From Octopus vulgaris (lineage: Eukaryota): a stretch of DNA of 64,000 nt. A model generated the notes under the pieces. That model worked only from the letters and a program-made list of their open reading frames with translations, ran no database searches and had not been told where the DNA came from. The stretch lies in NCBI GenBank assembly GCA_951406725.2, contig OX597818.1, positions 121,458,001 to 121,522,000 of the forward strand, written 5' to 3'. Positions 1-64,000 of this stretch are shown here, one piece after another. Position 1 is the first letter of the stretch; every line of letters begins with the position of its first letter. The translations under genes were made by a program, and so were the position numbers.

Positions 1-599
1 ATAATGCATAATAAACAGTTTTTGGAAAGTTGCTGAGTAAGTAATCAATACATTTGTACCTTTCCTAACCTCCAGCATCATTTCCACTTTGTGTGAAGTA
101 TTAGTTGTCTGTCAATAATCGATCAGGAAATAGAAGAAAAAAATGTCTGTAACAGTTTTATCATATGTTGACGAACTATTCTTCGTTTTCTTGTTTCTTG
201 CCTTGTGTTTTGTTATTTAAAAATCTTAATGATTTATTTATTTTTATGTATTTTTTAAAACCCAGATAAGTCAGCCAATATTAATAATAACAGAAAAAAA
301 ACAGTCGTTCGATATTAAGTATGTTTTTATTTATTTATGTATTTATACTTTTGTAAGTACTGTTTAGAAAATGGTAAACTGCCATAAAAATAGAATTTAC
401 GATACAGTTTCTATTCTGAGCTAGGATATTTCACTTTAGCCGAGAAAGTTTAATTGTCACAAATTGATGGTGTTTTTCCGATAATCTAACGATTCCGCCT
501 GCACGCCATCATCAATATTATTATTATCAATAATATTAATATACTTAGTTTTGTTAGTTTTTGTATGTACCTATGGTGTGTGTCACACTTCAAAGGAAG

Positions 600-676
600 A
601 GTGACAAAGCCAGAGAGAGGCGGACAGAGAGGAAGTAAGAGAGAAAGAGAGAGAATGAAAGAGAAAAAGAGAAAGT

Positions 677-711
<35 letters not shown>

Positions 712-945
712 TGAAAGAGACAGTGAGTGGTGACGGCGTTCGCTTTGTGTTTTAAAATATTTATCACATCGCAAGAAAAGTAGATACATAGATCGGAAGA
801 AAAGTTGATACATAGATGCAGACGCATATTGTTAAATCGAAAGGAGGAGAGAGGAGGGACACAGAGGAAGTAAAAGAGAAAGAGAGAAAGTGAGAGACAG
901 TAGATACATAGATCAATAGAAAAGTTGATACATATATACATAGAC
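600..945. repeat. (GA)n-rich low-complexity tract with local tandem duplications
   Basis: (GA)n at about 680-710; 'tagatacatagatc..gaaaagttgatacata' occurs at 781 and 901; explains the ORFs at 486-985. Confidence 0.8.
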
Positions 946-994
946 ACAACACATATTGGATGTCATTTTCACTTTTCATTCCCACACGAGGATA

Positions 995-1146
995 AAATTA
1001 ACTCACAAGTGGCTGATAACTCTACAGACATGCATACCATTAACGTAGATCTCAGGGAGATTCAGCCTCACACAGAATATAACAAGGTTGGCCCCTTTCA
1101 ATTACAGCTACCACTCATTTTCGCCAGCTGAGTATACTGGAGCAAG
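995..1146 (-). mobile_element. tRNA-derived SINE family B, 3' portion
   Basis: Reverse complement matches the body of the copy at 43645-43972 (ttgctccagt..ctcagctggc..gaatctccctgaga..tacgtt). Confidence 0.8.
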
Positions 1147-1567
1147 ATAAACATTCAAATAGTTGGAAGAAAGTGAAAAAAGATCCTATATAGGGGCAGA
1201 AAAATCTTTTTAGTCATTAGGGTCGCTATGGGTGCTAATCCGATCCTAATCCGTGGGTCTTACAGACCTGGAGGCCAAGCTCCTGGATAAACACCAAGTG
1301 TTTCACCGAGTGAATTCGAAGCGTGAATTCACCGTGTATTCGAAGCGCGAATACACGGCAGAATAGCAATTATTTCGTCTTAGCTTTCACTACTTATACT
1401 AAACACATATTTTTACCTTACGATATGGAACATTTCCTTTCCTTTCACTCTTTTTTTTTAATGGTATTCTATCGCTTACGACGACGAGATTGCCGTTTAT
1501 CTGATCAACGGAACAGTCTGCTCATAAAATTAACGCGCAAGCGGCTGAGTACTCCACGTACATGCAT

Positions 1568-1720
1568 ACCTATTTCTTTACTACCCACAAGGGGCTAAAC
1601 ACAGAGAGGACAAACAAGGACAGACAAACGGATTAAGTCGATTACATCGACACCAGTGCGTAACTGGTATTTAATTTATCGACCCCGAAAGGACGAAAGG
1701 TAAAGTCGACCTCGACGGAA
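1568..1720 (-). mobile_element. SINE family A (core gcctttcatcctttcggggtcgataaa), 5'-truncated
   Basis: Matches many other copies in the window; tail tgtgtttagccccttgtgggtagtaaagaaata. Confidence 0.9.
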
Positions 1721-2181
1721 AAAAAGAAAAGCAAACGAGGAAGAGAACAAGAAAGAAAAAAAGAAAAATGGAGAATCAAATAAAAAATCAAGTGAAATGC
1801 GAACTCAGGAATCGTTGCCTTCAACCTGTAAGGAAGAATGAAAACGAAAGAGACAGCGAATTTGAGACAGAGGAATATGTGTCGCACGAAGAGAGTGGTG
1901 AAAGATATCAGAGAAAGGTACTTACAGGGAGAAATTTACGAAACCTCGTAGATTACGAAAAAAGTGCTGAAATCGAAAAGAGGGGAACAAAGATGAAAAA
2001 TGTTATCAGAGTGAAATTGGCAAACTCAGAAGGTAAGAAGGGCGTGCTATTGCAGAGAGAAAGAGGAGAGAGATTAGTAGAACTGTTTGGGAAAAAAAAA
2101 GAGCTGTAATATCACCCACTTCAGTTTAGATACGACGCGATGCTGCCTGTTGTAATTTTCGACGACCTTATGCAATATATG

Positions 2182-2609
2182 GGATCTTTTCGTTTTGAAC
2201 GGCAGTTTTTAACATAATTTCTAGGTAACTAAAGAATTCTAAACCTCGTATACTGGTAGAATGTGTTTATAAAACATCTTTTTCTCTTGGCTTTATTGAG
2301 AAAATTCTATAGTTTGTAAGATATTTGTTGTTTTTTTCTTCAATTTCTGCAATTTCAACCAATCAATGACGTCTATTGAGGTGAAAACATTGTGTCGTAT
2401 GAATATGTCCCTCATTTAAGAAATAGATTGGGTTTATTTACATTTCTGAAGAAAAAAAGATACCCTCCTCCGCTAACCCTAACTAATCCCTACACACCCT
2501 AACCCTAAAACAGATTGAAGTGCAATAGATCGATACTAGGGTCATAATTATGGGTGATAATTTCATATGACACCGCTAGAAAAAACTGCCGTTCAAACCG
2601 AAAAGGTCC
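2182..2609. mobile_element. MITE with ~29-bp TIRs starting GGATC and internal (AACCCT)n
   Basis: TIRs ggatcttttcgttttgaacggcagttttt / aaaaactgccgttcaaaccgaaaaggtcc; highly similar copy at 56456-56890. Confidence 0.9.
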
Positions 2610-2800
2610 GTGAACTATAATTTAAAAGAACAGTAAAATGAAACTGTTTGCTTTGGGGGTCGAGTAAGCCATTTCATCTTCATTTTTTATCATACTCATA
2701 GTCCATTCAAGATGTGTTTTATATGTACCCAATGTTTTGTTTTGTCTGTCCTAGTGGTGTCCCCTCTTTATAAAGGCCATGTGCCTAAATAAAAGAAATC

Positions 2801-3190
2801 GGGCTGGCAGAATTGTTAGCATGCCGGACGAAATGCTTAACGGTATTTCATGTCTTTACGATCTGAGTTCAAATTCTGCCGATCTCGACTTTGCCTTTCA
2901 TCTTTTCGGGGTCGATAAATTAAGTACCAGTTACGCACTGGGGTCGATGTAATCGACTTAATCCGTTTGTCTGTCCTTGTTTGTCCCCTCTGTGTTTAGC
3001 TCTTTGTGGGTAGTAAAGAAATAGGTATTTCATGTCCTTACGTTCTGAGTTCAAATTCTGCCGAGGTCGACTTTGTCTTTCATCCTTTCGGGGTCGATAA
3101 ATTAAGTACCAGTTGCGTACTGGGGTCGATGTAATCGACTGGCCCTCCTCCCCCAAAAATTTCGGGCCTTGTGCCTAGAGTACAAAAAGA
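2801..3190 (+). mobile_element. SINE family A, dimeric (head-core-tail1-core-tail2)
   Basis: A-box-like tggcagaattgttag and B-box gagttcaaattc; the core occurs twice. Confidence 0.9.
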
Positions 3191-3850
3191 TATCTTAGTA
3201 GGTCGTTCAGAATATATTTGCTTGTATGTTGAAAATATAGAGGAATCCAAATTTAGCCTCATGTTAGCATGATAAAGATTATCCTATCAGAGTATTAGTT
3301 ATAATATGCTGTAAATTATTTTTCTGTAAATTTTTAGGTAATATTCTTCGCGTCAAACTTAAAGTGAATGTTATAAACACACTATTTTGACAACACTAAA
3401 AATCTATACATCATTTACTTGTCACTTGTGCCCTGCCGTCAATATAAAGGTCCAGGAGACAGCTGAAGACGAAATCTACTAAAATGTGACACATAAAACT
3501 GAAGAGTCGTAAAAAAAAAGCAGTAATCTAGGTTTTCTTACAGGCGAAATATTTGCATGATTCAGAACTTCTAAACTACTTATATGTTTAGATAACATGC
3601 GTGGATCAAGATATGAGGATGATAAGAATTTGGTGAAAAGTTGTTGCAAGAAAGTGCGATAAGAACAAGAAATACAATTTTTGGTTGATCTATAGATATA
3701 TGCGCATGTCCTGGAAGGAACTTCTCTTTATGTAAGATAAGGGAAATTTAATAATTTTCAAGGAACTTTCAATTATAGAGAATGTGTATTTGTAGAATAT
3801 GAAGGAAAAAGGTGTGAGGAAAGAAAAGTGTGTTAATAAAGCCATCCGTT

Positions 3851-3897
<47 letters not shown>

Positions 3898-4092
3898 CTT
3901 ATAAACAAGAGCAAAAGAAAAAAATTCTAATGCCCAATATGCCGAAAATAGACACATCGGCATATTTGTCATTAGAATTTTTTTTTCTTTTGCCCTTGTT
4001 TATAAGTTGTTTATAAATTTAACCTTTAAATGTATTTTTTAATATGCTGGCCATTGATAGAATTTTTTTCGAAAAATATTGTCCTATATTAG

Positions 4093-4177
<85 letters not shown>

Positions 4178-4179
4178 AT

Positions 4180-4410
4180 AGGAGCGTTGATTAGTGGTTA
4201 AAGTATTTGGTTCATGATGAAAAGGTAGCGTTTTCAATTCCCGGAGGCGCGTTCGGTCTTTGAGCAAGGCACTTTATTTCAAGTTGCTCCAGTCGTCTCA
4301 ACTGGCAAAAATGAGTTGCATCTGTAATTTAAAAGGCCAGCTTTCTCATATCCTTTGTCACACTGAATCTCATTGAGAACTACATGAAGGGTACGCATGT
4401 CTCGCACGTT
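4180..4410 (+). mobile_element. SINE family B
   Basis: tRNA-like head (ttagtggttaaag..ttcaattccc), then ttgagcaaggcactttatttc..ttgctccagtc; matches 43645-43972. Confidence 0.8.
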
Positions 4411-4437
4411 AATTTCGAGGGCACACTGTTTCGTTGA

Positions 4438-4528
4438 AACTTGCCCAAAGTGCCACGCGGTGGAACTGAACGCGAAACCACGCGGCTGGGAAGCGAGGTT
4501 CTTAACCATGCAATCATGCTTACGCCTA
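4438..4528 (-). mobile_element. SINE family D head fragment
   Basis: Reverse complement resembles 39992-40080. Confidence 0.65.
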
Positions 4529-4833
4529 TATAATATCTATAATAAAAATCAGAAAAGCATAAATTTCACAAATAGATTATACTTTATGTTCAACAGCTGT
4601 TTCATTGCCATTAAACGTAATTAATTTCATGATTATGAATTTAGGTACATTAATGGTACAATCTAAATTAAATTATTTCAAAGTAATTGTTTATCTTAAT
4701 TACTTAATAATGGAATTAATGTTTTTCTCTTTTTTTTTACAAATGCAACAGCGCCTGAAAGTAATTAAATAATGAACTATAAGTGGAATTTATAATTTTC
4801 TGCTTTTTATCCTTAATATACGTTGCTTTAAAG

Positions 4834-5044
4834 CAGTAGTTGCCAATATTTTCACAGTGGTTCCCAACAACGGTAGTTTCCAACTCTTTTATTCAAATGA
4901 GTTCTCCCACGAACCCCTTTAAATATGCTTATCCTTATATATATATATATATATACACATGAAATTTTGAATTTAGTTCACGAACCACCAGTAGTACCTT
5001 TGCGGAGCATCAAGGGTCCGCGGACACCAGGTTGGGAATGACTA
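4834..5044. mobile_element. hAT Charlie/MER5-like MITE
   Basis: cagtagttgccaa/cagtggttcccaac ... gttgggaatgacta; flanks ctttaaag / ctctaaaa (8-bp TSD-like, 6/8). Confidence 0.6.
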
Positions 5045-5110
5045 CTCTAAAAGATAGTTTTAATTACTGTGGATTATTGTCTTCTGCTTATGCATCAGTC
5101 CTCTCTTTCA

Positions 5111-5183
<73 letters not shown>

Positions 5184-5385
5184 GATAAATCTCAGACCGA
5201 GTTATAAACAGTAGCGGCAACACATCGTGACGTATATTTGCCATTTGAATATGGTTAACCCCTAAGGGTGGATGCTACTGTAGTTTGTAGCCCCAGGAAG
5301 CTGGAGGTGTCTTCCTGGGGGCTACAAACTACAGTAGCATCCACCCTAATGGGTTAGCCATATTCAAATGGCAAATATACGTCAC

Positions 5386-5422
<37 letters not shown>

Positions 5423-5700
5423 ATAAATTAGAAAAAAAAACACCTTTTATCAATTCAAAATGAACAATTAAATTATATATAATAGAAATATTGAAATTAA
5501 AATAACAATAATATATTATTTTAATTTTAATATTTTTACAATATGTAATTTTTTAGATGGTGTAATTTAATTGTTCATTTTGAATTGATACAAGGTGGTT
5601 TTTCTAATTTTTTTATATATATTTTATTGTTTGAAATTTGATTTAGTATTTCTAAATTGAATTTTTTCCCTGTAAGTTAGGATTAATATTCCCTCAAATA

Positions 5701-5765
<65 letters not shown>

Positions 5766-6009
5766 GACCGATACATACATATATAGATATATTTCAATAT
5801 TATGTATGTAAACATCGGTGCCTTGTTGTACCACTACTCTGTATTTACATAGCTATTTGTCTTTATGTATATAGTATAAATTAGTATACATATTGCTATA
5901 CAAAACAAGGTAGCACAACTAAGGATTTATAATATGGAATGGTGAGGAAGTCTAACCTCCGACCCTGCCACAAGAATACGCCATGTTCTTTACTAATCTA
6001 AACAATATT

Positions 6010-6223
6010 TATTTATTTATTGCCCACAGGGGGCTAAACACAGAGGGAACAAACAAAGACAGACAAAGGGCTTAAGTCGGTTATATCGACTCCAGTGCGT
6101 AACTGGTACTTAATTTATCGACCCCGAAAGAATAAAAGGCAAAGTCGACCATTTGAACTCAGAACGTAACGGAAGCCGAAATACCGCTCAGCATTTCGCC
6201 CGACGTGCTAGCGATTCTGCCAG
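6010..6223 (-). mobile_element. SINE family A with 17-bp TSD
   Basis: TSD ctaatctaaacaatatt at 5993-6009 and 6224-6240. Confidence 0.92.
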
Positions 6224-7059
6224 CTAATCTAAACAATATTGTTGACTTGGTGAACTAACAGATAGCTTATAAAGTATTTTTCCCGGATTGATAATCCAGC
6301 ACTAATAACCCTATAACGACATGTTTGTGAGTGTGTGTGTGCTTGCAAAAATAGTCTTCAACACATGCACATATATACATATGTATGTGTGTATGTGTGT
6401 GTGTGTGTGTGAAGTCGCTCTTGAGTTTTACTGGTAACATACAACCCAGTACAACTTGTATAAATGGATGACCGCTACGTTTTGGTGGATTTAAATCCCA
6501 TTGAAATCAACTCGACTTTTCGTTCTTTCGGGATCGATAAACTAAAATGTCAGTGAATAATATCGAATAAACTTCTCCCCTGAAAACTGCTGGCTTTTTG
6601 CCTAAATCAGAAACCACTATTGTTATTGCAACTGTTATTTTTGTTATTGTTGTTGTTGCTGTTATTCTTGCTATTGCAAAACCTGTTTTTATGAATTCCG
6701 AAGACCTAGATTATTACTCCGTTTGCACTGAAAAAGAAAACTTGTTTCTTTTTAGGAGTATTTCACAAGGGAACCATAACTGGGAAACCAAAAGAGTGCA
6801 TTCCCAATTTAAGATATGATTTTTTTTAGAGCATTGTATTTTTATTTTTTTGTCTTATTCTGCTTACACAAGGCGGGCATCTTCAACAATAACAACAAAC
6901 GAGAACACCACCTGCAGTACATGTTTCACAAACAGAAAAAAAAATGAAAAATAGTTATTAAATGCAGAAACCACTTAGCTGCAAAAAATGAAGAAAAAAA
7001 CGATATTTCTGTGAACAAAATAGGAATGATTCAGTTAGTGACAAAAACAAAAGGACCAA

Positions 7060-7133
<74 letters not shown>

Positions 7134-7764
7134 GTAGTCATACTGGGCGAATATGTAAATACTTCTGAAGGTGAAAGTTTTGGATGTATTAACCGAAAAA
7201 CTGAACGTGAACAAAAATCACTCAAAAGCAAATAGTCTGCCAGAATTATGTGAAGCGAAACTGCCTTCCCTTTCCTGATCTGTATACCCAAGAATTAGAA
7301 AAGAGAAGACCACATATACGTGAATACTAAAAAAATGGCAGACGTCCGCTCCCCAGAGTATAGTCAATCACAGTAGCATCTCCACCTGCTATCACGTAGG
7401 TGATTGGAAAACTCGCCTTAACCTGTGTCCCAGAGGGAAACAGCGACGAGGCCGCTATCTTCCGGCAGCACTAAGCCAGTTTCTGGTGGTAAGAGTATAT
7501 GAAGAGGGAAATCTCTCCCCGATAACATCAAAGAAGGTTGCAAAGAAGGAAAACGAAGGTTAAGGGAAGGCGACTTGAAATATTCATGGCAACGCCTTAC
7601 AATATGTGCTTCGCGTAGACAAAATGAATGGACGATCTAAATAATGTACAATCTGAGACTTAGAAAATACTATATGAGAGAACAATTTCGAAACGACAGT
7701 ATGCGGAGAGATATAATGCCACTATATGGAACATATCAGAGATAGGTTGCTCGTGAGGATAATC

Positions 7765-8144
7765 TTATTACCTCCGCCTTAGTGAAGGTGGAGGTATTGT
7801 TTTCAGTCTTGTTTGCTTGTTTGTCTGTTTGTTTGTCCGTGGACAAGATATCTCAAGAACCGCTGGATGGATTCGGATGAAACTTTCAGGAATGTTTGGG
7901 GTCGTGGCTGGCACGAAATGATTATATTTTGGGATCGATCTGGTACTGGACAAGGATTCTGGATTATATTTCCTGCTTTTTACTTAATTTTTGAGAGCAA
8001 TCGGTTTCACTTTTAGTATTCTTGCTTGTGAGAGCAGCCGAGTTTATTTCAGATATTCTCATTTCAAAAATCATCACTGGCTAATCTTAAAGAGGACATT
8101 GGTGTTGTCTTGGCGGACGTTTGCGCTCTGTTAGTGCTCTTGTT
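7765..8144 (+). mobile_element. Non-autonomous Helentron/Helitron2 (DINE-1/HINE-like)
   Basis: ttattacctccgcc subTIR plus nearby inverted ggtggaggta, (GTTT)n tract, distal cttggcggacgt and 3' stem gcgctct..agtgct; T-rich ends; further copies at 22859 and 37772. Confidence 0.75.
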
Positions 8145-8713
8145 TTCTTCTAGTTTTATGCTTGCTCCAGTCGTTTGATTGAGGCTATCCCGGTGCACCA
8201 CATTAACGAAGCTCTTTCTAAAATGATAGGATTAAAAGTGGAGAAAATGGGAACGTTAGCAAGCTCAATATACGATACCGGAACGGAATTATTTGGAGTG
8301 AAATGTGGGATGTAGAGGATTCGTTGGATAGAGTGCGGGGCGACTGTTGTTATCGTTAAGTCAAACTCATCGTACAGCAAATACAACCATTAGTGATATG
8401 CAAACTACAGTGGAAAAGGCAAGCCATTGTATTTGTTTAGAAAAAAGACTATGAGCAATGGCTAGAAGAATATTGAGCTATATTTGATAACCAGTTTATC
8501 AAGTAAGCGGGGCCTCATTTCAGTGAGGGGACCGGTGTACAATGATGCTGTCGCGAGGTAGGCCCCGAAACGGCGCATATTCTCTCCTGATGACCCCATA
8601 CACTTGGTGGCTTCCAGTATGCAGAGCTTTTGACTGGTAGCACTTGTATGTTCAAGATGTTTGCAAGACATATATATAGGTGTGTGTATATCATATACAT
8701 ATATGTGTGTGTG

Positions 8714-8772
<59 letters not shown>

Positions 8773-9142
8773 CGGTTCGCATTAACATTCTACATGTATA
8801 GATTCACATCTTTAATTATCAACAATCCAACTATTTATTCAAATGGTTAACTTTATTTAACTCGAAATTTAAGTCTTTATTCCTTTCTTTAATCCGATAT
8901 AGCATCAGTCATTTTATTTTTACAAATATTTTGATTTTCATTTGCACAAATGTTTTATTTTACAACCTTTTTTCATTTCACAAAGCTTTTTTCTATGTAC
9001 TTACGAACTTCAAAAAAAAAAAAGATATATCGGTTATTTTTTTTTAAAAATCTATAACATTATTCGATATGATTTCAAGTTCTCTAAGTAGGAGATATTT
9101 TAAACTTTCTCAATTTTAAAACTATCTTAATCGATTTTTTGC

Positions 9143-9226
9143 ACCTCTGATGGGGGAAATGCAACTATTTGTATTGGCCGGAACATTCACCCAATTCAAA
9201 CGCATTTTCCGAAACGATCGTAAGGT
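9143..9226 (+). ncRNA. Type-I hammerhead ribozyme motif (A9->G, long helix II loop)
   Basis: acct-CTGATGG-gggaaatgc...gcattttcc-GAAA-cgatcg-TA-aggt: helix I 4 bp, helix II 9 bp, palindromic helix III ACGATCGT. Confidence 0.65.
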
Positions 9227-9391
9227 TTTGTACCACTGATTTTCTTTGGATTGTAATAATGGAGCGCTTGAAACCTAATATTTCGATGAATTTTTTAAAT
9301 GTATTTTGTATTACCACGATAAAAGAATTTGACCTACGAAAATCTGTCCTCTACTTTGATTTATGTTATATATATATATATATATATACAT

Positions 9392-9578
9392 ATGATAGAT
9401 CGGTAGCCACTACACACATTTTTTTTCTCTCCTTGTTTCTTTCTGTGTTCCTTTCTGTGGAAGAGCGTAGGCTCAAAACGTTTAAGACTTTTTCAATTCC
9501 CGAGCGTTATACTAATACATCTGTTTATTTTCTACACCACTTGTCTTTGTCTTCTTTTTTATTCGTGAATTCTCCCCA
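9392..9578 (+). mobile_element. ~190-bp non-autonomous element with hammerhead-like motif (copy 1)
   Basis: Same ends and body as 32966-33150 (-) and 33787-33992 (+); flanked by (TA)n. Confidence 0.75.
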
Positions 9579-9859
9579 TATATATATATATATATATATA
9601 TATATTCTTTTATTCATATATTCTTGTATTTTCTTATTTGTTTCATTCAGTTGACTGCGGCCGTGCAGGAGCACCATTATGCACTCATATGTACATGCAA
9701 ATAAACATATTCACACATTCCTATATTATACACTTGCACATATACACGCATATGTAGCATCATACTTCTTTGCAACTATTGTCTTTTCGTGTAGAAATTT
9801 AACTATCTATATTACCCTTTATGTCAATACAAATTTTTACGAGCATAACAGTTATTATT

Positions 9860-10720
9860 CACAAAATTGAAGATTTCGACAACTGGAGCCAAAAGTTGTT
9901 TCATTTCAGCCACAATTGTTTTTACAAGCAAAAAACAGTGAGTTGTAATTAATGCCCGATCCTTGTAGTTTTTTTTTTACAAGTACTGTAACGTCTTTCA
10001 TAGAACCTACTATAGAAAGTGCTTCGTTGACACAAAAGCAAATATGATTTTCTGATAATTTCTATTTTTCAAAATAGTTATTTAAAATATGAATAGCATT
10101 TCCACTTTTAGCATCATTGCATTGTTTTTTTCCTTTTTGCAACAAAATTCATTTAATTATTTTATCACAACAAACGGAACAAATGAATGGTACTAGCTAT
10201 ACTTTGCTGCTATTGTTTATTGACTCATCAGCTTGGAAACCAAAATTTTAATTCTGAATTTCATCACGGTATACATTTTCCTCGATGTCAGCAGATAGTT
10301 CTAAAATCACCCCATCAACTGTATCGTATGAGAGAGGAATTTTACTTTGTCATAACAGTTTTGAAGCAGTAATTGACTCCGCTAAACTATGAAATTACAT
10401 TGTTTTTTCTTTTGGGCTGCCATTTCAAATATTTCATACGAAGCAATTTGAGCTTTTTGAGAAAAATGAATTATACTTCTAAAAATGTGTCTGTTTTCTT
10501 TGTTTTTCTGACAGACTGTTCAAATATTTTGAATCGTTCCCTACAAGTTTGAAGAATTTGGTTGTGAAATTTCTATTTAACTTGCAAAGGAGAATTGATT
10601 TGTTATTCAATTTATATTCCCATGCCAAACAGAGAGATGAAGACTGATTTTCATTTCCTGTCGCGGAAAAATAAAAGAAAACTGACATCATATTTGCAGT
10701 TCGGTTGAATTTTAACTTCA
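9860..10720 (-). pseudogene. Decayed hAT transposase, Buster/Charlie (ZBED5/SCAND3-like)
   Basis: Minus-strand frames give TGNENQSSSLCL..KLNRNFTTK, KAQIASYEIFEMAAQK, IPLSYDTVDGVILELSADIEENV, FQADESIN, THCFL; stops and frameshifts present. Confidence 0.85.
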
Positions 10721-11554
10721 ACGAGAAATGTGTCCCATTCTAATTGTAACAACAGTACTAATTCAATAATTAATTATTCTTCCGCTAATATCCCAAATAA
10801 CGTGTGTAACTGTAATGATCCTATTAAGTGCCCTTTGATTAATCAATGTTTTAGAATGTAATATATAAGTTAAGTTACGACACTACATAAAGAACATTAC
10901 AGCATATTTGCTACAGTATTCAAATCAAAATTTATATTAAATGATCATGAACATTCCCTTAAAAATAAAATAAAAGTGCTTAGCTCCTCATTAGCTAAGT
11001 ACGGTGAATATTAGTTATTCAAAATCAAGAATGAATTATTCCTTACTGCAATTATTTATACGTAGTGCGCTTACGTACAAAAAGGGTATGGGTAGTTGCA
11101 ACTTACATTTTGCGAAGGCACTGGAGATCTTTAAATGCAATTCTAAGTTATAATAAATATCAGGAATTTTTGATTCACCATTCTTCAGTATATTTAATAG
11201 ACTAATTTTTGCGATGAAAATCAGTATTTAGGCCATATTATTTTTGTATATTAGTCTGAAGAAATGATTAGTGAAACTTTCATTTAATATTAAATGGATT
11301 TACATAATTTATATGCATAGTTCTTCATGTTTATTGAGGCATTTTCTTACCCTTACATTCTGTGAGCCAGGAATGTTGACTCGGCGTTCCCCTGTGTGCC
11401 CTAAATCCTTATTCACTAAGCTTTATATATATGCGTGTGTGTGTGTGTGTGTGTGTGCGATTGTGCAGGTGAGTTTGTATGCACACAAAGAAACGAAAAG
11501 AAATCACAGAACACACCATGACGTATGCATAATATAATCATATACATACATTGT

Positions 11555-11915
11555 TGTAGTTGGCATCCTTTTGTCTCGGGAGACAATGGAGTTGCACATA
11601 AACTAATCCAGTCTGTTTATTGACATTTCATGTCCTCTACAGTTTTGTGCAGGCCTGGGATAGGTGTAAGAAAATCCTGAGTAGTCCAATCATCAGGATT
11701 CCTCTCTCGACCTTGCTGACGTAATCCAAAGGAGTGCAGAGCATTACGTTTGGTATCAGCTTGGTTGCAGGGGCTGCCGGAAGAGTGTCGAGTCGAACAC
11801 TAAACTGCCTACGGGGCTCCACTCCGGATTTCTTTGAAGGTTGTCTCCTTTCCGTAACCCTGGAGCCTGCTGAGCCCGGGACTCGTGTCAGGCAGAATCC
11901 TCACTCCCTGAAGTA
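11555..11915 (-). mobile_element. Probable RTE/BovB-type LINE 5' UTR fragment
   Basis: GC-richer block with tttggtatcagcttggttgcaggggctgccggaag..actgcctacggggctccactccggattt, which I recall from RTE 5' UTRs; recollection only. Confidence 0.45.
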
Positions 11916-11933
11916 GTGAAGAAAATCACTACC

Positions 11934-12149
11934 CATACATACATACATACATACATACATACATACATACATACATACATACATACATACATACATACAT
12001 ACATACATACATACATACATACACACACACATACATATATATATACATATATATATATATATGTGTGTGTGTGTGCGTGTGTGTGTGTGTATGTATGCAT
12101 ATATGCACAAACACCTGTGAGTATGTTTACATGTGTGTAAATATGTCTG

Positions 12150-12183
<34 letters not shown>

Positions 12184-12240
12184 TATATATATATATCTTA
12201 TATGCATACACACATATATATATATATATGTGTATACATA

Positions 12241-12276
<36 letters not shown>

Positions 12277-12313
12277 CATATATATATACATATACATACA
12301 TACATATATATAT
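11934..12313. repeat. (TACA)n/(CA)n/(TA)n compound microsatellite
   Basis: Direct inspection. Confidence 0.97.
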
Positions 12314-12548
12314 ATATTTCTTTATTGCCCACAAGGGGCTAGACATAGAGGGGACAAACAAGGACAGACAAAGGGATTAAGTCAATTACATCGACCCCAG
12401 TGCGTAACTGGTACTTTATTTATCGACCCCGAAAGGATGAAAGGCAAAGTCGACCTCGGCGGAATTTGAACTCACAACATAACGACAGACGAAATACGGC
12501 TACGCATTTCGCCCGGCGTGCTGACGTTTCTGCCAGCTCGCCGCCTTA
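12314..12548 (-). mobile_element. SINE family A, full-length monomer
   Basis: Complete head (rc ggcggcgagctggcagaaacg), core and tail1, between (TA)n tracts. Confidence 0.92.
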
Positions 12549-12559
12549 TATACATATAT

Positions 12560-12676
<117 letters not shown>

Positions 12677-13368
12677 TATCTATATATGGGTGTGTCAGAT
12701 TGATTTGAGTTCTGGTAATATGTAATCTAGTGCAACCTGTTATACTGTCGGCTCAAAGGTGATTAAAGCGATACCCGCCACTAGACTTGCTTGCTGAGGA
12801 AGGTTGCTAGAATGCCGCAGAACAAAAAACATGACCTATGAAAAGAACTGATAAACCCAGTCTTGTGTCAACGACTCTAATGATAAATATTAACAGAACA
12901 GGCGTAAACCTGTTCAAAAATCTAAACCATGACAGGTCATGTGAAGTGTCACATCGTGGTTCGCTTAGGCGTGTCTTGTTCTGAATTTTTAGACAAACTT
13001 CGGCAAGAGCAAGTTGAGATATGATGCGGACTTTGACGGTACAGGAGAACAGAATCAATACGTCTGGGTTTTATATATCGCTAATTTTTGTAGTATGACA
13101 CCATTTTGTCTGGCACTTGGAATATTGTGGACCAGATCAAGAAGAAAAGAGCATGAGGTGGGTTTTACAGCATGTTACTCCACTCAACAAAAACACTTTG
13201 CCTATGTTGTTCTGCAACAACGCTTCTTTTCTTCTCTCTTTTTTAAATTTTTTTCGTACAGAGCACTCATGTATCGTTTTTGACAATATGGTACACGCAC
13301 ACTCACAGACACAAACACAAACACACACTCAGACACATGCACATATATGTGCGTATGTATTTATAAGG

Positions 13369-13369
<1 letters not shown>

Positions 13370-13426
<57 letters not shown>

Positions 13427-13448
13427 ATATATATACATGTATATATAT

Positions 13449-13480
<32 letters not shown>

Positions 13481-13483
13481 ACA

Positions 13484-13540
<57 letters not shown>

Positions 13541-13690
13541 ATATATATACATGTATATATATATACATGTATATATATATATATATACATGCATATATAT
13601 ATATATATACATGCATATATATATATATATATACATGCATATATATATATATATATATATATATGCATATATATATATATATATACATGC

Positions 13691-13781
<91 letters not shown>

Positions 13782-13792
13782 ATATATATATA
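13370..13792. repeat. (TA)n microsatellite with interspersed CATG units
   Basis: Direct inspection. Confidence 0.97.
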
Positions 13793-14299
13793 CAAAATTT
13801 AAAGGACTGACCACTAAAAGTGGACGGGGTCAACATGCTAGATATAGACGTCAAATCGCTATTTTCCACGAAGAATGTGTTCTCAAATAAAAACTCAACA
13901 CAAACCAAAGCGTAAAAAAATAAGCAAGACAAATGAAAATACATACGTGTACGTGAGTGCGTGTATAAAATGTTTAAGGAAGGCTAATAATGAGGTTAAA
14001 GACACTCTCAAATATGAAACCTCGACAGAGTTCGACGTCGAGAATAATAGTGTGTGTTACATTAAATTAGATACAAATGATTCGTTACAGATCACCATAT
14101 GTTTCGTTCTGTATGACCTTACCAAACAAAATGCATTTTATTTCACCTTCTGAATTTTTAGTTTATAATGAGATGAAAGTTTTGAAAGCGTTGGGTTTTT
14201 TTTAATCTATATAATGTAAGACGCAATTTTATATCATACTGAAATTTGTGAGGAGATTATCAAGGGTAGAAAAAGAATGACTAGTTTGAGAAGGGCACT

Positions 14300-14858
<559 letters not shown>

Positions 14859-15149
14859 TCCAGAAATCTATGAATAGTTTAGAGATGATAACTAATTCGT
14901 AATATAAACAGAAAAACAGCGAGTGGACCCAAATTACATTGGATTATAGTAATTAAGAAAATAGAAAAAGTTATTAATTCAGTGATAAGTATTTATAATT
15001 AGAAGTTCAACAATTGTCTTGAAGGAAGCTAGCTAGCGAGGAAAACTAATTTTCTAGAAGAAAGAAACTTCAAGGAAAAGATGCTTCATAATTTAGTACA
15101 CATCGCCAGTGTATTAACCAGATGTGTACAGAAAAAAGGGAGAAAGGAG

Positions 15150-15390
15150 AGGACTTGACTAGACAGCTTTCACCCGGGGTGGGTTGAGCTGGCTTCATTC
15201 ATCCTCAATGCTGCATCTCTCACAAACGCCGACCATGCCTGGCGATTTGAGGCTAACGACCGCGTGATCTCCAACCACTCCTTATTCAAGCGGCGAACGC
15301 TTTAGATATGGGGGCCTAGGTTGGGTTCCAGATCAGCCTTGACTGTCATCAGCCAGGTTTTTCGTTGTCCACCACATCGCTTTCGCTAAC
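15150..15390 (-). pseudogene. RTE-type LINE ORF C-terminal fragment
   Basis: rc translates RKRCGGQRKTWLMTVKADLEP...LASNRQAWSAFVRDA. Confidence 0.7.
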
Positions 15391-15489
15391 CCTGAAGGGG
15401 GGGGGCTGAGGCAATTGCCCCAGGACACAGAAATACAAAGAAAGAAGCACTAAACTGTAAGTGGGACATAAAGATGATGATAATCTTTT

Positions 15490-15812
15490 TATCATAGGAA
15501 TATTAGAGAAGGGACCACTCAGGTTGTGTCGACCCCAGTTCTTGACTACTTATTTTATCGACATCGAAAGAACAAAAGGCCAAATCGACCTCGGCGGAAT
15601 TAAACTCAGAACGTAAAGATTCTGCCAGTTCGCTAAAGAGTCTGCCAGCTCACCGCCTTAATAATAAAGGTTTCAAATTTTGGCACAAGGCCAGTAGTAT
15701 CGGGGGTTGGGGAGGGAAGTTGATTACATCAATCTCTGTGCACAACTGATACTTATTTTTACCGAAACACGAATAGTTGACAGGCAAAAATCAACCTCGA
15801 CAGAATTTTGAA
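15490..15812 (-). mobile_element. Two adjacent degenerate SINE family A copies
   Basis: Two core matches (ttttatcgac..gaaag..aaaggc..tcgacctcggcggaat) with tail2. Confidence 0.75.
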
Positions 15813-15845
15813 CTCTCTTTGTCTTTCTGTCTCTCTCTATCTCTG

Positions 15846-15895
<50 letters not shown>

Positions 15896-16223
15896 ACACA
15901 TATATATACAGATGAAACGAAAATGTGCTAGGAGAAGTAACTCAGGACAGCATGTACCTGAAGAAGATGAATAAGCTTATATCAAATAACATACAAGAAC
16001 ACATACACACGTGCACATAAGCATACTGTACGTATTATGCGCGCGCACGTGTCTGTCTGTCTGTCTGTGTGTCTGTGTGTGTGAAGGCGCATAGCCAAGT
16101 GGCTAAGGATCTGGACTTACGATCGCGAGATCGTGGTTTCAATTTCAAGACCGGGTGGTGCATTGTGTTCTTGAGCAAAACACTACATCTTTTGATGAGC
16201 AAAACACATTATTATTATTATTA

Positions 16224-16280
<57 letters not shown>

Positions 16281-16639
16281 TTGAAAGCTCCGACAAAGTA
16301 TTACTACTCTCAAAAGACCGCCATCTATTTGTCTATAAAATAGATATTTGGGGACAGTACAGGTGAATATCGTAAGGGGCTGGAGCAGTGAATTACTGAC
16401 GACTGTTTCGTTAAGATTCCAGCACTGATGTCAAATTCACTCCCCTGTGTGCGTGTGCGTGCGCGCGTGTATGTGTGTGCGTTTGTGTGTGTGTGTGTGT
16501 GTGCGCGCGCGCGCTTTTGAGTCGGGAGGGGGTGAGGCTCGGTTTAACACATGCATTATACCCCGTATCAGTGTCACAAAAGCATTAATTTAAAGGGTTC
16601 AAATTTTCTACAGTTGAATAGATTTTGATTAAAGTAAAT

Positions 16640-16982
16640 GCTGAGACCCCCTTCGGTCATGACTGACCATAGGATTGCACCTAGACAGTTACCCTCCCAG
16701 GCACAAGTCCGGTCAATGTTGTTTATGGAAGACCAGTAGTCTCCCATGCATACCCGTTTTCCCCTCTCCACGCCACCAATGTTATCCAAGGAAAAGGCAA
16801 AGGGGCCGATACAGCTTGGTACCTGTGACGTCGCAACTCATTTCTACATCTGAGTGAACTGGAGCCACGTGAAATAAAGTGTCTTGCTCAAGAACACAAC
16901 ACGCAGCGCAGTCCGGGCTTCGAGCTCACAACCTCACGATCGTAAGCTCGACGCTCTAACCACTGAGCCATGCGCCTTCACA
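16640..16982 (-). mobile_element. tRNA-derived SINE (family B-type head and core, distinct tail)
   Basis: rc head tgaaggcgcatggctcagtggttagagcgtcg..gagctcgaagcccgg, then tgtgttcttgagcaagacactttatttcacg. Confidence 0.85.
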
Positions 16983-17427
16983 AAGTAGATACATTGAAGT
17001 CATCAAACATAAAAAGCAAAACTGATGGATTGCTTTCGTCGGAGAGTTTCATATCTCTGAATTTTAGAATTTTGTAAAATATTGTAAAAACAACAATGCA
17101 AAATATCGAAGGAAAATAATATAAAAAAATATGCTGCATTACAATTAGGTAAGTTTTCTCTTGACTTTGTTAGATTTATGTATTTGTTTTGCAAGATTCC
17201 TGATGTGAAATTGAGTCTTGAAACAAATATTGTTATATTTCGGGACGGTAATTTTATTTTATTTTTTTGCCGAATAAACACACGCACGTTATGTTCTTAC
17301 TTCAGATCTATTATTGTTATTTTCGTGTTCTTTGCCTAAAATCTTTCGTCACCCATCTCTTGTGACGACATCTTCAGCGACTCTTCACCGCGCAGACTAA
17401 ACAGAACAGGAGGCACGGGGGATATGG

Positions 17428-17471
17428 AGTTGCTGAAGAGGTCACTGGATGTGTGACGAAAGATTTCAGAC
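17428..17471 (+). ncRNA. Minimal hammerhead motif; inverted degenerate twin at 17340-17384 (-)
   Basis: ttg-CTGAAGA-g-gtcac tggatgt gtgac-GAAA-gattt-cag. Confidence 0.55.
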
Positions 17472-17635
17472 AAAGGACACGAAAATGGAAACAGTAATAA
17501 AGCTGAAATGAAGAATATAGCGAGCGTGTGTTTAGTTGGCAAAAACCCCAAACAAACAAAAACATCTCAACTTTGTTTTTAGATTTACTTTCATTGCAGT
17601 AAGGAGACCTATTTCAGTTGTCATCTCTTTCTTTC

Positions 17636-17737
<102 letters not shown>

Positions 17738-17745
17738 ACACACAC

Positions 17746-17809
<64 letters not shown>

Positions 17810-18115
17810 GGGTTAATTGCAACAAGTTGCTCAAAAGCACATACCGAAAATATTAGAAATAGCAGCCAAAATTGATCACTATTTCCTGTACTAATAAAAA
17901 GTCTCCACAAACAAACAGAATTTGTAAGCTGTATATGGCAAAAAAGGCAGAAAATAACGAAATCCCAGCCTATATATATATATACAGAAACAGTCGTCAG
18001 TAATTCACTGCTCCAGCCTCTTACGATATTCACCTGTACTGTCCCCAAATATCTATTTTATAGACAAATAGACGGCAGTCTTTTGAGAGTTGTAATACTT
18101 TGTCGGACCTTTCAA

Positions 18116-18179
<64 letters not shown>

Positions 18180-18841
18180 TGCAACAATTCAGTGCAGTAA
18201 TATTCTAACAAAAATTTCCTGAAAGATAAGTCATCAAGTGCAAACTGAATAAAGTCACGCTTGCACTTGATGACTTCTGTTGACTGACCTATGTATGGGT
18301 AAGATACAGTAAAGGGATAGTCATGGTAAACAAACAAACAAACAAACAAACAAAAACATGTTTGTTTAATTTCTTGTCAAAATAGTTATAAATATTTAAA
18401 TGTAATAATAAATTGCACCAAATGTCACAGAAATTTCATCTGACTATAATATAATTCACGATTATAAAAATAGATTGAACAGAAAAAAAATAATGTTTAA
18501 AATGCAAAAAAGTAGAATTCCACTGTGTCAGAGAGGATATATTTCCTTCACTTTCTTATTATGCGTAAAAGCATTACCATTTAGTTCAGAATTGTCTGCT
18601 GCGCAACCACATTATTCCAGGTTCGATCTGAAGGCGCGGTACTTTGAGCAGATGTCTTAGCGCATGCGCGTGTGTGTAAGTATATATATATATAGATGAG
18701 AAGGTTGGTTTGTGGTCATTTCTTCTAAACTATGTCATTGTAAGAAAAAAATTGATAACATTCTTCAGACATATTGACTCAAATATATATTTTTTAACCT
18801 TTTAAAACAAGCCTTCTGTAGTTTTTTCACTTTTTACTATT

Positions 18842-18911
<70 letters not shown>

Positions 18912-20372
18912 CTGATAAGAGTAGATATTATATCTTGATCTTAGTCATAACTGATAGCGAAATATTTAGATGAACATTTATTTAACAAAAGAAAAATTCA
19001 AATGCCACGACAAATTTGTTTCGTTACTCAAAAACACGCAAAGAGGTTATATTATCGTATTTAATAATAAAGGAATTACTTAAACATCTGCATTATTGCA
19101 AAATGCAAAAGAAAAAATTCAAGCAAAATAATGCAGAATTTGAGCTTCGTAGTCAGATGAAAGAAAGTATTTCATTAAAAACAAATATTCTACGTAACGG
19201 TTTACCACCTGATGATCAGAACGAGTAAGTCTAAGTGCTGTAAATAGGAGTTTTTCATTTATAATGTATTAAAGAACACTCTACATTGGCTTTTGTAATT
19301 TATCGCTTCCAAACCTCGACCCTAAACCCCAAATCTAACCTTAAATCTTATACTCTAAACTCTAATCATAATCCTAAACCCCAACTCCAATTCTAAACTG
19401 AAATTTGTTTGTTTTGTAATATTTCGCAAAAATTTCGTCGAGGATTTTATCTCTTTCAAATTATTTACAAGTCTGTTCCACCGTTTCACATGATTTTATT
19501 CATTAAAACGTATTAAACTTCAAAACGTCTTACGACTTTCATCGTCTAATCTTTTACTTTCATTTTGTTTAATAAAAATTCGTCATCGTAATGTTTTTTT
19601 AAATTTCATTTTGTGACAGACAGTTATCAGGCAGAAAATGCCAACTTCCAAATCCTATTTGCTGATTGAGTGAAAATTATCAACCATTTTTCTAGCTTTT
19701 TTGTCTGGAACAAGTGATTAACAAAATTAGATTCAGCGTGAAAAATTACAGTAATATACCAAATTATATATAATATGTATATATTGTTTCGAATTTGTGT
19801 GAATGTATATAGAATAATATTTCAGTTGAATAAAGTTATAACATAGTCTGGCTTTCACATTTTTTATTATGGCATTTTAGGTATTCTAAAATTTCAGCCG
19901 GTTGGAGCGTTTTAAGAGGTACCAAAGTTGACAAGAACTCTACTGTCAGTTAAACACATTTGAAATCTGATGAATACAGTATGTATGAAAGCGCTAATTT
20001 CGTTAAAATACCATAATAAAAAACGTGAAAACCAGACCATGTTTTAACTTTATTCAACCAATATATATATATGTATATATAAGAATTTTTTGCGTAATGA
20101 GATAAAAAAACCAAATGATATAAACGAATGATATATATATATATATATATAAGTAATGAGATAAAAATCCAAAACGTAATGGTATAAAAAAAACCTTGGT
20201 TTTTTTATCTCATTACGCAACAGATTCTTATATACACACGCTGACATAGAACCAACGTTGAACCCCTTATTCGCAAAATTATCGAATCTGGAACTTAACT
20301 ATGTTCTGTCTATAGCACTTATTCAGCATTACCTGACACCTTTGGGTCTCAATGGCACCATTATCTCTCTCT

Positions 20373-20442
<70 letters not shown>

Positions 20443-20576
20443 TTAGCAAATCATAAATCCGTAACAGAAGCATAGAGCAGTAGAAGGATTATATAATGAT
20501 AAAGATAGTTATAGCTGGTCTGTGGGGTTACCCAAAGTTTCACGTCCTTAAAGCTACCATAGGCCACCGGATATTA

Positions 20577-20635
20577 GAGTCTGAAGAAACTCCGTAAAGC
20601 CAGGCGCCTTATACAGGTGAAACCCTGGGTAACTC
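20577..20635 (+). ncRNA. Type-I hammerhead motif
   Basis: gagt-CTGAAGA-a..ggt-GAAA-ccctggg-TA-actc; helix I gagt/actc, helix III ACC/GGT, GUA site; helix II weak. Confidence 0.55.
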
Positions 20636-20994
20636 CACAAACCGGCCATAACTATGTTTATCTATAACAAACCGGCCATAACTATTATATATCTATACAC
20701 ACATACAAGCGTATCTATTTCTATGTTTGTGTATGTATATACATGTTTTGTTTGTATTTTGATCGATCTATCTCTATTCGGGTGATTTATATCTCTTCCG
20801 CAGTGTATTAATCCGTGACAACCATTTTCGTTGGTTGTTGTTTAAAGGTCTTGCCCTAAAATGTAGAACCGCCACGATCTCTAGATAAGACAGCTGGTGA
20901 GGGGAATTTTTCATTTGCTTTCTCCGTTGTGTACCCTGGAGCCTAGTTTCTTTCGTTATGATATCGACCAATGTCTTCTTACACGCAACCACAT

Positions 20995-21590
<596 letters not shown>

Positions 21591-21775
21591 CCACTATCTG
21601 GCATATACAGGTGCTTACCCTTATCAAGTATTAACCCTAGATTTACAGTACCCACTATATATATACGCACATATATATTATACATATGTGTGTACCTGTA
21701 TCAGTGTGTGTGCATGCAAATAAATATATATATATATATATACCTGCAAACACACACGCACACTCATGATTGAGC

Positions 21776-21806
<31 letters not shown>

Positions 21807-22773
21807 CGATTGTGTGTGTGTGTGTGTGTGTGTGATGTATGTAGGGTTAATTTGCTGGTTTTTTTTTGTTGTTGCTTTTGTCAGCAGAAGCAAAAAGACT
21901 GAATAACAAGCAGTTGACAACTTCGTGACCTCTACAAGTAGAAAGGTCATGACTTGTTGGCTTCAGTTAACAATCGAACCCGGATCGCAGACTGAATTTA
22001 CGAGAGCGTGCCTCATAACATTCTCTACAATCCTTAACATGAGAAAAATAATATACTCACCTTCACATAGGCCAATATACACTGACAGAAACAGAAAAAA
22101 GAGATGGGAATAGAGATCAGAGCAACAGAACAAGAGTTAACATCAGTATTACTAAACTGAAAACAGATGTGGTATTTTTTACTTTGTTCTTGAGTTCCGC
22201 ATTTTTTGCGCATGCACCTTTGCATTGATTACATCAGGTCTTGTAGTTGTTTTTGTTAGTGGAGAACGCATTAAAAACTTCTCTCGGGATGCAGGTTTTA
22301 CTTATTTGTGCAACGCGAGACTTTAGTGTTTTGAATCAATTACAAAGTAAGGGTGTTGAATAAATGTAAAAATCTAGGTGATATATGAGCCAGCAGCATA
22401 CAGTGCTATCATCTGTATGTATTCATATTATATCAACAATGTATTATACAGCTGTACACCCAATGTGTTTTTCTGCTATTTTATTAAGACTACATACATA
22501 CATTCATACATACGCACGTAAGTACGTATACATGTATGTATGTATAAAGAGAAACGAGCTGTTTTTCGGACAAAATTGAAAGTAGATCACAACAGAATTT
22601 CCTGTTTAGAGAATTTTTTGTTTTTTCTCGGAGAAATAAATGTTTTTATTCCTGTACAGCTTTTACAGTTTCCCCTATTATGCAAATTATGTATATATTT
22701 CTTTAAGGTTTATTGTTTTCCTTTGCAGAATTCAAGCCAAATGTATGTATGTATGTATGTATGTATGTATGTA

Positions 22774-22832
<59 letters not shown>

Positions 22833-22858
22833 ATGTATGCCTATGTGCATGTGATATC

Positions 22859-23222
22859 TATTACCTCTGCCTTCGCTAAGGCTGAGGTATTGTTTTCAGT
22901 CGTGTTTGTTTGTTTGTTTGTTTGCCCGTGGACAAGATATCTCAGTGTGGCCTCGTGACTGACACGAACCGATTAGATTTTGGAATCAATCCGGTACCAG
23001 ACAAGGATTCTGGATTATTTGCCCGTTTTTTTTTTTTTGTTTTTTTTTTTGTTTTTTTTTTACTAAATTTTTGAGAGCGGTCGGGTTCATATTTAGTATT
23101 CTTGTTTGTGAGAGCAGTTGAGTTTATTTCAGATATTCTCGTTTTAAAAATCATCTCTGGCTAATCGTTGAGAGGACGTTAGTGTTGCCTTGGCAGAGGT
23201 TTGCGCTCTCAGAGTACTCTTC
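22859..23222 (+). mobile_element. Non-autonomous Helentron, copy 2 (internal deletion)
   Basis: Colinear with 7765-8144. Confidence 0.78.
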
Positions 23223-23329
23223 TTTAAGTTCTTTTTCGCAGAATTGAACCTAGCCTCTAAAACCTTACAAGAGTTCTTTGAATTGAAGACAGTTCTAGGG
23301 ATTTGTGCGTATATGAGTGAGTTTGCCTG

Positions 23330-23940
23330 TGCATATATGTATGTTTTATGTATGTATGCTCATGTATGCATTCTCATGCATATAGTTGCTTATCTAGGCT
23401 TGCTCATATATATATCAAAATGATAAACTTCTGGAAAGTTTTACAGATTTCTACAGCTCCAGTGATGGATTGGATCTGTAGTCTTCGAATTAGCTTTCTC
23501 CTTTCTGGTGTTGAGAAGCCTAATTTCTCAAGATTGGTATTTAGGCAGTGTGTTACATATCCCAGGGCCCCAATAATTACGGTTATAAACCTGAACTTAT
23601 AATCTGGATAGAGTAACTGCAGATTTCTCAATAGTTCAGCACAGGTGTTCTCTTTTTTACTGATATTTAGCTTTGTGTTAACATCCGCTAGGCAGCTAAT
23701 TTCCACAACTGTGCACAGTTTCTCTGCTTTATCCCAGTTCATTATATCAGGTCTGTTGTGCTTATATTTTATTGAGGTCTTCACTGGTACGTTACACCAG
23801 TATTCCTTTTTATTATGTGTGGCTATGGCTTCTACCATATTGTGGGTTCTTATTTCTTTGTCCTCGGAATTATCCAACCGACGGATTTCATTATAGAGTG
23901 TCCTAGCTACAACGTCATGTCTCATTGGTAGATAATACCA
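23330..23940 (-). pseudogene. R4/Dong-type non-LTR retrotransposon 3' end (restriction-like endonuclease domain plus 3' UTR)
   Basis: ORF 23404-23925: RHDVVAR..KHNRPDIM.WDK..VVEISC..KEN..AEL..VIIGALG, the RHD/PD-(D/E)xK/GALG motifs of RLE LINEs. Confidence 0.85.
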
Positions 23941-24489
23941 TGATGAAATTTTGGGACAACAGCAAAGTGGAAGGTAGTAATTCAGCTATAATAAACTGCT
24001 TTGATGATCGAATTTATTATGTTACTATCATCACGGAGCTTTCTACTAACATATCCATTGTATGTACGACTATGCTATTGTACATGTTCTTTGTCTATAT
24101 CCTTAACTTCTTGGAGGTTTTAGGTATACTTATACTAATGTGTCCATCTGTTCTAATTTAATTAAATTCTATGTCTTTGTGCAGTTGAAGATGGCTCTAC
24201 ATTTTAAATTGATGTCATGATTGCATTGTTCAATTAAATGGAGTTGCATGAAACGACTGTACTGCATTACCTCTGGATATCTTAGCTGCTTATTTTGATT
24301 TTAATCACCTTATTTTGAAATTGTATGAATAATACTGTACTAAATTCTGGTGCCTCAACTTAAGTACCTTATTCATCTGAATCTAAAAAAAGTTCATTGT
24401 ATGTATGTATGTATGTATGTATGTATGTATGTATGTATGTATGTATGTATGTATGTGTGTATGTATGTATATATGTATGTGCAGATTTG

Positions 24490-24742
24490 TATGTTTTATA
24501 TATGTATTCTCATGCATATAATTACATATCTAAACTTGCTCATATATATTTAAATGATAAACTTTTGGAAAGTTTTAGCGATTTTTACAGTTCTAGTGAT
24601 GGACTGGATCTTTAGTCCTCGAATTAGCTTTCTCCTTTCTGGTTTTTAGAAACCTAATTTCTCAAGATTGGAATTTAGGCAGTGTGTTACATATCCCAGG
24701 GCTCCAGTAATTACAGGTATAATCCTGAACTTGTAATCTGGA
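24490..24742 (-). pseudogene. Second, shorter 3' fragment of the same RLE LINE
   Basis: YPDYKFRIIPVITGALGYVTHCLNSNLEKLGF; colinear with 23360-23610; abuts (TATG)n. Confidence 0.85.
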
Positions 24743-25138
24743 TATATATATATATGTATGTTTGTGTGTATGTATGTATGTCGGTAAACAGTATACACAT
24801 AGGCGGGAAAACTGGAAAAAATTCCATTCAGTGGCTTTGATACACTCGAGTTGCACAAACGCCCATTACCACTCGCGCCATTTGTAAATGCTGTAAACCA
24901 GTGCTTGACCCACTGGACACATATAACCAACAATTATTCACAAAATACGGTCAAAATTGATAGTAAATGAGATAGTTGTGACAGGAAATCTGTAACTGTA
25001 GTTGTATCAAATGGAGCGATAAATCACGACATCAATGTAACAAGAGAAACTATTTGTAACGCTTGGTTGTGTAAAGCTCTTTCCTGAAATCTTCACCAAG
25101 ACTATACTTACCTTTTTACGTGTCTGCCAGCTCGCCAA

Positions 25139-25632
25139 GGCGGCGATCTGGCAGAAACGTTAGCGCGCCGGGCGAAATGCTTAGAGGTATTTCGTCTGTC
25201 GTTACGTTCTGAGTTCAAATTCCGCCGATGTCGACTTTGCCTTTCATCCTTTTGTGGTCGATAAATAAAGTACCAGTTACGCACTGGAGTCGATGTATTC
25301 GACTTAACCTCTTTGTCTGTCCTTGTTTGTTCCCTTGTGAAAGGTAAGAGAGTCCAGTTTGCTGGACATTGTTGTAGAGCTGCAAAAAGAGGTAATTTCT
25401 ACTCTTCTCCTCTGGAAGCCATCTACTCGCAATACCAGAGGGCGCACACTCTCCTACCCTGATGTAATCTCCAGGGATACAGGCATCCAGCAACAGGACC
25501 TCCGTAATGCCATGATGGACCGTGAAGTCTGGCGTAGCATGGTAAATTCCATTGTCTCGACCACGGTCGAACAATGATGATAATGATGATTGTTCCCTCT
25601 ATGTTTAGCCCCTTGTGGGCAATAAAGAAATA
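25139..25632 (+). mobile_element. SINE family A interrupted by an RTE insert
   Basis: Full head, core and tail; tail split at 25335/25590. Confidence 0.9.
25336..25589 (+). mobile_element. 5'-truncated RTE LINE 3' end with (TGA)n tail and 9-bp TSD
   Basis: RVQFAGHCCRA / LLLWKP..RGRTLSYPDVISRDTG..AMMDREVWRSMV; TSD ttgttccct at 25327-25335 and 25590-25598. Confidence 0.88.
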
Positions 25633-25736
25633 TATACTTACCTTTTTACGTATCTTTTACTTCTTTCTCTCGTTGAAGTATGGCCTTGCTATAGCACCGC
25701 CTTGAAGGCTTTAAGACACATAAAGAAGCCAATATC

Positions 25737-26158
25737 TATTTCTTTACTACCAACAAGTGGCTAAACACAGAGGGGACAAACAAGGGCAGACAAACGGATT
25801 AAGTCGATTATATCGACCCCAATGCGTAACTGGTACTTATTTAATCGACCCCAAAAGGATGAAAGGCAAAGTCGACCTCGGTGGAATTTGAACTCAGATA
25901 TAATCGACTTAATCCGTTTGTCTGTCTTGGTTTGTCCCCTCTGTGTTTAGCCCCTTGTGGGTAGTAAAGAAACAGGTATTTCATCTGTCTTTATGTTCTG
26001 AGTTCAAATTCCGCCGAGGTTGACTTAGCCCTTCATCCCTTCGGGGTCGATAAATTAGGTACCAGTTACGCACTGGGGTCGATGTAATCGACTTAATCCG
26101 TTTGTCTGTCCCTGTTTGTTCCCTTTATGTTTAGCCCCTTGTGGGCAATAAAGAAATA
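25737..26158. mobile_element. SINE family A, inverted minus part joined to a plus dimer fragment
   Basis: Minus copy 25737-25897 directly abuts plus copy 25898-26158. Confidence 0.85.
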
Positions 26159-27317
26159 AGAACATGACGCTTATTTATCTTTTTATAGCAACAGCTATCT
26201 CGTATGTCTCTTTCTTCGCCATATTACAATATTTCTCTATTGAAAAGAATTTTATAGACCGAAAAAAATAATCTACAAACCTACCACTATGATTAAGAGT
26301 GGTCTCGATTGCGGCCACAGAGACGTCTGTTTCGACTATAAATGGCTTCAGTTCGTCTACTATAGCTTTGACAGACGTCGTAATAGCTGTTTTTAAATGA
26401 TTGATTATACTTTCAGCTTCCTCTGAGAGCGGAAATGGAGCAATGAATAGAGATCTTATATTTCCAGAGAAGTGAAGAACCCACCGGGAATAACAAGCAA
26501 ACGAACCCGGATTATAAGATAAGGATTGCTACTTAGTAGGAATAGGCATTTCTTTGGGTGTGATTAAAGGTTACTAGTCAAAACTTAATTCGTTGTTTAA
26601 TTTGATAACCTAGAATACAGTTGAACATTTGCCATTGTCGTTTACGAACAAGTTTTATTAATTTAGATAAATTTTTGCCATGTTCTTCTTAGGTCTATTC
26701 ACGTGCGGTGACGTGACTTCCATCTCGTTTACTTGAATATGATGGCGTATAATTCATCAGAAACACGCTACTCCGTTTGTAAGACCGAAACTAAGACGTT
26801 TGAGTCGAAGCAATTGATCGTCTGCTTTGAATGCTATAACTCGTTCATCAAAACAAAAAAGTAGTACTACATGCTACATAAGTCAACAGTACTAAATACT
26901 TAAAAGGAAACTATTTTGTTAAGTAATCTAGGCTAGACAGCAATTACGTAAATGTAGTATTAGTTTCGAGTAGTCGTCTACAAAAAATTTCCATTTGTTG
27001 TTGTCGTTGTTGTTGTTGTTGTGCACACCAGGGTTAACTTATTTAGCCCTTTCTTGTCTTCTTTGAAAATATCATTCCATCGAAAAAAGAACATATCGAA
27101 TTTATAAAAAAAACTTATGGGATTCTGTAGTTAGATTTAATACCTGACGATAGATCAAAGAATATTCTTAGTAGATCGATTTTTAGTGGGGACAGACAAC
27201 AAACCTCCAAGTCCAGATGAAGGCCGCCAAATTCAATTTTAACAGACGAATGTTTGCACAAAAAATTTAAATACAAAGAATAACATTTGTACAACAATCA
27301 GATTAAATGGAGAAACA

Positions 27318-27510
27318 GATTTGGTTATGTGATGGTCTTTATCGTAGATTGATTTGGTTACGTGACGGTCTTTATAGTGGATTGATTTGGTTATGTGACG
27401 GTCTTTATCGTAGATTGATTTGGTTATGTGACGGTCTTTATCGTAGATTGATTTGGTTATGTGACGGTCTTTATCGTAGATTTATTCGGTTATGTGACGG
27501 TCTTTATTCC
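27318..27510. repeat. 33-bp minisatellite, about 6 copies
   Basis: Unit gatttggttatgtgacggtctttatcgtagatt. Confidence 0.95.
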
Positions 27511-28259
27511 TGATTAATTTAGTCAAACTAACTGAAGTCATCTTTACAATAAAGTAACAGTTTATTTTTTTTTATTTTATAATGGTATGTTTAGGGTATG
27601 CTCAAGGGATTCATGGATAAAATTTTCGGAACCCGTTAACTGAGTTATTGAATTTGATTACTGAATACAGATTTTTACAATCAGGTCATTTTTTTAAAAA
27701 TTCATAAATGTTATTTATTTATTTTATTTATTTGAAGAATAGAGACATCATTCACAGTGCTTGAAGACCTTTCTAAATAACAATATATATTTCCAGGAAG
27801 AAAAGAAAGAATTTAATTCACTAAGAATTCCATTTGTTTTGTATGGAAAGTAGACGACGACCTGAAAATCTTTTAATGCAAAAAAAATATATAAATAAGT
27901 GTCTCAGAGAGAATCAGAAATCTCACTAACTTTTGATGATCATCGTCTCGAAAAATGTCCGTTTCTGCTGACATTTCAAACAAGCAGTACAAAGTGCACA
28001 TTTCACAGAAATAATTGTTTTGATGAAACACAGCAACACGTGAGGTCTTATTTACTTGTTTCAGTTTCCAAACTAATCTTCTTAACTACTTCGTCAAAAG
28101 GTGCATCGCAATTTTCTATATGAAGAGCAGGCTCATAGTCTGAGAGTCTGTCGTGGCTACTTCTAATCTTAATCGTCAGGGTTTATTTTCTCAGGAGTCC
28201 GATTCGTATTTAAGCTGAAAAAAGTGCGTTTATAAAGGTCTCGGACAATTTCCTCTCTT

Positions 28260-28348
<89 letters not shown>

Positions 28349-28457
28349 AATATATATGTATATATATAAATATATATGTATATATATAAATATATATGTA
28401 TATATATATATGTATATATATATACATATATATATACACATACATATATATGTATAC

Positions 28458-28525
<68 letters not shown>

Positions 28526-28639
28526 ATATTTCGGAATGGTCATTTTGCCTGTTTAGCCAATAAAAACGCACGCACTATATATTTGGTGTTATTTTGCTTC
28601 AGTGTTATTTATTTTTTACGTTAATCTTAATCTTATTTC

Positions 28640-28684
28640 GGCCAGAGTTCTTTCGTCACACTCCTGTGACCGCATCAGTGGTCC
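28640..28684 (-). ncRNA. Minimal hammerhead motif (A9->C) in the spacer of a fold-back
   Basis: rc: cca-CTGATGC-g-gtcaca ggag tgtgac-GAAA-gaac-TC-tgg. Confidence 0.6.
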
Positions 28685-28856
28685 TTTGTTTTCTTCTTTC
28701 TTATTTGTGTCTCTCTTTACTAATAAAATAACACCAAAATATATAGTGCGTGTGTTTTTATTGGCTAAACAGGCAAAATGACCATTCCGAAATATAACAA
28801 TATCTGTTTCAACACACGACTTCACATAAAAAATCTTGCACAACAAATATTTAAAC

Positions 28857-28914
<58 letters not shown>

Positions 28915-28921
28915 ATATATG

Positions 28922-28991
<70 letters not shown>

Positions 28992-29424
28992 TAACAGGAT
29001 GAGGTAAAATTCCAAGGCTGTAAAGATTTTAGAACATTTATCTCATTCTGTTAATTTTTTGATATATACACATACTGACAAATGACCTACGTTGCAACTT
29101 AGTGCTATACATAGCACTTACTCGGCATTACCTGACACCTTTGGGTCTTCTTGACACCATTACCTCTCATAACTTATATATATATATATCCACTTCAGAA
29201 ATGTAACAGTACGTGGATTATTGGCGACTTTTTCCTCTTCTTCCCTCATCTGTTTGGACTTCCCTATTTTTCCTGATTTCGAAGAGCTATGCTCGAAACA
29301 TAAAATCATTACTCTTTTTCTTCCCCGAGTGTCATATTAATACATTGCTTATGCTACGTCCTCTTTTTTCTTTTTTCTTTTTATTTTTTCTCCTTTTTTT
29401 TCAATTATATATATATATATAATT

Positions 29425-29755
29425 ACGTTCTGAGTTCAAATCCGCCTTTCGGGGTTGATTAAATAAGTACCAGTTACGCACTGGGGTCGATATAATCGAC
29501 TTAATCCGTTTCTCTATCCTTGTTTGTCCGTTTGTCCCTTCTGTGTTTAGCCCTTGTGGGTAGTAAAGAAATAGGTATTTTGTCTGCCGCTACGCCCTGA
29601 GTTCAAATTCCGCCGAGATCGACTTTACCTTTCATCCTTTCAGGGTCGAGTAAATAAGTACCAGTTTCGCACTGGGGTCGATGTAATCGACTAAGTCCCT
29701 CTGTCTGTCCTTATTTGTCCCCTCTATGTTTAGCCCCCTGTGGGCAATAAAGAAA
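29425..29755 (+). mobile_element. SINE family A dimer, 5'-truncated
   Basis: Core and tail1 each occur twice. Confidence 0.88.
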
Positions 29756-29773
29756 TGTATATACAATCATACA

Positions 29774-30009
29774 CAGGGTGTTCAAAAAGTCTTTCCGCAG
29801 TGAATTTTTTCATCCAAAATATATTTCAAAACATGTGTAGAAGAGGCAACTTATTGAAGAGAAAATGAAGGACGACACTTTCAACACTTCTTATAAAGGT
29901 TTTTTTTAAAAGTCTTGTAAAGTTTAATATATTCTTTTGTAGTCTTATACCATCTTATAAATATTTATTTTGCAATAAAATACTGCGGAGAGACTTCTTG
30001 AACACCCTG
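29774..30009. mobile_element. Tc1/mariner-type MITE
   Basis: TIRs cagggtgttcaaaaagtctttccgcagt / actgcggagagacttcttgaacaccctg; TA on the right flank. Confidence 0.85.
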
Positions 30010-30191
30010 TATATATACATATGCTAATAGCGACGGCAGGCACAGCTGCAGAAACTTATAAAAATTCAACCATTTCCATTGATATTATAATACCATGAAA
30101 TTTAAACCTCTGTGCGTTTCTATGTATGTGTGTAGATGTATATAAGCGTGACTATCTATCCATTTATATGTATGTGTGTGTTTGTGTGTGT

Positions 30192-30283
<92 letters not shown>

Positions 30284-30857
30284 TGTATAATACGGGTTGT
30301 CTTTGGGTGAAATTTTCCTCGTTATAGTAAAGATTACAGTCAGATATATGCTAATACTAAACAGTTAAGGTCGTTGACGTTTTGTTACTGTGTCGGAACG
30401 ATAATTAGTGTTGGTGGAATTTTTTTTTTAAAAGTTCGTAGTCAAGTCTACATATGATAATTATTTATACAAATCTATAATAAAGGCAATTGTGTACATA
30501 CACGCACACACGAGCATACGTATATGATGGCTAGGACTCGATTTTGTCAAAGAGCGGATAGAGTCAACGGCTCTTTAACAGCCTGGACCGAGAAACATAC
30601 GTACGTACGTACATATGTATGTATGTTTGAAATCAAGTTACAAAGCATCATACATACATACGTGCGTACGTACGTATGTACGTGCGTATGATGTATGTAT
30701 GTATGTATGTGTGTATGTATGTATGTATGTATGTATGTACGTATGTGTGTATGTATGTATGTATGTATGTATGTACATATGTGTGTATGTATGTATGTAT
30801 GTATGTATGTATGAAATCGGCTTACAGCCATCAATGTACGCACGAACATGAACAGCA

Positions 30858-31215
30858 GTGGAGGTGCAATGGCCCAGTGGCTAGGGCAGTGGACTCGCGG
30901 TCGAAAGATCGCTGTTTCGATTCCCAGACCGGGCGTTGTGTGTGTTTATTGAGCGAAAACACCTAAAGCTCCACGAAGCTCCGGCAGGGGTTGGTGGTGA
31001 CCTCTGTTGTAATCTTTCGCTCCAACTTTCTCTCACTCTTTCTTCCTGTTTCTTGTCTCCGACTTCCTGAGCCTGGATGCGTATTCATCCATCCGTCGAT
31101 GTTCTCGGTGTCGGGGGTTGACCTGCTTTCTCTTCTGCAGGTCTTTCGAATAGCAAAAGACCACGTTTCGGACTTCTCCCATCTTGCGAGCTCTGGGACG
31201 AAGACCGTTCACTCA
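30858..31215 (+). mobile_element. tRNA(Arg)-like SINE family C
   Basis: Head gtggaggtgcaatggcccagtggctagggcagtggactcgcggtc..ttcgattccc; (ACAGCA)n tail; head shared with 39110-39418. Confidence 0.85.
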
Positions 31216-31622
31216 ACAGCAACAGCAACAATAATAGCAAAGATGTAGCTTTTTAGTTCTGCTAGAGACCTGCACACTTTTTACACAGTTGTAGCAACAA
31301 TGGGTGCCTCTTGCAGTAAGTGTTCAGAAAGTGTACCACACACGTTGACACATGACTTCATTCTGTCATCGATTTTTTCATTTAGTGATTTACGTTTGTC
31401 GGCATCGGCCGACCATAGTATGCAGCGCATAATCGGAATTTTAAAAATCAAGCGATTCCAAAACTTTTAAAGGTGGAGAAAGGCCTTACACAGTGTCAGT
31501 GCCATTCTCTAAGCAACTTCTTTTGCGTCCAATGATAGAGGCTAATTCTTCCTTTTGGGCAAAAGCATAAGTTGTTTAGGGAATGGGAGAGGCCCTATAC
31601 AAGGCCTTTTCTCACTTTAAAG

Positions 31623-31946
31623 CAGTGGTTCCGAACCAGGGTCCATATAACACTTTTGGGTGTTCACACAATAAAAAAAGTAAATTGGGAATCCACAATA
31701 GCATTTTAAGGGCCTCCGAGAAAACGTTTCTTTAAATGTCTGTATTGCAAGAAACAGCTAAATTTCTTTCTTGAATATTTTACATAGTTCAGCTTATACA
31801 AATTAATGTGTGAAAAACAAGATAGGAATTTTCTAAGAAGCTTCTATAAAACTAGTTTCTAAACATAGAATGGCTATGGGAGTCCGCCAGAATAAAACAA
31901 TAATCATAGGGGTCCAAAGAATTTTAAAAATCGTTGAGAACACCTG
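31623..31946. mobile_element. hAT Charlie-like MITE
   Basis: cagtggttccgaacc ... gttgagaacacctg; 8-bp TSD ctttaaag/ctttaaaa. Confidence 0.8.
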
Positions 31947-32867
31947 CTTTAAAAGCTTGAGACACAGGCATCATTTGAGTGTGTGCGTGCGTGAGTGAAC
32001 GAGCAAGCGAACGAGCGAGCGAGCGAGCGAGAGTGAAGCCGCTTGGTACAGATTGACATTGAATTAATGTATTAGAGAAAAAATTCAAACCAATGCAGAA
32101 CGAGTATCTCAAGTCATTTAGAATAATTTAATTAGGATAAGGTGAATTTGAAGTTCTACAGCCGTTTCTGAGATAACATAAAGCGGCAGGTTAGTAAGTC
32201 CCCGCACTGGGCATTCCGTCATCAGAGACAAGGTATTTTAGAGAGGGAAAATGTTTAGTTTACAAGGAATAAAATTCACAGTTTATAAGGAATAAAATAG
32301 AATAAAGGAGTAAATAGAAGAATAAAGATTTAAGGTTTTTAGAAGAATATAGGCAGGAGAACAATGTTCGCAACTCATCTATTTCCAGAGGATATGGATG
32401 TTGATCTGTACTTCCATGAAGTTACAAGTCCTTAGTTAAAATCCTAGATAAATCCAGGAGGTATTCTGACAGTATTTTGAATAAGGTATTCATATTGTAA
32501 ATGTGTATATAGAGCGAGAAAATAAGATAGACATAAATGAATTTTGTGAGTGGGTGTATATAGAAGAGGTAGGAGAAAGAGAGATATAGATATAATTAAA
32601 AATGGGAGAAAGAGAATTTCGATTATCCCCACGTGGCTAGTTGTAATGCAAAATATAATAAACATGATAAATATGATAAAAGAAGGAAAATATAATAAAT
32701 ATAACAAATAAAAGGAATTATAATTAAAGAAGGAAAATGCACACAGTTTACATAGTTTTGATATATTTTAAATAAAAGAGTATTGTGGTTGTCCACCGGT
32801 TTCGCTTTCTCTAATCATGACATTGAAATTATTGTAATTTCTTATTTTCTAAAGGACATGGACTGAA

Positions 32868-32929
<62 letters not shown>

Positions 32930-32965
32930 GGACTGAACAATGACTGATATATGTATATATATATA

Positions 32966-33149
32966 TGGTGAGAATTAACAAAAATGCAAAAGACGAAATC
33001 GGGTGGGTAAACAACAAACAGATGTATTAGTTTCACGCTCGGGAAGTGAGAAAGTCTTTTACGTTTCGAGCCTACGCTCTTCGACAGAAAAGAACACGAA
33101 ATAAACAGGGAAAGAAAATAGAAAAGGGTTTAGTGGCTAGCGATCTATC

Positions 33150-33150
<1 letters not shown>
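32966..33150 (-). mobile_element. ~190-bp element with hammerhead-like motif (copy 2, best preserved)
   Basis: rc of 33056-33091: tttt-CTGTCGA-a-gagc gtag gctc-GAAA-cg-TA-aaag. Confidence 0.75.
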
Positions 33151-33222
<72 letters not shown>

Positions 33223-33289
33223 TACATACATATACACAAACATTGCAAAAGTAAAAAAAAAACACCCTTATAATCGTTGACCTTTATTT

Positions 33290-33760
33290 AAAGTAATCTG
33301 ATTTCTCTGGTCGGAAAATGTGTCAAGGGCTGAAATTCATCGGAGGCTTTTAGCACAATACGGGGACAGTGCACTGCCGCACAGATGCATGTGTGAGTGG
33401 ATCGAGAAATTTAAAAGTGGCGGGATAGTCGGGCGTGGCGCATGAAGAGGGTGGAGGACACTCGTCAACCTCCACTACTGAGGAGATGATTCAGCAAGCT
33501 CGATAGATAGTAATGGTGAACCGGTTCACCATTACCATCTCTTGGATCGCTGTTTTTTGTTCTCCTCTGGTACACATTACTAGTGGAGAGTGCATGCTTA
33601 TACTGTAAAGCCAGACAGAAAAATAGCGCGATCGAACTCAAACTTCGATCACGTAACCACAATAGTACCAACTATAAGCACGCATGCGCAGAAGGCAGTG
33701 TGACAACAATAACGGTATATTATGGCGAAAGTGTGGATACTTTTTGACTTCCACTCGTAT
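33290..33760 (+). pseudogene. mariner transposase N-terminal remnant with probable right TIR
   Basis: FLWSENVSRAEIHRRLLAQYGDSALPHRCMCEWIEKFKSG..STSTTEEMIQQA; ends tactttttgacttccactcgta. Confidence 0.75.
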
Positions 33761-33786
33761 ATATATATATATATATATCAGTCGCC

Positions 33787-33992
33787 ATGATAGATCTTTA
33801 GCCACTACACACATTTTTCTCTCTTTTTTTCTCTCCTTTTTTCTCTCCTTGTTTTTTTCTGTGTCCCTTTCTGTAGAAGAGCGTAGGCACGAAACGTAAA
33901 ATACTTTCTATTCCTGAGCGTTATACTAATACATCTGTTTGTTTTGTACACCACCAGTCTTCGTCTTTTGTTTTTTTTTGTAAACTCTCCCT
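33787..33992 (+). mobile_element. ~190-bp element with hammerhead-like motif (copy 3)
   Basis: ttt-CTGTAGA-a-gagc gtag gcac-GAAA-cg-TA-aaa at 33868-33901. Confidence 0.75.
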
Positions 33993-33994
33993 GT

Positions 33995-34351
<357 letters not shown>

Positions 34352-34508
34352 TCTACTTTTATGCATACGTTTGGTTTATGTCGAACGAATAAGAGATTAG
34401 TGCTCAACACATGTTGAAAAAATATATTTTTACATATTGAAACTGAAATTAGGAGTGCCTCATGACTGGTGTTTTAATAATTAGTACACGCACACACACA
34501 TTCGTGTG

Positions 34509-34539
<31 letters not shown>

Positions 34540-34699
34540 GCGTGTGTGTGTACAGTTGAAAAAATGTCAAACGAAAATAGACACAAGCTTTAAGCACAAC
34601 GTGATTTGTTCCATCAATGATATATTTACCGTTTATTTCCGGTGTCTTCTGTCATCTTGTGGGCAGATCCTGTATTTCATGCTCAAAACCTTTTCTGTT

Positions 34700-35006
34700 T
34701 TTACGAAAGATTGAAGGGTAACATCGACCTCGGCGAAATATGAACTCAGAACGTAGCGACGGACGAAATACCTTTTTCTTTACTACCCACAAGGAGCTAA
34801 ACACAGAGAGGACAAACAAGGACAGACAAACGGATGAAGTCGATTATATCGACTCCAGTGCGTTACTGGTACTTATTTAATCGACCCCGGAAGGATAAAA
34901 GGCAAAGTCGACCGCGGCGGAATTTGAACTCAGAACGTGGCGGCAGACGAAATATCGCTAAACATTTCGCCTGGCGTGCTAACAATTCTGCTAGCTCGCC
35001 GCCTTA
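34700..35006 (-). mobile_element. SINE family A dimer
   Basis: Full head at 34960-35006 (rc), tail1 and a second core. Confidence 0.88.
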
Positions 35007-35015
35007 ATAATAATT

Positions 35016-35300
35016 TGAATAATTCAGCTCTGGAAACATGGGTCTTTCGTTCAACATTCTTAAACAACACCTTATTCAGGGATCTTTGGAGCGGGATGGG
35101 CTACTCGACCTGAAGAAAATTCTAACTGGGCCCCATGTGCAAGGTCATTCGCTATTAATCTTGATATAAAATCACCGTGTCACGCACATTGTGATGCATG
35201 TGCCTGGTGTATCCTTATCATACGGGTATACTGGGCTTCGTATATTTTACCCGAGTGTCACTTTGATAGCATTCACTGCTCTTACACTCAATAATAATTA
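35016..35300. mobile_element. Unclassified interspersed repeat family E
   Basis: Colinear with 51270-51530 (ctctggaaacatgggt..ctcgacctgaagaaaattctaactgggcccc..tactgggcttcgtatattttaccc); (TAA)n end. Confidence 0.8.
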
Positions 35301-35617
35301 TCGTAATAACTATTGTTGCTATTGTTGATGATATTATTATTATTACTGTTATTGGTATTATTATTATTTCAAATTTTTGCCAGCTTGAGGAAAGTGGACA
35401 GCTTTAGGACAGCTTGAGGAAAGTGGGAATGATTCGATTACATCGAATCCAGTGTACAACTGGTACGCCGAAAAGATGAAAGACAAAGTCGACCTCTGCA
35501 GAATAATAATATAAATAATAATTTTTTCCACTGGTGACACAAAGCGAGCAAAATTTCTCTGGTGCTCCAGCATGGTCGGAGTCAAAGGACTGGAATAAAT
35601 AAAAGAATAAAAGAATA

Positions 35618-35666
<49 letters not shown>

Positions 35667-35682
35667 AATAGATAGATAGAAC

Positions 35683-35764
<82 letters not shown>

Positions 35765-36066
35765 CAGATAGATATGTTTCTTTATTAGCCACACAGGGCT
35801 GAACACGGATGGGACAAAATACAAAGTAGAGATTTTTTATTGGGGGGAAAAAAAAAAGAAAAAATAGGGCGTAGATTTTCGATCAAAAGGGAGCGAAAAA
35901 AGGAAAGAAGAAATGATCAATAGGGATCGTGTATCACAGAAATTTCATGATGTAAAGTGTAAAGGGGGAAACAGATAAGGTTTATCCGTTTATCCATCTT
36001 TTTTTGAAACAATCGCTAGACAAAAATTGCTTCTCTACTCTCACTTTCCTTTTCAAGTGATACTTG

Positions 36067-36143
<77 letters not shown>

Positions 36144-36443
36144 GGATAGATATAGATATGTTCCGGAAACCTCTCAAATAGCTAAGTCTGAATAGTACAA
36201 TTTCTAGTGATCGCTGCTGAATCACTTTCTCAAACGAATGCTGAATCATTAGTTTATTTGTTTAAATCCTGCTTCAACTAATTCATTTGTGAATCGATAT
36301 TACTATTTCCATCCATCATATTCTTTCTCATACACCCAATGGCAGTTTATAGGACACAACAGTAACAGGATATTTGGTGCTATAATAATGATGATATCTA
36401 TACCGGATTGGAATTGTAGATTACAAAACATTTCTGCACATCC

Positions 36444-36519
<76 letters not shown>

Positions 36520-36898
36520 TGTATGTATGTATGTATGTATGTATGTATGTATGTTCACATATATATTGTAATTAATAATATCAGGGTGATAAACATTATA
36601 GAAATTTTTACTAGCAGTGGCCTAGCGTATACAAAAATTAGTCAATAGACTATATATTATTCATATAAAATGTACACTGTATTTGATATATATATATATA
36701 TATATTTATAATAGGATTAGCTCGTATACGAGTAGGTATATATTTGTAAAAAATGAAGTTCGAAAATGCTGCTGTATTATACAATTTTTAATTTTTATAT
36801 ATACATTATAACAGGTTTCAGGAACTGAAACATGTTATAATGTATATATAAAAATTAAAAATTGTATAATACAGCAGCATTTTCGAACTTCATTTTTT

Positions 36899-36967
<69 letters not shown>

Positions 36968-36978
36968 TACATACATAC

Positions 36979-37073
<95 letters not shown>

Positions 37074-37076
<3 letters not shown>

Positions 37077-37285
37077 GGTGTCCCAGAAGTCGCGCACCAT
37101 TCTGGTTTTCATTTAAAATAATTGAAGCATTTTATTTTATTTTATATTTTTTCTGCGTGTTTTATTGTAGAGGGTGCTCAATTTAAGCATTTGCTACGAT
37201 TAATTTCAATAAAGAGTTTTTGAAAATCAATAAGGGTGTAGTCTTTTAAAAAACCGGGATGGTGCGCGACTTCTGGGACACCATG
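37074..37285. mobile_element. Tc1/mariner-type MITE in (TA)n
   Basis: TIRs cagggtgtcccagaagtcgcgcaccat / atggtgcgcgacttctgggacaccatg; TA on both flanks. Confidence 0.88.
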
Positions 37286-37357
<72 letters not shown>

Positions 37358-37476
37358 TACATACATACATACAATATATATCAGAGATATGCATATTGTG
37401 TGTTATAATTTACAAATTTAATTGGCTTTAAAAATTATTATCACATCAGATAACCGGTTCCGAGTATGTCCTGTGT

Positions 37477-37553
<77 letters not shown>

Positions 37554-37554
37554 C

Positions 37555-37592
<38 letters not shown>

Positions 37593-37771
37593 ATGAAATT
37601 AAAGCAAGTTCTGTAGCCACAAAATCTGAATTTCAGTTGTCTTAACCCGGAATCTTGTCAGCAGGGATGGACCGAAATACGAAACGTCGTGCATACTTGA
37701 TAACTGATAACAAATGACTTTGATTTTGCTAAGATGCTACGATGTCGTCGTGAGAAAAGAATATAAGAAAT

Positions 37772-37952
37772 AAGAGCACTCAGCGCAAACCTCTGCCAAA
37801 TTAACACTCGACGATTAGCCGCAGATATCTGAAATACACTCGACTGTTCTCACAAATGAGAATACTAAAAATGAACCCAACCGCTCTCGAAAATTAAGTT
37901 TAAAAAAACGGAAAAATAATCCAGAATCCTTGTCCGGTACTTGATCGATACC
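37772..37952 (-). mobile_element. Non-autonomous Helentron 3' half, copy 3
   Basis: rc matches 22985-23222. Confidence 0.75.
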
Positions 37953-37969
37953 AATGGTAGTCATGGAAT

Positions 37970-38193
37970 GTGAAGGTGGGAGTGCTGAAAAGTTTCTGGC
38001 TTTAAGGATGTCGCAAAAGGCCTGATTGGAAAACCAGCCTTCCGATTTATTTTACGGCGCTTAGAAAAATTGAAAGACTGATGCAATAAGAGTGTGAATC
38101 TGAGAAGGGAATATATTGAATAAAAATCATAATTGATTGATCCTCTTGCATTTTGTTTTACTCAAGCAAGGAAATTTTCAGTACCTCCTCGTA
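37970..38193 (+). mobile_element. mariner deletion derivative
   Basis: TIR-like gagtgctgaaaagtttctggctt / aagcaaggaaattttcagtacctcctcgta; internal LEKLKD*CNKSVNLRREYIE* resembles a mariner C-terminus. Confidence 0.7.
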
Positions 38194-39104
38194 CTCATGC
38201 TTCACAGTATTCGCAGACTCGAATGGCTTGGAGATTTGGATTCTTTGATATCTTCTCACTTGATATGTCAAGTCGGTATCAAAATTCACTTGATAAACCT
38301 TATATTAATGGAGTGATGATCCGTCCTCTCTGTCAGTAACCTTCTCTCTGAGATAGTTCTAATTCTTCAGCGCACTTTGTCTACGAGACAAAGAAAAATG
38401 TAAGGAATAATAAGGGTGTAATTCTGATATTCTGTCACAAATCAAGCAATTGTCCTACACACTCCAATCTAATTGTACTCCAGAGCTTTTCGTTTATTGA
38501 ATATCCATATTAACTGCATTGCTTCTTATTATTACACAAAAATCTATTATTTTATAGTAGCTGCAATACAAAAAATGTTGATAAGAATAACCTCATCGCA
38601 TCGTCGGTTGCGTGGATTAACAAGGGATTCGTTCGGATCTTAGGTGGAGAGGTCTGTCCGCAAAATATTTTCCATCTTCCACCCAATACCGGTACAACCA
38701 GCAATAAGCCTTCAACTTATTTTGTGAGGCGTGGGATGGGAGCCTCAAAGGATGCGGGGAACAACGGTTAGTGATTGAGGAATTGTCTCCTGGAAAGTGT
38801 AATAACGGTTGCTTTTGATAGAAGCTTGTGAGGAAGGTACATGAGGTCTCTATTCAAACGACCCTTCTAGGAATGGTGGGTGGATAAGATGAATGGATGG
38901 ACCTACAAGTTATGAAACAAAGATTCCGGCTCACAACACTGTAAAAGTACTGCAGTATCCTTAAACTTTTATTTCCGTTTTCTTTAGGGCTAATCCTCTC
39001 ATTTTCAGTACGATTCAATTTCGAAAGGGCTCCATGTATCTATGACATTCTTCCACAGACATAAACCCTTTTTTCTTTCACTTCTTACTGGATCTATTTT
39101 ATTT

Positions 39105-39418
39105 TTATTTATGCGCCCTTTTCAAGCCTAACCAGGCTCATGGGCCCGGTTTCGCGGTTTCTGTGGCGTATGTGTTCACCCCCAGCTGGACGGGACGCCA
39201 GTCCATCGCAGCTTTACTCAAGAAACAGGAGGAAAGAGTGAGATAATGTTGGGGCGAAAGAGTACAACAGGGGTCACTACCCACCGACCTACCGGAGCCT
39301 CGTGGAGCTTTAGGTGTTTTCGCTCAATAAACACACACAATACCCGGTCTGGGAATCGAAACTGCGATCCTCCGACCGCGAGTCCGCTGCCCTAACCACT
39401 GGGCCATTGCGCCTCCAC
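39105..39418 (-). mobile_element. SINE family C head and core with a different tail
   Basis: Head matches 30858-30990; tail matches 42375-42480. Confidence 0.85.
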
Positions 39419-39991
39419 TAATGAGAACGACTCTCTTCTGGGATTTCTCTCCTTAAATTCTTCCTGCAGCCGCCAATTTGGAACTGTTCAAGAGAAAGTG
39501 CGATATTTTTAGTCTCATAGGGTCTGTGAAGGCATAGAGCCCAAACTCTTGCTCGAAAAAGCTACGCCACCAATAAAAAAAAAACGGGAATTTTTTTTTT
39601 CTCTTTGTGACATGTGTCTAAGGCAATAAAATAAATCTTTAAACATTTCATTTCAAAAGATCTAATCCTTCGTTATTGAATTTATTATGTAGTCTTCAGA
39701 CTGCCGTAGTCATGCAATTGTAACTAATCCACTCATATAATTGGTTCTTTTTTATATTATATTTTTTTATGTTAATGTAATTAAATAATTAATGGTTCTC
39801 TTAATTTAATCCAACTAAATTGTTCGACAAATTGGTATGTATTAGCAACTTCCGATTTCAGTTTATTCTCAAAACATCTGGTGAATTATCTCCTTATTTT
39901 CCTTGCATTTGCTAATGTTAAATTCATGCAAACGCTATGATGTTACATACTAAGTTTAACTCTGATTCACCTTTGCACAAACCTTATGCAA

Positions 39992-40665
39992 AGGCGCAGG
40001 CGTGGCTGTGTGGTAACAAGTTTGCTTCCCAACCACATGGTTCCGAGTTCAGTCCCACTGCATAATAACTTGGGCAAATGTCTTCTGCTCAAACTTCGGG
40101 CCGATCAATGCCTTATGAGTAGATTTGGTAGACGGAAACTGAAAGAAGCCTGTCGTATATATATATATATATATATAGGTTAGTGCAAAAGTAGGTATAC
40201 AGTTATGAAAAAGAATACACGTACAATACTCATTTATTTTTATCAAAAAATTAAAAGTTACGATAAAAGAATTATTATAGTTATGATAAATGTATTATGA
40301 TTAATAGCACTAAAAATATCAAAATGAGGCTAACTAATTTAATGTGCTAATAATTTTAATTAATTAGTTATAAAATTAATGATTTTAATGAATTAAGAAT
40401 TTAGAAATTTATGTGATACTTACTGTATACCACACATACACACACACACACACACACACGCACACACACACACACACACTGAATATGTGTGTTCCTTTGT
40501 GTCTGTGTTTGTCCCCCACCACCGCTTGACAACTAGTGTTGGTTCGTTTACGTCCGCGTAACTTAGCAAAAGAGACCGACTTAAAGAAATAAATAAGTAC
40601 TGGGATCGACTCATTCGACTATAATTTCAGCATGGCGGCAGTCTGATGACTGAAACGGATGAAAG
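39992..40665 (+). mobile_element. SINE family D with an AT-rich insert in its internal microsatellite
   Basis: Head ggcgcaggcgtggctgtgtggtaa..; 3' half resumes at about 40495. Confidence 0.85.
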
Positions 40666-41488
40666 AGATGTGTTCCCTTAGCTTAACCCTTTGTGTTTTT
40701 TTTTTTTCTTGTGTAGAACAGGACATACCTCCCTGATGTCCATGTGCCCTAAATGACACACGTTCCCAATTTTTTTGCAATCACCACATTAAAATTGGAC
40801 TTAAATGATAGGAGAGCTTTATATTACTCAAAGTCTGTAAGACAAAAGCTAGCTAAAAGTCTGACAACAAGCATGGGTGATTCAGACAAATTTATGAAAA
40901 TGCCTTGGACAGGCAACGGGTTAAGTATTTATTAAAGAAAACTATTATATACAGCTTTGTTTAATAAAATTCAAATATGAATAATCGAGATTATAAGATA
41001 AACATTTGCAATATATTTTCATTCTTTAAATTCATAAAAGAGAAAACTCATGGAATTAATTTCGAGAAGTCAACAATAAAAGTTCGATATTTTTTTTTTT
41101 TAGTCTGAAATAAAAAAAATATACGAAACGTTATTGCAGATGAAAACGATTTTTATTGCTCCCGGACGAATAAGACAAAATAAATGTAATGGGGATTATT
41201 AAATAGGCATAACTATATAATTGGTACTCACTAAAAAAAAAATTTGACTGCAGGCTTACTTTTAATTTGGTATTTACCTAAGATAGAACGCTGCCAAACA
41301 CGGTGGTACATATCCTACTTGATCTCTGAATCTGCTTGAAATAACAACCAAATCTACCACAAACCATTCTCTGTGATGTTAAAAAATTAATGGAAGCAGA
41401 CATTAGATAACAGTTCTGTACATACAGTTAGAACGCCTTTGATCATAAGCCTGTTAGATAGACTTCAGCATCAACAGTTTTTTTTCGT

Positions 41489-41534
<46 letters not shown>

Positions 41535-41560
41535 GTATGTATTATAAATATATATATATA

Positions 41561-41755
<195 letters not shown>

Positions 41756-42086
41756 TTAGATTACGATATCCGTTTTGCTAAGTATTTTTTTTTTTTTTCA
41801 CTTTTTCAACTTATTTCTTTTTCTTCCATTGAAAACTACTAGTGGGACAATATTTCCTACTAATTAAATTACATGTGACTTCTGCTGTTGTTGCTGTTTC
41901 CTTGCATAAAGTTAATGTCTTGCTGTGCCCTTGGTATTAATAAGAATCTCGAAACTAGTTAGAATGAGCAGTTGATAAAGATATATAATATTTTCTGAAG
42001 CGAAATGATATCTGGCATACAAGTTTTTTTTTTTTCTCTGGTGAGACCCAATATTAGGTTATTGCACTCGTTATTTCAAGCTTAAT

Positions 42087-42700
42087 GAAGGCGGTGAGCT
42101 AACAAAATCGTTAGTACACCAGGCAAAATGCTTAGAGCATTTCGCCCGTCTTTATTTTTTTTAGTTCAACTACGCCAAGATCGACTTTGCCTTTTATCTT
42201 TTTGTGGTCGATGAAATAAGTACCAGTTGAGCACTAAAGTATAAAAAATAAATGCGCCCTTTTTAAAGTGTTTTGCTCAAGAACACAACGCGTTGCCGGT
42301 CTAGAAATCGAAGCCACAATCTTACGATCATGATGCTGACACCCTAACCACTAAGCCACGCACCTCCACAAATAAATGCGCCCTTTTAAAGCGTAGCCAG
42401 ACTCATGGGTTCAGTTTCCCCGTTTCAATGGCGTATGTGTTCCCCAGCTGGACGGGACGGCAGTCCATCGCAACGTTACTCATTTTTGCCAGCTGAGTGG
42501 ACTGGAGCAACGTGAAATGAAGTGTTTTGCTCAAGAACACAACGCGTCGCCCGGTCCAGGAATCGAAACCACAATCTTACGATCATGATGCTGACACCTT
42601 AACCACTAAGCCACACGCTTCCACAGTTGAGCACTAGGCTCTATATAATCGATTTATCTCCTCTCCAAAATTCCAGGCTTTGTGCCTGTAGTAGAGAGGA
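42087..42700. mobile_element. SINE A (+) interrupted by a tandem family-B SINE (-), 42237-42623
   Basis: 13-bp TSD cagttgagcacta at 42224-42236 and 42624-42636. Confidence 0.88.
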
Positions 42701-42844
42701 TATTTCTAGCTTAATGAGACGGCAATTGATATAAGTGCATTATTTCCATTAAAATTTTAGTTTCAATTTTATTTTTGAAAGAGTAAATTATCAACTGCTC
42801 CTGATCCGTATCAGCCATTTTGTAAATAATATCTTATATTTTGA

Positions 42845-43430
42845 AGGCGGAGAGTTGGCAGAAACGTTAGCATGCCGGGTAAACTGCTAAGGGGTATTTC
42901 GTCCGCCGCTGCGTTATAAGTTCAAATTCCGCCGAGGTCGACTTTGCCTTTCATCCTTTCGGAGTCGATAAATTAAGTACCAGTTACGCACTGAGGTCGA
43001 TGTAATCGACTCAATCCGTTTGTCTATCCTTGTTTGTCCCCTCTGTGTTTAGCCCCTTGTGGGTAATAAAGAAATAAGAATCGTTAACACGCCGGGCGAA
43101 CTGCTTAGGGGTATTTCGTCTGTCTTTAAGTTCTGTGTTCAAATTCCACCGAAGTCGACTTTGCCTTTTATCCTTTCGGCGTCGATGAATTAAGTACCAG
43201 TTGCATACTGGGTCGATCTAATCGATTACCTCCTCCCCTAGAATCGTTTGCACGTTAGATAACATGTGTAACAACATTTCTTCTGGATTTTTGTGTTTCG
43301 AGTTCAAATGTCGCCGAGGCCGACTTTGCTTTTTCGCCATTTAAGTTGATAAAATAAACACCAGTTGAGCATTGGAGTCGTTGTAATCGACTTCCCCTCA
43401 AAATTGCTAAATTTTTGCCAAAATGATAAA
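42845..43430 (+). mobile_element. SINE family A, three consecutive monomers
   Basis: Three B-box/core repeats at about 42920, 43137 and 43300. Confidence 0.88.
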
Positions 43431-43644
43431 GGATATTTCTATCTTAATGTTCTAAGAATGAATAATAAAAAAACATGTAGCCACGGTGCAAAAGTCATAA
43501 AATGTGTACTATTAATTTACTTTGACCTCTGTCACAATATATGACTTGTTTGTTGTCCAAGAGAACAATATGAATTTTATTCTGATGGCTGAGGTGGGGT
43601 GTTTTTAATAGAAGTGTTATACCAGTAGTCTATGATTTGAATTG

Positions 43645-43972
43645 TGAAGGTGCGTGGCTTAGTGGTTAGGGCATTCGGCTCACGACTGTAGGGTCGTGAG
43701 TTCCATTCCTGGCGACGCGTTGTGTCCTTGAGCAAGACAATTTATTTCACGTTGCTCCAGTCCACTCAGCTGGCAAAAATGGGATGTACCTGTATTTCAA
43801 AGGGCCAGCCTTGTCACACTCAGTGTGTCCCGCTGAATCTCCCTGAGAACTACGTTAGGGGCACACGTGTCTGTAGATTGCTCAGTCACTTGCACGTTAA
43901 TTTCACGAGCAAGCTGTTCCGTTGATCGTATCAGCTGGGACCCTCGTCGTCGTAACCGACGAAGTGCTCCAT
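43645..43972 (+). mobile_element. SINE family B, full length
   Basis: tRNA-like head tggcttagtggttagggc..gagttccattcc; complete body. Confidence 0.9.
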
Positions 43973-44537
43973 GATTTGAATTATTTTCAAATAAATTTTG
44001 TCTATTGGTGGTTCGCGTTTTTTCTTTTTTTCTTTCCATTAAATGGACTTTCCTTCTGTAATCATTATATATTGTGGTTACTCTAGCATAATATGTCATA
44101 GGAAGGCAGCATGCAGAGAGCATTTCTGAAAAGCTACACATGATTTTGCTGATAACTCCTGCACTGGTGTAAAAAAAAAAATAACCTAGTTAATACAGTT
44201 ATTAACAAAACAAAAATAAGTTAATCAGTTAGCAGTGCAGTTTGTGTATATTTCAGGGCAAAAAACTGAGAGTTCCTCTTCATGAAAGCTAATATTTACA
44301 TTAGTTATCGAGAAGTATTTTCTCGGACTTAAAGTTCCGAGATAAAATAATAATTGAAACGCTGCTGAAAGTTACGGGCAGGAAATAGAGGTAAGCACCT
44401 ACCCAAGGGTGCAAGGAACTGCAGCACTCCGGAAATACATGTGTGAATGTTGAAAACTAATCTAAGATAAAAGTAAACGGTAGAAAAAATATCTGAAAAT
44501 TGAAAATATTACATTACATACAAAATATAACATATTT

Positions 44538-44932
44538 TGTTCTACTCTAAGCACAAGGCCCGAAATTTTAGGGGAGGAGGCAGTCGATTAGATCGACCCC
44601 AGTTCGCAACTGGTACTTAATTTATCGACGCCGAAAGGATAAAAGGCAAAGTCGACTTCGACGGAATTTGAACTCAGAACGTAACGGCAGACGAAATACC
44701 TATTTCTTAACTACCCACAAGGGGCTAAACACAGAGAGGACAAATAAGGACAGACAAACGGATTGAGTCGATTACATCGATCCCAGTGCATAACTGGTGC
44801 TTAATTTATCGACCCCGAAAGGATGAAAGGCAAAGTCGACTTCGGCGGAATTTGAACTCAGAACTTAAAGACAGGCGAAATACCCCTTAGCAGTTCGCCT
44901 GGCATGCTAACGTTTCTGCCAGATCGCCGCCT
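44538..44932 (-). mobile_element. SINE family A dimer
   Basis: Head-core-tail1-core-tail2 on the minus strand. Confidence 0.9.
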
Positions 44933-45696
44933 TCAAAATATAAGATATTATTTACAAAATGGCTGATACTGATCAGGAGCAGTTGGTAATTTACTCTTTC
45001 AAAAATAAAATTGAAACTGAAATTTTAATGGAAATAATGCACTTATATCAATTATATGAATCCTTTGCTTGTCCAAGACAATTTTATAAGTTTGCCCTAA
45101 ACGTCGATGTCTGTTCTCAGACTTATAGTAGCCCTCGTTTCTTTTTTACGTTCTGAATAATATAGAGCTTATCTCATACATTCATAACACATCATATATA
45201 TATCATAAATAGGTCCTGTGTATCACAAGTCATACGCGGGACAGGCAAAGGATTAAGATATATCAGAAGGAGGACTGATTCAGGAAATCAAAGTATAGTT
45301 ATGTTTTAAACATTTTATACTGATATAAGACGCTAAAGATTATCTATATCCCAAATCACCCAAATAACTACAAATACGTCAAATTTGTGATGAGACTTAG
45401 TACTGCAAATTGTCCTTGTGGTTCTTGTTATCTAACCCTTGGTCAACCACGATCGAGGATGCCTCTATTCGAGGACATTTAAGCTATAACCACTCCATCT
45501 TTTATTCAGACAGTATATCTAGGATTACATCATTTCAACAATTACATTGTGAAAGACATTTTAGCCGTTCAAAGATACTAAAACAATTGACTTCACTAAA
45601 ATATTTATTATTTGGTGTCAAACTTTTCGTCGCAATAACTGAGTTCGTCACAAACACGGTTTCGCTGCAGTGGGAAATTTTGACACCAGATAATAT

Positions 45697-45868
45697 TTTC
45701 TACTCTAAGCACAATGCCTGAACTTTTGGTGGAGTGGGGACAGCCGATTAGATCGATGCCAGTACGCAACTGTTTCTTAATTTATCGACTCCGAAAGGAT
45801 GAAAGGCAAAGTCTACCTGGGCGGATTTGAACTCAGAATGTAAGCATTTTTCCCGGCGTGCTAATGTT
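45697..45868 (-). mobile_element. SINE family A monomer with tail2
   Basis: Core match. Confidence 0.8.
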
Positions 45869-46097
45869 TCTTGATTTTTATGTGTTTGACTTCGAGGTTC
45901 TGGTTCAACACCAGTCTCTTGGCATTCACTTGAGCCGCAGAGCCGATTCGTATTGCTTCCTTTAAGTCCTTAACTAGAGCTGATTCCCTTCTAGCCTCTC
46001 TAGTCACTAAACCTATGCTATATCTAATAGACTCATATTTAATGGCTCGCTTAAATAGCATTCCTGGTCAATTTAGAAATTTGGAAACAAATATTGT

Positions 46098-46638
46098 TAT
46101 GTTTTGGAGCCGAGTTTTTGGATCTTATCCATCGAGTGAATGTGACGGGTGATAGTATCATGATAACATACTATTTGAGCTAATTCTCTTGTGGATTGAC
46201 GTGCATCCTCGTTTGGTGAGCTTCTAACTGAACTGAATAGGTCGGTTGGAACGCGGAGAGTGTCTGAGGTCGAATTTCCCCTCCTTGAATAGTGAAAGCA
46301 ATTTCTGTGCAATTCTGTCAGTTATAACGCCATTCTTGTACACGATATAAACGTCTCGAGCGATTTTGGTAGCTTTGGAACCCTGGTTGAAAGCAAAGAG
46401 AAACAGGCATAGAAAATGCTCATTGTTTTTCTTCTTGGAATTCTATCTGAAAACAGGCAAAATTTATTCAAATTTTCAATTTTAGTTGATGTACTGCCGA
46501 AGCTCGTGCAAAAAATTATTCAAAAAGTTGTTGAGGAGAATAGAGTTACAAAATGAACGTAAAACACCACGATAGAAATATTTTTCGTATTAATTCAAAT
46601 AACAAGGGAAAGAAACGAATTTGCTTGACAATCCAACA
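46098..46638 (-). pseudogene. mariner transposase 5' remnant
   Basis: EHFLCLFLFAFNQGSKATKIARDV.. and EDARQSTRELAQ..TITRHIHSMDKIQKLG; TIR-like end near 46638. Confidence 0.75.
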
Positions 46639-48659
46639 TGTATTTTAACGGTAAGGTGTTATTTAATGGCGATTTGGCCAACGAGTGCTACACATTGAGA
46701 GCAAGCGGAAATTTTTGAACAAAGAACTCTTCAGACATTATACTGACATTTTTTTGAATCGGCTAACACCTGTCTTATTTGGAGTATCATTACATGTGAA
46801 AAGTCAATGAGAAACATTCAGAATATTTTCGATAAAAGTGATAGAACCTCGCAGACACAACTATTTTAGATAAATTAATTTCGTTTTCTACCGTCATTTG
46901 ATTTTGTTTCCCATAAATTCTGACTTAAAACTCAACGGCGTAAATACAGGATTTTATTTGCGTTATAAATTTGTTTGTGTTATAAATTGCGTAACAAATA
47001 CTCTAGATAAAAACTACTGAAGTTTAACCTGGGGGAAATAGAATTGAGAATTATGGTGCGGGGAGTACATATTTCAATTGAATTTTTTACTTAGTGGGAA
47101 GTACCAAGAACATATCAATTGAATACATATTTTTATTGAGGATTGTTTTAAGAAAAAACAACTCTCAATAATTTGAGAACATTGTTTTGTTCTCATTTCT
47201 CAGATTGCTGCTGTCCAAACAAAAGACGAAAACAAATATATCAGGCTAAATAGAAAAACAAATTTAGAGTTTGTTTTAAACTGTTTATTCTGTCGAAGAT
47301 GTAATATTGTTTTCGTGGTGATCCTGTTCTTTTCAGAATGTTTTGGAGATGGCCTACTTGAATCATTTCTCATTGCAACTCTCACTTCAAGGGTCGATTT
47401 AAAAATCAACCACGTAACGAGGGAGTCCGAAAAAAAAACAGACCAACTTCCAGTACCCATCACCCTCTGGGACATATCGTAAGGCTCCCGACGAACCTCA
47501 GAGACAACGGTGCAAGAGATATCTCAAGATGAACTCGCACCAGATGATCGATTGGGACCTTCAGCCAGCTAAACCTACGATAGAACGACGTCCTGAGGGT
47601 GACTGCTAAGCAGTCTTGCGGGACTACTTTGACTGGCGCATGAGTCACCCGACGCGGAAGCACCTATGTCTAAGTTATATAAAAACTACTGAAATATCCA
47701 TAAAATATATATTAAACACAAATAAATTTATATGAAACCCTTTAACAACTAAGTCAGTTGGGCTATTTATAGTTCAGTGTCTCTACCAGAAATTATGACT
47801 AGTTACCAATTTATGGCATTAAGGATATGCTAGCTTATGTTCTTCAAGATAAAAGTGCTCCATGTGCTTCACTTGAACGATTAACATTATTTGAATACTC
47901 TGTTAACATTACCACCGAGTAGAGATGATAACGATATTCCAAATGCAAAATAAAATGTTCCACCAAATTACTTCTAAACACAGACCTGATGACCTAAGTC
48001 TTCATAGAAATTGCAAATTCCAGATAAAGATATCCTGCAATTTCAACTCCGATTGAAACATTAATTTTATATTGGAGGAATGACACCAAGACATTCCACG
48101 AAGTAATGGCGTACTGTGATCAAATTCGGAAGCACATGGTTGCGAGAAGCCAATGTTCTCAGACAGGTATGCCTCCACCTGCATATACATGTGTGGGTGT
48201 ACATGCACACACACGCACCCCCCCCACACACACACATACATATATACACACATACATATATACATATATGAAATTTAAAGAAAACAGAAAATGGAGAAGT
48301 ACTAATAAACGACAATTGACTTACATCAATTATTATTTATTAATTCAATGCCAATAGACTGCATCCCATCTAACAGCTGTTTCTGTTTCCAATGTTGTAT
48401 GGTATTGCTACTGATGTGCAAAAATATGTAAGAATATTAATCATATTTGGTAAAAGAATCGATCTGAAACAAGGAGCTTCATCGGATTGAAGAATAAATA
48501 AAAAGGAAGAACATAGAGAAGAAAAGGGGTAATTTGAATGTGGTTGTAATCATGCCATTTTGCTTGTGTGTCTCTTTGGAACTTAACGTCACTCTGACTG
48601 AAAGAAGTAGAACAAAAAAAAATGCCATTTTAATCCCAAGCAAGGCCGGGTATTTCTCT

Positions 48660-48701
48660 GTTAGTATATACACGTATATATATTTACATACATATGTATG
48701 C

Positions 48702-48775
<74 letters not shown>

Positions 48776-48885
48776 CACATATACATATATATATACACAT
48801 ATACATATACATAAATAAATATATACATATATACATATATAGACATATATATATATATATACGTATATATATACATATATACATA

Positions 48886-48935
<50 letters not shown>

Positions 48936-49232
48936 CATACATATATATATATATGCATACATATATACACACAATATATACACATATATACATGCATATA
49001 TACACACATATACATACATATATATACATATATATAAATACATATATATACATATGTACATATAAATGCATATATATATGCATAAATGTATATACATATA
49101 TACACATATATATGCATACATTTACATTTATATGTATACATATATATATATACACATATACATATATATATACATACATATATATATACATAAATATATA
49201 CACATATATATTCATATGTATATATACATACA

Positions 49233-49300
<68 letters not shown>
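48660..49300. repeat. Degenerate (TA)n/(TACA)n microsatellite
   Basis: Direct inspection. Confidence 0.97.
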
Positions 49301-49531
49301 AAACATTGAATTTCTAAATGTCTCGTAGAGACATGTACGGTGGTGGGGCGATAGAATGGTTGTATACTGTCAATCTAACAATATATATATATATATATAT
49401 ATAAACTCTCTTCTTGAGTGGGCCATAGTGCCCAAATTCTGACTTGAAAGACTTCACCAGGTGGTGCTATTAAGTTATATATGGCCTAGGCCAATAATGC
49501 TCGAAACCTATCAAAGTATCAATGTATCAAA

Positions 49532-49596
<65 letters not shown>

Positions 49597-49599
<3 letters not shown>

Positions 49600-49712
49600 T
49601 TCCGGGTTCAGTCCCATTGCGTGCACCTTGGGTAAGTTGCTTCTACTATAGCCTCGTGCTGACCAAAGCCTTTTGAGTGGATTTGGTAGACGGAAACTGA
49701 AAGAAGCCCGTC

Positions 49713-49773
<61 letters not shown>

Positions 49774-49942
49774 CTTGTGTATCTGTGTAAATCCCCCCAG
49801 CATCGCTTGACAGCCGATGCTGGTGTTTTTACGTTCCCAAAACTTAGCTGTTCGGCAAAACAGACCGATAGAATAAGTACTAGGCTTACAAACAATAAGT
49901 CCTGCGGTCGATTTTCTCGACTAAAGGTGATGCTCCAGCATT
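49597..49942 (+). mobile_element. SINE family D, 5'-truncated
   Basis: Matches the other D copies. Confidence 0.85.
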
Positions 49943-49984
49943 CCTAAACAGAGACAGAATGGCTACATAGTAACACGAAATAAA

Positions 49985-50990
49985 ATAAGATCATATGCAT
50001 TAAAATGGGCAAAAGCCAGCCAAGATGAAAGTCAGGAATTTGAAGCAACATGAACAGAAAGAATCTAGTGATACGACAAAAAACGAAAATCGCTGAAAAG
50101 CTACCAAGATACCTTGACCATAAAATTACCAATTTTCTTCGATTTATTATTGAAATGAGGCAAAGTTATCAGTTTCCTATGTTATGTATCGGAAACATTG
50201 ATGAGACCCCATTAAACTTTGACATGATGCGTGATAGAATGGTTAACATGAAAGGCGCAAAAACTGTGCATGTTACAGACACGGGTCATGAAAAGACATG
50301 GTTTGCGGTCGTGTCGTATTATCGTGCGTGGCTAACGGAACGAAACTGAAACCCATGATAATTTTTAAGTGAAAAACTAAGCCTAAAATAAATTTTCCTT
50401 CTGGAGTATTTGTTCATTTTCGCGAAAAAGGATGGATAGATAAGTATGGCATAAAATTGAGGATAGAAAATATTTGGAGCAGACGTCCTGGTGGGATAAA
50501 AAATGAAAGAAGTCTATTGGTTTCGGATATGTTTTGTAGCCACATAACAGAGAACACTAAGGCCAGATTATCACGAAATAATAGTGATATTGCAGTTATA
50601 CCTGGTAGTCTGACCACTTTACTGCAGCCACTAGACGTCAGTCTAAACAAACAATTTAAAGATAATGTGAGAGAGATATGGAGTAATTGGATGCTGCACG
50701 GAGAGAAATTTTTTACAAAAGGCGGAGCTATGCGTGCGACTTCAGTGGATGTTTTGTGTGAGTTTGTTATAAATGCATGGGGAAACGGGAAGAAAGAAAG
50801 TATAGTAAAATTATTAAAAATGCCGTATCTCTAATGCAATGGATGGTACGGATGATGATACGCTGTATGAGATTGAAGATGAAACCTAAGCAGATTCACC
50901 AGATTCTAAGTGGGACCCTTACATTGAAACTCTAAAGGATTTGCTTGACGAACGTTTGGGTCAGATGATGATGATTGTAGCAATTTTGAA
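49985..50990 (+). pseudogene. pogo-superfamily (DDE_1, POGK/Tigger-like) transposase pseudogene
   Basis: IGNIDETPLNFDM..KGAKTVHVTDTGHEK, KLKPMIIFK, LLVSDMFCSH..AVIPGSLTTLLQPLDVSLNKQFKD; frameshift at about 50320 and stops. Confidence 0.9.
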
Positions 50991-51221
50991 GGATTAAATG
51001 TTTGAAACATATCTAAATAAAAATGTATATGTGGTATATTTAATATTTTTGTATTATTTTATTAAAATTGATAATCTTAGTGAAACATATTCTGTAATAC
51101 TTTATTAAAATTCTTAATCTTTGTGAGGAATAAAATATTTTCTGTAGATTGTAGATTTTTAGGTAATGAGAGCTCTATTACATTATTGGTGTCGTATATT
51201 AATGTGAATACAGGCAGAAGT

Positions 51222-51530
51222 AGTGGGGGAGCATCAAAGCCATGTGTTGAAAGGGATTCTTTGGGGTTTGAATAATTCACCTCTGGAAACATGGGTGTTT
51301 CGTTCAACATCCTTAAACATCCCTTATTCAGGGACCTTTTGAGCAGGATGGGTTACTCGACCTGAAGAAAATTCTAACTGGGCCCCACCTGCAAGGTCAT
51401 GTGCTGTTTATCTTAATATGAGATCACCATGTCGCGCACATATGGTTGTGATGCATGTGCCTAGTGTACCCTTATCAGACGGGTAGTCATGATGGGTATA
51501 CTGGGCTTCGTATATTTTACCCCAGTGCGA
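51222..51530. mobile_element. Interspersed repeat family E, copy 2
   Basis: Colinear with 35016-35260. Confidence 0.8.
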
Positions 51531-51573
51531 AAAATACCTTAGGAATGATAACCCAGGTTCGAAATTTCCCCAA

Positions 51574-51619
51574 GACACCTGAAGAAGGCTGGAAGGTATA
51601 TCAGCTGAAACGTTGTGTT
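51574..51619 (+). ncRNA. Canonical-core minimal type-I hammerhead motif
   Basis: gacac-CTGAAGA-a-ggctg gaaggtatat cagct-GAAA-cg-TT-gtgtt; palindromic AACGTT helix III. Confidence 0.7.
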
Positions 51620-52113
51620 AACAAAAAAGATGGGGACAAATATCCGTCGAATGTAAATAATGTACATAATTCCGGCGAGTATTTAAAGGGAACTTTGGCA
51701 GGATGGTCAGTCGCCCGCTGACATTCATTGACGCTGCATCGAAGGAACCAAAGAACAACAAGCCAAGGAAAAAAGGAAAAAAACACACTCAACACCAGAA
51801 CTGGAGACACCTCCGAAAGTAGGGCCCCCGCCACGTCGAAAACAGTAGAGAAGTAGGGGCCGATGCGGACGTGGTTCTTCCTGATGATGTTCTTTACCAC
51901 TGGATCCCATAAAGGGGTTGTTGAGGTAACGAACCAGGAAACGTAGTTGAAATTCCTCCATGGAGTATTTTAAAAAAATAACTAGAGATAGATATGTAAT
52001 GAGGAAAAGACAATATTGTCACATTTTTTTCTTTTGCAAATATGGGAAACCACTCCAGACAGTTTCGGTCTTATTCTGGTCTCTTTATCACACTCATACG
52101 TGCAAACATGTTC

Positions 52114-52183
<70 letters not shown>

Positions 52184-52794
52184 TCACGCTCCTCGCTCTC
52201 TTTCTCTCTCTGTCGCTCGCTCTTTCTCTCTCTCTCGCGGGCTCTTTTTCTCTCGCTCCACCCTGTCATCTCTCCCTTCCTCTATTTCCTTCTGTCCTAC
52301 TTCAAAAGACAAAACTTTCTACCTCTCTCGTCTCACACACTCTCCCTCACATACACACATATCTGCATTTATGTTTTGTCGCTCTACTTTTCACACTTCG
52401 TTAAACACATACACACACACCAACTTTCTCTCTCCCTCTCACCTTTCCTCCTACTTTTACATATTCTTTTATTCTCTATATTCAGACACTCTTTCCCTCA
52501 TTCCAGTCATACTTACAATACCACCGCCGCTGAAACACACGCACGCGCGCGCTTTGACTTTCCCCCCCCCCCGTCTCCTCATTGTATACCCGTTCACATT
52601 GTTACCTATCTCTACATACTTATACTCTTTCACCGTCTCCCATTATATTATTTTCACCGCCGTCACCCAAACATTTACACCCTTGCACCCTCGTCTTACA
52701 CACACCACCAATACGACAACCTCCACCACTGCCGTGTGAACCCCCCCCGCCCTCCCATCCATCACATATATATCAACACTAACGTATGTGTGTG

Positions 52795-52859
<65 letters not shown>

Positions 52860-53027
52860 ACCGGGCGGTTTTTAAGCTCGTATATAGCAACTGACCCCGA
52901 ATGAGAAGATCTGCCAACAGATCCCTGTCTTGTTTTGAAGAGTTTGTTGTAATTGCTTCCTCCAGTGTCATATTCCAATGATAATCATGTTTGCCCCCCC
53001 CTAAAAAAAAAAAAGAAATCATGTAAA

Positions 53028-53298
53028 AAAAAAATCGCCGGAAACAATCGCAGTAATGAAATCATAGGAATCCAAAATTTCAGGATTGTAGGTCCAGATT
53101 CGGCCCGGAATGTTTTTACTTTACTCACGGGAGTTGGCCTTTAGATTATAAAAATTGTTATGGTACAAAAAAATTTGTCGCAAAAAGTCATATAAAAAAA
53201 TTGCCGAAAACAGTCACAGTAATGAAAATCTGGGAATCCAAAATTTCAAGATTGCGGGTTTAGATTCGGCCCAAAATGTTTTTAATTTACTCACAGGG
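53028..53298. repeat. Two diverged ~100-bp direct repeats, period about 166 bp
   Basis: cagtaatgaaa..ggaatccaaaatttca.gattg..agattcggccc..aatgttttta.tttactcac occurs twice. Confidence 0.85.
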
Positions 53299-53409
53299 TC
53301 AGCCTAATTTCATACCGGTATGATATGTTGGGCTACGGCCTCTAGGAGTAAAGTTGAAAAAGTATGACACACTGTCATTCACATTTATTATACTTTTATA
53401 TTAAGGTAG

Positions 53410-53710
53410 TTAGCTGGCAGAATCGTTAGCACGCCGGGCGAAACGCTTAGCGGTATTTGGTCTGCCGCTACGTTCTGAGTTCAAATTCCGCCAGGGCCGA
53501 CTTTGCCTTTCATCCTTTCGGGGTCGATTAAAAATGTGCCAGTTACGCACTGGAGTCGATGTAATCGACTTAATGCGTTTGTTCCCTCTGTGTGTAGCCC
53601 CTTGTGGGCAGTAAAGAAATAGGTATTTCGTTTGCCATTAGGTTTTGAGTTCGAATTCCGCTGAGGTCGACTTTGCCTTTCATCTTTTCGGAGTCGATAA
53701 AATTAGTACC
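53410..53710 (+). mobile_element. SINE family A dimer
   Basis: Head, core, tail1 and a second core. Confidence 0.88.
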
Positions 53711-54165
53711 AAAATTTGAGGCATTGTAATTCCAATAAAAAGGATTTATTAAAGTTGAAAAAGTGTGACACATTTATCATATTAGATATGTCCAAATTGG
53801 GGGAAACTTTATTTCCATGAAAGTGTATATGTATCAAAGAAAGCAAAACAAAAATGATAGTGTTCAGTATGTTGGTCACTGGAATTTCTGTCAAAGAGAT
53901 ATGGTTAAACAAAGTTGTACATCATCTCCCTCTTTCTCTCTTATTATTACTGCCACTACTTTTAATCAAATATCAACTCTCCCTAAATTTCTTTGTCTCT
54001 CTCTCTCTCTTCTCTCTTTCTGTCTGTCTTCTCCACCGCCCTCACCGTCCCTATACTTACTATTACTCTCACCCCAGCACGAGGAATAGCAGAAGTGTCA
54101 TTGATTAGTGAGAGAGGGGGGTCAAAGTGTGACGCACTAACACACAAATTAGTTTTCGCATTTAT

Positions 54166-54208
<43 letters not shown>

Positions 54209-54235
54209 AAGGGTGAAAAGGAACACACGAGTTGA

Positions 54236-54678
54236 TATATATGAAAAAACAAGTAAAAAATAGAAAATGCTAAAATAATTTTATAGTGAACATTTCAGTA
54301 CCGGTTTCGGTCATTTTGAGACCTTTTCAACTGTAACGATTAAATAATTAAATTTAGAAAAATTAGAAGAAAAGTTTTTTTAAAAGAATATTTCTATAGT
54401 AGTGTTCAGATTTAAGTGGCATTCTGCCTTTCTCTGACTCCCTTGTTTGCACTTTGCACACAAGTGCAAACAAGGGAGTCAGAGAAAGGCAGAATGCCAC
54501 TTAAATCTGAACACTACTATAGAAATATTCTTTTAAAAAAACTTTTCTTCTAATTTTTCTAAATTTAATTATTTAATCGTTACAGTTGAAAAGGTCTCAA
54601 AATGACCGAAACCGTACTGAAATGTTCACTATAAAATTATTTTAGCATTTTCTATTTTTACTTGTTTTTTCATATATA
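54236..54678. repeat. Near-perfect palindrome, ~218-bp arms, 7-nt spacer
   Basis: Arms 54236-54454 and 54462-54678; spacer tgcacac. Confidence 0.97.
54296..54333 (-). ncRNA. Minimal hammerhead with U3:A8 core (mirror copy at 54583-54619, +)
   Basis: cag-TTGAAAA-ggtc tcaaaat gacc-GAAA-ccgg-TA-ctg. Confidence 0.65.
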
Positions 54679-54744
54679 TATATATATACACATTCACACA
54701 CACACACACACACAAAACACACACACATATATGTAAATATATAC

Positions 54745-56070
<1,326 letters not shown>

Positions 56071-56076
56071 TATCTT

Positions 56077-56410
56077 CAACATAAAATGTCAAGATAAGAT
56101 ATCAAATGCCAAAATCTTAGAAAAATGTGATATCTCCAGTATCAAAAGCATGCTGATATGAATTCAGTGCAGATGGGTTGGACATGTTGTCCGAATGAAG
56201 GATGACGGCATTCTGAAAATTCTTTTGTATGGCCAACAAGTAGAGGAATACCGTGGTAAAGGAAGACCTCTCTTCGGGTATAAGGATAAGTTGAAGCAAT
56301 CAGCATAGTTTCTACAGATTAACTTGACAGCTTGGGGAAGCCATTGCCCATATTGATCTGCATGACGTAAAATGTATCATGATGCATCAAAACATTTTGA
56401 GTTGAAGAAA
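56077..56410 (+). pseudogene. RTE/BovB-type LINE C-terminal fragment
   Basis: QDKISNAKILEK..QCRWVGHVVRMKDDGILKILLYGQ..RGKGRPLFGYKDKLK. Confidence 0.85.
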
Positions 56411-56455
56411 CAGAACAATAAATGAATTATGTCCCGCAATCATCAGACACATTTG

Positions 56456-56890
56456 GGATCTTTTCGGTTTGACCGGCAGTTTTTAAAAACAATTTCCACG
56501 TAACTAAACACTTTTAAACTTCGTATACTGGTAGAATGTGTTTATAAAACATCTTTTTCTCTTGGCTTTATTGAGAAGATTCTGTAGTTTGTAAGATATT
56601 TGTTGTTGTTGTTTTTTCTTCAATTTCTGCAATTTCAACCAATCAATGACGTCTATTGAGGTGAAAACATTCTGTGCCGTATGAATATGTCCCTCGTTTA
56701 AGAAACAGATTGGGTTTATTTACATTTCTGAAGAAAAAAGATACCCTTCCCCCTACTCCTAACCCTAACCCTAACTAACCTAACCCTAACCCAGATTGAA
56801 ATGCAATAGATCGATTCTAGGGTCATAATTATGGGTGACAATTTCATATGATACCGCTAGAAAAAACTGCCGGTCAAACCGAAAAGATCC
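56456..56890. mobile_element. GGATC-TIR MITE copy 2 with 8-bp TSD
   Basis: Perfect TIRs; TSD cacatttg (56448-56455) / cacgtttg (56891-56898). Confidence 0.92.
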
Positions 56891-57171
56891 CACGTTTGTC
56901 CGGTTCCCGGCAAAAATCAAAATCATCAGTGTCCGCACTATGATTTCATAGCAAAATCAGTACCTAAACTCATTTTATATTCACGCATCCTTGCAAATAG
57001 ATGCCGCTTCTTTTAATTTTTTTAAAGTTGTATTCCTCCACCACCCTCCTTTTCTTTCTCTAAATACTTTCCTTCAAACATTCATACGTTGAAATCAATG
57101 GGAGTGATCATTATACATAGCAGGTTTTCACACAGTTTCCGTCTATCATATTCACTCACAAGGCAACAGTC

Positions 57172-57448
57172 GGTCCTTGTGAGTGGATTTGGTAGACAGA
57201 AACTGAAAGAAACTCGTCGTGTATATATATATAGGATAGGAAAAATATAAGGTAGAATGCTAAATTGAAAGTAAATTTTAATAAAAATGGGTGTATGGAC
57301 AATTGAAAAATAAAAAATTATTTTTTCTTTTTTAATTGTCCAAACACCAATTTTTATTAAAATTTACTTTCAATTTAGCATTCTACCTTATATTTTTCCT
57401 GTCCTATCATTTCACCACGTGCGGTTAACACAACCCTACCATTTACTG

Positions 57449-57506
<58 letters not shown>

Positions 57507-57651
57507 TTGTTTGTTCCTTAGCGGTTCGGTAAAGGAATCTGATAGAATAAGTACTAGGCTTTACAAAGATTAAGTCCTGGGGTCGATTTGTGCGACTAAA
57601 AGGCGGTACTCCAGCATGGCCGCAGTCAAATGACTGAAACAAGTAAAAGAA
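57172..57651 (+). mobile_element. SINE family D carrying a palindromic insert in its internal (TA)n
   Basis: 5' half ends ..aactcgtcgtgtata; 3' half resumes at about 57515. Confidence 0.82.
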
Positions 57652-57674
57652 TACACCCACATAAACAGACATAA

Positions 57675-57710
<36 letters not shown>

Positions 57711-57818
57711 TAATATTGAGGTGTCAGCAAAAGAAATGCATCACCACATACCGAAGTACAGAAATAGCAGCCAAAATCTAAGCCATTTCTTCTAATTAAT
57801 TAGTTTTACCCTTAATTG

Positions 57819-57865
<47 letters not shown>

Positions 57866-57895
57866 TGTATATGAGCATATACCTATGTATGTGAG

Positions 57896-57935
<40 letters not shown>

Positions 57936-58348
57936 TGCCTGTATATGAGCATATACCTATGTATATATATGTTTGTATACGTGGAGACTGATTACACAGG
58001 AATGCATTTCTTTTAGCATTCATCTACTTCTCAAATCTCCATTTCTCGGGCACATACCTACCTTTAAATTATACCGAAATCCCCTTACACACACTACCTC
58101 GTGCCTTGTAGTCCTCTTTGTTTGGTTGTCCAAGGCAGAGTCAATTTTATAAAAAGGAAGTCTAGAGTTGCTTTGTTCTTTTTCGTTTCTTTCTTTTTTC
58201 TTTTTCTGCTATGTTATTTTTTTTTTTAAAAATCAAAAGTACGAAGAAGCAAAAGTTTTCCCGCCACTTCTTAGTTACGTAAATTACGCGACCGGGTTTC
58301 GATTCTCGGTGATAAATATTGAACTTAGCTACATTTTGCTTTGCGAAG

Positions 58349-58427
<79 letters not shown>

Positions 58428-58429
58428 AA

Positions 58430-58469
<40 letters not shown>

Positions 58470-58471
<2 letters not shown>

Positions 58472-58697
58472 GGTGTCTTTCTGTATCTGTTTATTCCCCA
58501 TCAACGCTTGACAACCAGTGGTGGTGTGTTTACGTCCCCCTAACTTAATGGTTCGTCAAAAGAAACTAATAAAGGGATTACTAAGCTTGAAAAAAAAATC
58601 CTAGGGTAGATTTGCTTGACTCTAAAGTCCTTCGAGGCGGTGCCCCTGGATAGGTACAGTCAAGTGAGTGAAACAAGCAAAAGATAATAATAAAAGA

Positions 58698-58750
<53 letters not shown>

Positions 58751-58883
58751 TAAAAAAAAAATCTCACATCCCAGTCTCGTGGTTTCGGGTTCAATCTCAA
58801 TGCGCAGCACTTTGGGAGGAAGTGTCGAACAAAGCCTCGTGAGGTAAATTTGGTTGATGTAAACATAAACACGCCCGTCGTAA

Positions 58884-58940
<57 letters not shown>

Positions 58941-59838
58941 AGCGCGCGTATGTTTGTCTCTGTTCCCCGCCCGCACCGCTTAACGGTTTGATCATGTCCA
59001 GGTAACTTATCAGTTCGGCAAAAAAAAAAAAATTTTTTAAAAAAACGATAAAAGAAGTACCGCCCTTAAAAGCAGTACTCCAACATGGCTGCAGTCCAAT
59101 GACTGACACAAATAAAAAATAAAAGATTAAGATCTGAGTGTGTCAAATAGTCCCATGCTCTCTTTCATCCAGTAAGTATAAGAAACTTCAAATGAACAAC
59201 GCGTGAACCTGTTAATTCGCTCGACCTGGGAAGAAAAAGCAGCAGCCAAAATCTCTCAAACAAAAAAAAGGGAAGGATATTTTGGTAGTGATTTCTGTTG
59301 TGTATGTGTGTGCGTGTGCGTGTGTATGGTGAGGGGAGAGTAGCTATGGTGTGAATGGCGAGATAGTCACGGCTGGAATAAATTTGATTGTGGATTCGAT
59401 CGAGCAGAGCTTGATAGAGGTTAAATAACTACAATAACATATCCGATAAAACTTACACAGACGGGTACAGTGGCAGTGTATATATATATATATATATATA
59501 TATAAGTGGGAATTTTTTAACCACTATGTGGAAACCCTTATGCTAGAAGAAGATCCACTTATATATATATAAGTGGGAATTTTTTAACCACTATGTGGAA
59601 ACCCTTATGCTAGAAGAAGATCCACTTATATATATATATATATATATATATGTGGGAATTTTTTAACCACTATGTGGAAACCCTTATGCTAGAAGAAGAT
59701 CCGCTGTCTCCACATAGTGGTTAAAAAATTCCCTCTTATATTTATGAACCTCAGTGTTTTTATATGCTAGACCACTGGTGTTAAAATTGGTGTTATCAAA
59801 TTAATATCCAATTTTTCACCCTCATTTTGATTTTAATT

Positions 59839-59896
<58 letters not shown>

Positions 59897-59936
59897 TTAT
59901 ATATATATACATACTTAAACTTACACACGCGCACAC

Positions 59937-59976
<40 letters not shown>

Positions 59977-60297
59977 GAATGCTTCCCAACCACATGGTTC
60001 CGACTTCTGCCCCACTGCGTAAACACCTTAGGCAGGTATTTTCTACTTATTGCCTCGAGCCGACCAACAACTTATGAGTGGAGATGGGGGGAAGAAAACT
60101 GAAAGACTGTTGCCGATAATACCCAAACACAAATATATATTTATATATTTGTATGTATATATATATGGGTGTGTGTGTGCATCTATACACACACACACAT
60201 ATATATATATATACATGCATACACACACACACACGCACATATATATATATATACACACGTATATGTGTATAAAAAGTCATTGCATATTTCTCCTTTT

Positions 60298-60336
<39 letters not shown>

Positions 60337-60590
60337 ATGTGTGTGTGTGTGTATACGCACGAGCCTGTGTGTCTTTCTGTCTGTGCTTGTCTCCACTCCC
60401 AACGCTTGACAACCGGGGTTGGTGTGCTTACGTCCCCATAACTTAAAGACGTAGGCAAAATTGGCCGATAGAATAAGTTCCAGGCTTGAAAGAACATAAG
60501 TGCTGGGGTCGCTTCATTCGATTAAAAATTCTTCAAGATATTGCTCCAGCATGACCGCACGTAACTGACTGAAGCAAAAGATACGTATAC

Positions 60591-60638
<48 letters not shown>

Positions 60639-60886
60639 ACGTATGCTTATATATGTATGTGTGTGTGTGTATTTGTGATTGTGTTTGTCCCATCCTAACT
60701 GCTTCACAACGGGTGTTGGTGTGTTTACGTCCCCCTAAACTAGCGATTCAGCAACAGAGACTAATAGAATACGGACTAGCCTTAAAAAAACAAGTCCGGG
60801 GGTGAGGGATCAATTTGTTCAACTAAAACCCTTCATGGCGGTGCCCCACCATGGCCGCAGTCAAAGAACTGAAACAAGTAGAAAAT
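58470..60886 (+). mobile_element. Cluster of four same-orientation SINE D copies or halves (58470-58685, 58780-59125, 59978-60582, 60670-60886)
   Basis: Repeated cgcttgacaacc..tttacgtcccc.taactta..cagcatggccgcagtc motifs. Confidence 0.8.
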
Positions 60887-60894
60887 AAAACATA

Positions 60895-60950
60895 TATATA
60901 TGCGTGTGTGTGTGTGTGTGTATATGTATATATGTATATATATACATATG

Positions 60951-61021
<71 letters not shown>

Positions 61022-61121
61022 ATGTGTATATATATATATATATGTATATCTATCTAACTATATATATATGTATATATATAAATGTATATGTATATATATA
61101 TATTTATATCTATATATTATC

Positions 61122-61174
<53 letters not shown>

Positions 61175-61231
61175 ATATGTATATATGTATATATATATAT
61201 GTATATATATGTATATGTATATATGTATATG

Positions 61232-61264
<33 letters not shown>

Positions 61265-61315
61265 GTATGTATATGTATATATATATATGTATATGTATAT
61301 ATATATATGTATATA

Positions 61316-61351
<36 letters not shown>

Positions 61352-61650
61352 TATATCCATCCCCACACACACATATCTATATCTTTTTTTTTTTTTTAGA
61401 AAAAACATAAATCCGGATAAGAAGAACGTTAGTTTTGCTGTTGGTCATGGGGCACTAACTTTTTGTTTATTCATTTGTTTTACTAACTGGCGCGCGCACT
61501 ACGGTGTAGTTTTAGTCACTTCTTTTATCAACATTAAATATGAAGGGAGAGAAAGACTAGCAAAGGGGCGAATGAGGAAGGTATGGCTTCAGTAGAAAAG
61601 GGACTCGAAAATAAGGCAAGTCAAACGCCTTACAAACCTACATATACGTG

Positions 61651-61720
<70 letters not shown>

Positions 61721-62085
61721 GATGGTGGAAATATACACTGTGTAATAAAGATAAGGTGAAAAGAAGAAAATATGCACAGATAGATAGATAGAAAGAACGA
61801 AACGAAGGAAAGAAGGAGAAACGTAAGAATGATAAAGAGTCATCAGAAAGTCTGCCCCGAACAGAAAATGCTGTTGCTTGGTTGGAGAAGAGAAGGGAGA
61901 GGGAGGCAGAAGTTGAAAAGAGTGGGAAAAATTTACGTCCATTCGCACACAAATACTATATCTACACGTACATATATATATATATATATATATATGTTCA
62001 AAAACACTTATACAAACACACACAATTTACGTTGCTGTATCTGTCTGTATGTATGTATGTATGTGTGTTTGTCTGTGTGTGTGTT

Positions 62086-62116
<31 letters not shown>

Positions 62117-62524
62117 CCGTATTAAGGCCCACCTCATTCCAGCATACGGAATTATCAAAATATATGTGATTGAATAAAAGAAGTGAAAAAAAAAAAAAAA
62201 AAAAAAGGAAAAACTTATTTATATTCATATGCAGCCTTACAATTCATGTTCTCACGCCTTCAATCGCTGTATACACACAGTCACACACACACACACACAT
62301 ATACATACCTACCTACATAGAATTATATACGCGCACACAACACACACAAATAAATAACTAAATAAATCTCTCCCTACACACACACACACACACATATATA
62401 TATATTTATTTGTATATATGTATATATATATATATTTATTTACATATATGTGTACATATACATATATATGTATATATATATATATATATATATACATATA
62501 TACATATACATATATACATATACA

Positions 62525-62557
<33 letters not shown>

Positions 62558-62558
62558 G

Positions 62559-62610
<52 letters not shown>

Positions 62611-63032
62611 CATATATATAGTATGTGTGCATGGTGCGTGCGCGTGTGTGTAGCATAGTTGTTTATCTACACATTTGTATGTTTTGACTCCTCCCCCTTT
62701 CAATTTCCAACTAATTCTATGCTTTCCCATTCATCACTTTTTTTGTTGTTGTACATTTCTCTAATTCTCCCTTGCCTCCTCCTCCTCCTCCCCTTCCTCC
62801 CTCCCTCCCTCCCTCCTTCCCCTACATCGTCACTCTTATCTTCACGTTTCTCTCTCTCTCGCTCTCTCTCTCTTTCTCTTTCTTTGTCTTTCTTTCTTTC
62901 TTTATTCCTTCCTTCCTTCCTTTCTTCCTCCTTCTCCTCCACTTTCTCTTTTCTAATCTTTCTATTTTCTTCATCGTAGTTGCTTTCCACCACCACCACC
63001 ACCACCACCACCACCCTCACTCATACACACAC

Positions 63033-63063
<31 letters not shown>

Positions 63064-63232
63064 CATACACACACACATACACACACACATACATACACAC
63101 ATACACACACACATACACACACACACACTCATATATATGTGTGTGTTAAAGAGAACAAAACGAGAAGATATAACGTGAATGGGAGGGGAACAGAGACGAC
63201 GAGTATATACATATAAACATACATAGATATCT

Positions 63233-63282
<50 letters not shown>

Positions 63283-63296
63283 GCACTCACAAAAAT

Positions 63297-63343
<47 letters not shown>

Positions 63344-63560
63344 ATATATATCTGTATATGTTTGTTGCTCCCTCCCACTCACTTTATATCTTCTCTCGTT
63401 TTGTTTTATTCTTTAACTTAGAAGCGTGCTGTAGGTTTGATTACACTTCCTTCTCCTTCTTTCCTTCTTTCTTTCTTTTCCTCGTTTATTTATTTATTTT
63501 ATTTATTTATTTATTTATTTTATTTATTTATTTTTATTTTATTTATTTTTATTTTATTTA
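60895..63560. repeat. Microsatellite and low-complexity field: (TA)n, (CA)n, (CT)n, (CAC)n, (TTTA)n
   Basis: Direct inspection; accounts for the ORFs called here. Confidence 0.9.
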
Positions 63561-64000
63561 TTTTATTTTTATTTTTCCCTGCTGATTTCTTTCTTGCAAT
63601 AATACGTCGCTTTTTACCCTCGGCTTCCTCGGTTGTATATTAAATGAGTATATAACCGCGCTGTTACTTGGCACTGAACACAGATCGCCGACAATCACGA
63701 CTGGAGAAATTAAAAAAAAAAAAGAATTTTCACTGGCGGGGGAGAGAGAGAGAGATAGATAGATAGAGCGAGAGAGAGAAAGAAAGAAAGAGAGAAGGAA
63801 AAAGTAAAGAAGAAGAGAAAGAGAGAGAGAGAGAAAAAAAAAGCTGAGCTCGTGCTTATACAGAAGCTGATGCACAAAGCAAAAAAAAAAGAAAAAAGAT
63901 CAAAAGAAAAAAAGTTTCTGCCAGCAATCCAACACTTTTCTAGGATATAGTAAATCTCAGTAGTAAACTAAGGAAAACATAAGATTCCGGGCAGAGGGCG

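What the first reader, a model, noticed from the sequence alone, without database searches (positions are those of the whole stretch)
54236..54678. Young ~440-bp palindrome with two mirror hammerheads using a compensatory U3:A8 core
Seen: the arms differ only by a few single-base indels, the spacer is 7 nt and both ends run into (TA)n. Each arm contains cag-UUGAAAA-ggtc/gacc-GAAA-cc(g)g-UA-ctg. Relative to CUGANGA both C3 and G8 are changed, keeping the 3:8 Watson-Crick pair that the active hammerhead needs. The minus copy keeps the ACCGGU palindrome; the plus copy has lost one G. Inference: a very recent insertion from a family with a rare variant core. Transcription in either direction would give about 218 bp of dsRNA.
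Basis: partly seen in the sequence, partly recalled or inferred. Interest (0 to 1): 0.8.

Follow-up and report, generated by a model that had tools for sequence, protein, structure and literature searches.

The report
Head-to-head ends of a Penelope-like retrotransposon
The palindrome is two head-to-head terminal repeats of a young Penelope-like retrotransposon family (about 1,900 matching copies here) inserted in a TA microsatellite; its odd hammerhead core is the family norm and already described in such elements, so it is ordinary, and the ribozymes are predicted to be shut off at this spot.

Summary
The palindrome and both hammerhead motifs are real. Each arm is the terminal repeat (pLTR) of a young, roughly 4.4-kb Penelope-like retrotransposon with RT and GIY-YIG domains. 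The genome holds 1,921 exact motif matches and about 57 near-identical sibling palindromes. UUGAAAA is the family norm: only 4 matches have C3, 3 have G8 and 1 has both. U3:A8 cores and nearby opposite-strand hammerhead pairs in Penelope-like elements were published in 2014.

In 46 of 47 head-to-head pairs exactly one arm has this tail. This argues against a fold-back artefact and suggests both ends of a cut (TA)n were primed at two adjacent start sites.

The 'lost G' is doubtful: all 8 G-less copies genome-wide sit in tight palindromes, which show excess small indels, so assembly error is likely. A read-through RNA would form a roughly 217-bp hairpin predicted to abolish the ribozyme fold. 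New member of a known kind; low interest.

The parts
54201..54454 (-). Left arm: pLTR of the Penelope-like family with tail (positions -131 to +123 counted from the first G of helix II)
   Evidence: 200 nt identical to 15 of 99 sampled copies
54201..54235 (-). Optional ~34-nt 'tail' between the two family 3' end points; 54201-54205 is ambiguous with the (TA)n target
   Evidence: exact match to the tandem unit in L096 out to 54201; two discrete 3' ends in 96 of 99 copies
54291..54338 (-). Minimal type I hammerhead motif, U3:A8 core, intact ACCGGU palindrome at helix III, predicted cleavage triplet GUA
   Evidence: sequence; monomer and dimer folds; weak Rfam HH9 hit below threshold
54455..54461 (.). 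Head-to-head junction; CACAC is parental to the right arm; TTTGCAC repeats a 7-mer of the left arm, as in a templated end-joining scar (inferred)
54457..54679 (+). Right arm: pLTR without tail (about -136 to +89), with two single-base deletions in homopolymer runs
54578..54624 (+). Second hammerhead motif, reading ACCGU instead of ACCGGU in this assembly
   Evidence: 8 such copies genome-wide, all in tight palindromes
54172..54204 (.). Left part of the (TA)n target microsatellite
   Evidence: sequence
54672..54688 (.). Right part of the (TA)n target microsatellite, overlapping the element's own AT-rich end
   Evidence: sequence

Best explanation
This is a very recent, short insertion of a Penelope-like retrotransposon made of two terminal repeats joined head to head, one with and one without the family's 34-nt tail, likely formed when both ends of a cut (TA)n microsatellite primed reverse transcription on the element's RNA. 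Shown: family identity, copy number, two discrete 3' ends at AT-rich motifs, the one-tail rule, and a 5' stop zone shared by many copies. Inferred: the RT-GIY-YIG protein cuts both strands of (TA)n. One DNA end primes at the upstream AT motif (+89) and the other at the downstream one (+123), which lies in a predicted stem-loop. Both cDNAs run to the RNA's 5' end near -151 (an initiator-like TCAC, the likely start of transcription). They are then trimmed back 15-20 nt and joined by microhomology with a few templated bases. The hammerhead is a passenger of the pLTR. In the parent it is predicted to cleave only as a dimer through ACCGGU, with U3:A8 replacing C3:G8. At this locus the inferred start site is gone, and any read-through RNA would fold into a ~217-bp hairpin, so the ribozyme is predicted to be inactive here. 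The missing G is more likely than not (about 0.7) a sequence error.
For: Arm matches dozens of loci at 99-100%. Upstream sequence encodes RT plus C-terminal GIY-YIG in ~4.4-kb tandem units. Among the first 100 motif hits on contig C1, 22 of 25 neighbour pairs within 10 kb are head to head, 0.18-4.3 kb apart. 96 of 99 copies end at +89 (62) or +120 to +123 (34). 46 of 47 head-to-head pairs have exactly one tail. Arms of a pair differ by 0.64 substitutions on average against 3.6 between random copies. 27 of the 46 arms that stop within 400 nt do so between -160 and -121. About 57 sibling palindromes join at this zone through many different junctions. The cofold of two intact motifs gives the dimeric hammerhead; helix II pairing probability inside the hairpin is 0. 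A Penelope-like protein cleaves and extends both strands and starts at two adjacent sites that define the tail (PMC11167929).
Against: GIY-YIG scores 21.1 bits, just under Pfam's 22.6 cut-off. Exceptions to the one-tail rule exist (L118, two tails; L120, no tail, with a 77%-identical partner). In the anole element, priming needed no homology to the cut DNA, unlike the AT pairing inferred here. Arm identity could also come from later gene conversion. No target-site duplication can be read inside (TA)n.
Confidence: 0.85

Rival explanations
1. The palindrome is a fold-back read chimera or misassembly of a single pLTR copy.
For: The right arm has two homopolymer deletions. Tight palindromes show arm-to-arm indels in 11 of 17 pairs against 4 of 23 widely spaced pairs (p=0.003). 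No read support could be obtained.
Against: The flanks are not mirrored. Only one arm has the tail, which a mirror cannot produce, and the same asymmetry holds in pairs kilobases apart. About 57 siblings have varied junctions.
Confidence: 0.04
2. One cDNA folded back and copied itself (self-priming), giving the second arm, as proposed for rotifer Penelope elements.
For: Many sibling junctions are perfect or near-perfect palindromes centred on TCGA, GTAC or GTGCAC. Self-priming was proposed in PMC3846280. It would explain the arm identity.
Against: A fold-back arm must be a sub-copy of the first arm. In at least 6 of 22 sampled pairs (L136, L141, L145, L160, L167, L172) the tailed arm is the shorter one, so neither arm contains the other. 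At this locus the tail-less arm also reaches 5 nt further 5', though that margin is small.
Confidence: 0.12
3. Two independent insertions hit the same (TA)n and happen to face each other.
For: The family targets (TA)n, and nested insertions occur (L031; L038 has a TA run between its arms).
Against: There is no (TA)n between the arms here. Orientation is head to head in 22 of 25 close pairs. The one-tail rule holds in 46 of 47, and arms belong to the same subfamily.
Confidence: 0.02
4. The missing G in the right arm is a true mutation, perhaps from error-prone synthesis or repair at hairpin-forming DNA, rather than a sequence error.
For: Substitutions between arms are also higher in tight palindromes (27 in 17 pairs against 13 in 23, hand tally), which fits real instability or greater age.
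Against: Both differences are single-base losses in homopolymers of one arm. Siblings often show several same-direction 1-nt losses in one arm, whether tailed or not (L107, L115, L118, L052, L054, L057). All 8 G-less copies lie in tight palindromes against 17 of 99 sampled copies (p=3e-6).
Confidence: 0.3

Closest known systems
EN+ Penelope-like elements with a CX2-5CxxC linker (Neptune/Nematis type; PMC8557442)
   Same: RT with DKG motif, CX4CX2C linker and C-terminal GIY-YIG; tandem units, pLTRs, inverted 5'-truncated copy, 30-40-bp tail at one end, (TA)n targets, hammerhead in the pLTR.
   Different: Nearest database proteins are only about 60% identical and unnamed. Clade not placed on a tree. 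The RT ORF lacks its own ATG near the usual start and overlaps an upstream ORF.
Minimal hammerheads of Schistosoma mansoni Cercyon PLEs (PMC4209133)
   Same: U3-A8 core (about 1,300 hits reported there), tiny palindromic helix III that needs a dimer, and pairs of motifs 100-700 bp apart on opposite strands.
   Different: Here helix II is 4 bp with no extra base between positions 9 and 10.1, and the variant core is nearly fixed in one young, homogeneous family rather than heterogeneous.
PAc (Poseidon of Anolis carolinensis; PMC11167929)
   Same: Two adjacent internal start points that bound the tail, a stem-loop there, AT-rich targets and a hammerhead in the pLTR.
   Different: PAc has a C3-G8 core and started without homology to the cut DNA. 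Here both end points are AT-rich motifs continuous with the (TA)n target, so base-paired priming is inferred.
Animal non-LTR retrozymes
   Same: Type I hammerhead with a short helix III in a short repeat related to pLTRs (abstract start and passages of 10.64898/2026.07.22.740005).
   Different: Retrozymes are head-to-tail tandem non-coding units. This locus is head to head and comes from an ORF-bearing parent.

Membership tests
EN+ Penelope-like element | RT with C-terminal GIY-YIG endonuclease | tested here: met
   RVT_1 E=3.5e-8; GIY-YIG E=4e-4 (21.1 bits, cut-off 22.6) in L031; many homologs carry PF01541. The ORF is in the parent, not in the window.
EN+ Penelope-like element | Tandem or partial-tandem units forming pLTRs | tested here: met
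   ~4.4-kb tandem units in L095-L097 and L099
EN+ Penelope-like element | Inverted 5'-truncated copy at the 5' end | tested here: met
   22 of 25 close pairs head to head
EN+ Penelope-like element | 30-40-bp tail, often at one end only | tested here: met
   3' ends at +89 and about +123; one tail in 46 of 47 pairs
EN+ Penelope-like element | Hammerhead motif in the pLTR | tested here: met
EN+ Penelope-like element | Target-site duplication (variable in this group) | tested here: inconclusive
   cannot be read inside (TA)n
Neptune/Nematis clades | CX2-5CxxC motif between RT and endonuclease | tested here: met
   KCGRPNCGICDY in the translations; feature defined in PMC8557442
Neptune/Nematis clades | RT phylogeny with named references | not tested
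   no named reference sequences were fetched
Minimal type I hammerhead ribozyme | Core U4 G5 A6, A9, G12 A13 A14, A15.1-U16.1, H17 and a Watson-Crick 3:8 pair | tested here: met
   sequence; 3:8 is U:A in the family and C:G in L062 and in the unrelated motifs L102-L104
Minimal type I hammerhead ribozyme | Helices I and II, and helix III formed by dimerising a palindrome | tested here: met
   minus-arm motif: predicted monomer -9.8 and dimer -27.1 kcal/mol with intermolecular ACCGGU; helix I kept in two natural registers. The G-less arm does not form the dimer helix (-0.8 against -10.3).
Minimal type I hammerhead ribozyme | Self-cleavage | not testable with these tools
   needs an assay; published PLE minimal motifs cleave poorly in vitro (PMC4209133)
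Rfam hammerhead families | Gathering score | tested here: not met
   HH9 19.7 bits against 52, E=0.3; no other hammerhead family listed

The most novel reading that the evidence does not exclude
This family records the missing step of Penelope-like transposition. Nearly every head-to-head insertion has one tailed and one tail-less end, and short ones stop at the RNA start. That would mean one RT dimer primes the two ends of a double-strand cut at two staggered, TA-pairing sites, telomerase-like. The invariant ACCGGU palindrome of the U3:A8 hammerhead might then serve to pair template RNAs rather than to cleave them.
Probability: 0.3. Interest if true: 0.55.

Novelty: new member of a known kind. 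Interest (0 to 1): 0.22.

Why it matters
The locus itself is one of about 57 look-alikes and matters little. The family is a tidy natural test bed. It is young, holds long open RT-endonuclease frames, has a nearly fixed U3:A8 hammerhead with one natural C3:G8 copy, and shows a near-strict one-tail rule. These bear on how Penelope-like elements make their inverted ends, which PMC8557442 names as open. It also warns that single-base differences inside tight palindromes of this assembly should not be read as evolution without reads.

Tried and rejected
Raw-read check: 21 runs were listed, 20 holding part of the stretch; no RNA holder on record. This is no evidence on expression, and none could be laid, so presence/absence and the G remain open. 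Metagenome scan for relatives with flanks: 73 pattern hits, none confirmed, so cross-family covariation rests on three unrelated motifs in this genome. Rfam miRNA hits at the centre are below threshold and reflect the perfect hairpin. A cap-derived extra G at the junctions was rejected, because untruncated copies also carry G at that position. A canonical-core sister subfamily was not found: one copy only. Simple fold-back as the general mechanism was rejected. No host gene was recognised around the locus in a crude ORF listing (not scanned against a library). Earlier findings of the scan: nothing held. Lünse et al. 2017 (PMC5785218) is not held; Arkhipova 2006 was not seen. Either may already describe U3:A8 activity or the tail rule. 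No supplements were read.

Full report
Observation. The arms 54236-54454 and 54462-54678 align over 219 columns with no substitution and two single-base gaps, both in the right arm (one G of ACCGGT, one T of a T run); the spacer is TGCACAC. Both hammerhead-like motifs are as described, and both ends run into (TA)n. The flanks beyond the microsatellites are not mirrored. Rfam gives only a sub-threshold HH9 hit on the minus arm (19.7 bits, gathering score 52).

Family. The window lies in a 2.8-Gb genome with no relatives on hand. The right arm finds 726 candidates, of which 40 were scored, most at 99-100% identity. A 30-nt motif pattern with positions 3, 7 and 8 left free gives 1,921 exact matches and 0 for the reversed control; 99 of the first 100 read UUGAAAA. 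Only 4 matches have C3 and 3 have G8; one copy, L062, has both and is an older copy (about 89% identical in the pLTR, 95% in the ORF). [quoted passage not shown] It carries the DKG motif and a CX4CX2C linker, in tandem units of about 4.4 kb. The best database proteins are about 60% identical and unnamed. No part of the ORF is in the window. So each arm is the pLTR of an endonuclease-bearing Penelope-like element with a Neptune/Nematis-type linker; I did not place it on a tree.

Anatomy of insertions. I fetched the first 100 motif hits on contig C1 and recovered 99 copies (one hit was not fetched). This sample is limited to copies with an exact motif. Counting from the first G of helix II, 62 end at +89 and 34 at +120 to +123, each running into AT repeats; 3 end elsewhere. 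Both end points are AT-rich motifs, the second inside a predicted stem-loop. The window's left arm has the tail and matches a tandem unit exactly out to 54201; the right arm has none. Of 25 neighbour pairs within 10 kb, 22 are head to head. Exactly one arm has the tail in 22 of 22 of these, 11 of 12 hot-spot palindromes, 7 of 7 G-less palindromes and 6 of 6 other long pairs: 46 of 47, with three loci dropped because no pair was detected. Five more abutting pairs with both ends visible gave 4 of 5. Paired arms differ by 0.64 substitutions on average against 3.6 for random copies. Of the 46 arms that stop within 400 nt, 27 stop between -160 and -121; among 14 hand-picked junctions, 8 begin at -151 to -149, at an initiator-like TCAC. 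The window's arms stop at -131 and about -136. A junction pattern finds 58 matches per strand, about 57 loci including this one, with many different junctions: short self-complementary centres, deletions and templated repeats.

Mechanism. The simplest reading is that both ends of a cut (TA)n primed reverse transcription, one at each start site. The two cDNAs ran to the RNA 5' end and were trimmed and joined by microhomology. This is inference. It fits the in vitro finding that a Penelope-like protein cleaves and extends both strands, is predicted to dimerise and starts at two sites that bound the tail (PMC11167929, parts 1-2 of 4 read). It differs in that the AT motifs here suggest base-paired priming. 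Simple fold-back is disfavoured because in at least 6 of 22 pairs neither arm contains the other, although perfect palindromic junctions keep it alive for some tight cases, and PMC3846280 proposes it (passages).

The ribozyme. The intact motif folds with a 4-bp helix II and an interrupted helix I. Two copies cofold into the dimeric form through ACCGGU (-27.1 kcal/mol), and the G-less form loses that helix. Two natural variants keep helix I in different registers. Three unrelated motifs in this genome share GAAACCGGUA with a C3:G8 core. At this locus the motifs are on opposite strands, the inferred start site is missing, and the 405-nt core folds at -313 kcal/mol with helix II probability 0, so activity here is unlikely. 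Cleavage and expression were not tested.

The missing G. The G-less form occurs 8 times in the genome, and all 8 lie in abutting palindromes, against 17 of 99 sampled copies (p=3e-6). Leaving those 8 out, 11 of 17 tight pairs but 4 of 23 widely spaced pairs have arm-to-arm indels (p=0.003; hand tally, test), often several 1-nt losses in one arm. I read this as probable sequence error in hairpins (about 0.7). Substitutions are also higher in tight pairs (27 in 17 against 13 in 23), and six of the long pairs were chosen from the youngest hits, so real instability is not excluded.

Prior knowledge. PMC4209133 (parts 1-2 of 4 read) reports the U3-A8 core in Schistosoma Penelope-like elements (about 1,300 hits), motif pairs 100-700 bp apart on opposite strands, palindromic helix III and low activity as dimers. 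PMC8557442 (passages) describes inverted 5'-truncated copies, a tail often at one end only, (TA)n targets and an optional frameshifted ORF1. PMC2377424 (passages) shows an internal promoter in the Drosophila element. PMC6765202, PMC7151607 and the retrozyme preprint were seen as passages. My searches showed no description of this family and no count of the one-tail rule, but most subscription papers are missing, PMC5785218 was not held, and no supplements were read.

Verdict. A real feature and a new member of a known kind. Interest 0.22; the only fresh element is how strictly the family obeys the one-tail rule.

Noticed in passing
L031:3042-3782 and 3722-6073 (+); same in L095-L097: The parent has two overlapping ORFs in 46 of 48 occurrences checked (loci overlap, so not all independent). 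A U-UUU-UUA heptamer in the ORF1 frame would slip -1 into the RT frame; no strong downstream structure was predicted. The ORF1 stop also overlaps an AUA near where homologs have their ATG, so frameshifting or non-AUG reinitiation are both possible. A frameshifted ORF1 is noted as optional in PMC8557442 Fig. 1 legend.
   Followed up: partly
L062 (G000:C13:524780-524809, -): The only family copy with the canonical C3:G8 core; older and more divergent. Either ancestral or a double reversion; single-change copies also exist (L059-L061, L063, L064).
   Followed up: partly
L102, L103, L104 (centre of each): Three unrelated minimal hammerheads with a C3:G8 core and the same ACCGGU palindrome; L102 also shares the CAG/CUG helix I. 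No RT hit nearby in the fetched 3 kb.
   Followed up: partly
L008, L028, L037, L043, L045, L046: More divergent Penelope-like RT/endonuclease fragments (36-64% protein identity) next to family copies, so several related families share these targets.
   Followed up: no
window 53028-53297 and 53452-53711; also about 54770-54935: Pairs of 90-104-nt dispersed repeats about 170 nt apart and another abundant short interspersed repeat right of the insertion, also seen beside other loci; host repeats of the AT-rich genome.
   Followed up: no
window 50044-50831 (+) and 55163-55462 (-): Short frames that look like decayed DNA-transposon transposases (pogo-like and Tc1-like by recalled motifs, not scanned).
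   Followed up: no
L031:1255-2206: One family copy ends tail to tail against another across a short TA run, suggesting new insertions land in the (TA)n left by earlier ones.
   Followed up: no
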